Below, one piece after another: positions 1 to 64,000 of a stretch of 64,000 bases of DNA (positions are counted from its first letter, which is position 1; each line of letters opens with the position of its first letter). Position numbers and translations under genes: made by a program. The stretch lies in IMG/VR virus record IMGVR_UViG_3300025874_000005, positions 32,001 through 96,000 of that record; one strand, written 5' to 3'. The notes below the pieces were generated by a model. The model did no database searches. It was not told the DNA's origin and saw only the letters and a program-made list of their open reading frames with translations. Source of the stretch: a virus.

Positions 1-780
1 GCTCCTGATTTTGGAGATAGAAAAAAGCTAACACTAGAAGATATTGCTACCTTAACTGGGGGTACTGTTTTTGATAAAGATAAAGGTATGAAACTTGATA
101 AGTTTTCATATGATTGGTTTGGAGAAGCTCGTACTGTTACTATTACTAAAGAACAAACTACAATTGTAGATGGTAAAGGAGCAGCTGAAGATATTGAAGC
201 TAGAGTATCTGAATTACAATCTCAAATTGATAAAGAAGATACACCTTATATTATTGAACATTTGCAAAATCGATTAGCAAAAATGATTGGTGGGGTATCT
301 ATTATTCATGTAGGTGGTTTTACTGAAACTGAAGCAAGAGAAAAGAAAGATAGAGTTGATGATGCACTTCATGCTACTAAAGCAGCATTAGAAGCTGGAG
401 TAGTACCAGGAGGAGGATCAACACTATTATATGCCTCTAATGGTTTAAATGGTAATAGTATAGGTGAAAAAATTGTAAAAGAAGCATGTAGAAAACCATT
501 TACTCAAATCTTAGTTAACGCTGGTAAAACCAAAACTGAAGGAGAAATTATTGCTAATAAATTAATTGAGTCTGGTGATGGATATTGGGCAGGTTATAAT
601 GTTAAAACTGATGAAGTTGTAAATATGGAAGAAGCAGGTATTATTGATCCTTCTAAAGTTACAATCACAGCACTACAAAATGCAGCATCCGTTGCAGGTA
701 CTATTCTACTAACTGAATGTGTAGTTGTTGATCATGCTGACCAAAAATCTCCAACCCCAGACGGAAACGGACAATTTTAA
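1..780 (+). CDS. groEL: Chaperonin GroEL (5'-truncated, C-terminal half)
   Basis: Frame open from base 1 (APDFGDRKK...). Motifs ITKEQTTIVDG, RLAKMIGGVSIIHVGG, EKKDRVDDALHATKAALEAGVVPGGG, GIIDPSKV, ALQNAASVAG. Confidence 0.95.
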   Translation, partial: APDFGDRKKLTLEDIATLTGGTVFDKDKGMKLDKFSYDWFGEARTVTITKEQTTIVDGKGAAEDIEARVSELQSQIDKEDTPYIIEHLQNRLAKMIGGVSIIHVGGFTETEAREKKDRVDDALHATKAALEAGVVPGGGSTLLYASNGLNGNSIGEKIVKEACRKPFTQILVNAGKTKTEGEIIANKLIESGDGYWAGYNVKTDEVVNMEEAGIIDPSKVTITALQNAASVAGTILLTECVVVDHADQKSPTPDGNGQF

Positions 781-783
781 ACT

Positions 784-1056
784 ATGGAAAAGAAAGTTGT
801 TGAACACAATGAGTTGATTGCTACTAGAGTACCTCCTGGAGACAGGTGGTCTCTAGTTGGTGATCCAACTAAAGAAGTTTTTAATACTTTAACAGATGCC
901 TTAGAAGCATTTTTCCATCAAACAAATTTTAATGGAGCTTTTAGATTAGATCCTATGAATAGTAAATTATATGCTATCCAATCATCAGAAATTGAGGTTA
1001 AAAAAGAAGCACCAAAAGTCTATGGAATGTATGGAGAATTTAGACAGGGAGTTTAA
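784..1056 (+). CDS. Hypothetical protein
   Basis: 90-aa ORF tightly packed after groEL. Confidence 0.75.
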   Translation: MEKKVVEHNELIATRVPPGDRWSLVGDPTKEVFNTLTDALEAFFHQTNFNGAFRLDPMNSKLYAIQSSEIEVKKEAPKVYGMYGEFRQGV

Positions 1057-1057
1057 A

Positions 1058-1089
1058 TTTGGTTTTTTAAATAAAAGTTATTATATTCA
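1058..1089 (+). promoter_or_regulatory. Core promoter copy (TTTGG-N19-TATATTCA)
   Basis: Same 32-bp spacing as more than 20 other copies; directly upstream of the clamp loader gene. Confidence 0.65.
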
Positions 1090-1092
1090 CGT

Positions 1093-2001
1093 ATGAATAA
1101 GAATCATAGTTTATTAGTAGAAAAGTATCGCCCCATTAATTTAGAAAATTATGTTGGGAATGAACATATTAAAAAAAGTATTAAACAATATCTAGGACAA
1201 AATGATATTCAAAATCTAATTTTTTATGGGCCTGCAGGAACAGGAAAAACAACTCTTGCTAAACTTATTGTTAAAAACCTTGATTGTGAGCATCTTTATA
1301 TTAATGCCTCAGATGAACGTGGTATTGAAACGATTAGAGATAAAGTGTCAGGGTTTGCGTCATCAGCTAGTTTTAAACCACTTAAAGTGGTCATTTTGGA
1401 TGAAGCTGATTTTCTTACTATACAAGCGCAAGCTTCTCTCCGTAATGTTATTGAAACGTTTTCGCGTACTACTAGGTTTATCTTAACTTGTAATTATGTA
1501 GAACGTATTATTGATCCGTTACAATCAAGGTGTCAAACCCTAAAAATTGTACCACCTAGTAAAGTAGATGTTGTTAGACATTTACAAAAAATTACTGAAA
1601 AAGAAAATATTAAATATCAGACTGTAAATGATTTAGCAATAATAGTTAATCAATTCTACCCAGATTTACGTAAATGTCTTAATACAATTCAGTTATCAAC
1701 TCAAGATAATGAATTAAAGATTGATAAATCTATATTAGTATCATCTAACTATATGTCTGAAGTAGTTAGTGAACTATCAGGTAAAAAATCATGGAAAGGT
1801 ATTAGACAAATTATAGCAGATGCTAATGTTCAAGATTTTGAAGAACTATATCGTTATCTTTATGATAATGCTGATAAATTTGCTCCTGGTAAAGAAGGAA
1901 TGGTAGCTTATTATGTTAATGAATATTCATACCAATCTAACTTTAGAATTGATAAAGAAATTAATTGTATGGCCTTAATAAACCAACTGATTACTTTATA
2001 A
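1093..2001 (+). CDS. Clamp loader large subunit (RFC small subunit / T4 gp44-like AAA+ ATPase)
   Basis: VEKYRP, Walker A GPAGTGKTT, NASDERGI, Walker B ILDEAD, SRC motif. Confidence 0.93.
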   Translation: MNKNHSLLVEKYRPINLENYVGNEHIKKSIKQYLGQNDIQNLIFYGPAGTGKTTLAKLIVKNLDCEHLYINASDERGIETIRDKVSGFASSASFKPLKVVILDEADFLTIQAQASLRNVIETFSRTTRFILTCNYVERIIDPLQSRCQTLKIVPPSKVDVVRHLQKITEKENIKYQTVNDLAIIVNQFYPDLRKCLNTIQLSTQDNELKIDKSILVSSNYMSEVVSELSGKKSWKGIRQIIADANVQDFEELYRYLYDNADKFAPGKEGMVAYYVNEYSYQSNFRIDKEINCMALINQLITL

Positions 2002-2630
2002 TGTACCCCAACAAAGAATACCATAACGAAAAACTTACATACACAAAACAAGGAGATTTACTAGATAGTAAAGGTTTACCTGTTATGATGGAGTGGGAAA
2101 GAGATATTATGGAACATGATGCTAGTATTATTTGTAAAAATGGTGGTGATATTCTTAATGTAGGTTTTGGATTAGGTATAATTGATAATTATATTCAATC
2201 TTATAACCCAAATTCACATTGGATTATAGAATCTCATCCTGACGTTTATAATAAAATAGTAAAAGATGGATGGTTAGATAAACCTAATGTAAATGTTATT
2301 TTTAAAACATGGCAGGAAGTATTAGAAGATTTACCAAAATTTGATGGTATTTATTTTGATACTTGGAATGAAGACCAATTCTTATTTGATGCGTATGCTA
2401 ATAGAATTTTAAAAGAGGGAGGTATTTATTCATTTTTTAATAACCCAAGAACATCAGATAAAAAGTTAAACCCTTTAACCCAACAAATATTAAATGAAAA
2501 CTTTGACATAATAACAAACCCTGTAGAAATTAAAGGACCTATAAAAAATGCTGAATCATATTTTGATAAGGACATTAAAACTTATTGGAGTCCTGAGTGT
2601 AGATTAAAAAAGAATGAAAAGATTTATTGA
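2001..2630 (+). CDS. Class I SAM methyltransferase, RMT2/guanidinoacetate methyltransferase-like
   Basis: VMMEWE, ILNVGFGLGIID, HWIIESHPDV, FDGIYFDTW. Start taken at ATG 2001, overlapping the upstream stop. Confidence 0.8.
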   Translation: MYPNKEYHNEKLTYTKQGDLLDSKGLPVMMEWERDIMEHDASIICKNGGDILNVGFGLGIIDNYIQSYNPNSHWIIESHPDVYNKIVKDGWLDKPNVNVIFKTWQEVLEDLPKFDGIYFDTWNEDQFLFDAYANRILKEGGIYSFFNNPRTSDKKLNPLTQQILNENFDIITNPVEIKGPIKNAESYFDKDIKTYWSPECRLKKNEKIY

Positions 2631-2814
2631 ATTTGCTCTTATTTGGTATAGTCAACAGATGGCTATTCCATTTTGGATGATTGGACACGTTCATTTATCT
2701 TTGAATACATATCAAGACTTACATGAAATAATCGCTAGTGTAGGTTTAAATATTTTAGTAGCGATTGGATTTATAATAGATTTTAAACAAAATAGTAATA
2801 ATAAAAAAAAGTAA
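2614..2814 (+). CDS. Small membrane protein
   Basis: 66 aa with two hydrophobic segments; coupled to neighbouring genes. Confidence 0.6.
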   Translation: MKRFIEFALIWYSQQMAIPFWMIGHVHLSLNTYQDLHEIIASVGLNILVAIGFIIDFKQNSNNKKK

Positions 2815-2815
2815 A

Positions 2816-3061
2816 ATGGCAGAACAACAACAACAAATGAATGTAGATGTTAAAAACACTACAATTATCCAAACCCCAGAAGGTGGGGTAGTTTTTCAAC
2901 AAGGAGTATTACTTCGTAAAGTATCCAAATTTGTAGTAGGTGCTGATGAAGATGCATTAATGCCAATTCCAGTATTTTTTGATCCTTCAACCGGTAAAAT
3001 ACTTGAATCAACAGTACCAGCTGAACTTAGAGAAGAGTATAAAGATTATACACTTGCCTAA
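2816..3061 (+). CDS. Hypothetical protein
   Basis: 81-aa ORF in a coupled operon. Confidence 0.75.
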   Translation: MAEQQQQMNVDVKNTTIIQTPEGGVVFQQGVLLRKVSKFVVGADEDALMPIPVFFDPSTGKILESTVPAELREEYKDYTLA

Positions 3062-3474
3062 TGAAGCTTTGGGATTGGTTAGATGAAATAACCGTTAAGA
3101 AAACACCAGCATCTCAATTCTCATCTGAGGATTGGGATAGCTGGAATTCTTACATGGTTCATAGATTTATGTCTATGGGGAAGAATAATATAGAAATATC
3201 TAACATGGCACAAAGATTCTTACCTACAGATAAAATAGGAATTTATAATTTTTATTGTAATATGATTCCTAGAAAAAAAGTATGGAATAAGTATATTAAA
3301 TCTGGAGTTAAGGGTAAAAATAAAGAATTAGTTGAAGTAATAGCTAATTATTTTGAAGTTGGATCCCACGAAGCAGATGATTATATTGATGTTATAGGTA
3401 AGGATGAAGTTAAAAATATCCTTAAATCTATAGGAATAGAAAAAAAGGAAATAACTAAATTATTTAAAACATGA
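3061..3474 (+). CDS. Clamp loader small subunit (T4 gp62-like)
   Basis: WNSYMVHRFMS and YNFYCNMIPRKKVWNKYIK pattern, size, and location near the gp44-like gene. Confidence 0.75.
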   Translation: MKLWDWLDEITVKKTPASQFSSEDWDSWNSYMVHRFMSMGKNNIEISNMAQRFLPTDKIGIYNFYCNMIPRKKVWNKYIKSGVKGKNKELVEVIANYFEVGSHEADDYIDVIGKDEVKNILKSIGIEKKEITKLFKT

Positions 3475-3692
3475 CAACAGAACTATTTAATATGCTTAAA
3501 ACATCAGCTGAAGCTGATAGAGCTAAAGCATTATTATCACTAGATTTATTAGGAAACAAAGCAACAGGTATTGGAGACCATTCAACAGAAGATTTTTATA
3601 AAAATGCTGAAGAAGCACTTATAAAATTAGTAGATGCTGATGATCGACTTAATACTTTAAAAATTTACTTTAACAACAAAACAGTAATATAA
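3471..3692 (+). CDS. Hypothetical protein
   Basis: 73 aa with ATGA overlap; GIGDHS motif. Confidence 0.75.
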   Translation: MTTELFNMLKTSAEADRAKALLSLDLLGNKATGIGDHSTEDFYKNAEEALIKLVDADDRLNTLKIYFNNKTVI

Positions 3693-4099
3693 TGGGAAGT
3701 ACAGTAGAAAAATATTATGACCAAAAGTCTGCAGAAAAATCTACAATTACTACGGAAACAACAAATACTATAGAGATATTTCAAAGTGAGTATCCTGAAC
3801 TATCTGATGAGTTTATTAGAATTCAAGCAGAAATGTATGAAATGTTTGCTCGTAAACATATGGATTATGGTTTAAACAATATTGCCTTAGGTGGTGACAT
3901 ATTAAATAATAATGATGATAAAAAGTTTTCATTAACAGGTTTAGCTATTAGACTTACAGATAAAATATCACGTTTGAAAAATCTTTTAGTTAATGGAAGA
4001 AATTTTGTAAAAGGTGAAGGAATGGAAGATACATTCATTGATATAGCAAATTACGGTATAATTGGTCTATTAGTAGGCCGCGATAAGTGGAAAAAATAA
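3692..4099 (+). CDS. DUF1599 / nucleotide-modification-associated domain protein
   Basis: KHMDYG...RLTDKISRLKNL...EDTFIDIANYGII pattern. Confidence 0.75.
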   Translation: MGSTVEKYYDQKSAEKSTITTETTNTIEIFQSEYPELSDEFIRIQAEMYEMFARKHMDYGLNNIALGGDILNNNDDKKFSLTGLAIRLTDKISRLKNLLVNGRNFVKGEGMEDTFIDIANYGIIGLLVGRDKWKK

Positions 4100-4100
4100 C

Positions 4101-4817
4101 ATGGCTAGAAATACAAGATTAGTTAGTATAAAAGGGTGTCCTATGGTAATATTTGAAGCACCTGAATGCATTTCAGATGAAATTGTTAAGTACAACAATT
4201 TTTGGGAATATGAAGTATTTGATAAATGGAAACAACACTTTCCAAAAGAAGGATTAATGTTAGATATAGGAGCTAATATTGGAGGACATTGTATACAATT
4301 TCACCACCATTTCCCTAATTTAAAAATATGGGGTTTTGAACCGTATCCTCCTAATTATGAATTATTAAGAGTAAATGTTGAAAATCTTCAAAATGTTCAT
4401 AGTTTTTCTTTAGGAGTTGGAAGTGGAAATTCTATGGTTCACTTTGGAAATGAATATTCTAAAAATTGTGGATCTGTAATGGTAGTAAATCCGGATGAAA
4501 ATTGCTTTACTAAACCTTACTCTAATTTTGTTATAGCTTTAGATACCATTAAATTCCCAGAGCCTGTCAAATTTATTAAAATTGATATTGAAGGTCATGA
4601 ATATTCAGCTTTTGAAGGTGCTAAAGAATTATTATTAAGAGATAAACCTTTAGTATGGTTAGAAGATCATGGTCAACCTTTAGGTGAAGGAGATTCAATT
4701 AAATATCTAGAAGGATTAGGATATAAAATGTTAGATAGTTATTTAGAAAGAGACGATAAATCGTCAACATCCTCAGACTTTTTAATGTACCATCCAGACA
4801 ATGTTTGGTATAAATAA
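4101..4817 (+). CDS. FkbM-family methyltransferase
   Basis: LDIGANIG, GFEP, FIKIDIEGHE. Confidence 0.9.
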   Translation: MARNTRLVSIKGCPMVIFEAPECISDEIVKYNNFWEYEVFDKWKQHFPKEGLMLDIGANIGGHCIQFHHHFPNLKIWGFEPYPPNYELLRVNVENLQNVHSFSLGVGSGNSMVHFGNEYSKNCGSVMVVNPDENCFTKPYSNFVIALDTIKFPEPVKFIKIDIEGHEYSAFEGAKELLLRDKPLVWLEDHGQPLGEGDSIKYLEGLGYKMLDSYLERDDKSSTSSDFLMYHPDNVWYK

Positions 4818-4849
4818 TTAGGATACTCAATAATATTTTCGTATATTTA
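4818..4849 (+). promoter_or_regulatory. Core promoter copy
   Basis: TTAGG-N19-TATATTTA preceded by TTCG. Confidence 0.7.
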
Positions 4850-4869
4850 CGTCAATAAAATACATAGTT

Positions 4870-5826
4870 TTGGCTAAAAAAAAATTACCTGTAATAGTTA
4901 GAGATATAAGAGAAAATCCCCCAACACCCGTTAATTTTGGTGTTGAAAAAAATATCTCATATTCTCAATTATCAATGTTTACTCAATGTCCTAAAAAATG
5001 GTCTCTACAATATAGAGATGGTCATAAAATAAGTGAACAAAGTATTCATATGACTTTTGGTACAGCCCTACATGAGGTTTTACAACATTATTTAGATGTA
5101 ATGTATGCCAAAAGTGGTGCAGAAGCAGATAGGATTGATATTAATGAATTATTTGAAGATACCTTAAGAGAATGTTATGCTAAAGACTATAAAAAAAACA
5201 AAAATCAACATTTTAGCACACCTGAGGAGTTAAGAGAATTCTATGAAGATGGGAAAGCTATATTAGATAATTTTAAAAAGAAAAAAGGTGGTTATTTTTC
5301 TAAAAAAGGGTGGTATTTAGTAGGTTGTGAAATACCAATAGTTATGGCGCCTAATTTACGTCTTAACCGCGTTAAATACATGGGTTATTTAGATATCGTA
5401 ATGTATCATGAACCAACGAATACATTTAAAATAATCGACATAAAAACGAGTACAAAAGGTTGGAATAAGTACACTAAAAAGGATGAATCCAAACAATTCC
5501 AATTAATACTTTATAAGTACTTTTTTAGTAAACAATATAATATTCCAATTGAAAATATAGAAATTGAATTTTTTATTGTTAGAAGGAAAGTTTATTTAGA
5601 TGGTGAATATCCTCAAAAACGTATACAAACATTTGTACCTGCTTCTGGTAGAAATAAAGTAAACAAAGCTACTAAAAATTTAGATGATTTTATAAATAGA
5701 GCATTTAATTTGGATGGCTCATATAAAGATACTACATTTATGGCAAAACCAAGCAAATGGAATTGTACATTTTGTCCTTATAAAGAAAATAAAGAACTAT
5801 GTAGCGCAGTTGGTAAATCTTTATAA
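4870..5826 (+). CDS. PD-(D/E)XK nuclease (RecB/Cas4-like)
   Basis: ISYSQL..CPKKW, FGTALHE, GYLD..IIDIKT, QLILY, C-terminal CTFCPY..C; TTG start. Confidence 0.88.
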   Translation: MAKKKLPVIVRDIRENPPTPVNFGVEKNISYSQLSMFTQCPKKWSLQYRDGHKISEQSIHMTFGTALHEVLQHYLDVMYAKSGAEADRIDINELFEDTLRECYAKDYKKNKNQHFSTPEELREFYEDGKAILDNFKKKKGGYFSKKGWYLVGCEIPIVMAPNLRLNRVKYMGYLDIVMYHEPTNTFKIIDIKTSTKGWNKYTKKDESKQFQLILYKYFFSKQYNIPIENIEIEFFIVRRKVYLDGEYPQKRIQTFVPASGRNKVNKATKNLDDFINRAFNLDGSYKDTTFMAKPSKWNCTFCPYKENKELCSAVGKSL

Positions 5827-5868
5827 TCTGCATATATGTATAGACAAATATATTAAAAAATAATAATT

Positions 5869-6063
5869 ATGTCACAAACAAAAGAAATGACACTTACGAG
5901 TGTAAAAGTAAAAAGCAATTTATTCGAAAATTTTAAAATAGAATGTGTAAAACGGAAATTTAGTTTCCAAAAACTTGCTGATCGAGCTATATTCTTATAT
6001 CTTACAGATGAAGATTTTAGGAAAAAAATTAATAATCAAACTAACTTAGAAATTAAAGACTAA
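5869..6063 (+). CDS. Small conserved protein, possibly ribbon-helix-helix
   Basis: 64 aa; LTSVKV strand followed by helical segments. Confidence 0.6.
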   Translation: MSQTKEMTLTSVKVKSNLFENFKIECVKRKFSFQKLADRAIFLYLTDEDFRKKINNQTNLEIKD

Positions 6064-6070
6064 AACAAAA

Positions 6071-7501
6071 ATGAAAGAAGGTTATATTAAACAAGATAAT
6101 AGAAAGAAAATTCTATTGTTAACTGATGATATTAGAGTACATTCAGGTGTTGCGCAGATTGGTAGAGAAATTATTTCAAAAACTTCTCATCGTTATAATT
6201 GGTGTCAATTAGCAGGATCAGTCCAACATCCAGAAAAGGGAAAAGTACAAGATATATCAGCAGATATTAACAAACAAGAAGGGATTGAAGATACTTATTG
6301 TAAGTTATATCCCGTAGATGGTTATGGAACTAGTGATATTTTAAGGGAAGTTATTAAAATAGAAAAACCAGATGCAATTCTTTTAATTACAGATCCAAGA
6401 TATTTTAATTGGGTTTTTCAAATGGAAGATGAAATTAGAACTAAAATTCCAATTGCTTATCTTAACATTTGGGATGATATGCCTGCCCCCCAATATAATG
6501 AGGAATTTTATGAATCTTGTGATGCTTTATTTGGTATTTCAAAACAAACTACAGCAATTAATAAAATTGTTTTAGGAGATAAAGCTAAAGATAAAATTAT
6601 TGAATACATCCCTCATGGTTTAGATAATAAAAAATTCTTCCCAATGGTAGAAAAAGATGAGGAGTTTACAAAGTTTAAAAATCTACTAACTAAGGGTGTA
6701 GAAAAAGACTTTATTTTACTTTTTAATTCAAGAAACATTAGAAGAAAATCTATCCCAGACGCTATTGCAGCTTGGAAATTATTTGTAGATACATTAACTA
6801 AAAAAGAAAAAGAAAAAGTACAATTTATTTTACATACAGACCCTGTAAGTGATGCTGGAACAGATCTACCAGCAGTAATAGATTATATAATGGGTGAAGA
6901 TGATGAAACTGTAGTAATTTCAAACCAAAAACTCCCACATACTCATATGAATTATCTTTATAATATGGCTGATGGGGTTATATTATTATCTTCAGCTGAG
7001 GGTTGGGGATTAGCATTAACTGAATCTTTACTTACAGGAACACCTATTATTGCTAATGTAACTGGAGGTATGCAAGACCAAATGAGATTTGTTGATGAAA
7101 ATGGAAATTGGTATACTAATTCAAAAGAAATACCATCAAATCAATTTGGTACATATAAAGAGCATGGAATATGGGCACTACCAGTTTTTCCAAAAGCAGT
7201 AGGTATGGTAGGTTCACCTATGACACCTTATATTTGGGATAGTAGATGTGATTTTAGAGATGCTAAAGATAGAATTATTGAATTATACAAAATGCCTAAA
7301 GAACAAAGATTTACGCAAGGTAATGCTGGTAGAGAATGGGCTTTAAGTGATGAAGCTGGGTTTACAGCTGAACATATGGGTAATAGATTTATTGATGGAA
7401 TGGAAAAATTATTTTCAACTTGGATGCCTAGAGAAAATTTCACATTTTGGAAAGATACAGATTACAAATCAAGAAAACTTAATCATAAATTAGAATATTA
7501 A
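6071..7501 (+). CDS. GT-B (GT4-like) glycosyltransferase
   Basis: SGVAQ, IPHG, SRNIRRK, SSAEGWGLALTES, NVTGGMQDQ. Confidence 0.9.
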   Translation: MKEGYIKQDNRKKILLLTDDIRVHSGVAQIGREIISKTSHRYNWCQLAGSVQHPEKGKVQDISADINKQEGIEDTYCKLYPVDGYGTSDILREVIKIEKPDAILLITDPRYFNWVFQMEDEIRTKIPIAYLNIWDDMPAPQYNEEFYESCDALFGISKQTTAINKIVLGDKAKDKIIEYIPHGLDNKKFFPMVEKDEEFTKFKNLLTKGVEKDFILLFNSRNIRRKSIPDAIAAWKLFVDTLTKKEKEKVQFILHTDPVSDAGTDLPAVIDYIMGEDDETVVISNQKLPHTHMNYLYNMADGVILLSSAEGWGLALTESLLTGTPIIANVTGGMQDQMRFVDENGNWYTNSKEIPSNQFGTYKEHGIWALPVFPKAVGMVGSPMTPYIWDSRCDFRDAKDRIIELYKMPKEQRFTQGNAGREWALSDEAGFTAEHMGNRFIDGMEKLFSTWMPRENFTFWKDTDYKSRKLNHKLEY

Positions 7502-8806
7502 ATGAAGAATACATTTGTTATAAGCGCTCCAGTTGATACTTACTCAGGTTACGGAGCCCGAAGTAGAGATTTTGTGAAAGCATTAATTGAGTCAGATAAA
7601 TATGATATTAAAATTATCCCTCAAAGATGGGGAGATACTAGAAAAGGATTTTTAGATGATTTTCCAGAATGGAACTTTATGAGAGAATATCTCACCCCTC
7701 AACTAACGTCAAAACCCGATATTTGGTGTCAAGTAACAGTACCCAATGAATTCCAAGCTGTAGGCATATATAACATTGGTCTAACGGCAGGTATCGAAAC
7801 TACAGCATGTGCCCCTCAATGGATTGAAGGGTGTAATAGAATGGATATGATACTTACATCCTCAAACCATTCTAAACAAGTATTCGAAAATACTTCATTT
7901 GAGATACAAGATAAAAATACAGGTAAAAAAGGTGAATTAAAATGTACTACCCCAGTAAACGTATTGTTTGAGGGAGCTAATTTAGAAATTTATAAACCGG
8001 TTAAAGAATTCACAAATAAAAAGTTATATGATCATATTAAGGATATTCCTGAGAAATTTGCTTATTTATTTGTTGGTCATTGGTTACAAGGAAGTTTAGG
8101 GCATGATAGAAAAAATGTAGGTTTATTAATTAAAGCTTTTTATGAAGTATATAAAAATAAAAAAAATTCACCGGCATTAATTTTAAAAACCTCAATAGGG
8201 AAGGGATCACATATGGATAGGAGAGAAATACTTAAAAGAATGAAAAGTATTAGAGATACTCTCCCAAAAACAGACAGATTACCTTCAATTTATTTAATTC
8301 ATGGGGATCTATCAGATGCTGAAATTAATGAATTATACCACAACCCAAAAGTAAAAGCTATGATTAGTGCTACTAAAGGTGAGGGATTTGGAAGACCATT
8401 ATTAGAGTTTGCTTTAACAGGTAAACCCACAATAGCAACAGCTTGGTCAGGCCATATTGATTTTTTAAATCCTAAATTAGCACCTTTAATGGGGGGTAAA
8501 TTAAATAACTTAGATCAATCATCAATACAGAAAGATGTACTTATTGAAGGTTCACAATGGTTTGATGTAGACCATCAACATTTGGGTCACTTCTTAACAG
8601 ATGTTAAGAAAAATTATAAAACTTGGAATCAAAAATCAAAAACATTAGCTGGTAGATTAAAGAAAAACTTTAGTTATGAAGCTATGAAATCTTTATTAAT
8701 TGAGATTTTAGATGATAATGTTAGTGTTCCAACACAAATTCAATTAAACCTCCCAGAAGTTAAAAAATCTGGATTACCTAAATTAGAATTACCAATACTA
8801 AAATAA
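7502..8806 (+). CDS. GT-B (GT4-like) glycosyltransferase
   Basis: SGYGARSRD, DRKNVG, TKGEGFGRPLLE, WSGHIDFL. Confidence 0.9.
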   Translation: MKNTFVISAPVDTYSGYGARSRDFVKALIESDKYDIKIIPQRWGDTRKGFLDDFPEWNFMREYLTPQLTSKPDIWCQVTVPNEFQAVGIYNIGLTAGIETTACAPQWIEGCNRMDMILTSSNHSKQVFENTSFEIQDKNTGKKGELKCTTPVNVLFEGANLEIYKPVKEFTNKKLYDHIKDIPEKFAYLFVGHWLQGSLGHDRKNVGLLIKAFYEVYKNKKNSPALILKTSIGKGSHMDRREILKRMKSIRDTLPKTDRLPSIYLIHGDLSDAEINELYHNPKVKAMISATKGEGFGRPLLEFALTGKPTIATAWSGHIDFLNPKLAPLMGGKLNNLDQSSIQKDVLIEGSQWFDVDHQHLGHFLTDVKKNYKTWNQKSKTLAGRLKKNFSYEAMKSLLIEILDDNVSVPTQIQLNLPEVKKSGLPKLELPILK

Positions 8807-8807
8807 A

Positions 8808-9269
8808 ATGGACGATTTAAAAACGTGTGATAGATGTGGCTCAGATGCTTGCTATGTACAAGAAGTAAATGAAAAAATAAAAAATTACCAATGCTATGGT
8901 TGTGGTTTTATTACTAATAGCTTATTAGTAAAAGATACTGAATTTTTTGAAGAACAAATGGAATTACTCCCAAATCTTTATAAAGAATTAATGGGTGAGG
9001 ATGATGATGGTAAAATTTGGATGCCTTCAACAGTTAATATGCCTACAAAAGGAATGATATTTGCTAATGGTAAAAGTATTGAAAATTGGAAGTGGGCTGC
9101 TGTATTAGCTATACCCGTAAAGGACGAAGAAAAAGAAAAATATCCAATACCAAATAAGGAAGGGGAATTTTATGAGTGGAGAATGGATATGAATAATGTA
9201 AAGGAATTCCCAGAAACAGATTATATAGAAGCTTTAGATTATATTGGAATTTTTAACCCTGAGAATTAA
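8808..9269 (+). CDS. Zinc-ribbon protein
   Basis: CDRC and CYGC pairs. Confidence 0.7.
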   Translation: MDDLKTCDRCGSDACYVQEVNEKIKNYQCYGCGFITNSLLVKDTEFFEEQMELLPNLYKELMGEDDDGKIWMPSTVNMPTKGMIFANGKSIENWKWAAVLAIPVKDEEKEKYPIPNKEGEFYEWRMDMNNVKEFPETDYIEALDYIGIFNPEN

Positions 9270-10150
9270 TGAAAGTATTAGTAACAGGTGGTGCAGGTTT
9301 TATTGGTCACAATTTAGTATGGAGACTTTTAGATGAAGGGCATGAAGTTCAATCATTAGATAATTATTCTACAGGTACAGTTAAAAATGAAGTTGATGGT
9401 TGCAAATATTGGCATGGTGACATTTCAACAATAACTAATCTTAATAAAGATTTTGATTTAATATTCCACTTAGCTGCTCAATCTAGAGTACAACCTTCAT
9501 TTGATAATCCAACTAAAACGTTTAGGGTAAATGTAGAAGGAACTGAAACTGTGTGTAAATTTGCTCTTGATATAGGAGCAAAAGTAGTATATGCGGGTTC
9601 ATCTTCAAAACACCATAATCCAGCAACTTCACCCTATGCTATGTACAAATACTTAGGTGAGGGAGTATGTAATTTATATAAAGAATCATTTGGGGTAAAT
9701 ATTGAGGTTTGTAGATTTTACAATGTATATGGTCCCGGTGAAGCATTAGATGAAAAAAATGGCAATGTAATTGGTATTTGGAGATCTAGGATATCAAGGG
9801 AATCTCATATTGAGATTGTTGGGGATGGAGAACAAAAAAGAGATTTTACTCATGTGGATGATATTGTAGATGGATTATATAGAATTGGTTTATCTAATTT
9901 TTATACAGGTGAAGCTGATTTTCAAAGGCCATCATCAATTAAAGCTTGGGAATTAGGGACTGGAGTTAATTATTCTATTAAAGAATTAGCAGAAACTTTC
10001 CAAAATAAAACAGGCTGCGCCATTAAATTTACTACAGACCAACCAGGTAATTATAGAAAAACTTTATGTACTGATACTACAGCACAGGATATTTTAGGTT
10101 GGAAACCTAAAGACCAATTATTATATTATATTAATAATTTAAAATTCTAA
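9269..10150 (+). CDS. NAD-dependent NDP-sugar epimerase/dehydratase
   Basis: VTGGAGFIG, HLAA, YAMYK (YxxxK), RFYNVYGP, RDFTHVDD. Confidence 0.92.
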   Translation: MKVLVTGGAGFIGHNLVWRLLDEGHEVQSLDNYSTGTVKNEVDGCKYWHGDISTITNLNKDFDLIFHLAAQSRVQPSFDNPTKTFRVNVEGTETVCKFALDIGAKVVYAGSSSKHHNPATSPYAMYKYLGEGVCNLYKESFGVNIEVCRFYNVYGPGEALDEKNGNVIGIWRSRISRESHIEIVGDGEQKRDFTHVDDIVDGLYRIGLSNFYTGEADFQRPSSIKAWELGTGVNYSIKELAETFQNKTGCAIKFTTDQPGNYRKTLCTDTTAQDILGWKPKDQLLYYINNLKF

Positions 10151-10774
10151 ATGAAAATAAGCTACGCTATAACAGTTTGTAATGAAGCTGTAGAAATACA
10201 AAGATTAATATCATTTCTCCTAGAAAATAAAAGAAGTGAAGATGAAGTAGTAGTACTATTTGATTCTAAAAACGGAACTAACACTGTTGAAGAATATTTA
10301 AGATCTCATTCTATTAATGGTGAATTTATTTGGCATAAAAAAGAATTTGAAGGACATTTTGCTGATTGGAAAAATTATTTAACTTCTTTATGTGATGGTG
10401 ATTTTATATTTCAAATTGATGCTGATGAAATACCCCATCAAACTTTAATTGAATACCTCCCAGAAATTATTGATAGTAATCCTAAAAATGAAGTAATCAG
10501 AGTACCAAGGGTAAATACAGTACATGGTTTAACTGAAGAATATGAAAGACAGTGGGGTTGGAGAGTAAATGCTTTAGGTTGGGTTAATTGGCCTGATTTT
10601 CAATGGAGAATTTATAAAAATCACCCTAAAATTAAATGGGTTAATAAAGTACATGAAGTATTAGAAGGTTATGATACATGGTCTAACCTAAATGAAGTTG
10701 AAGAATTTGCTTTATACCACCCAAAAGATATAGAAAGACAAGTAAAACAAAATAATTATTATAATACCCTCTAA
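10151..10774 (+). CDS. GT2-family glycosyltransferase
   Basis: ISYAITVCNE, FQIDADE (DxD), WVNKVHE. Confidence 0.88.
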   Translation: MKISYAITVCNEAVEIQRLISFLLENKRSEDEVVVLFDSKNGTNTVEEYLRSHSINGEFIWHKKEFEGHFADWKNYLTSLCDGDFIFQIDADEIPHQTLIEYLPEIIDSNPKNEVIRVPRVNTVHGLTEEYERQWGWRVNALGWVNWPDFQWRIYKNHPKIKWVNKVHEVLEGYDTWSNLNEVEEFALYHPKDIERQVKQNNYYNTL

Positions 10775-10775
10775 T

Positions 10776-11600
10776 ATGAAAATAGGAATAATAGGACAAG
10801 GTTTTGTTGGTAATGCAATTTATCAAAAGTTTAGTAAATATTATGATGTTAAAACATATGATATTAAAGGTATGATTCATTGTAATAGTAGTGAACAAGA
10901 AACATTAGATAACGAAATAGTATTTATATGTTTACCAACACCAATGAGTGCAGAAGGTAATTGCCATACAGATATCGTTGAAGCAGCTATTAAACGTGTA
11001 TTTGAATTTGGAGTTGCTAAAACAGTAGTTATTAAATCAACTGTACCCCCAGGTACGTGTGCAAAATGGAATAAGCAATTTAATTCACTTGATGTTGTAT
11101 TTAATCCTGAGTTTTTAACTGAAGCAAATGCTGTGCAGGATTTTGAAAACCAAACTAGAATTATATTAGGAGGACCAAGACCTGCTACTACTAAATTAAA
11201 ACAACTATATTCTAAAGTATTTCCTAAAGCAGCTATTGTTAAAACAGATTCATCATATGCTGAAATGGTCAAATATGTTACTAATAGTTTTCTAGCAACT
11301 AAAGTATCATTTGCAAATGAAATGTATCAAATATGCGGTGCTTTAGATATTGATTATGATAAAGTTGTAGAATATGCTACATATGATGAAAGATTAGGTA
11401 AATCACATTGGAATACACCAGGACCTGATGGAGACTTTGGATATGGTGGGCATTGTTTCCCAAAGGATGTTAAAGCATTAATTCATTTAGCAGAAGAATT
11501 GGAATTGCATCCAACTATGTTAAGAGCCACCGATAAGAAAAACAATGTGGTTCGAAAAAATAGGGATTGGGAAAAAATGAAAGGAAGAGCAATTATATAA
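10776..11600 (+). CDS. ugd: UDP-glucose/GDP-mannose dehydrogenase family (short form)
   Basis: GQGFVG, ICLPTP, IKSTVPPG, NPEFL, catalytic GYGGHCFPKD. Confidence 0.88.
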   Translation: MKIGIIGQGFVGNAIYQKFSKYYDVKTYDIKGMIHCNSSEQETLDNEIVFICLPTPMSAEGNCHTDIVEAAIKRVFEFGVAKTVVIKSTVPPGTCAKWNKQFNSLDVVFNPEFLTEANAVQDFENQTRIILGGPRPATTKLKQLYSKVFPKAAIVKTDSSYAEMVKYVTNSFLATKVSFANEMYQICGALDIDYDKVVEYATYDERLGKSHWNTPGPDGDFGYGGHCFPKDVKALIHLAEELELHPTMLRATDKKNNVVRKNRDWEKMKGRAII

Positions 11601-11611
11601 TTATTAAAAAA

Positions 11612-12640
11612 ATGGACAAACAAAAAACAGTATTAATTACAGGAGTAGCAGGACTACTAGGAAGTAGATTAGCAGATTGGATTATTGAAAACAAACCAGA
11701 ATATAAAGTAGTAGGTATTGATGATTTAAGTGGTGGTTTTGAAGAAAACATTAACCCAAAAGTAGATTTTTGGACAATGAACCTTACAGAACATCCAATT
11801 GAAAATTGTTTTGAAGTAAATAATTTTGATTATGTATTTCATTTTGCTGCTTATGCTGCTGAAGGATTATCTCCATTTATTCGTTGCTACAACTATGATA
11901 ATAACTTAAAATCTACAGCCCGCATAGTTAATGAGTGTATAAAACACGACGTTAAAAGACTGGTATTCACGTCAACTCTCGCAGTATATGGGCATGGTGA
12001 TGGTGGAATATTTGATGAATCCCAAAGACAATCTCCAATTGATCCTTATGGTGTAGCTAAATATGCTTGTGAAATGGATATTCAAATTGCTGGAGAACAG
12101 CATGGTTTAGATTGGTGTATTGTTAGACCCCACAATGTATATGGTATTAAACAAAATATTTGGGATAAGTATAGAAATGTATTAGGTATTTGGATGTATC
12201 AACATTTAAATGGTATGCCTATGACCATATTTGGTGATGGTGAACAAACACGAGCCTTTAGTTTTATAGACGATTCTCTTGAACCTTTATTTAATGCTGC
12301 TGTTAGACCCGAAGCTAGTAATGAAATTATTAATTTAGGGGGTATTGAAGAAATTTCAATAAATGATGCTAATAAGCTTTTATGTAAAGTAATAGGTGAA
12401 GATGCTGAAGTTCAACATTTAGAGGGTAGACATGAAGTAAAACACTCAATTCCAACTTACCAAAAATCAATAGATATATTAGGGTTTAAATACAAAACCT
12501 CAATGATTGATGGTTTAACCCAAATGTGGGAATGGGCTAAAGAACAACCTATGAGAAATAGATTTGTATGGCCAAGTTATGAATTAGAAAAAGGAATATA
12601 TAGTTTTTGGAAAAATGAAACTAAAAAATCTAATAAATAA
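11612..12640 (+). CDS. NAD-dependent NDP-sugar epimerase/dehydratase
   Basis: ITGVAGLLG, YGVAK, RPHNVYG. Start moved to ATG 11612. Confidence 0.9.
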   Translation: MDKQKTVLITGVAGLLGSRLADWIIENKPEYKVVGIDDLSGGFEENINPKVDFWTMNLTEHPIENCFEVNNFDYVFHFAAYAAEGLSPFIRCYNYDNNLKSTARIVNECIKHDVKRLVFTSTLAVYGHGDGGIFDESQRQSPIDPYGVAKYACEMDIQIAGEQHGLDWCIVRPHNVYGIKQNIWDKYRNVLGIWMYQHLNGMPMTIFGDGEQTRAFSFIDDSLEPLFNAAVRPEASNEIINLGGIEEISINDANKLLCKVIGEDAEVQHLEGRHEVKHSIPTYQKSIDILGFKYKTSMIDGLTQMWEWAKEQPMRNRFVWPSYELEKGIYSFWKNETKKSNK

Positions 12641-13406
12641 AAGCCATTATTGTACTATAGGCCATATAGGCAGTGAAAGCGATCTACAACTCCATGAAAG
12701 GTACATACTATACAATCTCCCAGTACTAAAAGAGTACAAGGGTCATATAGTAGTAACTAACTATTCAGGAAATTTCCGAAAAGAAAATAATACTTTGTGG
12801 AAAAAGTACTTCCCAGATTGTATAATTTTAGATTTGGGAATGAATAGGGGCCATTCATTTGGGATAGCAGACCAGGAAAATGCTATAATTGATTATTGTC
12901 ACGCTAAAGATATAAAATGGATATGTAAATCTTCTTATGATGTAGTATTCCAACCTACCATATTAGATATTGAAATTGATGATAGTGAATTTTATTATAT
13001 GAATGGTATTGGTTTTGGGGGAATGGAAAAATATAATTTTGATTTAGATAAAATAGCTAAAGAAGATTTTTATCCACAAACAAACTTTTATTTTATAGAT
13101 ACGACTAAAGTAGATTATCTCTACGATAAAGAATATGTTGATGATACTTACAATTTTATTCAAAATTTAGAAAATTATAGTGGTAGAGTCTGGGAATATA
13201 TTGAAGGATGGACTTGTGAAGATTTTCTAAAAGAATGTGTAATTAGAAATAATCTTTCAAAATATCATTTGGTTTCTAATAAAAGTTATCGTATATTATT
13301 GGAAACAATAAAAAAACAACAAATACACGATTGTAGTCACAAAAACATCATGATAGAAGGAATATGTCATTTCCAACATCTTAACCAAAATATTTTAATT
13401 ATATGA
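12615..13406 (+). CDS. Hypothetical protein in glycan cluster, possible glycosyltransferase
   Basis: Gene context; NRGHSFG and KSSYD motifs reminiscent of GT-A fold. Confidence 0.55.
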   Translation: MKLKNLINKSHYCTIGHIGSESDLQLHERYILYNLPVLKEYKGHIVVTNYSGNFRKENNTLWKKYFPDCIILDLGMNRGHSFGIADQENAIIDYCHAKDIKWICKSSYDVVFQPTILDIEIDDSEFYYMNGIGFGGMEKYNFDLDKIAKEDFYPQTNFYFIDTTKVDYLYDKEYVDDTYNFIQNLENYSGRVWEYIEGWTCEDFLKECVIRNNLSKYHLVSNKSYRILLETIKKQQIHDCSHKNIMIEGICHFQHLNQNILII

Positions 13407-14002
13407 TAGTAAATTTAGAACAACTAGTAAATGATCTTTACAGAACCCCATCGGATATTAATGAACATATCCCTACAATAATCAAATTATCTCAAGAATG
13501 TGACCATATTACAGAAATGGGTGTAAGAGGAATTTTTTCAACTTGGGGGTGGTTAGCAGGTATGCCCAAAAAAGGTTTATATTGTTATGATCTTTTAAAT
13601 CCTGATAAATGGGGGGGAGATATTAATAATGTTTATGATACTGCTGAAGCATTAAATATTCCTTTTAAATTTACACAAGCTGATGTATTGGAAATTGATA
13701 TTGAAGAAACAGATTTATTATTTATTGATACCTGGCATCGTTATGAACAATTAACAGAAGAACTAAAAACACACTCAGATAAAGTAAAAAAATATATCTG
13801 TTTTCATGATACTACAACTTATGCTCATCGAGGAGAAGCAATGTCTTCTGAAGGTGGTGAAAATTGGCATGGTAAGCCTTTATCAAAAGATAAAGGTTTA
13901 TGGGATGCTGTTACTGAATTTTTAGATAATAATAAAGATAGTTGGGAATTAGTTAAAAGATATGAAAATAATAATGGGTTTACAATTATAAAACGTAAAT
14001 GA
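13403..14002 (+). CDS. Class I SAM methyltransferase (Methyltransf_24-like)
   Basis: EMGVRGIFS, DLLFIDTWH, ICFHDT. Confidence 0.82.
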   Translation: MIVNLEQLVNDLYRTPSDINEHIPTIIKLSQECDHITEMGVRGIFSTWGWLAGMPKKGLYCYDLLNPDKWGGDINNVYDTAEALNIPFKFTQADVLEIDIEETDLLFIDTWHRYEQLTEELKTHSDKVKKYICFHDTTTYAHRGEAMSSEGGENWHGKPLSKDKGLWDAVTEFLDNNKDSWELVKRYENNNGFTIIKRK

Positions 14003-14697
14003 AAGTAATATATAGAATATCAGACGCAGGCTATAATAAAATAAAACCAGACTATATCAATAATGAAAAATGTTTGGCAAATGCTATAAAAGTATTTAAA
14101 GATGCTGAGTGGTCTGTAATTGCAGACAATATATCAGAAGAGACTAATAGTATGATTCAACAATATATACCCCGCAGTTATATTTACTATGTTAATGAAG
14201 GTAATGGTGCCCGTACATTTAATATAGCTTTAGATGAAGCTATAATGAGTGATGATGATGATGAAATTATTTATTTTTTAGAGAATGATTATTTACATAA
14301 ACTAGATTCACAAAAAATATTAGAAGAAGGATTTAAGTTAGGGGCATCATTTGTATCACTATATGACCACCCAGATAAATATTTACCGCCTAATAAAGGA
14401 GGAAATCCTTATTGTGAGGGTGGAGCTGAAGACACAAGAGTATATTTAACTGATAGTTGTCATTGGAAGATTACAAATAGTACAACAATGACATTTGCTG
14501 CTAAAGTATCTACTTTAAGGGTTAATGAAGATATTATACGCAAACATACTAATACTGCTCACCCTAATGACTTTGGTATGTTTTTAGAATTAAGAGAAAA
14601 AAATCAACTATTAATAACTTCAATCCCGGGTTATTCAACTCATGGTGAAACACAGTGGTTATCACCATTAAATGATTGGAAAAAAACATCAATTTAG
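13999..14697 (+). CDS. GT-A fold glycosyltransferase
   Basis: IIYFLENDYLH, SLYDHPDKY; gene context. Confidence 0.72.
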   Translation: MKVIYRISDAGYNKIKPDYINNEKCLANAIKVFKDAEWSVIADNISEETNSMIQQYIPRSYIYYVNEGNGARTFNIALDEAIMSDDDDEIIYFLENDYLHKLDSQKILEEGFKLGASFVSLYDHPDKYLPPNKGGNPYCEGGAEDTRVYLTDSCHWKITNSTTMTFAAKVSTLRVNEDIIRKHTNTAHPNDFGMFLELREKNQLLITSIPGYSTHGETQWLSPLNDWKKTSI

Positions 14698-14705
14698 AAT
14701 AAAAT

Positions 14706-15500
14706 ATGATCAGCATAATAATACCAACTTACAGGAATCCTGCTTACTTAGATCTATGTCTATTTTCAGCAATCGATCAACAAGGTTTTGATAATGAAAT
14801 AATTGTTGTTGTAGATGGTTTTATTGAAGAAAGTCAAGAAGTACTAGACAAATACAAAGATAATATTAAAGTATTGGATTTGGGTGAAAACCAAGGAATG
14901 CAACAGGCCCTTAATTTAGGGGTTATGAATGCTACCAATGAACTTATTTTAATAGTAAATGATGATAATGTTTTTTGTAAAGATTATGATTTAGCTGTAT
15001 TAACTATATCTGATAAAGAAAAAACAGTATTGACTTTAAACCAAATTGAACCTATAGGACCCGGTATATTTCATTTCCCAGTTAATAACTTTGGAAGAAA
15101 CCCCAGTGAATTTGAATATGATGAATTTATTAAGTATGAAAATGTAATTAAAAAAGATGAATTAACTCTTGATGGGGGTATTTTTCCATTCGCGATGCAT
15201 AAAAAATATTATATGGCAGCTGGAGGATTTGATACAATGTATCAATCCCCATTTATATGTGATTGGGATTTCTTTCTAAAATTAGATTTGATGGGTTTAG
15301 GATTTGTTAGAACTCATAATGCTCATTTATATCATTTTGGAAGTACAGCGACTAAAAATGGTAAAGAAAGTGAAAAATTTAGAGCAACAGAAAACCCAGC
15401 TGCTGAAATGTTTAAATATAAATGGGGAATGGTTCCTAACCTATATGAAAACAATTCTCACCGTCCTAAAGGTGTTCGTATTAAAGGAATTATATTTTAA
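14706..15500 (+). CDS. GT2-family glycosyltransferase
   Basis: ISIIIPTYR, IVVVDG, VNDDN, GGFD, DWDF. Confidence 0.92.
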   Translation: MISIIIPTYRNPAYLDLCLFSAIDQQGFDNEIIVVVDGFIEESQEVLDKYKDNIKVLDLGENQGMQQALNLGVMNATNELILIVNDDNVFCKDYDLAVLTISDKEKTVLTLNQIEPIGPGIFHFPVNNFGRNPSEFEYDEFIKYENVIKKDELTLDGGIFPFAMHKKYYMAAGGFDTMYQSPFICDWDFFLKLDLMGLGFVRTHNAHLYHFGSTATKNGKESEKFRATENPAAEMFKYKWGMVPNLYENNSHRPKGVRIKGIIF

Positions 15501-15526
15501 ATATTTATAATCGAACCTATAAAACC

Positions 15527-15871
15527 ATGCTAAAGATGAAAGAAAAAGATAAAATGGATAAAGTAGTTAAAAGAGAGGTTGTAAATATAGAATTAGATTG
15601 GGATAATGAACAGGATTTAATTGAGTTGGGGGATAACGAAGTATTTGTTGATTTTATACTAGAAGAAAGTTTAAAAGCAATAGTTGATGCTTTAAAAAAT
15701 AATAAAGAGAAGGCAGAATTATTTAATGTGTTTAATATGTCTGTTATTATAGAATTAAAAAAACCCCAATTTAAAACAGTTTTGGAAAAAGTCAACCGTA
15801 TGCTTATTAAAAATGAAGAATACGAAAGATGTAATGAGTTGAAAAAATTAATAAAAAAACATAACTTATGA
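15527..15871 (+). CDS. Hypothetical protein with C-terminal UVR-like motif
   Basis: NEEYERCNELKK; preceded by ATATTTATAA at 15501. Confidence 0.65.
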   Translation: MLKMKEKDKMDKVVKREVVNIELDWDNEQDLIELGDNEVFVDFILEESLKAIVDALKNNKEKAELFNVFNMSVIIELKKPQFKTVLEKVNRMLIKNEEYERCNELKKLIKKHNL

Positions 15872-16026
15872 AAAAATACAAATATTACTCTTTAAACGAT
15901 AAAACTAAAGAAAAAATAGGAAGTTGTTGGGCTGAAGATATAAATGAAGCATTTTTAATAGCTAGTAGAATGAAAAAATTACCTTTAGACCAATTCAAAA
16001 AATTATTCACAGTCGAATTAATATAA
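15868..16026 (+). CDS. Small hypothetical protein (52 aa, not in ORF track)
   Basis: MKKYKYYSLND...TVELI; exactly fills the gap with an ATGA overlap. Confidence 0.7.
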   Translation: MKKYKYYSLNDKTKEKIGSCWAEDINEAFLIASRMKKLPLDQFKKLFTVELI

Positions 16027-16027
16027 T

Positions 16028-16417
16028 ATGAATACAGGGAATGATGGATTAAAAAAACTATTTAAAATAGTTCTGGGTACAGAAGTTAATATTAAAGATA
16101 ATATTGATGTAACTGAAGAATTAGTATTTATAGGATTAATTACAAGGTTAGAAGAATCCGAAAAAATGGAACATACCGTGTTTCAAACTAGCGGTATAGA
16201 TTTAAGTAAAGTAACAGATGGGTTATGGTTTGTTATAGAAAATCAAATGAGAATGTTATATGGTCCTGAAGCATCAGAATTGATTCAATGGTACATATAT
16301 GACAGATTTAACCCTGATGGTAGTATAGTACCTTTAGAAGGTCCCCATGAAAAATTATTTATACTTAAGGAGCCAAAAGATTTATGGTCTTACATAAGAT
16401 ACAAATCCATAAAATAA
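16028..16417 (+). CDS. Hypothetical protein
   Basis: 129-aa ORF. Confidence 0.75.
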   Translation: MNTGNDGLKKLFKIVLGTEVNIKDNIDVTEELVFIGLITRLEESEKMEHTVFQTSGIDLSKVTDGLWFVIENQMRMLYGPEASELIQWYIYDRFNPDGSIVPLEGPHEKLFILKEPKDLWSYIRYKSIK

Positions 16418-16449
16418 TTTGGATATCTAACATCCTTTTCGTATATTTA
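16418..16449 (+). promoter_or_regulatory. Core promoter copy
   Basis: TTTGG-N19-TATATTTA. Confidence 0.75.
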
Positions 16450-16494
16450 CACGTAAATAGTTTATAATTATAGTGTAAATTAAATATAACTTTA

Positions 16495-16746
16495 ATGAAA
16501 TTAAAAATGATATCATGCATCGCATGTAAAGAACCTATGCCTGAATTAAGGTTAACTAAATATGGGTATAAATCATGCGTAGAATGCTCGACTGTAGGCG
16601 CATATAAGGCAGTAAGCATGCAACACGGCAAAGGTGACCACACATGGAATGATATCCAAATTATGACACCTGAACAAATGGAAAGGTATAGTAAAGTTGA
16701 AAAACAAAAAGCAAAATTAGATTCATATAATAATTTAGATGCCTAA
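16495..16746 (+). CDS. DksA/TraR-type C4 zinc-finger protein
   Basis: CIACKEPMPELRL...CVEC. Confidence 0.7.
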   Translation: MKLKMISCIACKEPMPELRLTKYGYKSCVECSTVGAYKAVSMQHGKGDHTWNDIQIMTPEQMERYSKVEKQKAKLDSYNNLDA

Positions 16747-17365
16747 AGCAAGACCACTTACTAAAGAACTTATTCTAGCTGCAATGGCTAAGACAAAATC
16801 AAACATGGCAGCTGCTAGATATTTGAATTGTTCTTACCAGCATTATAAAAAATGGGCTAAGTTCTATGAAAGTGAAACTCATGATAGTTTATTTGAACAA
16901 CATAAAAACCAATCAGGTAAAGGCATACCTAAATTTTTAAGAATTGGTGGGAAAGAACCGGCATTGTTAGATATCATTGAAGGGAGAGCAAACGCATCAT
17001 CTTTCACTCCAGCTAAGATTAAATATAGACTTATTACTGAGGGGTATTTGGAAGAAAAATGTGCTAATTGTGGTTTTGAAGAACGTAGGGTATTAGATTA
17101 TAAAATGCCTTTATTATTACATTTTAAAGATAATAATAAAAAAAATTATAAGTTAGATAATATAGAATTGTTATGTTACAATCATTACTTTTTAACAGTG
17201 GGTGATATTTTTAGTGATAAACAGGTAGAAGGTATTGAAGATCATAAACCAGTAAATCAAGGGAAGGTGGAATGGGAAGTTGATGATTATCATCTTCAAC
17301 GTTTAAAAGAATTAGGGTTAGACCCAAATGATGAGGATGAATATGATATAATTTCAAGAATATAA
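16739..17365 (+). CDS. HNH-like endonuclease/DNA-binding protein
   Basis: N-terminal HTH-like AAARYLNCSY; CANCG...LHFKDNNKKN..LDNIELLCYNH. Confidence 0.7.
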   Translation: MPKARPLTKELILAAMAKTKSNMAAARYLNCSYQHYKKWAKFYESETHDSLFEQHKNQSGKGIPKFLRIGGKEPALLDIIEGRANASSFTPAKIKYRLITEGYLEEKCANCGFEERRVLDYKMPLLLHFKDNNKKNYKLDNIELLCYNHYFLTVGDIFSDKQVEGIEDHKPVNQGKVEWEVDDYHLQRLKELGLDPNDEDEYDIISRI

Positions 17366-17541
17366 TGGCTAAAAAAACAAGAAATATTAAAAGGTCAAAA
17401 CATGACAAACTTGTTAATGACTATGATAAACAAAAAGAAAAACATCTAGAACGTTTAGCAAATAAAATGTTAAAAGATGAAGATAAAAAGGAGAGATTAA
17501 GAAGTAAAACAATTAAAGGAGATTTTTTAAACAAATTTTAA
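17365..17541 (+). CDS. Small basic hypothetical protein (58 aa)
   Basis: MAKKTRNIKRSKHDK...FLNKF; TAATG coupling to the upstream gene. Confidence 0.65.
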   Translation: MAKKTRNIKRSKHDKLVNDYDKQKEKHLERLANKMLKDEDKKERLRSKTIKGDFLNKF

Positions 17542-17544
17542 GTT

Positions 17545-18105
17545 ATGAAACTATTTAAGTACAATGAAAGCCAATTGAAGTATGAACCTTTTAGTTCAAC
17601 ATCAATATTTTTAAAATTAGCAATAATATTTTTTAGTGCCTTCCTATTTTTAGGATTAGCTAATTCCCCTGTAGTAGAATATGTAATTGAAACTGAAGAT
17701 ATACTTTTAGTAGAGACAACAGATGAATTTAGTGAGGACAAATTAATAGAAAATATTCAAAAATTAAATTTCAAATTTCCTCATATTGTGTTAGCTCAGT
17801 CAATTCTAGAAACAGGACACTATGATTCAAAAATATTTAAAGAGAATCATAATTTATTTGGTATGAAAGAAGCACGAGTTAGACTTAATTTAGCTAAAGG
17901 TACTCAATTTGGTCATGCTTATTATGAAAGTTGGGAAGAGTCACTTACAGATTATGCTTTATGGTATTCAACATATGCTTATAAATGTAAAACAGAAAAA
18001 CAATTATATAAATTATTAGATAAGCAATATGCTGAAGCCGCGGCATATGTATCAATGTTACAAGAAATAGTATTGATTAATAACTTAAAAGAAAAATTCG
18101 AATAA
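17545..18105 (+). CDS. Glucosaminidase (GH73/FlgJ-like) peptidoglycan hydrolase with N-terminal membrane anchor
   Basis: VLAQSILETG, HNLFGMK, YESWEES, YAE; hydrophobic segment at about residues 20-40. Confidence 0.85.
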   Translation: MKLFKYNESQLKYEPFSSTSIFLKLAIIFFSAFLFLGLANSPVVEYVIETEDILLVETTDEFSEDKLIENIQKLNFKFPHIVLAQSILETGHYDSKIFKENHNLFGMKEARVRLNLAKGTQFGHAYYESWEESLTDYALWYSTYAYKCKTEKQLYKLLDKQYAEAAAYVSMLQEIVLINNLKEKFE

Positions 18106-18106
18106 A

Positions 18107-18244
18107 ATGGCTAAAATGGTATCATTCACCCACAGGGGGAGTGCAAAGAAAAAGCGTCCAGGTGTTCACGCTAAAACAAAAACATCAAAATCAAAAAATA
18201 GTGTTAATTATAGAAAGGCCTATAGAGGGCAAGGTAAAATTTAA
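18107..18244 (+). CDS. Small basic peptide (45 aa) ending YRGQG
   Basis: KKKRPGVHAK...RKAYRGQGKI. Confidence 0.65.
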   Translation: MAKMVSFTHRGSAKKKRPGVHAKTKTSKSKNSVNYRKAYRGQGKI

Positions 18245-18259
18245 AAATGTAGAAAGATT

Positions 18260-18382
18260 ATGTCAAAGAATTCAATGAAACAAACAGTAGACCAGAGTAT
18301 GTTGTGGAGAAACTGGATGATTAATAAAGGAAGTCTGAAAATTGTAAAAAAATCTAAACCACTATATACTGTAAACAGATAA
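18260..18382 (+). CDS. Small hypothetical protein (40 aa)
   Basis: Gap-filling ORF. Confidence 0.4.
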   Translation: MSKNSMKQTVDQSMLWRNWMINKGSLKIVKKSKPLYTVNR

Positions 18383-18518
18383 ATGTTAAAAACACCAACC
18401 AACCATTTTGAACACTTTGATGATGAAATATTATTGGAAATGGCAATGTTTTATCCAATACAGTTAAGAAAAATGTGTGTATTAATTAGTTTAGACCAAC
18501 AATTGGAAAAGGAAAGTT

Positions 18519-19265
18519 ATGAAAAAGTTAAAAGTAGTAGTAGTAGGGGAAACTTGTGTTGATAAATTTATCTATTGTAAAATTAATAGATTATCTCCTG
18601 AAGCACCTGTACCAGTTTTAATACCAACCCACACTGAAGTAAACCCAGGCATGTCAGGAAATACTTGTGCTAATATTAAGGCATTAGATCCAAGCTCACA
18701 AGTTATACATTTTTCAAACTTAAAACAAATAACTAAAACTAGGTATGTTGAAGGGAAAACAAACCATATGTTTTTAAGAGTTGATGAAGGTGATAGTAAA
18801 ATTGAATCTTTTAAGTGGAGTAATGACTATAAACATTTTATTAAAGAAGCTGATGTTGTTATCGTAAGTGATTATGATAAGGGATATTTAACAGATTTAG
18901 ATTTAATAAAAATTGCTACACATTCAAGACTATCTATCCTAGACAGCAAACGTAAACTTACAGATAAAGTTATAAATTCTTTTAATTTTGTTAAACTAAA
19001 TGAAGAAGAATGGGAAAACAATTATGGATTAGATGATAAAAATATTATTGTAACTTTAGGTGCTAAGGGTTCAATGTACATGGGAGAAATATTCCCATCT
19101 AATAACCCACAAGAAACAATTGATGTTAGTGGTGCTGGTGACACATTTACAGCTGCATTTGCTATATCATATGTAACAGCCCCATCTGTTCCTAATGCTA
19201 TTAAATATGCTAATACAGTGGCGTCTAAAGTCGTTAGTAAACGAGGAGTAAAGACTCCCGCATAA
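18519..19265 (+). CDS. hldA: PfkB-family kinase, RfaE/HldE domain I (heptose-7-phosphate kinase)-like
   Basis: RLSPEAPVPV, TKTRY, LRVD, SDYDKG, DVSGAGDT. Confidence 0.85.
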   Translation: MKKLKVVVVGETCVDKFIYCKINRLSPEAPVPVLIPTHTEVNPGMSGNTCANIKALDPSSQVIHFSNLKQITKTRYVEGKTNHMFLRVDEGDSKIESFKWSNDYKHFIKEADVVIVSDYDKGYLTDLDLIKIATHSRLSILDSKRKLTDKVINSFNFVKLNEEEWENNYGLDDKNIIVTLGAKGSMYMGEIFPSNNPQETIDVSGAGDTFTAAFAISYVTAPSVPNAIKYANTVASKVVSKRGVKTPA

Positions 19266-19300
19266 ATATTTGGAGAAGCAAAAGAAGGTTCGTATATTTA
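19251..19300 (+). promoter_or_regulatory. Extended early promoter
   Basis: AAGACTCCCG box followed by TTTGGAGAAGC...TTCGTATATTTA. Confidence 0.8.
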
Positions 19301-19322
19301 GGTATAAATAAAGGTAACGCAT

Positions 19323-19763
19323 ATGGCACTCTGGAAATTTTCAAATTTAAATAAATACGGAAACATTAGGTCTAGGATTATTTATAGACCTGATGGTGAA
19401 GCATTTGGTTTTAATCCTAAAGGATTTGGTCCCTTTGTTAATGTACAAAGGTTCAAATATGAACATAAACATGAAATTATACCTCCGTCATTAGTAGAAT
19501 CAAATGGTAAAATGTATATTGTACCAACATGGAAAGAAGTTGATCCAAACACTACTTTAAATGATATTCAGTGGATTAGACCAAAAGTTAAAGTAACTAA
19601 ATCTGAAACTGTAGTTAAAATATCTAAAAGTAGTAGTAGTGATGCTGAGTATACTACGAAATACTACCCAGATTCAGGTAAATATCATTGTGATTGTCCT
19701 GGTACTTGGAGAACTAGAGGAAATTGTAAACACGTAAAACAAATGAGAAATGAGCAGGGGTAG
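19323..19763 (+). CDS. SWIM zinc-finger protein
   Basis: CDCPG...CKH. Confidence 0.78.
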   Translation: MALWKFSNLNKYGNIRSRIIYRPDGEAFGFNPKGFGPFVNVQRFKYEHKHEIIPPSLVESNGKMYIVPTWKEVDPNTTLNDIQWIRPKVKVTKSETVVKISKSSSSDAEYTTKYYPDSGKYHCDCPGTWRTRGNCKHVKQMRNEQG

Positions 19764-20172
19764 ACCATCAGAACAAACAGAACGTAGAACAAAATATGTT
19801 CTAGAATTTATTGATGTACCATCTAAACCAGAATTAGGTGGTAGACAGTTATGGCATTTTGATGATGCCAAACATAAAAATGGTCCTTGGAAAGTAGAAA
19901 ATTTTGAAGGTCCTGAAGAAAAAAAACTAAATAGTAAATTTAAACCAAAGATTCAAAAAGGTAAACCATATGGTAAACTACCAGTGGTTATGGTGTTTAA
20001 ATCATCAAATCGCTCAAATGCCGTAACTAAAATGAAAATTTGGAATAATGAAAATATAGATTATATTAACTCTGCTAAAAAACTCCCAGGTGTACCTGAT
20101 ACATCTATTATATTAGAATTGGGGGTAGGTAAAAACCTTATTAAAAAATGGCAATTAGAATATAATTTGTAA
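19750..20172 (+). CDS. Hypothetical protein (N-terminal RGRP AT-hook-like motif)
   Basis: MSRGRPS; 140-aa ORF. Confidence 0.7.
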   Translation: MSRGRPSEQTERRTKYVLEFIDVPSKPELGGRQLWHFDDAKHKNGPWKVENFEGPEEKKLNSKFKPKIQKGKPYGKLPVVMVFKSSNRSNAVTKMKIWNNENIDYINSAKKLPGVPDTSIILELGVGKNLIKKWQLEYNL

Positions 20173-20201
20173 TATTTATCAACGAATATAAATTAAACAA
20201 C

Positions 20202-20834
20202 ATGGCAACACGAGCACTTATAGGTTATTTAGACGAAGACAGAAACTTCACATGCACATATAACCACTATGATGGTTACCCAGAAGGTTTAGGTAAAGCA
20301 TTACTAGACCATTACGATACTGATGAACAAGCTAAAAAAATAGCAAATACAGGATATATCTCATCTGTAGATGAAGATGGTACTATTGATTCAAAATATG
20401 ATGAACCTGCTGACAAAATGGTTCTTGATGAGGATGTAATAGAAGCAGGATTACAAATCGGTGAGAAAGTAGATGAGTATGGTGGTGATTATGGTTATGT
20501 ATGGTTTGGTAATGAATGGATGACACTTAAAAATAATGGTATTCGTTCAATTGCAGATCAATTTGAATTTAAAATGCCAGCTGACGGTGCAGGAATATTT
20601 AGAGTAGAAGAAAATTTAAACGAAAAAGAAAAAGAAGATATGGCAGAAAGTTACAAAGCAAAATGGAATGAATTTATTACTGAAAATAAAGTAATTGATG
20701 ATCAATGGACAGTATATGTAAAATCATTAGTTAATTCTATTAGATTAAATGGTGTTGATGATTATGTTAATTTTAGTGAAGATGATTTCAAAGAAGATTT
20801 TGATAATTATATAGCAGATAAAATGGATCTCTAG
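20202..20834 (+). CDS. Conserved phage protein (MxTR...YxHxDGYP type)
   Basis: MATRALIG, YNHYDGYPEGLG; acidic C-terminal region. Confidence 0.75.
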   Translation: MATRALIGYLDEDRNFTCTYNHYDGYPEGLGKALLDHYDTDEQAKKIANTGYISSVDEDGTIDSKYDEPADKMVLDEDVIEAGLQIGEKVDEYGGDYGYVWFGNEWMTLKNNGIRSIADQFEFKMPADGAGIFRVEENLNEKEKEDMAESYKAKWNEFITENKVIDDQWTVYVKSLVNSIRLNGVDDYVNFSEDDFKEDFDNYIADKMDL

Positions 20835-20861
20835 TATTATTTCCCCTCTGATCCTAAGATT

Positions 20862-20887
20862 GAGGCACCTAACGGTGCCTCTTTTTT
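20862..20887 (+). terminator. Intrinsic terminator
   Basis: GAGGCACC-TAAC-GGTGCCTC perfect 8-bp stem followed by TTTTTT. Confidence 0.92.
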
Positions 20888-20897
20888 ATGTTAAAAA

Positions 20898-20929
20898 TTT
20901 GGATAAGCCAAAAACTATTCGTATATTCA
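20898..20929 (+). promoter_or_regulatory. Core promoter copy
   Basis: TTTGG-N19-TATATTCA, ending 4 nt before the ATG (nearly leaderless). Confidence 0.75.
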
Positions 20930-20933
20930 CCCC

Positions 20934-21332
20934 ATGAATAAAGAGAGCATTCAGTCTATAATAAATAAATCTTACCCAAAGATAGAAAAATATTATGGAC
21001 ATTCAAAATATCACAATTGTACTCCCTATATTGAAATTCACCACAACATTTATATAAGAATAACAGGTGATGAGTATGACCAAGATATACTATCAGAAAC
21101 AGAATGTAATCCTGATGCTGAATATGATAAAGTTGATAATACTATTATAATTTATTGGCCTAAAATGATTAATAAAGAGACTATTATAAAATCCCTAATA
21201 CACGAATACCAACATTATTTACAGTCTCCATCATGGATGAAAAGATATTACAATATGGGTTATGATTATAATAACCATCCTTATGAAATAGCAGCAACTC
21301 AAGAAGAAAGTAATTGGAAGATATTCGCGTAA
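20934..21332 (+). CDS. Zincin-like metallopeptidase domain protein
   Basis: LIHEYQH (HExxH) and PYEIAA. Confidence 0.75.
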   Translation: MNKESIQSIINKSYPKIEKYYGHSKYHNCTPYIEIHHNIYIRITGDEYDQDILSETECNPDAEYDKVDNTIIIYWPKMINKETIIKSLIHEYQHYLQSPSWMKRYYNMGYDYNNHPYEIAATQEESNWKIFA

Positions 21333-21418
21333 AATTTGGAGAAGCAAGGAAGCCTTCGTATATTTACGGGGTAAATGAGGCATGAAGCCAATAGAACACA
21401 AATAAAAATAAAGGTTAT
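21331..21418 (+). promoter_or_regulatory. Extended early promoter plus leader (repeat copy)
   Basis: First 37 bp identical to 21601-21637; leader hairpin GGC-ATGAA-GCC; AATAAAGGTT before the start. Confidence 0.88.
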
Positions 21419-21601
21419 ATGAAAAAAGTAAATTTAAATCCGTCAAATTCAAAAGTTATTAATGGTACTGTATTTGTTACTGCATTAAAAGCATTAGCAA
21501 TGTCTAAGGTGCTATCAGACCAATTAGAACATGGTAATAACATCACTCACCCTACATTAGGAATTATGTATCAATATAATGGTCCTTATTCTCGCGCATA
21601 A
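21419..21601 (+). CDS. Hypothetical early protein
   Basis: Single ORF between two promoter repeats. Confidence 0.65.
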   Translation: MKKVNLNPSNSKVINGTVFVTALKALAMSKVLSDQLEHGNNITHPTLGIMYQYNGPYSRA

Positions 21602-21682
21602 AAATTTGGAGAAGCAAGGAAGCCTTCGTATATTTACAGGGTAAAACGGGTGCAAACCCAATTATTAATAAAAATAAAAGTT
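21601..21682 (+). promoter_or_regulatory. Extended early promoter plus leader (repeat copy)
   Basis: TTTGGAGAAGCAAGGAAGCCTTCGTATATTTAC; hairpin GGGT-GCAA-ACCC. Confidence 0.88.
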
Positions 21683-21868
21683 ATGTTGAAGAAAATTGAT
21701 TTTAAGTATTTAGTAGGAGCAGTAAGTGCATTTATGCTTAGTATAGGAACAATGCATGGTGCCGTTCAGAATTATATCCCTTTTGAGGGTATTGATAATG
21801 AAATGGCATTTTGTGTTATGTCCTTTATGCTTGGTGGGATATGTTTAATGTGTATTAAAAAATCATAA
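21683..21868 (+). CDS. Small membrane protein
   Basis: Start reassigned to the ATG after AATAAAAGTT; two hydrophobic segments. Confidence 0.7.
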   Translation: MLKKIDFKYLVGAVSAFMLSIGTMHGAVQNYIPFEGIDNEMAFCVMSFMLGGICLMCIKKS

Positions 21869-21871
21869 GGT

Positions 21872-22102
21872 ATGAAAATTAAAACAATACATGATGGTTG
21901 GGATTGCGTCCCAGAATTAAAAGATGTTACCTATGAATTAAGCACGGTGAATGATTACATTTATGAAATCAAAAATTGTGTAAGAAATTCAGATTTAGAG
22001 AGTATGGTAAATGATATGAGGGAGATTATGGATAATGTTAAATACCATTTAGATAAAATAGACACTACTAAAGAGTTTATTACAGTAGATATAGAAGATT
22101 AA
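21872..22102 (+). CDS. Hypothetical protein
   Basis: 76-aa ORF. Confidence 0.7.
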   Translation: MKIKTIHDGWDCVPELKDVTYELSTVNDYIYEIKNCVRNSDLESMVNDMREIMDNVKYHLDKIDTTKEFITVDIED

Positions 22103-22121
22103 TTAATTAAAAATAAAAGTT

Positions 22122-22499
22122 ATGGCAAAAATTGAAAAAAGTTTTTTAACCCCCAAGTGGTTAGTAGTTAAAGAAATGTATGAAACTGGAACTAATGGTT
22201 CTGATAAGTTTGGTGATAATTTCCCAGTTGATGGTGAGTTAAATGAATTAGCAAGTGAGTTTGTTGATATTTTAGGTGAATTTACTAGGCAATTTGGTTA
22301 TGAAAGTACCATTGAAGGAGTTCATATGAATTTATGGAAAGAAAGAATTTGGTCATTAATTGAAAACGCAGGTTTACTTCCAGAAATTGCTTGGAGAGAT
22401 GATTTAGAAACAGATCGTTTAAACCAAATGGAGGTAGAAGAAGATGATATCTACGAGGTGGATTTAGATGAATTAGAAAAAGAAATTTATAACTCATAA
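22122..22499 (+). CDS. Acidic hypothetical protein
   Basis: AATAAAAGTTATG start context. Confidence 0.75.
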   Translation: MAKIEKSFLTPKWLVVKEMYETGTNGSDKFGDNFPVDGELNELASEFVDILGEFTRQFGYESTIEGVHMNLWKERIWSLIENAGLLPEIAWRDDLETDRLNQMEVEEDDIYEVDLDELEKEIYNS

Positions 22500-22500
22500 T

Positions 22501-22719
22501 ATGGCAAATACAAAACAATACACAGGTGAATATATTTCACTATTCGACCATTTAGGTAGAGCTGCTGGTGGCGAATTAGGTACAAAAGTAGCTTATGCCG
22601 CTGCTAAAGCAGGCATTAAACATGGTACTAGACAACTGGAAGAAAGTTATTATACTGGTGAGGTTTATACTTACCCAAGTGACTTTTTAACAGATTACTT
22701 TAATGTAACACTAAAATAA
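22501..22719 (+). CDS. Hypothetical protein
   Basis: SLFDHLGRAAGGELG motif. Confidence 0.72.
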   Translation: MANTKQYTGEYISLFDHLGRAAGGELGTKVAYAAAKAGIKHGTRQLEESYYTGEVYTYPSDFLTDYFNVTLK

Positions 22720-22724
22720 ACAAA

Positions 22725-22859
22725 ATGGATAAACTAGAAAAGGAAAATCTATATCGAAAATTAAATTTAATACTTCAATTAGTAGAAGATCGTAACAATA
22801 GCGAAGCAATGCAACATTTAGAAGAATTAATTCATAGAATTCAATTTAATAAAATTTAA
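22725..22859 (+). CDS. Small hypothetical protein (44 aa)
   Basis: Gap-filling ORF MDKLEKE...FNKI. Confidence 0.55.
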   Translation: MDKLEKENLYRKLNLILQLVEDRNNSEAMQHLEELIHRIQFNKI

Positions 22860-22863
22860 AGTT

Positions 22864-23214
22864 ATGTTGTATAAGGATATGCTAATTGGAATATTCATGT
22901 TTAGTATAGCTCATGTGCTAACATTCTTCCAATTAAACGGACAATTTTTTAAAACAGATTGGTTTAGAAAGAATGAACTGTTAGTAGCAGCAGCGGGTAT
23001 AATTCTATCATTTTTCTATATTTGGGGAACTAAATATACTGTTAGTGGATTTGAAGGTTTATTATGGCCTGCTAGGTTTGTAGGATTTGGGGTTGGGATG
23101 ATAATTTATGCTGTTGGTGTTAATTATTTTTTCGGTGAAACTTTAAATCCTAAAACAATTGTTAGTTTATGTCTATCATTAATTTTAATTTGTATCCAAG
23201 TATTATGGAAGTAA
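22864..23214 (+). CDS. Four-TM membrane protein (SMR/DMT-like)
   Basis: 116 aa with four hydrophobic helices; FFGETL motif. Confidence 0.65.
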   Translation: MLYKDMLIGIFMFSIAHVLTFFQLNGQFFKTDWFRKNELLVAAAGIILSFFYIWGTKYTVSGFEGLLWPARFVGFGVGMIIYAVGVNYFFGETLNPKTIVSLCLSLILICIQVLWK

Positions 23215-23387
23215 ATAAAAGAAAATATTTACTAGAAAATGGATGGTGGGCTCACTACCATGATGATTGTTGGTTTGATGGTAAACTAGATGAATTAGAT
23301 GTTGATGAAAAAGGATTTATGGTTGGGTTTAGGCCCGAAAGTGAAGGAATAACATTAGAAGAAGCATATGAAAAAGCGAGAATATAG
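23205..23387 (+). CDS. Hypothetical protein
   Basis: Start moved to MEVNKRK. Confidence 0.6.
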   Translation: MEVNKRKYLLENGWWAHYHDDCWFDGKLDELDVDEKGFMVGFRPESEGITLEEAYEKARI

Positions 23388-23542
23388 AGGTTGTGAATGG
23401 AATAGTCCAATCTATAGACAAATTGTAGCAGAAAAAAATAAAAAAGAAGGCAAAGCAACAATAAATGAATATAAAACAAAACGTGGAAAAAGAAGCTAAA
23501 AAGCTTTTTATACAAATAATATCCAGTTAATACGTATATACG

Positions 23543-23770
23543 ATGATAACCGATTACTTAAAATATGTAAATGACAATGCTTACATTGTAAAGCGTGAGG
23601 TACCAACCCACGTATTTGAAGTTAAAGGTCAAAATAAATTAAACATGCAACTCTTACAAGACTATAGAGATTACCTTGGGTGCGATCACGTTCTTAGATC
23701 TCAAACCCATTTCCTAATGTGTGAAACCATTGAAGAAGCAGAAATTCTAGAAGAAAATGTCAAAAGTTAA
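23543..23770 (+). CDS. Hypothetical protein
   Basis: 75-aa ORF. Confidence 0.7.
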   Translation: MITDYLKYVNDNAYIVKREVPTHVFEVKGQNKLNMQLLQDYRDYLGCDHVLRSQTHFLMCETIEEAEILEENVKS

Positions 23771-23963
23771 TTATGGCGATTGGATTGAAGAAGATCCATT
23801 CCACCCCTGTTTGAAGTGTGGGGGAAATGATTTTAGTATAAACATGATAACCGACTTATACACATGCGATAATTGTGGTGAGGTTTTGGTTGCGCCAAAA
23901 GAAGCGCATAAAAAGAAGAGGCCTACGAAAGCTCGTCCTCGCCTTGAGGAAGACTGGGAATAA
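23757..23963 (+). CDS. Zinc-ribbon protein
   Basis: CLKC and CDNC pairs. Confidence 0.7.
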   Translation: MSKVNYGDWIEEDPFHPCLKCGGNDFSINMITDLYTCDNCGEVLVAPKEAHKKKRPTKARPRLEEDWE

Positions 23964-23993
23964 GAGTTGTAGGCTCAATATTTATAATCAAAA

Positions 23994-25130
23994 ATGAGAA
24001 AATGGAATGATTGGAAGTCACATGGTGTAGCAAGTGTTTTTCAAGTAGCAGAAGGCTTTAGACCTATGTCGGTTCATAATGGAAATCAATTTTCAGGCTT
24101 GCGTTTGTATACACAAACACCTCGTGTTGATATTAATGATGTTGCTAATCCAAATAATTGGACTTGGGTTAGTCATCAAGGTGGGTTAGGTGCTGGAGCA
24201 AATACAAGCCCAGATGGAGATCCACAAATGGTGTTTTGTTGTCATGATATTTTATCAAGAGAAAATCCTGAAAATATAATAAATTTTTGGGAAGGTGATC
24301 ATTTAGATGTAGATTGGTTACTCTCGCTTCCATATTTTACTACATTAGGTAACACACCAGATTCAACTACAGATTGGAATACTATTGTACTACAGCTTTA
24401 TAGAGTAGGTGGTTGGTTTTGGACTGAAGGTGGTTGGCCTCCAATAAAAGGACCAGGTACTGAAAGTATTGATTTACGACCTGTACATAATTATGAGTTT
24501 CACATGGATGAGTGTTGGGATGGGACCACATTAACGTCTTATGTAGATAGTCATAATCAATCAGCAAATACAATTAGTGGTACTGCACCCTCTGAAACTG
24601 CTGCTTACACTTCATGGCCTTGGGATGCTACATTTAATTTTAATAATGCTGCTGGAATTACAAATACTTCAGATCCAGCAATTACCGGGCAACTTACTTA
24701 TGAGTATATAGGAAACACTAATAATGTTACTGATGATCAATATTTGTGTGATGGTAGGAATGATGGTGGAACTTGGAATTATATGGGCTATCAAGGGTTT
24801 AGGTGGAATTGGTCGGCAAGACTTCAATATAATGGAAGTGATAGTAGTATTAGACATCATGGTGTTATGACTGGGAATTCTTCAACCAATACTAGTAAAT
24901 TATATTATGGTAGTGGGAATGGGTACACTGCTGGTCCAGTTGCCAGTGGAACTTGTTCTACAGCAATGACTACACTTGGGGATAATTTTACTATTGGGAT
25001 GAGGTTTACCAATACTCAGAAATGGAGAGGACAAATGTCAATGTTTAGAGTTTGGGGGTTTGAATTTGATGATGATATGGCTGAAATAGCATGGTTACAT
25101 AACCAAGCACGGATGCCGCTTTATATTTAA
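23994..25130 (+). CDS. Putative virion/lectin-like protein (LamG-like C-terminus)
   Basis: W/G/T/N-rich; FTIG..WRGQMSMFRVW end; late-type ATATTTATAA at 23978. Confidence 0.55.
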   Translation: MRKWNDWKSHGVASVFQVAEGFRPMSVHNGNQFSGLRLYTQTPRVDINDVANPNNWTWVSHQGGLGAGANTSPDGDPQMVFCCHDILSRENPENIINFWEGDHLDVDWLLSLPYFTTLGNTPDSTTDWNTIVLQLYRVGGWFWTEGGWPPIKGPGTESIDLRPVHNYEFHMDECWDGTTLTSYVDSHNQSANTISGTAPSETAAYTSWPWDATFNFNNAAGITNTSDPAITGQLTYEYIGNTNNVTDDQYLCDGRNDGGTWNYMGYQGFRWNWSARLQYNGSDSSIRHHGVMTGNSSTNTSKLYYGSGNGYTAGPVASGTCSTAMTTLGDNFTIGMRFTNTQKWRGQMSMFRVWGFEFDDDMAEIAWLHNQARMPLYI

Positions 25131-25210
25131 GACTTCTGCAAAAATATGTGGAGAAGCAAGAAATTATTCGTATATTTATGGTATAAATGAGGCGCACGCC
25201 CAATACAGTT
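25129..25210 (+). promoter_or_regulatory. Extended early promoter plus leader
   Basis: AAGACTTCTG box, TGTGGAGAAGC..TTCGTATATTTA, hairpin GGC-GCAC-GCC. Confidence 0.82.
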
Positions 25211-25702
25211 ATGAAACAAAAAATATTATATTTACATGGTTTAGAAAGTCCACAGGGTGGTGATAAGGTTGATTTCTTAGCAACTAAAGCATTTGTTCAT
25301 GCACCTGAGTTAGATTATACAAGGAGTGATATATTTCCATTCCTTATTAGCACAGTTGAGGAGTTTAAACCTGATGTAATTATAGGTTCATCAATGGGTG
25401 GTTATTCTGCATTCGTTTTAGGAGCGCTTTATAAAATTCCAGTTGTTGCTTTTAATCCTGCTTTGCATTCTAGAAGAATTGAGCCTAATTTCCCTAAATT
25501 TGTAAAAGAGCATGTTCCTGATAACTTTCATTTGGTGTTGGGTGAAAAAGACACCGTTATTGATGGTAGTAAAACGTTAGATTACCTTAAAGACCATGTT
25601 GCCGGTAAGTATATGCAATCTCAAATTCATCGCGTTAAAACAATGGGACATAGAGTGCCACTTGATGTGTTTTGCGATATGTATAATAAAACAATTAAAT
25701 AA
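25211..25702 (+). CDS. YqiA/YcfP-like alpha/beta hydrolase (esterase)
   Basis: ILYLHG, GSSMGG, FNPA, catalytic D and H. Start at MKQKIL. Confidence 0.85.
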   Translation: MKQKILYLHGLESPQGGDKVDFLATKAFVHAPELDYTRSDIFPFLISTVEEFKPDVIIGSSMGGYSAFVLGALYKIPVVAFNPALHSRRIEPNFPKFVKEHVPDNFHLVLGEKDTVIDGSKTLDYLKDHVAGKYMQSQIHRVKTMGHRVPLDVFCDMYNKTIK

Positions 25703-25703
25703 G

Positions 25704-26063
25704 ATGAAGGAATTAAATAATTTTAGAGAATATCTTAACGAAGCTAAATTTAAAGTTGGTGATAAAGTAACCATGAATAATGGTGGTCCAGAAATGGAGA
25801 TTACTAAAACACGTAGGATGTTTGGGTCTGATCTTAATGCTTACTCAGTTAAAAAAGCTGATGGAGAAGAAATGGAGTATGATGAAAAGCAATTGAGATT
25901 AGCTGAAATAAGCTTTGGTGCTGCGGGTACAGATAAAAGATCTGGCCAAGTAATAGGTGAAATAATTCAAATGATTAGAGATACAGGAATAGACCCATCA
26001 GATGTATTAGAAGAAGTAGGCCAAGAGTTTGGTATTGCTTTTGAATTTGGAAGAGGTCAATAA
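25704..26063 (+). CDS. Hypothetical, possible internal head protein (YodC-like FKVGDKV..GGPEM)
   Basis: Start moved to MKELNNFREYLNE. Confidence 0.7.
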   Translation: MKELNNFREYLNEAKFKVGDKVTMNNGGPEMEITKTRRMFGSDLNAYSVKKADGEEMEYDEKQLRLAEISFGAAGTDKRSGQVIGEIIQMIRDTGIDPSDVLEEVGQEFGIAFEFGRGQ

Positions 26064-26086
26064 AAATAAAAATAAAATAAAATAAA

Positions 26087-26401
26087 ATGGATAAATTTAA
26101 CTTGAAAAAATTTCTTGGTGAAAAATCACTATTAAATGAAAACTCACCTGGGTATGATACTAGAAAGACAGGTGAAGCACTACCAACACTAGAAAGTGTT
26201 AAAGCAGCTTATGAAGCTAAACAAGATAAAGAAGAAATTAAAGAAGGTGTTTGGAATATGCCTTCAGCAGATGAAGTAATGGAATTTGTTGCTTATATGG
26301 AAGATGCTAAAGAAAAATTTTATCATATAGGTAGTGATGATGTACATGATGGTTTAGAACAAGCAATTATTAGTGCTAAAGATTTAGTAACTGGAGAATA
26401 A
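26087..26401 (+). CDS. Hypothetical, possible internal head protein
   Basis: N-terminus MDKFNLKKFLGEKSLLNE. Confidence 0.7.
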   Translation: MDKFNLKKFLGEKSLLNENSPGYDTRKTGEALPTLESVKAAYEAKQDKEEIKEGVWNMPSADEVMEFVAYMEDAKEKFYHIGSDDVHDGLEQAIISAKDLVTGE

Positions 26402-26402
26402 T

Positions 26403-26954
26403 ATGAGTTTTAATCTACAAAAATACTTTAAAAATCAATACCTGCTAGAAGGGGATTGGGATAAATTAAGTTCTACAGAAGCTTCTGATGAAGCTGATGA
26501 TATTATAGAGTTAATTAAATCTGCTTATGCCTACATTGGAGGTCATAGTAATTTTAAAAGTGTTGGTGACGTAGATAAAGAAACAGGCAGAGGTGCTGAG
26601 TATGAAGTGATTGATTTAGATGATGATGGAGATATTGATGCAGTTAACGTATCTAAACGTAAAGCTGCTGGTGAAAAGTTCGTTGCTACAGGCCATGATG
26701 GTTCTCGTGAAGCTAAAAGAGCTGTTATTACACATAAAATAGATAGGTTAAAAAAACCAGGTTTTTATGTTGAAGTATCAGGAAAAATAAAAGATATCTT
26801 ACTTAAAGCAGGTGTACCTCAGGTAACTGACCAAGCTACTATTGAGAAAGCATTGGCTGGTAAAGATATTATTATGAACGATGATGGTTCATATACAAGG
26901 AGCATTGCTGGTACAAAGCATGAAAAAATAATGCTAGGAACTCCGCTAGTATAA
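26403..26954 (+). CDS. Hypothetical, possible internal head protein
   Basis: N-terminus MSFNLQKYFKNQYLLE. Confidence 0.72.
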   Translation: MSFNLQKYFKNQYLLEGDWDKLSSTEASDEADDIIELIKSAYAYIGGHSNFKSVGDVDKETGRGAEYEVIDLDDDGDIDAVNVSKRKAAGEKFVATGHDGSREAKRAVITHKIDRLKKPGFYVEVSGKIKDILLKAGVPQVTDQATIEKALAGKDIIMNDDGSYTRSIAGTKHEKIMLGTPLV

Positions 26955-26959
26955 AATGT

Positions 26960-27295
26960 ATGAAAGAATCTTTAGTAGTATTAGTACTCTTATCTATAAT
27001 AAGTTGTGCTTCTTACCAACCTTCAACAGAGTATAATTTTGTTAAAGTATTAGGTGTCACTCCTCAGGGTGATACAATTCTTATTGATGTCAATTCATTA
27101 AGACCAAAAGTTTATAACAACTATTATTATGATAATGGGATTAATAGATATCCTTACAACTACAATTATTATAATACACCTCCAGTAATTATAAGACCTG
27201 TAAATCCAAAGCCAAGACCTACAAAACCTGTAGTAACCCCACCTTCGTTTACAGCTCCTAAACCAATTACTAAACCCACAAAAGACAAACAGTAA
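26960..27295 (+). CDS. Putative lipoprotein with Tyr/Asn- and Pro-rich tail
   Basis: Signal peptide with lipobox IISC. Confidence 0.7.
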   Translation: MKESLVVLVLLSIISCASYQPSTEYNFVKVLGVTPQGDTILIDVNSLRPKVYNNYYYDNGINRYPYNYNYYNTPPVIIRPVNPKPRPTKPVVTPPSFTAPKPITKPTKDKQ

Positions 27296-27303
27296 ATTTA
27301 TTA

Positions 27304-27391
27304 AAGACTCATGCGAGGGGATTTGGCTTAGCCAGATCCCCTTCGTATATTTACAAGGTAAATGGGGTGCGAGCCCAAAATAAAAATAAAA
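27304..27391 (+). promoter_or_regulatory. Extended early promoter overlapped by a terminator-like hairpin
   Basis: Core at 27322-27353; 12-bp stem at 27316-27342; leader hairpin GGGT-GCGA-GCCC. Confidence 0.82.
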
Positions 27392-27574
27392 ATGGAAAAG
27401 TTTGAAGAAAAGATATTCTGGAAAGATGGTTTCGATGGGGAAGCATTAAGTGGTATCATGTTTAGATCGTTTGATTTGAATAAGTTCATCAAAAAAGTAG
27501 AAGTTGATAATGGACATGAAGTTGTTGGTATCAAATTTGAAGATAATAATTTAGAATTAATAATTAAAAAATAA
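27392..27574 (+). CDS. Hypothetical early protein
   Basis: Start moved to MEKFEEK. Confidence 0.7.
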   Translation: MEKFEEKIFWKDGFDGEALSGIMFRSFDLNKFIKKVEVDNGHEVVGIKFEDNNLELIIKK

Positions 27575-27579
27575 AGGTT

Positions 27580-27906
27580 ATGAGTAAATTTGTTAGTACA
27601 TTTAATAAAGGGTTTAATATGACCTTTGAAAACGGGTTTGGTATATCAGTTCAATGGGGTGTAGGTAACTACTGTAGCAGGAAAAATGATGGTTCGTTTG
27701 ATGAATCTATGAAGGGTGAATTTTGGGAAGCCACATCTGCTGAGATTATGATTACAGGTAACAATAAGGATGTTGTTTTAGGTAATGGTGATCAAGTTGC
27801 AGGTTGGTTATCAACTGATAAAGTTGCTGAAGTGATTAGAATGTGTTCAACTGCTAGAAACACAGCTCATCTCAACCAAATGTTAAAGAATTCCACATTA
27901 AGTTAA
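27580..27906 (+). CDS. Hypothetical protein (FENGxxISVQWG type)
   Basis: AATAAAGGTTATG start context. Confidence 0.75.
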   Translation: MSKFVSTFNKGFNMTFENGFGISVQWGVGNYCSRKNDGSFDESMKGEFWEATSAEIMITGNNKDVVLGNGDQVAGWLSTDKVAEVIRMCSTARNTAHLNQMLKNSTLS

Positions 27907-27923
27907 AAATAATGCGCAAAATA

Positions 27924-28007
27924 TGTGGAGAAGCGAGGAAGCGTTCGTATATTTACGGGGTAAATGAGGTGAGAGCCCAGAAATGTTAAATTAATTAAAT
28001 AAAGGTT
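27924..28007 (+). promoter_or_regulatory. Extended early promoter plus leader
   Basis: TGTGGAGAAGCGAGGAAGCGTTCGTATATTTACGGGGTAAATGAGG; hairpin GGT-GAGA-GCC. Confidence 0.88.
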
Positions 28008-28808
28008 ATGGTAAATAAAGTTAAAAGAGGTCGTCCGAGTAAGAAAGTTGTTAACAACCCAACACAAAGTGTTGTTGTTAAAACAGTTAAAATGGATAAT
28101 ATGGAATTCAACAAGAAATTGTTTGAGCCAATGAAAACAGGTACAAAGGTTGATCCATTCTTCAGTATGGAAGGTGGAGTAATGCCTGGTACAAATGTTG
28201 TAGTTACTGGTGATCCAGGTGTTGGTAAAACAACAGTATTGTTAGATGTTCTTGCTGATCTTAATCAGAAAGGTAAAAAATGTTTGTTCATTTCAGGTGA
28301 AATGAATGCTATTGACATGGTTGGTTATGTTAAGCGATTCCCAAAATTTGGAGATTTAGATATCTTGTTTATGGGTGATTATAGTGAAGTTAATCCTGAT
28401 GTTGTTCTTCGAACTGCACTTAAAGAGGGTTATGATTGTGTATTAATTGATTCGCTTGCTGAGATTTCAGATAATTATGTTGATTATTTTGGTGGTACTG
28501 GTAAGTCAAATACCAACCGAATTTTGCAGTTGCTTGATGAGCATAACCAAGCAAATAATGATGATAAAATTAATAGCACGTTTTTGATCATTCAACAAGT
28601 TACTAAAGGTGGAACGTTTGTTGGGTCAAATAAGATTAAGCATATGACAACAGCAATGGGTCATTTAAAATTTGACGGTGATGGTCAGCGTTTTTTCCAT
28701 TTCAGTAAAAACCGTCGAGGTGGTAGTGGAAATAAATTGTTCTTCAACTTGAACAGTAAAAATAAAGTTAACTGGTTATTTGATGAGCCGATAAACATGA
28801 CAGCATAA
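28008..28808 (+). CDS. RecA-superfamily ATPase (RadA/Sms-like)
   Basis: GDPGVGKTT, ISGE, VLIDS, QVTKGGTFVG, KNR; N-terminal KRGRPSK. Confidence 0.85.
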   Translation: MVNKVKRGRPSKKVVNNPTQSVVVKTVKMDNMEFNKKLFEPMKTGTKVDPFFSMEGGVMPGTNVVVTGDPGVGKTTVLLDVLADLNQKGKKCLFISGEMNAIDMVGYVKRFPKFGDLDILFMGDYSEVNPDVVLRTALKEGYDCVLIDSLAEISDNYVDYFGGTGKSNTNRILQLLDEHNQANNDDKINSTFLIIQQVTKGGTFVGSNKIKHMTTAMGHLKFDGDGQRFFHFSKNRRGGSGNKLFFNLNSKNKVNWLFDEPINMTA

Positions 28809-28984
28809 TGTATATTTTAATTTACATAGTAATAGGATCAGCTCTCACTTCATTGTGGGACTGGTTGCTATTTGGGACTAAGAATCAATTTTCAAATATA
28901 GAAAGAGCTGTTTGTATATTAGTTTGGCCTGCAGCTTTAGGTTTATATTTGTATAATTTATATAATACATTTAAAAAAAAGTAA
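28808..28984 (+). CDS. Small membrane protein (58 aa)
   Basis: TAATG coupling at both ends; hydrophobic. Confidence 0.65.
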   Translation: MYILIYIVIGSALTSLWDWLLFGTKNQFSNIERAVCILVWPAALGLYLYNLYNTFKKK

Positions 28985-29223
28985 TGATGGGTAAAGAAGA
29001 AAAAAGATACGTTGTAAAGATGGATATGTATGTTTATGCTGAAAATGATTATATGGCTCGTAAACGAGCTCATCAAATGAAGAAAGAAATTGATAGTAAA
29101 TATGGTGGTGGAGTTGGTATATTAGAATTAGGTGAACAACCTTTTGCTTCTTTTAATTATAGAAAATTAGAAGACCATTCTGAACCTATTAGTAAACAAA
29201 AACAAGAAGAATTACCATTTTAA
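28984..29223 (+). CDS. Hypothetical protein
   Basis: 79 aa ending in ELPF. Confidence 0.7.
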   Translation: MMGKEEKRYVVKMDMYVYAENDYMARKRAHQMKKEIDSKYGGGVGILELGEQPFASFNYRKLEDHSEPISKQKQEELPF

Positions 29224-29225
29224 AT

Positions 29226-30368
29226 ATGAAGGGAGAAAGAATTAATTTTACGGTTAATACATCATTCTATAAACGAAGTGATTGGGTAGACCATATTTAT
29301 GAAGGTTTAAAAGCTCAAACTTACAAATATTGGGAATGGGTTGTAACTGATGATTTTTCTCCCGATAAAAATGCTGAAGAGCGTTTAAAAGAGATAGCTA
29401 AAAATGACCATAGGGTAGTTTATTACACTCAGTCTAGAAAAAAAGAATTATTTTATAATCCTAATTATGGTGCTAGTGGTAATGTTATCTTCCAGATGGA
29501 TAGTGATGACACAATGTACCCTAATATACTTGAAGTTTACGCTAAACATTTTATGGAAGATCCTTCATTGATTGGGATATGTTGTGGTGCTTTAAAAAAT
29601 AAAAATGGTGTTGAGTTGTTTGAGTGGACTGCTCCTAATTTAGAGGCGCAGAGTAATTTTATTATGACTTATGGCCGAGCTTGGAGAAATGTAATACCAC
29701 ATTTTGATTATGATGGTAAATTAGATTATTTTCAAAATGATCTTAATATTTGGAGACATATTGAAGCTAGGGGTAAAGTAATGTTTTTACCTAGAGAATT
29801 ATATAAATACAATTATGCTAGTCAAGGTAGTTTCTCACACAGACAATTTGATGGTTATGATAATGAATCAGAGCGATTAATTGAGGAAGAAAGATGTAGG
29901 ATTGAAGAAAAGTATAGTACTATTTGGAAAGATGATGATGAGTGTACTTTTGATTTAAAATATTTACCAATTAATAAGTTAGCCTGGGCTTTTTATGAAG
30001 CTGATTTTCATAAAACATCACATAATAGTAGAGTTAATTTTATAAAAACAGATATAAAGCCTTATGAAAAACAACTATTGAATGAGTTGTATTATGATAA
30101 TACTATAATTTATAATGGTAGTGTTGAGGAGGAATATGATGAAGTTATTATTTATGTAAGTAATCAAGAAACATTAGATATAATGTATGAAAATTATGAA
30201 AAGTGGAAAGTTAATAAAGTAAGATTTCACATTAATAAACAAATATTTGATTGTAATATTGATAATGCACCTCATAATTATTTTGGGTTTGGACACATAT
30301 TGAATGGATGGTATGGATATATTAGTTATAATGGAGATGATGTTTTAAAAATTAGTGATGAGTACTGA
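29226..30368 (+). CDS. GT2-family glycosyltransferase (outside the main cluster)
   Basis: LKAQTYKYWEWVVTDDFS, QMDSDD. Confidence 0.85.
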   Translation: MKGERINFTVNTSFYKRSDWVDHIYEGLKAQTYKYWEWVVTDDFSPDKNAEERLKEIAKNDHRVVYYTQSRKKELFYNPNYGASGNVIFQMDSDDTMYPNILEVYAKHFMEDPSLIGICCGALKNKNGVELFEWTAPNLEAQSNFIMTYGRAWRNVIPHFDYDGKLDYFQNDLNIWRHIEARGKVMFLPRELYKYNYASQGSFSHRQFDGYDNESERLIEEERCRIEEKYSTIWKDDDECTFDLKYLPINKLAWAFYEADFHKTSHNSRVNFIKTDIKPYEKQLLNELYYDNTIIYNGSVEEEYDEVIIYVSNQETLDIMYENYEKWKVNKVRFHINKQIFDCNIDNAPHNYFGFGHILNGWYGYISYNGDDVLKISDEY

Positions 30369-30528
30369 AAAGGATAAAAATAAAAAATTAGAGAAAGTAA
30401 CACTCACTCAACAAGAAATTTGGCAGGCTATGCGAGGTAATATTCATAAGAGTAAAAAAGATTATAAACGTAAACCTAAACATAAGGGTGGTGATGATTA
30501 TAATTGGCATCCTGATAGACAAATTTGA
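30358..30528 (+). CDS. Small basic peptide (56 aa) with ArfA-like tail
   Basis: HKSKKDYKRKPKHK. Confidence 0.6.
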   Translation: MSTEKDKNKKLEKVTLTQQEIWQAMRGNIHKSKKDYKRKPKHKGGDDYNWHPDRQI

Positions 30529-30625
30529 AACTCCCGGTGAATTGCTTGGAGAAGCAAGAGAGGGTTCGTATATTTACGTATAAATGAGGCGCGAAGCCGA
30601 ATTAATAATTAAAAAAATAAAGGTT
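30527..30625 (+). promoter_or_regulatory. Extended early promoter plus leader
   Basis: Core at 30545-30576; hairpin GGC-GCGAA-GCC; AATAAAGGTTATG. Confidence 0.85.
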
Positions 30626-30850
30626 ATGATTAGAAAAAAACAAGATTTAAAACCGTCAACTCCAATGATAATTGACTTGACAGGTCCCGATGGTAATGCG
30701 TTTGCATTACTAGGCTTTGCTAAAAACTTTGCCAACCAACTCAAATTAGATTTTAGTAAGATAAGTGATGAAATGACTTCAGGTGATTATGAGAATCTAA
30801 TTGAAGTATTTGATAAGTATTTTGGTTCATTTGTAATATTAGAAAGATAA
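30626..30850 (+). CDS. Conserved phage protein (IDLTGPDGNAF type)
   Basis: Start moved to MIRKKQ. Confidence 0.75.
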   Translation: MIRKKQDLKPSTPMIIDLTGPDGNAFALLGFAKNFANQLKLDFSKISDEMTSGDYENLIEVFDKYFGSFVILER

Positions 30851-32139
30851 TGGTTATGACTGAATTAGAAGATTTTATAAATGAAATGCGAAGTACGAGC
30901 AGTGCTACGGACAAAATAGACATTATTAAGCGTAGTTCTGCGTTTATTCATGATGTACTTGAAGCGACATATAACCCCTACAAACAATACTATGTCACCA
31001 GTAAAACGTGTAAGAAAAATAAAGGGAAATTCAAATATAACACACATAAGGATGTTTTTAGTTTGTTAAATGACCTAACTAATAGAGTTTACACAGGACA
31101 TGATGCAATTCATCAAGTAAATGGGTTTGAAATGGCTACTGCTTATGGACATAATGTTTATAAAATTATTGATAAAGATTTAGGTATTAGGGCTGGAGCT
31201 AAAGTTATTAATAAAGCAGTACCAGGTCTTATTCCTGAGTTTAACGTAGTGTTGGCTCAAGAGTATAAAGGTAAATGTGAATGGAGTGATGAATGGTATG
31301 TTTCTAGAAAATTAGATGGAGTTAGATGTATAGCTAGAGTTGATAGTGAGGGTAATTGCTCATTATTTAGTAGAACAGGTAAAGAATTTACCACATTAAA
31401 TAAAGTTAAAGAAGCTATTGAAGATACTGGTATTATTAGTACTACATTTGATGGTGAGATTTGTTTAGTTGATGAAGATGGTAATGAAGATTTTCAAGGT
31501 GTAATGAAGCAATTGAGACGTAAAGATCATCAAATTAAAAACCCAGCATATATGGTATTTGATATGTTGAGAAATGATGAATTTGATAGTGGTAAAGGTA
31601 CAGAGCCATTAAAAACACGTTTGCTTAAATGTAGGTCTTGGGTTAGAAATAATTTAGATAAGCCAATGATAGAAAGTAAATGTGATATTTTACGTTTTAC
31701 AGATCAAACATTAATTACAGGTGAGGATCATTTTGAATATTGGAGAAATATTGAATGTAAAGATAATTGGGAAGGTTTAATGTTACGTAAGAATTGTGGT
31801 TATGAAGGTAAGCGTACTAAAAACTTGGTTAAGGTAAAGAAATTCCATGATGCTGAGTATGAAGTGTTAGGGTGGGATAATGATACACATGAGGTAGTTA
31901 GAGATGGTAAGTCTGAGTCGATGACGATGTTGGCTCAGGTTTGGATTGAACATAAAGGACATATTGTGAAGGTAGGTAGTGGATTTACCCAAGAGCAGCG
32001 TTTGGAGTATATGGATGGATCAATTTTAGGTAAAGTAATTACGGTTCAATATTTTGAGGAAACCAAAAATGATAAAGGTGGTATTAGTTTAAGATTCCCA
32101 ACTGTAAAAGTAATACATGGGGATAAACGTGAAATGTAA
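30850..32139 (+). CDS. ATP-dependent DNA ligase
   Basis: KLDGVR (motif I), FDGE, VFD, EGLMLR, KVK, VGSG, SLRFP. Confidence 0.95.
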   Translation: MVMTELEDFINEMRSTSSATDKIDIIKRSSAFIHDVLEATYNPYKQYYVTSKTCKKNKGKFKYNTHKDVFSLLNDLTNRVYTGHDAIHQVNGFEMATAYGHNVYKIIDKDLGIRAGAKVINKAVPGLIPEFNVVLAQEYKGKCEWSDEWYVSRKLDGVRCIARVDSEGNCSLFSRTGKEFTTLNKVKEAIEDTGIISTTFDGEICLVDEDGNEDFQGVMKQLRRKDHQIKNPAYMVFDMLRNDEFDSGKGTEPLKTRLLKCRSWVRNNLDKPMIESKCDILRFTDQTLITGEDHFEYWRNIECKDNWEGLMLRKNCGYEGKRTKNLVKVKKFHDAEYEVLGWDNDTHEVVRDGKSESMTMLAQVWIEHKGHIVKVGSGFTQEQRLEYMDGSILGKVITVQYFEETKNDKGGISLRFPTVKVIHGDKREM

Positions 32140-32149
32140 ATTATATAAT

Positions 32150-32326
32150 ATGATAGTAAATCAAGAATCAACATTAAGTTTTAAACATTGGGATGAAGAG
32201 GTTGTGATAAAAAGAGATCATAGCGATTTAACAATTGGTGAATTTTACCAAATATGTAAGCAATTAGCTTTAGGGGCTGGTTTTCAACCAAACAATGTAG
32301 ATGAATATTTTAATATAGACCAATAA
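32150..32326 (+). CDS. Hypothetical protein
   Basis: Start moved to MIVNQE. Confidence 0.65.
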   Translation: MIVNQESTLSFKHWDEEVVIKRDHSDLTIGEFYQICKQLALGAGFQPNNVDEYFNIDQ

Positions 32327-32337
32327 TATAACTTCAA

Positions 32338-32562
32338 ATGGAAAATAAAACAGGTAGAAAATACAATCGTAAAAAGTGGAATTGGTGTGAGTTGGAAGAT
32401 GGAAAATATGATGATGTAAAAAGTAAATATGATGAGCATCCTTACTATGATAGCCCTAAGCGTAAGAAAAATGAGGAAGCATTCTTTTGGTTTATTACAA
32501 TAGCTGGTGGTTGTGTTGTTGGAATGATTTTAGGTGGGTTAGTAATTAAACTTATATTTTAA
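32338..32562 (+). CDS. Small membrane protein
   Basis: C-terminal TM helix. Confidence 0.65.
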   Translation: MENKTGRKYNRKKWNWCELEDGKYDDVKSKYDEHPYYDSPKRKKNEEAFFWFITIAGGCVVGMILGGLVIKLIF

Positions 32563-32792
32563 TGGGAGTAGAATTAGATAAAGAATTGATGAGTAAAATG
32601 ACACTGCAAGAGCGTTTTGATTACATAAATGAAATTAAACGACTGAAGATGTTTGCTCAAAACCCAAAGCAGAGAAATGACGAATGGGTGGATAGAGATG
32701 AGAATGAATGGGATTCCAGCAGCGGTGGAGATAAATTAAATCGTCGCGGTGGAGAGTATAACGACGTGGGAGATGATTCAAATGAGTACTAA
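32562..32792 (+). CDS. Hypothetical protein
   Basis: TAATG coupling to the upstream gene. Confidence 0.65.
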   Translation: MGVELDKELMSKMTLQERFDYINEIKRLKMFAQNPKQRNDEWVDRDENEWDSSSGGDKLNRRGGEYNDVGDDSNEY

Positions 32793-32811
32793 TAATTAAA
32801 ATCAACATTAT

Positions 32812-32976
32812 ATGGATAATGAGATAATAATTGCTTTAATAGGTGTTCCTGCAATATTCCTATTTGCATTTGGGTGGACGTGGTTAGAGGAGCGTTCACG
32901 AGCGCGTTCTAAGCGTAAGTATGACCAACAAATGGCTAAATATGACACGTGGATGGATGAGATTAAGCGTATGTAA
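32812..32976 (+). CDS. Small membrane protein (54 aa)
   Basis: N-terminal TM IIIALIGVPAIFLFAFGW followed by a basic tail. Confidence 0.6.
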   Translation: MDNEIIIALIGVPAIFLFAFGWTWLEERSRARSKRKYDQQMAKYDTWMDEIKRM

Positions 32977-33122
32977 CAAACGTTGATAAGGGTATATGGA
33001 CTAAAGTGGCACTGCCGTTAACCCCTCTTGCCCGCGCATCCAACCTTACCACTAGGTAACGAGTATATACTTGTGAACATAACGGAAACGCGCGGTTCGC
33101 GAATATTCATAACTATTTCTTT

Positions 33123-33220
33123 AAGGCACCGGCGAAGATATGTGGTTCCCCGAGGGAGCCTTCGTATATTTACGGGGTAAATGAGGCGGGAACGCAAGTT
33201 AAATTAAAAAAATAAAGGTT
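33123..33220 (+). promoter_or_regulatory. Extended early promoter plus leader; spacer forms a hairpin
   Basis: Core at 33141-33172 containing GGTTCCC-CGA-GGGAGCC; leader GCG-GGAA-CGC. Confidence 0.85.
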
Positions 33221-33505
33221 ATGTATAGTGTAAGACAATTAAGTGAAGGGGATGTTAAGGACATCATGGAGTATGAGGGCAAGTTATTTAGCGATAACAA
33301 CAGTAATACGGGCTCATGTCTGTGTTTGAAGGTTGATGTTGATGGTGATAAAGTGTACTACCAGGAGAGCTACAGTCGATATGGTAATTTCACTGGTAAG
33401 AATATTTACGGTGAGCGTCGTGACGATAAGCTCAATCACCCACGTCCAGGTTTGCTCACCTGCTCACTTACCACATTTTATGGTAAATCAATTGGTTGGG
33501 TTTAA
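33221..33505 (+). CDS. Hypothetical early protein
   Basis: Single gene between two promoter repeats. Confidence 0.72.
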   Translation: MYSVRQLSEGDVKDIMEYEGKLFSDNNSNTGSCLCLKVDVDGDKVYYQESYSRYGNFTGKNIYGERRDDKLNHPRPGLLTCSLTTFYGKSIGWV

Positions 33506-33508
33506 TTA

Positions 33509-33616
33509 AAGACTCCCGCCAAAAGGCTTGGATACCCGAGTCTTTGTTCGTATATTTACGGGGTAAATGATGAGATAAGTCCATCGAATAAAGGTTATTA
33601 ATTAAAAATAAAGGTT
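33509..33616 (+). promoter_or_regulatory. Extended early promoter plus leader
   Basis: AAGACTCCCG box, core at 33527-33558, duplicated AATAAAGGTTAT. Confidence 0.85.
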
Positions 33617-34117
33617 ATGTTAAAGAATTTTAAAAGTGGTTATGCAGTTAGTGGTTCTGATCAAACAGCTAAAGGCGAGAGTAATGATTGCGTGGTGAGA
33701 GCCATTGCGAATGCTTGTGACGTGAATTATTCCCAAGCACACAAATATGTTTCCGACACTTTCAAACGTAAGAAAGGTGAAGGTACAAAACAGTTTATGT
33801 CTACTTTGGACAACGTTAAGGAAATGACGTTTGATGAGGTGGGCCAATTGAGTCTATTTGATAGTGGCATTACTAGAAAGTTAAAGGTGCTAGGTCACGG
33901 GCCTAAACAAGGTGGTGACATGGTTAATCCAAAATATAAGCACAAGCCGGTTGCATTTACAGTTAAAGCATTTGCACAGCGGTTTAATAAAGGCAATTAC
34001 ATACTAGCCGTGAATAAACACGCATTGGCGATTAAGGATGGCGTGGTGATTGACAATGGTAATTATCAGTATGATGGTTATAGGCGCGTAGTAGAGGGTG
34101 CGTACCAAGTATCATAA
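33617..34117 (+). CDS. Hypothetical, possible papain-like/C39 peptidase fold
   Basis: ESNDCVVRAIA ... KHALAIKDGVVID (possible Cys-His-Asp). Confidence 0.6.
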   Translation: MLKNFKSGYAVSGSDQTAKGESNDCVVRAIANACDVNYSQAHKYVSDTFKRKKGEGTKQFMSTLDNVKEMTFDEVGQLSLFDSGITRKLKVLGHGPKQGGDMVNPKYKHKPVAFTVKAFAQRFNKGNYILAVNKHALAIKDGVVIDNGNYQYDGYRRVVEGAYQVS

Positions 34118-34618
34118 GTACTAGTACGTCATTATTAAATATAAGGTGGCGTCGACGGCCATTGTAAGTACCCCTACGGTGACATAACCTACCGTGGTGG
34201 GTACCTTACTATATATTACTTATTACTTATGTAGTACTGGGTGTAATATAATATAGATAATAGTTCGGGCGGCGTGCGGCGTACGTACCGCATAATAACC
34301 CACGGTATGCCGCCGTCCATCGGGCGTGTATATGCGCAAGAAAGGGTGTAGTGGGCTTATTAGAGCGAGTATAAAACTAACCCATCGATTGTATATACAA
34401 ATATATTATATGCAACTACATACAAAATAACGCATCTCAAAAAAATTATATGTAAGCCCATATAGGATAAAGAAAATAAAAACCCGCAAGGCGCAAATAG
34501 TAGCGAACGACGATTTCTTCACATCGATAGAAGATATATGTATATAACGTAATAGCTACTTCATCATGGGGTAATATAAATAACCATAGGTAATTAATTA
34601 AAACCCATATATATCGCC
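34118..34618. other. Non-coding, locally GC-rich, hairpin- and palindrome-dense island
   Basis: Longest gene-free stretch in the window; hairpins at 34164-34209 and 34267-34318; many 6-12 bp palindromes. Confidence 0.75.
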
Positions 34619-34699
34619 ATGAAACATAAAACAGACATATCCTCAGTGATTTATGTAGCACTTATGATTGTAGTGTTTACATTAGCAACAATTTCTTAA
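34619..34699 (+). CDS. Possible 26-aa membrane peptide
   Basis: MKHKTDISSVIYVALMIVVFTLATIS, ending at the next promoter box. Confidence 0.35.
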   Translation: MKHKTDISSVIYVALMIVVFTLATIS

Positions 34700-34798
34700 A
34701 GGCTTCCGGTGACTTGCGTGGAGAAGCGAGAAAGCGTTCGTATATTTACAGGGTAAATGGGGTGCGAGCCCAAGTGTTAATTAAATTCAATAAAGGTT
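34699..34798 (+). promoter_or_regulatory. Extended early promoter plus leader
   Basis: Core at 34717-34748; hairpin GGGT-GCGA-GCCC. Confidence 0.87.
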
Positions 34799-35149
34799 AT
34801 GTTAAATAAGCAAAAAGTTCAAGGTTTTAGAGGTGATTTCGCAAAAGCAGTCGCTCAATTAGAAAAAGATTATGGTGTTACTATTTCATTAGGCACAATT
34901 AGGTTTGATGCTCAAGAATTAAGAGCAAAAATGACAGCTCGAGTTGGTGATGCACCACAAAAAGCTTCAAAAGATGATTTTCAAATTGGAGATGTGGTTG
35001 GTATTAATCATAAAAAAGTCTCTCCTAATGATGAATTTAAAATTATTAAAATTAACAATAAGAACATTAAAGTTCAAGCTATTAATGTTGGTGATGGTAG
35101 AATTGGTGGTTTGATTAATGTTTCACCAAGTCTATTAGTTAAAAAGTAA
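34799..35149 (+). CDS. Hypothetical protein with SH3/KOW-like C-terminus
   Basis: FQIGDVVG..FKIIKINNKNIKV. Confidence 0.72.
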   Translation: MLNKQKVQGFRGDFAKAVAQLEKDYGVTISLGTIRFDAQELRAKMTARVGDAPQKASKDDFQIGDVVGINHKKVSPNDEFKIIKINNKNIKVQAINVGDGRIGGLINVSPSLLVKK

Positions 35150-35153
35150 TTTA

Positions 35154-35257
35154 AAGACTTCCGGTGAATCGCTTGGAGAAGCGAGGAAGCTTTCGTATAT
35201 TTACGGGGTAAATGAGGTTAAAACACAATAAAAGTTTAATTTAAATAAATAAAAGTT
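35154..35257 (+). promoter_or_regulatory. Extended early promoter plus leader
   Basis: AAGACTTCCGGTGAA followed by core at 35172-35203. Confidence 0.87.
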
Positions 35258-36073
35258 ATGATGAATTCAGAAAATTTGCAAGAAGCAAAGTATTTAACAA
35301 AAGAAGCGATTGCCAAAATGGCACCTTCAGTTTTTTCAACGAAGCCAAGTAGTGAGGTTTCAGACAAGTATACACACATTCCAACGGAGCGTGTAATTGA
35401 TGATATGGAGCTTCTAGGTTGGAAGCCAATTGAAGCCAAAGAAGTTAAGGCTCGTAAGAACTCAACAAAAGGATTTCAAAAGCACTTGCTAGTGTTTAGA
35501 AATGATGATGTTGTTATTAATGGTAGTGATGGTGATACAGTTTTTCCACAAATTCTACTAACAAATTCTCACGATGGTAAGAATTCCTTCCAATTTCAAG
35601 CAGGTTTATATCGTTTGATTTGTGCAAATGGTTTAGTTATTGCAGATACGCAATTTGAAGCCGTTAAAATGCGTCATATGGGTTATACATTTGAGGATCT
35701 TCAGGTTTTACTTAAGGACATGGTAGAAAAGCTTCCGCTTACAGTTGAATCTATGAATAAGATGAAAGCTCAAGAAATGGCAGAAGAAGAAATTCTACAA
35801 TTTGCTAAAGATGCCATTAATACTAGATTTTCAAAGCAAGAAATGAAGCGTATTGAAATTGATTATAAAGCTTTAGTTCAGCCCGTACGTAAGGAAGATT
35901 ACGGTACAGACCTTTGGTCAGTATTTAATGTAGTTCAAGAAAAAATTGTAACAGGTGACTTCGATTACCGAGCAGGTGGTAAAGCACGTAAAGCTCGTGA
36001 GATAAAGAACTTCAAGCAAGATATGAAGATCAATAAAGAATTGTTTGATGTAGCACTTCAATATGCGAACTAG
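35258..36073 (+). CDS. DUF932/DUF945-family protein
   Basis: SDKYTHIPT, ILLTNSHDG, AGLYRLICANGL, DLWSVFNVVQE. Confidence 0.88.
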   Translation: MMNSENLQEAKYLTKEAIAKMAPSVFSTKPSSEVSDKYTHIPTERVIDDMELLGWKPIEAKEVKARKNSTKGFQKHLLVFRNDDVVINGSDGDTVFPQILLTNSHDGKNSFQFQAGLYRLICANGLVIADTQFEAVKMRHMGYTFEDLQVLLKDMVEKLPLTVESMNKMKAQEMAEEEILQFAKDAINTRFSKQEMKRIEIDYKALVQPVRKEDYGTDLWSVFNVVQEKIVTGDFDYRAGGKARKAREIKNFKQDMKINKELFDVALQYAN

Positions 36074-36467
36074 AGTCACATGGTTAAATGGTTGTTTTGA
36101 TGTGCTCCATGCGGGGCACATCCAACTATTTAAAAGAGCTTGGGAGGAAGGAAATGATGTGATAGTAGGAATTGACTCAGATGAGCGTATTCGTCAGATG
36201 AAGGGTGATTGTAGACCGGTGAATTCTCTTGAAAATAGAATGCTCTTCCTACAAAGTATAAAATACATTAGGAATGTAATTCCTTTCAATACGGATGATG
36301 AGCTAGATGGTTTAATTAAACGCTTGGCTCCCGAAGTATTTGTAATTGGTGAGGAGTATAGAAATAAGACAATTATAGGTAAAAAGTGGGCTAAAGCAAT
36401 GTTGTATGTGCCTCGCTATCAAGGCTTAAGTTCTTCGGATATTATAAACGGAACCCACAACTCATGA
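36063..36467 (+). CDS. hldC: Cytidylyltransferase-family enzyme, RfaE/HldE domain II (heptose-1-P adenylyltransferase)-like
   Basis: NGCFDVLHAGH, VGIDSD, KGDCRPVN, SSSDII. Confidence 0.85.
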   Translation: MRTRVTWLNGCFDVLHAGHIQLFKRAWEEGNDVIVGIDSDERIRQMKGDCRPVNSLENRMLFLQSIKYIRNVIPFNTDDELDGLIKRLAPEVFVIGEEYRNKTIIGKKWAKAMLYVPRYQGLSSSDIINGTHNS

Positions 36468-36491
36468 TATTTATAACAAAATAATAGAATT

Positions 36492-36857
36492 ATGCCAACA
36501 TATCCCAGCTCATCACTAAACGGAAGTGGATCTTTAGGAACGTCAGTTATGACTGCCGGTCAACAATATCTCTTTGAATTAGAAAATACCGCGACGACGA
36601 TTGGTTCGGTAGCTTACTTTACACTGGAAGCTAACTCAACCGCAAATCAAAATCTTCTTACTCAAACACCAATAGCCGGAGCGTTTGGTGGTTTTTTACA
36701 AGATATTGATGAAGGGTCTTTGCAAGAAAATACCTATGGTTTTTCCGTAAGTCTATTTGGTAAGGGTGGTTCATTTACATTTACCCCTACTACCACAATT
36801 CCTGCAAATACTTACTATTTAAAAACAACTGGTCGTGTAGGGTTGGTGATATCATAA
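36492..36857 (+). CDS. Small putative virion protein
   Basis: S/T/G-rich, beta-type composition; late motif at 36467; SGS motif. Confidence 0.6.
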   Translation: MPTYPSSSLNGSGSLGTSVMTAGQQYLFELENTATTIGSVAYFTLEANSTANQNLLTQTPIAGAFGGFLQDIDEGSLQENTYGFSVSLFGKGGSFTFTPTTTIPANTYYLKTTGRVGLVIS

Positions 36858-36929
36858 TATATACGTATGTATAGATGTTATATTGTTAAGGAGAGAAGTT
36901 TCGAGACGACCTAATTAAAATTAAAAAAT

Positions 36930-37067
36930 ATGTTATATAAAATCAAGATTACTGAAAGTGAAAGTGGAAAAGTACAAGAAATGCAAATTAAAACCGATCG
37001 TTTAGAATGGTTTATGGAGCAATATCAAAGAAATAGACCTGTTTTTACTTGGGAAATTATTAAGTAA
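36930..37067 (+). CDS. Small hypothetical protein (45 aa)
   Basis: MEQYQRNR motif; A-rich start context. Confidence 0.6.
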   Translation: MLYKIKITESESGKVQEMQIKTDRLEWFMEQYQRNRPVFTWEIIK

Positions 37068-37070
37068 GTT

Positions 37071-37244
37071 ATGGATCTTTTTAATAAGAAGAAGGTTGTA
37101 AACCTTCAAAAAAATATTAATAAGTGTAATGCTACTATTCTAAAAATGAGTCAAGACATTGATTATCTTAAAGAAGTTAATAGAAAACTAAAGGAAGAAA
37201 ATAGCAATTTAAAATATACTCTAAAACATCAAAGAACTTATTAA
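37071..37244 (+). CDS. Small coiled-coil protein (57 aa)
   Basis: AAGTTATG start; fills the gap. Confidence 0.55.
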   Translation: MDLFNKKKVVNLQKNINKCNATILKMSQDIDYLKEVNRKLKEENSNLKYTLKHQRTY

Positions 37245-37249
37245 ATAAA

Positions 37250-37281
37250 TTTGGTTTTTTAAGATATCTTTCGTATATTCA
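37250..37281 (+). promoter_or_regulatory. Core promoter copy
   Basis: TTTGG-N19-TATATTCA. Confidence 0.75.
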
Positions 37282-37305
37282 CCACGTAATAAAAAAATAA
37301 AGGTT

Positions 37306-38244
37306 ATGAATCTAGGATACGCTTGTATTAATACTGCACTAAGTGCTAACAAAATTATGACAAATCGCACAATGCGTCGAAAAACATTTGATGCTAAAGG
37401 TATTGATTATGTCTCCGATCTTGCATTACTTAATGTTAAAGATCTTAAAACTATTGTTCAGTGGAATAATGAGATGAAAATCAAGTTATTTCGGTTATCT
37501 AGCCAAATATTCCCTTGGTCAGATGAATATGATGTTAAAACTCTTAAAGATTATGATGAGATTAAATCAATAATGTTTGAGATTGGGCAAATTGCTAAAG
37601 ATGGAGGACAACGACTTACGATGCATCCAGGCCCTTATAATTGTTTAGCTTCACCTACTCAAAAAGTAGTTGAAAAAACTATTAGAGAATTAAATTTTCA
37701 TAGTGAGCAATTTAATATGATGGGTTATGACCCATCACCTTACAATAAAATAAATATTCATGTTGGAGGTGCATATGGTGATAAATCCACAACGTTGGCG
37801 CGTTTTGTGCAGAATTTTAGTTTATTGAATATTGACACTCAAAAACGCTTAGTTATTGAAAATGATGACAGTCCAAACGAATACTCTGTTAAAGATTTGT
37901 TTGATGGTATTTATCAACAAATTGGTATTCCAATTACATTTGATTATTTCCATCATAAATTTAATACTGGAGGGTTAACTGAGGAAGAAGCACTTAAAAT
38001 GGCATCTATTACTTGGCCTGAAGGTGTTACTCAATGTTGTCATTATTCTGAAAGTAGACGTGAAGAAAAATTAGATGAAACAATTCGCCCTCAAGCTCAC
38101 TCTGATTTAATTTATAATAAAATTAATACTTATGGTCTTAACCCAGATATAGTAATAGAAGCTAAATTAAAAGAACAGTCTATTTTTAATATAGGTCAAG
38201 ATTCAGAAGAGAATGAATTTAAAGTTTTAACACAAGCTTGTTAG
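37306..38244 (+). CDS. uvsE: UV damage endonuclease UvsE/UVDE
   Basis: LGYACIN, LFRLSS, RLTMHPG, INIHVGGAYG, LVIENDD, FDYFHH, HYSES, AHSD, EAKLKE. Confidence 0.95.
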   Translation: MNLGYACINTALSANKIMTNRTMRRKTFDAKGIDYVSDLALLNVKDLKTIVQWNNEMKIKLFRLSSQIFPWSDEYDVKTLKDYDEIKSIMFEIGQIAKDGGQRLTMHPGPYNCLASPTQKVVEKTIRELNFHSEQFNMMGYDPSPYNKINIHVGGAYGDKSTTLARFVQNFSLLNIDTQKRLVIENDDSPNEYSVKDLFDGIYQQIGIPITFDYFHHKFNTGGLTEEEALKMASITWPEGVTQCCHYSESRREEKLDETIRPQAHSDLIYNKINTYGLNPDIVIEAKLKEQSIFNIGQDSEENEFKVLTQAC

Positions 38245-38248
38245 TAAA

Positions 38249-38280
38249 TTTGGAAAATTGAAAATCAATTCGTATATTCA
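38249..38280 (+). promoter_or_regulatory. Core promoter copy
   Basis: TTTGG-N19-TATATTCA; another copy at 38487-38518. Confidence 0.72.
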
Positions 38281-38298
38281 CGTATAATAAAAATAAAT

Positions 38299-38499
38299 AT
38301 GTTACCACAATTTAAAAAAGATTTTTTGGAAAAGATGAGTCAAGAAGAAATGATTAGTTTTAATGAAATATGGTTAAGAGTAATAAAACATGGTTTACAA
38401 TTTGAAGTAACTTATACAGCATTAGAAGAAATGAAATCTAATCCTGAATCATCTCCTCTCCTTTGTTTGCAGATTGCAGCAGAAGATTGGGATTGTTAA
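38299..38499 (+). CDS. Hypothetical protein
   Basis: 66-aa ORF after a promoter. Confidence 0.7.
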   Translation: MLPQFKKDFLEKMSQEEMISFNEIWLRVIKHGLQFEVTYTALEEMKSNPESSPLLCLQIAAEDWDC

Positions 38500-38541
38500 A
38501 AAATTGTTCGTATATTTAAATATAAATTAAAAATCAAAGTT

Positions 38542-38733
38542 ATGTCAGAAAAAGAAAAAGATCCACAAGTTGAACTCATTAATGAGGCTATCCAATTATC
38601 AAAAATTAGAGATACATATTGGGATTACCATCCATCAAATCCAAAATCAATAGATGTTACTATCGAGATTCCTAAAATCGATAAAGCTATTGAGGAAATT
38701 GAAAACAAACTTAAACTTATTACTAGTAATTAA
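38542..38733 (+). CDS. Hypothetical protein
   Basis: 63 aa; WDYHPSNP. Confidence 0.7.
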   Translation: MSEKEKDPQVELINEAIQLSKIRDTYWDYHPSNPKSIDVTIEIPKIDKAIEEIENKLKLITSN

Positions 38734-38740
38734 ACCGAAT

Positions 38741-38829
38741 GCCGCTGTGGTGGAATTGGTAGACACGACAGACTTAAAATCTGTTGAGCCGAATGGCTCG
38801 TGGCGGTTCGAGTCCGCCCAGCGGTACCA
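38741..38829 (+). tRNA. trnL: tRNA-Leu(UAA)
   Basis: Acceptor GCCGCTG/CAGCGGT, D loop GGAATTGGTAGAC, anticodon arm ACAGA-CTTAAAA-TCTGT, long variable arm, TTCGAGT loop, encoded CCA. Confidence 0.96.
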
Positions 38830-38860
38830 ACACTCCTAAAACGTTATTTTTTTATAGAAT

Positions 38861-38937
38861 GGACTCGTAGCTCAGCTGGATAGAGCAATACCCTTCTAAG
38901 GTATCGGTCGTAGGTTCGAATCCTACCGGGTTCACCA
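38861..38937 (+). tRNA. trnR: tRNA-Arg(UCU)
   Basis: D arm GCTC/GAGC, ATACC-CTTCTAA-GGTAT, GTAGG-TTCGAAT-CCTAC, encoded CCA. Confidence 0.96.
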
Positions 38938-38940
38938 CAT

Positions 38941-39017
38941 AGGCATGTATCTCCTCAAGCTTATACCTTGTAGAAAGAGTAATTGGTTACATGAGAGTTC
39001 AAGTCTCTCCTTGCCTA
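38941..39017 (+). ncRNA. Atypical tRNA-like RNA with UAU (Ile) anticodon loop and no D arm in the normal position
   Basis: Acceptor AGGCATG/CTTGCCT, T arm GAGAG-TTCAAGT-CTCTC, CAAG-CTTATAC-CTTG, D-like hairpin GTAA-TTGG-TTAC located 3' of the anticodon arm. Confidence 0.7.
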
Positions 39018-39084
39018 CCTTAAAGAAGATTTACATATGTATTAGTGATAAAACGTTATTCTACTTTACACTCTCTATTACTTA

Positions 39085-40068
39085 ATGTATAAATTTCTTC
39101 TTTCCCTTGCGGTTATATTACTGCCCTTATCGTTATTTTCCCAATCTCCAGATGCCATAATAGGTGATGTAGAAATTGAAACTGGGTGTATTGGTGATAC
39201 ACCTTTTTATAACATAAATTATGTTGTATGGAATTTTGGTGATGAAGAAATTACAGACTATTGTATTGAAATTTGGAATGAAGATTATTATCAATGTTTT
39301 AGTAGTGATTTATTTGGGGCTTATGCAATTCCTCCTGGGGAAGGGCAATTCTTTACTACTCCTTATTTTGAAATGGAAGGGCCTGGTAGTATTTTTGTAA
39401 TGTCTGTTGATGGTATTTTAAATGAAATCGTTACTGGAAATAATAATACAACTGTATTCTTACCTGAAATACCTGAGTGTCCTGTTGATTGTTTAAACGA
39501 TACAATTACTATAACTTTACCACCAGATACTATTATACAAACGCAAATTGACACCGTTATAACGCAAGAATACGTGTATTTAACCGATACAATTGTGGAA
39601 TACATAGCAGATACTGTAGTTGTAGACAATTACATATATACAGTAGATACTTTGGAAGTTGAAGTTTTAGAGTATGTTTTTTTAACAGATACTATCACAA
39701 AAATTATTGAAGTAGATTGTAATACTGGTTTGCCCTGTAGTGAATTAATTATTGATGGGTGCTGGCCTTGGAATGTTTTTATACCTAATGTACTAACCCC
39801 AAATAATGATGGTATAAATGATGTTTGGGAAATTATTTTTGATTTAGAGTGTTGGGTTGATGTAGAATTTAAGATTTACAATAGATGGGGAAGTTTAGTT
39901 TTTGAAGGTTACGGAGAAGATTATAGCAGTTATCCTTATTGGGATGGTAGTATGCAAGGTGGATCCTCTTATGTGGTTGATGGAATATATGTTTATACTT
40001 TCTATGCTAGAAAATATAATTCCCCAGAAATATATCAAAAATCTGGGCATCTTACAATATTAAGGTAA
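39085..40068 (+). CDS. Secreted protein with signal peptide, CARDB-like domain, DT[IVL] repeats and T9SS type-B (gliding-motility-associated, CHU_C) C-terminal domain
   Basis: FIPNVLTPNNDGINDVW, KIYNRWG, YWDG, DGIYVY, GHLTILR C-terminus. Confidence 0.88.
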   Translation: MYKFLLSLAVILLPLSLFSQSPDAIIGDVEIETGCIGDTPFYNINYVVWNFGDEEITDYCIEIWNEDYYQCFSSDLFGAYAIPPGEGQFFTTPYFEMEGPGSIFVMSVDGILNEIVTGNNNTTVFLPEIPECPVDCLNDTITITLPPDTIIQTQIDTVITQEYVYLTDTIVEYIADTVVVDNYIYTVDTLEVEVLEYVFLTDTITKIIEVDCNTGLPCSELIIDGCWPWNVFIPNVLTPNNDGINDVWEIIFDLECWVDVEFKIYNRWGSLVFEGYGEDYSSYPYWDGSMQGGSSYVVDGIYVYTFYARKYNSPEIYQKSGHLTILR

Positions 40069-40132
40069 AAATTACTTGGATTGCTAGTATTTATACCATA
40101 TATTATGACTTTAATACTATAAAATTTTTAAA

Positions 40133-40321
40133 ATGAGCCATTACGAAGACGCACTTTATGAAGTTTATGAAACAGTACAAAGAGAAGGATTAAAAGAAAA
40201 GTTTGACATACAAACTAAAAAAATGCAATCTCAAGATAAACATAAAAATAAAACTGTGGTTGAAAAGTGGGAGTATGCTTTATATAGGATAAGAGGTGGT
40301 AATAGTAAAGATCGTTACTAA
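40133..40321 (+). CDS. Hypothetical protein
   Basis: 62 aa; promoter variant at 40075-40106. Confidence 0.7.
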   Translation: MSHYEDALYEVYETVQREGLKEKFDIQTKKMQSQDKHKNKTVVEKWEYALYRIRGGNSKDRY

Positions 40322-40323
40322 GT

Positions 40324-40758
40324 ATGAAAAAAATGGATTTTGATAATATATTTAACCTATTTGGTGAAGAAGATGTAAGTAATAATACTACTACTTATAC
40401 TAATTTAACCTCAACTCCCCTATATTGGTTAGGTATGCATACAAAACTTATCCTTAATCATATAAATTTTAGGAAAAAAGCAATACGATTGTTAAAAAAT
40501 TCAAATATGGAGTTAGATCCTGCAGAATTAGCAGCTGCCGGTGAAGTAATTGCTTATAATAGAGCTTGGTTTTATATTAAAAAAATAGATCTTAGTAATA
40601 AAGATCATGTTGAGGCTATATTGGCACATGGTGATGATTTTTTGGAAACTTCTTTAGAATTAGCCATCAAACATTTCCAATCCCCAGAAAGAGAAGAGTA
40701 TGAAAAATGTCTTCATCTTTTAGAAGTTCTTAAACTATCAAAAGAATTACGACTTTAA
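40324..40758 (+). CDS. Hypothetical protein with C-terminal UVR-like motif
   Basis: REEYEKCLHLLE. Confidence 0.7.
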   Translation: MKKMDFDNIFNLFGEEDVSNNTTTYTNLTSTPLYWLGMHTKLILNHINFRKKAIRLLKNSNMELDPAELAAAGEVIAYNRAWFYIKKIDLSNKDHVEAILAHGDDFLETSLELAIKHFQSPEREEYEKCLHLLEVLKLSKELRL

Positions 40759-40905
40759 GTAGGATACCAGAGAAATTTTGGGTACCTTGGAAATACGGGT
40801 TTTGAAGATATTTAGGAAAATGAAAGAATAGGAAATGAGGAGTATAGGTTGGATGAATGAGGGGGTTATTGTATATTATAGACACATTAATAAAATAAAA
40901 ATAAT

Positions 40906-41103
40906 ATGGCATTTAGAAACAAAGAATTGGTTGACAAAGGGTTTGTAAATATTAAATCCGGAGTTAAAACATTAGATCTAATGGTATCCCGTGGAGGAAG
41001 CGACATTGATACTTTTAGAAAAAAAATAAAAGAGGTTTATGATAAAATTGAAGAGGTAGAATCTTTAGTTGAACGCGAAGCCGGAGTTCTAAGAAACGGA
41101 TAA
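40906..41103 (+). CDS. Hypothetical protein
   Basis: Follows a promoter variant at 40848-40879. Confidence 0.7.
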   Translation: MAFRNKELVDKGFVNIKSGVKTLDLMVSRGGSDIDTFRKKIKEVYDKIEEVESLVEREAGVLRNG

Positions 41104-41119
41104 TACAAAAATAAAAGTT

Positions 41120-41893
41120 ATGAAATTAACAGCAGACCAAATTCAAATGAATTGGGTGGAATTTTTGAGTAATATTGATACTTATATTTCCTCTCCTCGT
41201 AAAGAACAACTAACTAAATTTTATGAAAAGTATGCGGAACGTATTATGTTTATGCCTGCTGCTCATAAAAAAGAATATCACTCTGCCTTTCCTGGAGGTT
41301 ATGTAGATCATGTTAATAGAGTAGTTAAAGCTGCTTTATCAATGTCTGCTGTTTGGGAAGGTTTTGGTTGTGATATGACTACTTTTACTACTGAAGAATT
41401 AGTATTCTCAGCTATTAATCATGATTTAGGTAAAATGGGGGATGATAACCATGAAGCTTATATCCCACAAACTGATAAATGGAGAAAAGATAAACTAGGT
41501 GAAGATTATATGTTTAATAAAGAATTAGCATTTTCAGCTGTCCCAGATAGAGGATTATTTTTACTTCAAGATAATAACATTAAATATACATTTAATGAAA
41601 TGGTAGCAATCCAAACACATGATGGGTTATATGATTCAGCTAATGAAAAATATTTAAAGGGTTATATGCCAGAACAAAAACCACGCACTTCATTACCATT
41701 TATTTTACATCAAGCAGATATGATGGCAGCTAGAATTGAATTTGAAATTGAATGGTTGCCTAAATTTAAAAATAACTTGGATACCAGTAAAAATAATTTT
41801 ACATTGGGTAATAATAAGAAAACCTCTACAAAAAATAAAGCCTTAGGCTCTATTAAAAGTGAAGGTTTACAAAACATTTTTGATAAACTATAA
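41120..41893 (+). CDS. HD-domain phosphohydrolase
   Basis: HSAFPGGYVDH, NHDLGK, THDG, LHQAD. Confidence 0.88.
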   Translation: MKLTADQIQMNWVEFLSNIDTYISSPRKEQLTKFYEKYAERIMFMPAAHKKEYHSAFPGGYVDHVNRVVKAALSMSAVWEGFGCDMTTFTTEELVFSAINHDLGKMGDDNHEAYIPQTDKWRKDKLGEDYMFNKELAFSAVPDRGLFLLQDNNIKYTFNEMVAIQTHDGLYDSANEKYLKGYMPEQKPRTSLPFILHQADMMAARIEFEIEWLPKFKNNLDTSKNNFTLGNNKKTSTKNKALGSIKSEGLQNIFDKL

Positions 41894-41895
41894 AT

Positions 41896-42189
41896 ATGGA
41901 AATTTATCCAACTACATTATTTGTAACAATTGCAATTTTAAGCATTTTAGTTTTAGTCTTAGGATATACAACTTTTAATTTACTTAAGAAAAATGAAAGA
42001 GCAGAAGATATAGTATTAGGATATCTTGATTATTTAGATAAAATATCCAGGGTAATAGAAGTTGCCGATGAAAAGGTAAAAAAAATTGATGTAAAAGGAT
42101 CTTTTGAGTCAGATGATGAGGTAGGTTTTTTCTTTAAGCAAATTAAACAAATTCAAGAAATTCTAAATGATTTCCAATTAAAAGAATAA
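41896..42189 (+). CDS. Membrane-anchored coiled-coil protein
   Basis: N-terminal TM; GSFESDDEVGFFF. Confidence 0.75.
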   Translation: MEIYPTTLFVTIAILSILVLVLGYTTFNLLKKNERAEDIVLGYLDYLDKISRVIEVADEKVKKIDVKGSFESDDEVGFFFKQIKQIQEILNDFQLKE

Positions 42190-42197
42190 AATAGCAG

Positions 42198-43010
42198 ATG
42201 GATGAAATAATAAGGAGGCATAAATCATTACCTCAGAAAAAAGTATATTTTTCAAAAGTGACAGAAGCAGCGATTGTAAGATACAATCGCTCCTCTGATC
42301 CCGAAGAGCGAAGTGATATATATGCCGAACATATACATTGGGGTTTTTATAAACTTACAGAAAATATCATCCATACTTTTAAGTTTTATCATACTGATGG
42401 GGTAGAAAATTTAGAAGATTTACAACATGAGATAATTACCTTTTTATTATCTAAAATACATCTATTTAATCCTGAAAATGGAGCTAAAGCCTATTCATAT
42501 TTTGGAACTATAGTTAAACGTTGGTTAATAGTATACAACCAAAAAAATTACGGTAAAAAAATAAAAAATATAGCAATTTCAGATTTAAATCACTACTCAC
42601 AATTAGATACATCAGATCCTTCATTTATTATATCACAAAATAGATTAGATGATACTCAAGTTTTAGTTGAAGATGAAGAATTTAGTAGTAGAAATTTAAA
42701 AGAAAATAAAGACTATAAATATGAAGATCGTTTATCTTTATTTATAGACCAATATGTAAAATATTGTACTGATAGAATTTATGTTTTATTTCCTAAAGGT
42801 AATGATGCTACTATAGCTGATGCCATTTTAGAATTATTTAGAAAAAGAGATGCCATTGATGTATTTAATAAAAAGGCACTTTATATCTACATTCGTGAGA
42901 TGGTAGATGTTAAAACTCCAAAAATAACTAAAATAGCTAATAAATTATATGCTATATTTAAAGAAAAGTATATGTTTTATTTAGAACATGGCTACTTTCC
43001 ACCAAAATAG
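42198..43010 (+). CDS. Phage sigma factor (T4 gp55-like late sigma)
   Basis: YKLTENII...FNPENGAKAYSYFGTIVKRWLI (region 2-like); precedes the structural module. Confidence 0.72.
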   Translation: MDEIIRRHKSLPQKKVYFSKVTEAAIVRYNRSSDPEERSDIYAEHIHWGFYKLTENIIHTFKFYHTDGVENLEDLQHEIITFLLSKIHLFNPENGAKAYSYFGTIVKRWLIVYNQKNYGKKIKNIAISDLNHYSQLDTSDPSFIISQNRLDDTQVLVEDEEFSSRNLKENKDYKYEDRLSLFIDQYVKYCTDRIYVLFPKGNDATIADAILELFRKRDAIDVFNKKALYIYIREMVDVKTPKITKIANKLYAIFKEKYMFYLEHGYFPPK

Positions 43011-43022
43011 TTTTAATAATGC

Positions 43023-43032
43023 ATATTTATAA
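43023..43032 (+). promoter_or_regulatory. Putative late promoter ATATTTATAA
   Basis: Same decamer at 15501, 23978, 36467, 46283 and 59235, each 6-17 nt before a start codon. Confidence 0.7.
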
Positions 43033-43043
43033 TCAAAAACATT

Positions 43044-43382
43044 ATGGGACAGTTAGATTCATACGTTTTTGGGGATAAAAAATTTTCTGATTTATTAGAA
43101 GAAATCTACCAAAACCAAAAAAAGAGAGATACTCAAGTAGTAGCTTTAATATCAGAATTAAAACCTTTAGTTCAAGAAATAGGTGATGCTACTCTTATAG
43201 TTCCTCTTATTAAAGAATATATGGAAATTGGAGTTAAAAATGATGATGCTCTAATTAAAATGGCTACTATTGTTCAAAGAGCGCTTCAAAACCAAGATGA
43301 AGATGGTGGATTAGGAATTAGTGAAGAAGAAAAAGAACAATTATTAGCTGAGATGGAAAAAATTTCAAAAGAAAATAAATAA
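43044..43382 (+). CDS. Hypothetical late protein
   Basis: Helical 112-aa ORF heading the structural operon. Confidence 0.75.
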   Translation: MGQLDSYVFGDKKFSDLLEEIYQNQKKRDTQVVALISELKPLVQEIGDATLIVPLIKEYMEIGVKNDDALIKMATIVQRALQNQDEDGGLGISEEEKEQLLAEMEKISKENK

Positions 43383-44614
43383 TGGCTCAACAACCTACAG
43401 GATTAAATTCACTTAAGGGCACACCATCAGTTAAACCTCAAAATTCTGGGGTATTTGCAGCTAGGGTAAGACATGCTATGGTGGACGAACAAACTGAAAA
43501 CAAAGCATTTAAAGATTTTGGCAATTGGAGTTCTATAGGTTGTTTATTTTTTGATAAATTAAATACCCCAAACCCCAGCCCCCAATTTACAACTGATAAC
43601 TTTGCAAGACCTTTATTTCCTAATAATTCTAATATACCTTTAAAAAACGAAATAGTTTACATAATATCATTACCAAACAGTAATGTTCAAGGTGATGTTA
43701 ATGACCAAACATATTATTACTTTCAGGCAATAAATATTTGGAATAGCACACATCATAATGCTATCCCAGATCCTATTAATGGGGAATCAACACCCGCAGC
43801 ACAATCTCAAGATTACGAACAAACAACTGCTGGTTCAATTAGAAGAGTTTCTGATGGTAGTACTGAAATTGATTTAGGTAAAGATTTTAAAGAAAAACTA
43901 TCTATAAGAAATCTTCAACCCTATGAAGGTGATTTAATATATCAAGGAAGATGGGGACAATCTCTTAGATTTGGTTCAACTAATAAAGATGCAACAATCC
44001 CCAATACATGGTCTAAATCAGGAGAAAACGGTGATGCTATTACAATAATAAAAAATGGACAACATGAAGAAGATAGTGACCCTTGGATTCCACAAGTAGA
44101 AGACATAAACACAGATAAATCTAGTATTTATTTAACAACTACTCAAGAAGTACCAATTGATTTAGCTAGTAAAAGTTATAAATCATATGCTTCATCACCA
44201 ACAGCAGCTCCTATTTTTAAAGAAGAACAAGTAATTTTAAATTCAGGTAGATTATTATTTAATTCAAAATCAGATTCTATTTTACTTTCATCTTTTGATA
44301 CTATAAATCTAAACTCAGTAAATAGTGTAAATATAGATACCCCAAAAACCATAGTATCATCTCCTGAAATTTATTTAGGTGATAAGGGTGCTACTGAACC
44401 CATAATATTAGGTGATAAGTTTCTTTCAGATTTTTCATCATTAATGACATCATTAATATCATTATGTAGTGCATTAGGAACACCAATTGGTACACCAATT
44501 CCTTTTGTCCCTAACGCAGCTATCCCAGCTCCTGCTACACAAACACTTGTTAAAGCACAAACAATGCTTAATAAAATTCAAATGTATAAATCTAAAGTAA
44601 GTAAATCTAAATAA
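43382..44614 (+). CDS. Baseplate hub/spike-like protein (gp5/gpV-like)
   Basis: PLKNEIV OB-like start, GRWGQSLRFG, beta-helix-like VILNSGRLLFNSK, YLG..ATEPIILGD. Confidence 0.65.
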   Translation: MAQQPTGLNSLKGTPSVKPQNSGVFAARVRHAMVDEQTENKAFKDFGNWSSIGCLFFDKLNTPNPSPQFTTDNFARPLFPNNSNIPLKNEIVYIISLPNSNVQGDVNDQTYYYFQAINIWNSTHHNAIPDPINGESTPAAQSQDYEQTTAGSIRRVSDGSTEIDLGKDFKEKLSIRNLQPYEGDLIYQGRWGQSLRFGSTNKDATIPNTWSKSGENGDAITIIKNGQHEEDSDPWIPQVEDINTDKSSIYLTTTQEVPIDLASKSYKSYASSPTAAPIFKEEQVILNSGRLLFNSKSDSILLSSFDTINLNSVNSVNIDTPKTIVSSPEIYLGDKGATEPIILGDKFLSDFSSLMTSLISLCSALGTPIGTPIPFVPNAAIPAPATQTLVKAQTMLNKIQMYKSKVSKSK

Positions 44615-46266
44615 TGTCGTTTCTATCTAGCCTTCTAATAAAAACAATTACAAAAGTAATTAAAAACTTAACTAAGTTTGAAGTTGCTATTGATGCTCTT
44701 ATAGATAGATTTAAGGCATCCTGCCCCCCAAAAGCAGAATTACTAAATATAGTAAAACAAAAAAACCAAATACAGGGAGCTCTTGAAAATGTTGTTGGTG
44801 CTTTTAATACTGTAGAAGCTACAGCTGAAACTACCAATACTATAGTTACTACGGTAAGTACAGCCGTTAAGGTAATAAAAGCCATCCCTATACCAACATC
44901 AGTCCCACCAGGTGTTGGTATTCCTATAAATGTTATTACACTTCTAGCAGATTCTTTAGATACTTTAGGTGATTTATTAAAAGGAGCTAAAGGTGCTCTT
45001 AAAGTAGTACCATCTGCCGGTAAAACTATACAAGAAGCTGCTCAAACTATAGTTACAAAATTACAAACTTTAGATGGTGTGTTAAATGTTTGCATTGAAG
45101 AATTAGCACAAAATGGGGGTGAAGATGGTGGGCCTATGACTCAACAAGAAGTAAATGATTTAATTAATGAAATAGGAAATGTAGCAGCTGAATCCGGAAA
45201 TTTTGTAAACCCAAACCTAAATACTGCCAATGAAGATGATTTATTATCACAACTAAGCCCTAATAGTGGTAATCCTCTTTTATATCAAAGACAACCTACA
45301 ATTTTTATTCCATTAGACCCTGATGGTAACTACACAAAGGGTGAAATAGACCCAGGATCTGGCCAGCAAATAATTAAAGATGAAAGTGGTAGATTTGGAT
45401 ATAATGCTGGGTTTGATTGGAGATTAACTATAGAATATAATGATGATAATGAATATTCATTCCCACAAAGAAGAGTAAAAGCAACAAACATAAATCCTTC
45501 TAATTTTAATATATTTAAAGGAATTAATGTTTATAATATAGGACCACCAATTGGTACTATGGAAGAACGAGGAGCATATTCATATAGTACATCAGTTAAA
45601 GTATTAATAGATGAAGTTAAATTTAATGTTGATTCACTTAATGTTAGATATTGGCAAAATAAATGGGTTCTTGATAATATGGAAGAAGCTGATGATGATG
45701 ATAGAATAGATGGTGATGGAAATGTAAGTGGTGGGGGTACAGATGGAAATACAACAGCACCTGGGGGTACAAACCCTCCACCACTACCCCCAGTTACTGT
45801 ATTACTACCTAATGGTGTAACTATGTCTGATTTAGATATTACTTTACCTATTGTACAAAATGGGTCTGGTACTTATTATAAACAAATATTTGTTGAAACC
45901 ACACAACCTAATAAATCTGTTTATTTAAAAATAGACACAGGAGGTAATGAAGTTCAAAATCAATACGTTCAAGGAGACTATGGCCAGCCTGAATATGGTA
46001 GTTATTTACAAGGTGAAGTTAAGGTAAGAATTGATTCAAATTTTAATAACGCCGGTAGTGGTGAAGATGGAAATGTAGTAACAGTGAAAACCGTAGATCG
46101 AGAAGCTATAGAAGTTAAAATTCAATATGCTGAACCCGGGCAATATTTACTTAAATACACAGTTGTATTTAAAGATTATGATCCACCTGGGTTTACAAAA
46201 GAAATCCAATCTAATCAGGGGGGAATAATTTCTCTATCAACTGGAAGTTTCTTTGAAGGAGATTAA
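44614..46266 (+). CDS. Putative structural protein
   Basis: 550 aa within the baseplate operon. Confidence 0.7.
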   Translation: MSFLSSLLIKTITKVIKNLTKFEVAIDALIDRFKASCPPKAELLNIVKQKNQIQGALENVVGAFNTVEATAETTNTIVTTVSTAVKVIKAIPIPTSVPPGVGIPINVITLLADSLDTLGDLLKGAKGALKVVPSAGKTIQEAAQTIVTKLQTLDGVLNVCIEELAQNGGEDGGPMTQQEVNDLINEIGNVAAESGNFVNPNLNTANEDDLLSQLSPNSGNPLLYQRQPTIFIPLDPDGNYTKGEIDPGSGQQIIKDESGRFGYNAGFDWRLTIEYNDDNEYSFPQRRVKATNINPSNFNIFKGINVYNIGPPIGTMEERGAYSYSTSVKVLIDEVKFNVDSLNVRYWQNKWVLDNMEEADDDDRIDGDGNVSGGGTDGNTTAPGGTNPPPLPPVTVLLPNGVTMSDLDITLPIVQNGSGTYYKQIFVETTQPNKSVYLKIDTGGNEVQNQYVQGDYGQPEYGSYLQGEVKVRIDSNFNNAGSGEDGNVVTVKTVDREAIEVKIQYAEPGQYLLKYTVVFKDYDPPGFTKEIQSNQGGIISLSTGSFFEGD

Positions 46267-46298
46267 AAAATTTAATAATTTAATATTTATAATAAAAA

Positions 46299-46643
46299 AT
46301 GAAGTCATCACAATTAAAAACTCTAATTAAAGAATCAGTAAAAGAAGCAATTCAAGAAGAATTGAAGGAAATTTTACTGGAAGCTGTTAAGACTCCAAAA
46401 GTTACAACTATAGCATCAGTACCTCATCAAACTGTTGTAGAGCAACAAACTCCACAACAACCTGTTATGAGTGCGGAAGAAAAAAGATCAGCATATTCAA
46501 ATATATTAGGTGATATGAGCGGACAATTTACATCAGCTCAAGTACAACCTAAATTTAACCCACAAGGCGGAGATGCAATTAATGGATCATTACCCCCAGG
46601 TGAAGTTGATATGGCACAAATATCAGGATTGTTAAAAAAATAA
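46299..46643 (+). CDS. Hypothetical late protein
   Basis: LIKESVKEAIQEELKEILLE N-terminus; late motif at 46283. Confidence 0.75.
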   Translation: MKSSQLKTLIKESVKEAIQEELKEILLEAVKTPKVTTIASVPHQTVVEQQTPQQPVMSAEEKRSAYSNILGDMSGQFTSAQVQPKFNPQGGDAINGSLPPGEVDMAQISGLLKK

Positions 46644-46647
46644 ATAA

Positions 46648-47055
46648 ATGGCAAGAATTTTACAAAACAGATTTCCAATTGACTCAGTAGGCCGTAAAGC
46701 TGTTGGGTTTGGATTTCCCTTAAATGGGCCTGCTGTTTTTGTACCTACATTTACAACTAGAGAGCAAACAAAATCCAATTTAATCAATTATTTATTAACC
46801 AATAGAGGAGAAAGAGTATTTAATCCTATGTTTGGGGCAGATTTAAGAAATTTATTATTTGAAAATGTTTTAGATCGAACAACCGACGAATTACAAGAAC
46901 GAATACAAAATGATATTAAAAATTATTTCCCACAAGTAGATATAAAAGAAATTCTATTTGATAATCAACCTGATAGAAATACTATAAGTTTTACATTAAC
47001 ATATACTGTAGCAAACTTTGGGATAACTGATGACATAACTATATTACTACAATAA
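46648..47055 (+). CDS. Baseplate wedge protein (gp25/gpW family)
   Basis: NLINYLLTNRGERVFNPMFGADLRNLLFE. Confidence 0.92.
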   Translation: MARILQNRFPIDSVGRKAVGFGFPLNGPAVFVPTFTTREQTKSNLINYLLTNRGERVFNPMFGADLRNLLFENVLDRTTDELQERIQNDIKNYFPQVDIKEILFDNQPDRNTISFTLTYTVANFGITDDITILLQ

Positions 47056-48917
47056 TGGCAGATTTAAAACGAGACATAAGATATATTAATAAAGATTTCA
47101 ACCAATTTAGAAATTCTTTAATACAATATTCAAAAACATATTTCCCTAATACCTATAATGATTTTACAGATACCTCTACAGGTATGTTGTTTATGGAAAT
47201 GGCATCTTATGTAGGTGATGTGTTATCTTTTTATTTAGATAACCAAATACAAGAAACATTTATTCAAAAAGCAAGACAGCAGGAAAATTTATACCAAATG
47301 GCTTACTTATTAGGATATACTCCTAAAGTAACAACAGCAGCTAGTGTAAATCTTGACTTTTACCAACAAGTACCAGCTATATTAGAAAGTGGTGAATATG
47401 TTCCAGATTACAACTATGCCATGATTATTCCAGAAAATACTCAAATTACTTCTAATTTAGACAGTAATATAAAGTTTTTAATTGAAGATGTAATTGACTT
47501 CTCAGCATCAGGATCATTAAATCCTACAACTACATCAGTATATCAAATTTCAGGTAATAACCCAACATATTTCTTATTAAAGAAAACAAGAAAAGCAATA
47601 TCTGCAACTATTAATACAACATCATTTACATTTAATGCCTCAAAAAGATTTGATGAAAGAAATATTAAAGATACTAATATTATAGGCATATTAGACTGCG
47701 TAGATACAGATGGCAATACCTGGTATGAAGTGCCCAATATGGCGCAAGAAAACGTATATGATACGATTAGAAACACAAATACAAATGACCCACAATTCAA
47801 TATAGAAGAAGATGCTCCATATTTACTTAGATTAAAACAAGTGCAAAGAAGATTTGTATCACGTTTTATAGACTCAGGGTCATTACAAATTCAATTTGGA
47901 GCGGGGGCAACAACAAATAATGATGAGCAAATAGTTCCAAACCCAGATAATGTAGGTTTAGGATTGTCATTTGAAAGAGATCAATTAACAACTGCTTTTT
48001 CACCTTTAAATTTTATATTTACAAATACTTATGGTATTGCTCCATATAATACAACTTTAAATTTTAGATATCTAACAGGAGGGGGAATTGGATCTAATGT
48101 TGAAGCTGGTACTTTAACTGTATTAGATGATACTAATTTTACATTTGTAAACCCCAACCTACCAGATACAGCATTAGCAAATCAAATATTTAAATCAGTT
48201 TCTTCAAATAATGAATTAGCAGCTGATGGGGGTCAAGATGGTGATACTGTTGAAGAATTAAGATTAAATGCTGTTGGTAACTTCCAAAATCAATTACGTA
48301 CTGTAACAAAAGAAGATTATTTAATAAGAGCTTTATCTATGCCTTCTAATTTGGGTACTATAGCAAAAGCATATGCAGCCCCAGTAAAAATAAATGAATT
48401 TCAACCTGGTGAATTACCTACAATGTTAGATTTATTTGTTTTAACATATGATGCTAATGGTAATTTAAGAACAGCTTCACCTTTAATGAAACAAAATTTA
48501 CAAACTTACTTAGCAGAGTATAGAATGATTAATGATTCTGTTAAAATTAAAGATGCTTTTATTATTAATATAGAAGTAATATTTGATATTATAGTATTAC
48601 CTAATTTTAATAATAATGAAACTATTACTAAATGTATAACATCATTAACTAATTTCTTTGCAGTAGATAATTGGCAGATTAATCAACCTATTTTACTTAA
48701 TAATTTATATATTCTTTTAGATAAAGTAGAAGGAGTCCAAACTGTAAAAAATATAACAGTAAATAATTTATCAGGAGTATCTTTGGGGTATAGTGATTAT
48801 GCATATGACATCCCAGGAGCAACTGTAAATGATGTTGTGTATCCTTCAATAGACCCAATGATATTTGAAATTAAATATCCTAATACTGACATTAAAGGTA
48901 GAGTAGTACCACTATAA
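47055..48917 (+). CDS. Baseplate wedge protein (T4 gp6 / baseplate J-like)
   Basis: KDFNQFRNSL, EMASYVGDVLSFYLD, QFG, GGQDGDTVEELR, RTVTKEDY. Confidence 0.9.
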   Translation: MADLKRDIRYINKDFNQFRNSLIQYSKTYFPNTYNDFTDTSTGMLFMEMASYVGDVLSFYLDNQIQETFIQKARQQENLYQMAYLLGYTPKVTTAASVNLDFYQQVPAILESGEYVPDYNYAMIIPENTQITSNLDSNIKFLIEDVIDFSASGSLNPTTTSVYQISGNNPTYFLLKKTRKAISATINTTSFTFNASKRFDERNIKDTNIIGILDCVDTDGNTWYEVPNMAQENVYDTIRNTNTNDPQFNIEEDAPYLLRLKQVQRRFVSRFIDSGSLQIQFGAGATTNNDEQIVPNPDNVGLGLSFERDQLTTAFSPLNFIFTNTYGIAPYNTTLNFRYLTGGGIGSNVEAGTLTVLDDTNFTFVNPNLPDTALANQIFKSVSSNNELAADGGQDGDTVEELRLNAVGNFQNQLRTVTKEDYLIRALSMPSNLGTIAKAYAAPVKINEFQPGELPTMLDLFVLTYDANGNLRTASPLMKQNLQTYLAEYRMINDSVKIKDAFIINIEVIFDIIVLPNFNNNETITKCITSLTNFFAVDNWQINQPILLNNLYILLDKVEGVQTVKNITVNNLSGVSLGYSDYAYDIPGATVNDVVYPSIDPMIFEIKYPNTDIKGRVVPL

Positions 48918-48928
48918 AATAAAAAAAA

Positions 48929-49516
48929 ATGGCAATCGGAACAAATAATTTAGATAGAGCAATAGAAGAAAGAATTAGGAAAGGTCCAAAACAATCCTTA
49001 AGAGATAGTTTTAATAAAACTAATTTAGACACCCAAAACCCAGAACCTGAAGGAGGTCCAATTAATGATCCTGTTATTGTTGTAGATGGTATGACAGCTG
49101 GGAGTGGATTTGAACAAGTTTATTCAGCACAAAATCCATATTTACAAGATTCTAGAACAAATCAAAATTCTATTTTGTATGAAAATGGTATAACACCTGA
49201 AGATAGCACATCCCCCGCTCTTAAAATTACTGCTTTAGATATAGAATCAAGTGAAGCTGGAGTAAGACAAGGAGGATCAGGAGGTCCTAATAGAATAGCA
49301 CCCAATAAACTTAATACCGTTGGTCAAGATGGTACATATCAATTAAAACAATATCCATCTACTAAAAATAATTTTACTCCTAACCCAACAAGTGGTACTC
49401 CTTTAAAGAATAAAGAAGGCGAAAATGTTCCAAATCAGGAAGTACAAGCATATACTCCACAAAATACTTATATGGATTATATGGTGGAACAAAAATCAAA
49501 AAACGATAATATATAA
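48929..49516 (+). CDS. Hypothetical structural-module protein
   Basis: Low-complexity N/P/Q/G-rich sequence. Confidence 0.65.
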   Translation: MAIGTNNLDRAIEERIRKGPKQSLRDSFNKTNLDTQNPEPEGGPINDPVIVVDGMTAGSGFEQVYSAQNPYLQDSRTNQNSILYENGITPEDSTSPALKITALDIESSEAGVRQGGSGGPNRIAPNKLNTVGQDGTYQLKQYPSTKNNFTPNPTSGTPLKNKEGENVPNQEVQAYTPQNTYMDYMVEQKSKNDNI

Positions 49517-49519
49517 GAT

Positions 49520-50662
49520 ATGGCTATTTATAAAATTTTTCCTGAAAAAGATGCAACTTTATACACTGAATTCCCAAATAAAAATACAGGATTAGATCAG
49601 ATTATTGAGGCATCAACTTATCAAGCAAATGCTACAGCACAGGTTAGTAGATATTTAATTAAATTTCCTACAAGTCAAATTGCTGAGATGTATAATGATA
49701 AAATCATAAATGGAGAATATAAAGCATATTTAAGAAACTTTAATGCTGTAGTAACAGGGTTAAATTTAGATCAAAAATTAGAATTTTATCCTGTTAGTGG
49801 AAATTGGGGTATGGGAACAGGAAGATATAATGATTCCCCAATAGTAACTAATGGTACTAGTTGGAACTGGTTAGATTATTCAGGATCTGTAGAGTGGCCC
49901 TCATCAGGGTTTTCTCCTTATGTAACAGCTTCATATAACTCATCTTTAGAAGGTGGAGGAAATTGGTATACAGGTTCTAATTTAACTTTAGACCCCGTAA
50001 CACAATCCCAAGCTTTTACTTATGCTGATACAAAAGATATTCTTGTTGATGTATCAAAAACAGTTGAAACTTGGTACAGTTACTCATTAAATAATGTTAA
50101 TGGGTTTGCTAATGAAGGATTTTTAGTAAAACAACCTTCAGGAAGTGAATTTATTAATACTAAAGCGAACAACACAATTTTTAGATTTTTTTCAATTGAT
50201 ACTAATACAATCTATCCCCCACAATTAGAATTTAGATTTAATGATTATATTTTTAATACTGGATCTTCTAAAAATACTATATTACCCCAAGTAGAAAGTT
50301 TTGTTTCTATTTATAACAATCTCGGTACATACTATTCAGAAAGTATTCCTAGATTAAGATTTGCGGCTATGCCCAAGTATCCAGATAGAGCATTTTTAAC
50401 AGCCTCTCTCTATACAACTAATTATTTTCTTCCAGAAAGTCAATCATTATATGCTATTAAAGATACAGAAACTAATGAATTTGTAATTGATTTTGATCCT
50501 GAATACACAAGGATTAGTGCTGATGATACTTCAAGTTACTTTGATTTATATTGTAATGGTTTAGAACCTGAAAGATATTATACAATTTTAGTTAAAACAT
50601 CAATAAGTGGTGAAGTAAAAGTTTTCGATGAAAATATTATGTTTAAGGTAGCAAAAGGATGA
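49520..50662 (+). CDS. Putative virion protein
   Basis: KDATLY..NTGLD, PPQLEF, GLEPERYY; many [ST]xS motifs. Confidence 0.75.
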   Translation: MAIYKIFPEKDATLYTEFPNKNTGLDQIIEASTYQANATAQVSRYLIKFPTSQIAEMYNDKIINGEYKAYLRNFNAVVTGLNLDQKLEFYPVSGNWGMGTGRYNDSPIVTNGTSWNWLDYSGSVEWPSSGFSPYVTASYNSSLEGGGNWYTGSNLTLDPVTQSQAFTYADTKDILVDVSKTVETWYSYSLNNVNGFANEGFLVKQPSGSEFINTKANNTIFRFFSIDTNTIYPPQLEFRFNDYIFNTGSSKNTILPQVESFVSIYNNLGTYYSESIPRLRFAAMPKYPDRAFLTASLYTTNYFLPESQSLYAIKDTETNEFVIDFDPEYTRISADDTSSYFDLYCNGLEPERYYTILVKTSISGEVKVFDENIMFKVAKG

Positions 50663-51024
50663 CAAATAAAAAAAATATAAAATTAATACGACAAGTATTT
50701 GATAAGGAAGCTTTTAATAATACTATAGATACAAATTTTACACAATTAACATCTGTAGATGATCCATCATTTTTTGATGTTAATTTGGCTACTCAAGAGG
50801 ATTTTTGGATATTGTATGGTAAGTTTTTTTATGAAATACCTAAAGATGGTGAGGTTAACTCACATGAATATTTAGTACAAACTAGTGGAGATTTTATTGA
50901 TTATGCTCCACAAAGGGAAGAAATAGAATCATTATTAGCAGAAATAGCAGAATTAAGAACAGAAAATTTAGAAGTAAGACAAGAGATTGCTCAAATAATC
51001 CAAGATTTTGCGGATAATCAATAA
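50659..51024 (+). CDS. Putative virion protein
   Basis: ATGA overlap; SHEYLV and C-terminal coiled coil. Confidence 0.72.
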   Translation: MTNKKNIKLIRQVFDKEAFNNTIDTNFTQLTSVDDPSFFDVNLATQEDFWILYGKFFYEIPKDGEVNSHEYLVQTSGDFIDYAPQREEIESLLAEIAELRTENLEVRQEIAQIIQDFADNQ

Positions 51025-51035
51025 TATAATAGTTA

Positions 51036-54000
51036 ATGGAATATAAATTTGATGAATTAAAAGAAATGTCTAAAGCATTAGGTACAGATTATAAAAGCAA
51101 TCTCGAAAGAGATGCTGTTGTAACTCCTATAACTAATGATAGGGAAAATAATATTAATATTAGCTCTTCCTGCATTCAAATACCAGCATCTACAGTTGTT
51201 AGTATGGGGTATGATTTTGCTGAATCTGAAATTATCCCAAGTGAAGACATATCAGGTTCATTTTTTCAAAGTGGGAGTATAATTGAATTTTATACTTATA
51301 GTACTACAAAAACCTTATTATCTCAAGATTATAACTTTACTGATTATACAATTGAAGAGAATACAGCAATTGCTGATACTTCAGATGCAACTTCTTATAC
51401 AAACAGTCAAGGTGTTGCTGTAGTTAATACAGGATCTGCTTCTATCCCAACAAATAATATTACATTACAACCTACATTAGATTTATACGATAGAGGATTT
51501 GATAATGGTGAGTTATTTGCTGTGTATAATTTTATTAATTATGAATTAGCCTCATCAACAACTCAAACATTTTATATATCTGAAATATCAGGAGATAGAA
51601 CAGAAATAAGAATAAAATCTAATGCAATATCTGCTGTAGATATTAAAAATGGTTTTGCTTCATTAAAAGATAAATTAAACTCAACTGAATATTTTGATGA
51701 ATTTTATTTAAGTTTTTATCAAAATAATTATGTAGTTGCTGTTAATATTGCATTAGAATCTACTCCTGAAAAGGCATTAGATCCTTCTATATTAATTAAA
51801 TTATATGAACCATTACCTGCTAATTATAATGTTGAACAGAGATTATATGTTGCAACTAAAGTAGGAGAAACAGTAGCCTATAAAGTAGAATTTATTCAAG
51901 ATTTTTCAAATTTTATAGATAATGCAAATTACATTAAAGGTCCTAATGTTAATATTCCCCTTCAAGATTTAGTTAATAATTCAACAACTTTAAAATCTTA
52001 TGAAGATTTAACAAAAACCGAATCATCATCATCATTAGATAGTGTTTTAAATTATTTAAACCAAACTGGGGTAACAATCACTCCTAACTACTCATACAAC
52101 ACGTTTGATGAATATATTAATTTTTCTTCAGCAAAACAGAGAATTAATAATTTTTATGAAAAAGTATCTCAAATACAATCATACCAATCTGACATTGATA
52201 CTATCACAACAATAACAGGATCAAATCCTAATGTAATAGAAATATCTCAGAGTTTATCAAGTCTACAAACTAATATTACAAATTTAGTTTCAAATTTTGA
52301 TGGGTATGAAAGTTATCTTTATTATAATTCATCATCTTTTGCATATCCAAAAACTGGATCATCATATCCTTATTCCCTGTTACCAACAGGAAGTACAGAG
52401 GTATTAACATGGATGGGTAGTGATGTTGAAAATTCCCAATACTATGGAGGTTATGTATTATCAGCATCTTTATATGATGAAGATAATCAAAACTGGTTGT
52501 ATTATACTATACCAACTTTTATAACAGAAAATTCAGACAATAATGAATATGTAGAATTTTCTAATATGGTGGGTCAATCTTTTGATGAAGTATGGTTATA
52601 TACTAAAGCATTAAGTGAAAGATATAACACTACTAATGACCCAGAATCTGGATTGCCTTTAGATTTAGCTGCTGATGCTATAAAAGGTTTAGGATTTGAA
52701 ACTTTTGGAAATAATTATGACAACCAAGATAATTTTATAGGGTTAACAGGTGAAGATAATGGGATTTATGTTCCACCAACAGGAAGTGAATTAATTACAG
52801 ATTATGTAGCTGTAAATAATGGTAAAATAATAAATTACTGGAATTTAGGGTATTCATGGCTTAATTATGTAGAACAACTAATAGAACCAGGATTCCCATA
52901 TGCTATTGATAAAGTAAGTAAAGAAATATATAAACGTCTTTACCACAATATGGCTTATCTTACTAAGAAAAAAGGTACAATTAGTGGTTTAAGACAATTA
53001 ATTAATATTTGGGGTATTCCAAATACAATACTTCGAATTAATGAATTTGGGGGTAAAAATAAGGACAACTCAGATGATTATGATTTATGGTATAAACGTT
53101 ATAGTTACGCGTATACACCAGTTGCCAACCAATATATGGCAAGTTCGTCGGTTAAAGTACCTTGGATGCCATTACAACGTAATAAGATAGATAGTAATGA
53201 GTATATAGTACCTGATGGTCTTGCTTTTAGATTTAAAACTACAGGACACCCATCATCAAGTTATGGAGGTAAATTTTATAGCCAATCTTTAGCCGTTAAA
53301 AAATCAAATGGAACTAATGATCAACAAATGGATTGGGGTATTGGTTTATTTTATGAAGACCAACCATCAGGATCATATTCTGGGTCTAGTTTTAGTGATT
53401 ATTACAACTATGGTAAATTAAGATTTTATATGTCTGCCTCTCAACCCGATGGGGGAGTACAAATATCAGATGATATTGAATTACCATTTTTTGATGGAGG
53501 GTGGTGGAGTGTTTTACTACAAAGAGACCAACACGTAAGTGCTAGTACTAATGACACACCAACAACATATACTTTATTTGTAGCTAATAAGCAAGTAGAT
53601 GGTTGGGATGGAAATTCATTAGGATGGTCAGGATCAGTAAGTATGTCTTCAGCAAATATAGCTTTCAACTCAGGATATGGAGGAGGAACTTATGATAGTG
53701 TAGAATATGATTTACCAGAAGCTGTACATCCTACAATAAATGAATCTTGGAATAGTTTTGGAGTTACAGAATATGATGGTGTTTATGTTGGGGGGTATGT
53801 TTCAGGTTCAGATGTAATGACTGAAGTCTTAAATGAAGGAGCCAAAATATTTTCAGGATCTTTTCAAGAATTTAGATATTATTCTAACAATATTTCAAAA
53901 GAAGTATTTAATGATTTTGTAATGAATCCTGAATCCGTTGAAGGTAATAATGTTACAGGATCAGAATCATCATTTGATATTATTAACTTTAGAGCACCTT

Positions 54001-57000
54001 TAGGAAATGAATTAGAATATAAATTTACGGCATCCGTAAGTGAATCATTCTCAACTCTTATATCATCATCACACCCATCAATTACAGGATCAGCACCTAT
54101 GGTGTTTACCCAATCTTTTATCAATCCTTCAAATTCTTCACTAACTTCAAGTTATGAATTTATTGGGTATGAAGCAGCATCTACCTACACTTATAGTAAA
54201 CCTAACGTAGAAACATACTTTCTAGACCAACCAGCAATAGGAATTAGAAATAGAATTTCAAATAAAATTCAAGTTGATGATGGTAGTGATTATGGTAATG
54301 TATTATCTAAATATAGAAGTATAGATCAAGACTATTTAATTAGCAAAAGTTATACTGAAGATATAACAAGTTTAGAAGTAGGATTTTCACCACAGGATGA
54401 AGTAAATGATGATATAATAGCAACTTATGGTTATGGTGTAATATCAGATGTATTAGCTGATCCTAGATTTGCTTATGAGGGTAAAGAAAACTATTACCCT
54501 AAATTAAGAAATATAGCAAATGAATATTTTAAAAAATATACAGAAGGTGATGTTTGGGATTATTTAAGATTAATTAAATATTTTGATAATTCATTATTTA
54601 AAGCAATTAAATCATACGTACCCGCTCGTACTAGTGTAACTACAGGTGTTATAGTTAAACAACATATGTTGGAGCGTAATCGTCGTGTACCTATTACAGT
54701 TAATCCAAATACGATAATAGCATACACACCTGAAACAGGATCAATAGTAGGTGGTCAATCTACAGCTACAGGAATGAATAGTCCAATCTCATATAGAGAT
54801 TTAGAACTTACAGGAAGTATTAAGATGGTTGATATTGGTGGATCAACAGGAGGAGTTTTAAATCCTTACAATGTTGAAGTTACCCAATCTGGATTTTTCT
54901 CATATTTTTCGTCTAATACTCCTGGTAATTTACCAGACCAATATATTAATCTGATTCCTCAAGGTGGAAGTACAGCAACATATGGAGATATAGTATTATC
55001 TAGATTTGGAACTTCTTTAAAACAAGGTTTAAGATTAAAAACCCCAATTAAAACAAGATTTCTTTTTAACCAAACTAATACTGTAGGTGAGTTAGGATTT
55101 GATGAAGGATTTGAATTTGCAGTATCATCATCTATAAGAGGAATTATAGGTACTGATATAATAACTTCATCTTCATTGTCTCCTATTGGAGCTACAATTG
55201 CAAGTTCTTCATACTATGAAATGCTCCCAGGGGAAGATATTACTTTCTGGTTTAAAGGTATGGATGTTAGTGATCCAAATAATCCTATACCTGCTTCTGT
55301 AACTATGGAAAACTTCCTTTGGTCGATGTATTCTGTAAACCAACCAAACGCAAATGATTTTCAAGGTGCTGTTCTCCCATTTTCATCAAGTATATGGAAT
55401 TCATTTACTACACAATCCTACATTATAGAAAATAAAACTATATCTGGTAGTGTTTATGAATTACATAAATCACAAGATGAATTTTATAATGGAGAATTCA
55501 GTGGAAGTGAAATAACAGTAACAACTCAATCTTTACTAGTAAATCCTTTTAGTGAGCCAAATACAATAAATACTACATATAACTTAATAGTTACTGCAAG
55601 TTTTGGTGCATATCAAAATAGTTCATGGAATACTACAGACCCATTTCAAAACACATTCCCTTCAGGTACTTTTGATTTACAATCAACATCCTCATTTTAT
55701 GACCCAACAAAAGAAGGACTTGGGTTAGAATCAGTTTATAATTTATGGGCTGAGTGGGAAATAGATAATAGTTTTTCTACAAAAACGGGTTCTATATTTT
55801 ATTATCAAGACCCAACTCAACCAGAAGATTGGTGGATTGTAGGGTTAATTTTACCCAGTCAAATGGACATCCCAGCAGGTTCTATTTCAAATAAATTTGG
55901 GAGTTATTTAGGTTGGTCTAGCCAAAATTTATCAAATGGTGAAGTTGTAGCTAGAAAAAATTCTAATGGTTCAGTCATAGAAGTACCCCAAGAATCAAAT
56001 ATAAATCCTATAAACCAAGTACCCCCAGAATACTCAGGCATTCCTGCTATCGAAGGTGGAGAGAATACACCAAACCAGTGGGGTCCTTATATAAAATTCC
56101 CAACTACATCGGGTTCAATGAATCAATTTTATGCCATAGGTTTAAATGTTGATTATGGTATTACAGACCCACAATATAATAATATGAAGTATGAGGAAAT
56201 ATTTTCTAATATGTTAGGAAATAATGATTCAGTACTTAAATATTATAGCACGACAGGTATAATCAATACGGGTGACCCAGATGCCCCAACAATTACAACA
56301 ACATCAGCAACATATGGAATAACTAAATATTGGTTTAAGGATCCTTGGAATAATGGGGGTAGACCTATTAGACTTAATCAGCCAACATCTTTTGGACCAT
56401 CCCCAGATATGTTTACGGAAACAGTCCGTGGCATAGAAGTTTATCTTTCACCTGAAAGAATACAAAGAACTAAATTTGCCGACAATCAAAAAGATGGAAC
56501 TCTTAATAATTATGGAATAGGATCAGCAAGTTTAGCATTGATAGGATCCACATGGACAGGTTCATGGTATGATGGGTCAGGCTGGTTTCCAGAACAATTA
56601 ACATTTAATAATGAAACTCAAGATCCAGATACAGGAGTAATTAATAATAATTTATCTACTTTTGCAAATGAACCATCATTTGAATTAAACCTTCCTAATT
56701 ATATAGGTACACCAGCTCCTATAGATTCTTATGGAAAAGCAGGTAATGTCTTTATCCAATCTTTAAATGATTTAGAAGGTATTTCCTTTTTACAAGATTC
56801 AACAAGTCCGGGATGGACAGTATTTAATTATAACCCACAAAATAGTAGATATTTAAGTGGTTCAGTTAACGGAAGTTTCCCACTTATACAATATAACCCA
56901 TCAGGACCTCAAGATTCAGAGTATGTTAATTTTAACCCTCAATTACCTTCAAATAACTTAGAATTTGAAAACTCATCATATTATCCTTTAATAAATAATG

Positions 57001-64000: not shown

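What the first reader, a model, noticed from the sequence alone, without database searches (positions are those of the whole stretch)
38941..39020. tRNA-like RNA with rearranged arms: UAU anticodon arm comes first, and a D-loop-like hairpin sits in the variable-arm position
Seen: it starts 3 nt after tRNA-Arg. It has a 7-bp acceptor stem (38941-47/39010-16, one U-U mismatch), a perfect T arm (38993-39009) and discriminator A. Only 8 nt separate the acceptor from CAAG-CU-UAU-AC-CUUG, a canonical 7-nt anticodon loop whose stem can extend through CU/AG and CUC/GAG. The hairpin GUAA-UUGG-UUAC (38979-90) resembles the AAUUGGU D loop of the neighbouring tRNA-Leu but lies 3' of the anticodon arm. Established: bacteria normally read AUA with lysidine-modified CAU, and the D-loop GG docks on the T loop. 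Inference: an alternative-topology tRNA-Ile(UAU) or tRNA mimic that keeps the elbow contact. It could be TilS-independent or act as a decoy for anticodon nucleases.
Basis: partly seen in the sequence, partly recalled or inferred. Interest (0 to 1): 0.85.

Follow-up and report, generated by a model that had tools for sequence, protein, structure and literature searches.

The report
Phage isoleucine tRNA with rewired core
This 77-base gene is most likely a working isoleucine tRNA for the AUA codon that keeps every standard tRNA part but joins the D-arm pieces in a different order, a layout shared by hundreds of phages, missed by tRNA finders, and not described in any paper I could search.

Summary
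Window 38941-39017 (+), 3 nt after tRNA-Arg(UCU), has a 7-bp acceptor stem, a perfect T arm, discriminator A and a canonical UAU anticodon loop. ARAGORN misses it, and Rfam's tRNA model scores 27.3 bits, below its threshold of 29.

It is not decayed. More than 300 relatives lie in viral contigs, and others lie unannotated in cultured crAss-like and Streptomyces phages. Covariation supports the acceptor, T and anticodon stems, and also a 3-bp helix CUC/GAG that encloses the anticodon arm. That segment is an open D-loop (A14, R15, G18G19, A21), and its R15 covaries with the base before the T stem, as in the Levitt pair.

So residues 10-45 are circularly permuted, while the tertiary nucleotides are kept. 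Family anticodons are only Ile (UAU, GAU), CAU and Arg. Ile members always have U20 and A73. Arg members always have A20, which I recall as the ArgRS determinant.

This 32% GC genome has only tRNA-Leu(UAA), tRNA-Arg(UCU) and this gene, and AUA makes up 40% of its Ile codons.

The scan had already reported this family on other genomes. I reached the same reading before I saw those notes.

The parts
38741..38829 (+). Canonical tRNA-Leu(UAA), first gene of the three-gene cluster
   Evidence: ARAGORN; Rfam RF00005, 59.5 bits
38861..38937 (+). Canonical tRNA-Arg(UCU) with encoded CCA. It ends 3 nt before the element.
   Evidence: ARAGORN; Rfam, 67.7 bits. tRNA-Arg(UCU) is the nearest same-strand tRNA, upstream or downstream, in 80 of 108 distinct contexts of the marine clade.
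38941..39017 (+). Rewired tRNA-Ile(UAU), whole gene, 77 nt
   Evidence: Family model R1, 96.6 bits; Rfam tRNA, 27.3 bits, below the threshold of 29; no ARAGORN call
38941..38947 (+). Acceptor stem, 5' strand (positions 1-7); pairs with 39010-39016; U6-U67 mismatch
   Evidence: All 7 pairs show changes on both sides. The U-U at 6:67 recurs in 21 of 112 relatives, in 14 acceptor contexts.
38948..38949 (+). U8 and A9, invariant
   Evidence: Invariant columns T8 and A9
38950..38953 (+). UCUC, the equivalent of D-stem strand 22-25. CUC pairs with GAG at 38977-79. It runs straight into position 26 (38954) and the anticodon stem.
   Evidence: Middle pair: U:A 30, C:G 32, no mismatch in 62 unselected sequences; U:A 62, C:G 48, U:G 2 in alignment A1
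38955..38971 (+). Anticodon arm: U27-U43 mismatch, 4-bp stem CAAG/CUUG, loop CUUAUAC with anticodon UAU at 38962-38964
   Evidence: All 4 stem pairs covary and 100% of cells are paired. C32, U33 and A37 are invariant.
38972..38976 (+). Connector AGAAA: variable position 44, invariant G (45-like), invariant AAA
   Evidence: Invariant columns G33, A34, A35, A36; column 32 varies among A, U and C
38977..38980 (+). GAGU, the equivalent of D-stem strand 10-13
   Evidence: Covaries with 38951-53
38981..38989 (+). D-loop AAUUGGUUA: A14, A15, U16, U17, G18, G19, U20, U20a, A21
   Evidence: A14, G18, G19 and A21 are invariant. U20 is present in 163 of 163 Ile members, against A20 in 47 of 47 Arg members.
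38990..38992 (+). CAU, the equivalent of positions 46-48. U38992 (position 48) covaries with A38982 (position 15).
   Evidence: 15:48 is A:U 90, G:C 16, G:U 2, other 4; A:U 54, G:C 6, other 2 in unselected sequences
38993..39009 (+). T arm GAGAG-UUCAAGU-CUCUC
   Evidence: Four of 5 pairs covary. U54, U55, C56 and A58 are invariant.
39010..39019 (+). Acceptor 3' strand (39010-16), discriminator A (39017), encoded C74 and C75 (39018-19). The final A of CCA is not encoded.
   Evidence: A73 in 163 of 163 Ile members; C after the discriminator in 161 of 163

Best explanation
The element is a gene for a functional elongator tRNA-Ile(UAU) that supplies AUA decoding to an AT-rich phage of a marine Bacteroidota host, alongside tRNA-Leu(UAA) and tRNA-Arg(UCU).

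Its body is a topological variant of the cloverleaf. The block that corresponds to canonical positions 10-45 is circularly permuted at the 21/22 junction. The chain therefore runs in this order:
- acceptor 1-7, then U8 and A9
- the D-stem strand equivalent to 22-25, then position 26
- the anticodon arm 27-43
- positions 44 and 45 plus AAA
- the D-stem strand equivalent to 10-13, then the D-loop 14-21
- positions 46-48, the T arm and the acceptor 3' strand

Shown here: the D stem still forms, now as a helix enclosing the anticodon arm. The nucleotides of the tertiary core are all kept (U8, A14, R15:Y48, G18G19, A21, U54, U55, C56, A58).

Inferred:
- The RNA folds into the usual L shape.
- It is cut by RNase P and completed by the host CCA-adding enzyme.
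- It is charged by host IleRS through anticodon UAU, A37 and A73.
- It reads AUA without needing TilS.
- The three new backbone joins (9 to 22, 45 to 10, 21 to 46) link residues that, as I recall the yeast tRNA-Phe structure, are spatial neighbours in the canonical core triples 9-12:23, 45-10:25, 46-13:22 and 21-8:14.
- A tandem duplication of block 10-45 followed by loss of the outer halves would produce exactly this order.
For: - Family size and structure: more than 300 elements in 295 viral loci. On 112 distinct sequences, 98% of cells are paired. The covariation score is 0.738 against 0.207 in shuffles (0 of 500 reach it) and at most 0.141 when partners are slid.
- The D stem is rebuilt around the anticodon arm. 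Its middle pair is U:A 30 and C:G 32 with no mismatch in 62 sequences collected with no constraint on either base.
- The 15:48 pair covaries between A:U and G:C.
- Class-specific identity nucleotides: Ile members have U20 in 163 of 163 and A73 in 163 of 163. Arg members have A20 in 47 of 47. Hits from a pattern that put no constraint on the D-loop show the same split. As I recall, A20 is the main ArgRS determinant, so the relocated loop is read as a D-loop.
- The only anticodons found are UAU, GAU, CAU and Arg ACG, CCU, UCU, UCG, CCG.
- It replaces rather than duplicates. No canonical tRNA with the same anticodon lies in the same locus for any of 223 UAU members, and for only 2 of 66 GAU members. 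Phages 'tikkala' and StarPlatinum pair a canonical UAU tRNA with a rewired GAU tRNA.
- It sits in tRNA clusters. Of 309 elements, 135 lie within 20 nt of a same-strand tRNA.
- C follows the discriminator in 209 of 213 members, and full CCA is encoded in 28 of 47 Arg members.
- In this genome (31.9% GC) the only other tRNAs are Leu(UAA) and Arg(UCU). AUA is 40% of Ile codons, UUA 57% of Leu codons and AGA 65% of Arg codons.
Against: - There are no RNA data.
- The L-shaped fold of the permuted chain is inferred from conserved nucleotides and from my recollection of canonical structures, not modelled.
- The three invariant As of the connector and the invariant C26 have no assigned role.
- A UAU anticodon risks reading AUG unless U34 is modified or otherwise restrained. 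Nothing here shows how that is handled.
- The alignment used for the global statistics was selected partly by pairing, although the key pairs were re-counted on unselected hits.
- Many sequences are close relatives, so cell counts overstate the number of independent events.
Confidence: 0.78

Rival explanations
1. It is a tRNA mimic or decoy. The RNA folds like a tRNA and displays an Ile anticodon loop, but it is not used in translation. Instead it soaks up a host tRNA-targeting defence nuclease or toxin, or titrates a tRNA-binding enzyme.
For: The unusual connectivity calls for some explanation. The anticodon loop is extremely conserved. Only the Ile, CAU and Arg classes occur, which could mirror the specificity of particular nucleases. 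Published work proposes that phage tRNAs evade anticodon nucleases (PMC10264068, listed).
Against: A decoy would not need amino-acid-specific identity nucleotides far from the anticodon (A73 with U20 for Ile, A20 for Arg). It would not need an encoded C74 or CCA. It would not need to be mutually exclusive with the canonical tRNA of the same anticodon. In this genome the element completes the classic UUA, AGA, AUA trio that matches the phage's codon usage.
Confidence: 0.12
2. It is a D-armless tRNA with a long variable arm. The D arm has been lost, as in animal mitochondrial tRNA-Ser(AGY), and GUAA-UUGG-UUAC is a class-II-like variable hairpin. This is the reading implied by the Rfam alignment and by the first reader.
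For: Rfam's tRNA model aligns it with the D arm deleted (4 nt in place of 15) and an 18-nt insertion in the variable region. The minimum-free-energy fold of the single sequence draws the GUAA/UUAC hairpin. Two of its four pairs are invariant.
Against: Pair 41:50 is broken in 49 of 112 sequences and no pair of the hairpin shows compensation. The loop carries invariant A14, G18G19 and A21, R15 covaries with Y48, and position 20 tracks the amino-acid class. G38979 is needed for the covarying CUC/GAG helix.
Confidence: 0.06
3. It is a decayed pseudo-tRNA, a remnant of a rearranged tRNA-Ile gene with no function.
For: No standard tool calls it. There is one U-U mismatch in the acceptor stem. The fold energy is no better than that of shuffled sequences.
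Against: There are hundreds of homologues in unrelated phage groups: marine, gut crAss-like, Streptomyces and freshwater. Compensatory changes occur in every helix, and 27 columns are invariant. The U6-U67 mismatch is itself recurrent.
Confidence: 0.01

Closest known systems
Canonical bacterial and phage elongator tRNA-Ile(UAU) (Rfam RF00005), e.g. that of Synechococcus phage S-SSM7 (L001:1341-1413)
   Same: The acceptor stem, A73, T arm and 7-nt anticodon loop with UAU and A37 are the same. The D-loop word AUUGGUUA and all tertiary-core nucleotides are the same. It lies in a phage tRNA cluster with Arg(UCU) and Leu(UAA).
   Different: The chain order of the D stem strands, D-loop and anticodon arm differs, so there is a three-way rather than a four-way junction. 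The anticodon stem has 4 bp plus a U-U mismatch. There is an extra GAAA connector. The Rfam score is below threshold and ARAGORN is blind to it.
D-armless mitochondrial tRNAs of animals, e.g. mt-tRNA-Ser(AGY) and nematode mt-tRNAs (PMC4394434, PMC2797822, listed)
   Same: No D hairpin lies between the acceptor and anticodon stems. Standard cloverleaf finders miss them.
   Different: As I recall, those tRNAs have lost the D-loop and the G18G19-T-loop elbow and need adapted partner proteins. Here the D stem, the D-loop and the elbow nucleotides are all kept and merely reconnected. At 77 nt the length is normal.
Circularly permuted tRNA genes of Cyanidioschyzon merolae and some other algae and archaea (PMC3978253, listed)
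   Same: The order of tRNA segments in the gene differs from the canonical order.
   Different: In those genes the 3' half precedes the 5' half, and processing through a circular intermediate restores an ordinary cloverleaf. Here the ends are normal, only the internal block 10-45 is permuted, and no processing step could restore the canonical order. The mature RNA itself must be non-cloverleaf.
Rewired phage tRNA-Ile, tRNA-Arg and CAU tRNAs reported earlier in this scan on other genomes (e1-5366132, e1-5362666, e1-5389541, e1-5375352 and others)
   Same: It is the same family. The core motif is UAUCYCC ... NGAAAGRGUAR..GG..ACAY, the inferred topology is the same, and the near-identical marine UAU clade is shared.
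   Different: This is another member, in a 164-kb phage of a marine Bacteroidota host whose whole tRNA set is Leu(UAA), Arg(UCU) and this gene.

Membership tests
tRNA (Rfam RF00005, canonical cloverleaf) | Score at or above Rfam's gathering threshold of 29 bits | tested here: not met
   27.3 bits, E = 5e-4, with the D arm deleted and an 18-nt insertion. No ARAGORN call.
tRNA (Rfam RF00005, canonical cloverleaf) | 7-bp acceptor stem with a discriminator base, and a 5-bp T stem with a UUCRANY loop | tested here: met
   All acceptor pairs and 4 of 5 T-stem pairs covary.
tRNA (Rfam RF00005, canonical cloverleaf) | 7-nt anticodon loop with U33 and a purine at 37 | tested here: met
   The loop is CUUAUAC. 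C32, U33 and A37 are invariant.
tRNA (Rfam RF00005, canonical cloverleaf) | D hairpin (10-13, loop, 22-25) lying between position 9 and the anticodon arm | tested here: not met
   Only 7 nt lie between the acceptor stem and position 27. The D stem forms from 38951-53 and 38977-79, around the anticodon arm.
tRNA (Rfam RF00005, canonical cloverleaf) | Tertiary-core nucleotides U8, A14, R15:Y48, G18G19, A21, U54, U55, C56, A58 | tested here: met
   All are invariant, or covarying for 15:48, in 112 sequences. Their contacts in three dimensions are inferred.
tRNA (Rfam RF00005, canonical cloverleaf) | Aminoacylated and used on the ribosome | not testable with these tools
No biochemical data are available.
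Phage tRNAs with a permuted D/anticodon block (model R1 built here) | Full-length match to the family covariance model, well above canonical tRNAs | tested here: met
   96.6 bits, against at most 27.5 bits for canonical tRNAs. The window's sequence was in the training alignment, so its own score is partly circular. The crAss-like and Streptomyces members score 85-90 bits; the two crAss-like sequences were also in the training alignment, the StarPlatinum one was not.
Phage tRNAs with a permuted D/anticodon block (model R1 built here) | Core motif UAUCYCC, then the anticodon arm, then NGAAAGRGUAR..GG..ACAY, then the T arm | tested here: met
tRNA-Ile isoacceptor | Ile anticodon, A37 and discriminator A73 (E. 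coli IleRS determinants, as I recall them) | tested here: met
   UAU, A37 and A73. A73 is present in 163 of 163 Ile-anticodon members. C29:G41 and U12:A23 of the E. coli determinant set are absent. Charging was not tested.
D-armless mitochondrial-type tRNA | Loss of the D stem and D-loop, with no G18G19 elbow | tested here: not met
   The D stem covaries and G18G19 are invariant.
Circularly permuted tRNA gene (C. merolae type) | The 3' half is encoded upstream of the 5' half, and the termini are joined during processing | tested here: not met
   The acceptor 5' and 3' strands are in normal order at the two ends of the gene.

The most novel reading that the evidence does not exclude
The rewired core is an adaptation, not a neutral curiosity. 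These tRNAs are fully functional in translation, but their altered junction makes them invisible or resistant to something that recognises the canonical D-arm and anticodon-arm geometry. That could be a host tRNA-cleaving defence, or the phage's own attack on host tRNA. Phages would then keep Ile and Arg decoding running while host tRNAs are destroyed. This would also show that the universal cloverleaf connectivity is not required for charging or for ribosome function.
Probability: 0.2. Interest if true: 0.95.

Novelty: new variant of a known kind. Interest (0 to 1): 0.8.

Why it matters
Every textbook tRNA that works on a cytoplasmic ribosome has the same cloverleaf connectivity. The known exceptions lose arms, as in mitochondria, or change stem lengths, as in tRNA-Sec and allo-tRNAs. 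None that I know of reorders the chain.

If these phage RNAs are charged and decoded, they show that the L-shaped fold and its recognition by RNase P, the CCA-adding enzyme, IleRS or ArgRS, EF-Tu and the ribosome tolerate a different backbone path through the core. That bears on tRNA evolution and on the design of orthogonal tRNAs.

In practice, tRNA finders miss them (4 of 309 were called). Phage tRNA repertoires and codon-compensation analyses are therefore systematically incomplete for Ile and Arg. The affected genomes include cultured crAss-like and Streptomyces phages, where the gene lies unannotated.

Tried and rejected
- Thermodynamics: the single-sequence fold is no better than that of shuffles (z = 0.05), so it is uninformative.
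The CU/AG extension was rejected because position 44 varies without compensation.
- U8:A15 Watson-Crick pairing, as an alternative to 15:48, was considered. U8 is invariant, so it cannot be excluded. The strict A:U to G:C switch at 15:48 is what the data show.
- Partner enzyme idea: a cytidylyltransferase-like gene lies 2.5 kb upstream in the window, and a 'nucleotidyltransferase' gene abuts the StarPlatinum copy. The two proteins are unrelated (BLASTP E = 36; Pfam CTP_transf_like versus a weak RlaP hit), so there is no shared partner.
- Other amino acids: patterns that allowed any anticodon gave only Ile, CAU and Arg members plus chance coding hits. A pattern for UAV anticodons gave one chance hit.
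- A second copy in this genome: none. The next hits are the canonical tRNA-Arg at 19.8 bits and a 15.4-bit chance hit.
- Literature: nine full-text searches and one paper checked (PMC13092985) turned up no description of this architecture. Subscription-only papers were not searchable.
- ORF 38945-39085 (46 aa) overlaps the element. I take it as spurious, because the conservation pattern is that of RNA helices.

Full report
**What is in the sequence.** Window 38941-39017 on the + strand starts 3 nt after tRNA-Arg(UCU), which ARAGORN places at 38861-38937. Read directly, the element consists of:
- acceptor strand AGGCAUG
- UA
- UCUC, then C
- U-CAAG-CUUAUAC-CUUG-U
- AGAAA
- GAGU
- AAUUGGUUA
- CAU
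- T arm GAGAG-UUCAAGU-CUCUC
- acceptor strand CUUGCCU, discriminator A, then CC

ARAGORN finds only tRNA-Leu(UAA) and tRNA-Arg(UCU) in the window and in the whole 164-kb virus record. Rfam's tRNA model reaches 27.3 bits, below its threshold of 29. It does so by deleting the D arm and inserting 18 nt in the variable region. The single-sequence fold is thermodynamically unremarkable (z = 0.05).

**It is a large conserved family.**
- Two looser patterns also hit the limit.
- In total I collected 309 elements in 295 loci. ARAGORN calls only 4 of them.
- GenBank phages hold unannotated copies. These are the cultured crAss-like Kehishuvirus 'tikkala' (anticodon GAU), crAssphage cr130_1 (UAU) and 78 Streptomyces phages such as StarPlatinum (GAU).
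- One pattern scan of 185,579 prokaryotic species genomes gave only 17 true members. Nearly all are on MAG contigs.
- Flavobacteriaceae and Cryomorphaceae bins carry the same marine clade as the window.
- The family is therefore essentially phage-borne.

**Structure from covariation.** On 112 distinct sequences (alignment A1) my proposed structure has 98% of cells paired. Its covariation score is 0.738, against 0.207 in shuffles and at most 0.141 when partners are slid.
- All acceptor and anticodon-stem pairs, and 4 of 5 T-stem pairs, change on both sides.
- The decisive extra helix is CUC (38951-53) with GAG (38977-79). Its middle pair is U:A or C:G. Because my first filter demanded pairing there, I re-counted on raw pattern hits that constrained neither base. 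The result was U:A 30, C:G 32 and no mismatch.
One pair is broken in 49 of 112 sequences with no compensation, and the rest are invariant or wobble only.
- That segment instead has invariant A, then R, two or three variable bases, invariant GG, two variable bases and invariant A. This is the canonical D-loop signature A14, R15, G18G19, A21.
- The R covaries with the pyrimidine just 5' of the T stem: A:U 90, G:C 16, G:U 2, other 4. On unselected hits it is A:U 54, G:C 6, other 2. This is the behaviour of the Levitt 15:48 pair.
- U8, A9, U54, U55, C56 and A58 are invariant.

**Reading of the topology (inference).** The strand GAGU that leads into the D-loop is the equivalent of positions 10-13. 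Its partner UCUC follows U8 and A9 and runs straight into position 26 and the anticodon stem, so it is the equivalent of 22-25.

The chain order is therefore: 1-9, then 22-45 plus AAA, then 10-21, then 46-48, then the T arm. This is a circular permutation of the internal block 10-45, opened between 21 and 22.

As I recall the yeast tRNA-Phe structure, the new joins (9 to 22, 45 to 10, 21 to 46) link residues that already touch in the core triples 9-12:23, 45-10:25, 46-13:22 and 21-8:14. An L shape is therefore sterically plausible. A tandem duplication of block 10-45 followed by loss of the outer halves would generate this order. I could not model the three-dimensional fold.

**Evidence that it works as a tRNA.**
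1. Anticodons. Patterns open to any anticodon returned only UAU, GAU, CAU and the Arg anticodons ACG, CCU, UCU, UCG and CCG. Everything else was a chance coding match.
2. Identity nucleotides track the anticodon class.
   - Ile members have U20 in 163 of 163 and A73 in 163 of 163.
   - Arg members have A20 in 47 of 47 and mostly G73.
   - The split is also visible in hits from a pattern that did not constrain the D-loop.
   - As I recall, A20 is the principal ArgRS determinant. The relocated loop therefore appears to be read as a D-loop.
   - Ile and Arg identity would differ by two substitutions (U20A and A35C). That may explain the narrow repertoire.
3. C follows the discriminator in 209 of 213 members. 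Full CCA is encoded in 28 of 47 Arg members. The window has A-CC-U.
4. Replacement. No canonical tRNA with the same anticodon lies in the same locus for any of 223 UAU members, and for only 2 of 66 GAU members. 'tikkala' and StarPlatinum pair a canonical UAU tRNA with a rewired GAU tRNA.
5. Clustering. Of 309 elements, 135 lie within 20 nt of a same-strand tRNA. In the marine clade, tRNA-Arg(UCU) is the nearest same-strand tRNA, upstream or downstream, in 80 of 108 distinct contexts.
6. Codon usage in this genome. It is 31.9% GC. UUA is 57% of Leu codons, AGA 65% of Arg codons and AUA 40% of Ile codons. Its only tRNA genes are Leu(UAA), Arg(UCU) and this UAU element. Only one rewired copy is present.

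**Context.** The next gene (39085-40065) carries a CHU_C type IX secretion domain. Together with the Flavobacteriaceae and Cryomorphaceae MAG hits, this points to a marine Bacteroidota host. No convincing promoter or terminator stands out near the cluster. Two terminator-like hairpins lie inside the next ORF.

**What remains open.**
- Why the core is rewired is unknown. Escape from tRNA-targeting nucleases is attractive but untested.
- The invariant GAAA connector and the recurrent U6-U67 mismatch (21 of 112 sequences, in 14 acceptor contexts) have no assigned role.

**Known or new.** Nine literature searches and one paper check found no description.
- The closest published categories differ in kind.
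  - Mitochondrial D-armless tRNAs lose the D-loop.
  - Permuted tRNA genes (PMC3978253) mature into ordinary cloverleaves.
- Within this scan the same family has already been reported on several other genomes, with the same reading.
- My model was written down, before I saw those notes, so it is an independent re-derivation. It is not independent evidence, because it rests on the same public data.
- I class the element as a new variant of a known kind (tRNA). It is of high interest, pending experimental proof.

Noticed in passing
window 39085-40065 (+): The gene right after the tRNA cluster encodes a 327-aa protein with a C-terminal CHU_C type IX secretion signal domain (Pfam PF13585, E = 1.4e-16). 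A phage-borne T9SS cargo points to a Bacteroidota host. Relatives occur in 19 viral contigs.
   Followed up: partly
window 37306-38241 (+): A phage-encoded UvdE UV-damage endonuclease (Pfam PF03851, E = 1e-54) lies about 0.5 kb upstream of the tRNA cluster. Also nearby are a DUF932 protein (35258-36070) and a small cytidylyltransferase-like protein (36063-36464).
   Followed up: no
window 38946 and 39011; alignment A1 columns 6 and 73: The U6-U67 mismatch in the acceptor stem is not a defect of this copy. It recurs in 21 of 112 distinct family members, in 14 different acceptor-stem contexts and in the Ile, CAU and Arg classes. The 'tikkala' copy has two adjacent U-U mismatches.
   Followed up: partly
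L138:596-672 (OQ198717.1 95577-95653); L372:5995-6071 (MH576965.1 75276-75352): Cultured phages carry unannotated rewired tRNA-Ile(GAU) genes. These are Kehishuvirus 'tikkala' (host Bacteroides cellulosilyticus) and 78 Streptomyces phages such as StarPlatinum. Each of the two named phages also has an annotated canonical tRNA-Ile(UAU). They are ready experimental systems.
   Followed up: partly
L267, L313, L263, L312, L279 (coordinates): A sub-family of rewired tRNA-Arg(ACG) has a full 5-bp anticodon stem and a D-stem strand one nucleotide shorter. In some members a 15-25-nt extra segment lies between the D-loop and the T arm, like a long variable arm.
   Followed up: no
L356:6534-6610 (Achromobacter anxifer LMG 26857, NZ_CAHLAR010000005.1): This is the only hit on a record not labelled as a MAG in the scan of 185,579 species genomes. 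It is a rewired tRNA-Arg(CCG) with encoded CCA on a 487-kb contig, presumably in a prophage. ARAGORN also found a canonical tRNA with anticodon CCG in the same locus.
   Followed up: no
family-wide; window 39018: The base after the discriminator is C in 209 of 213 distinct members, even where CCA is not encoded. This suggests a constraint on 3'-end processing or on RNase P recognition.
   Followed up: partly
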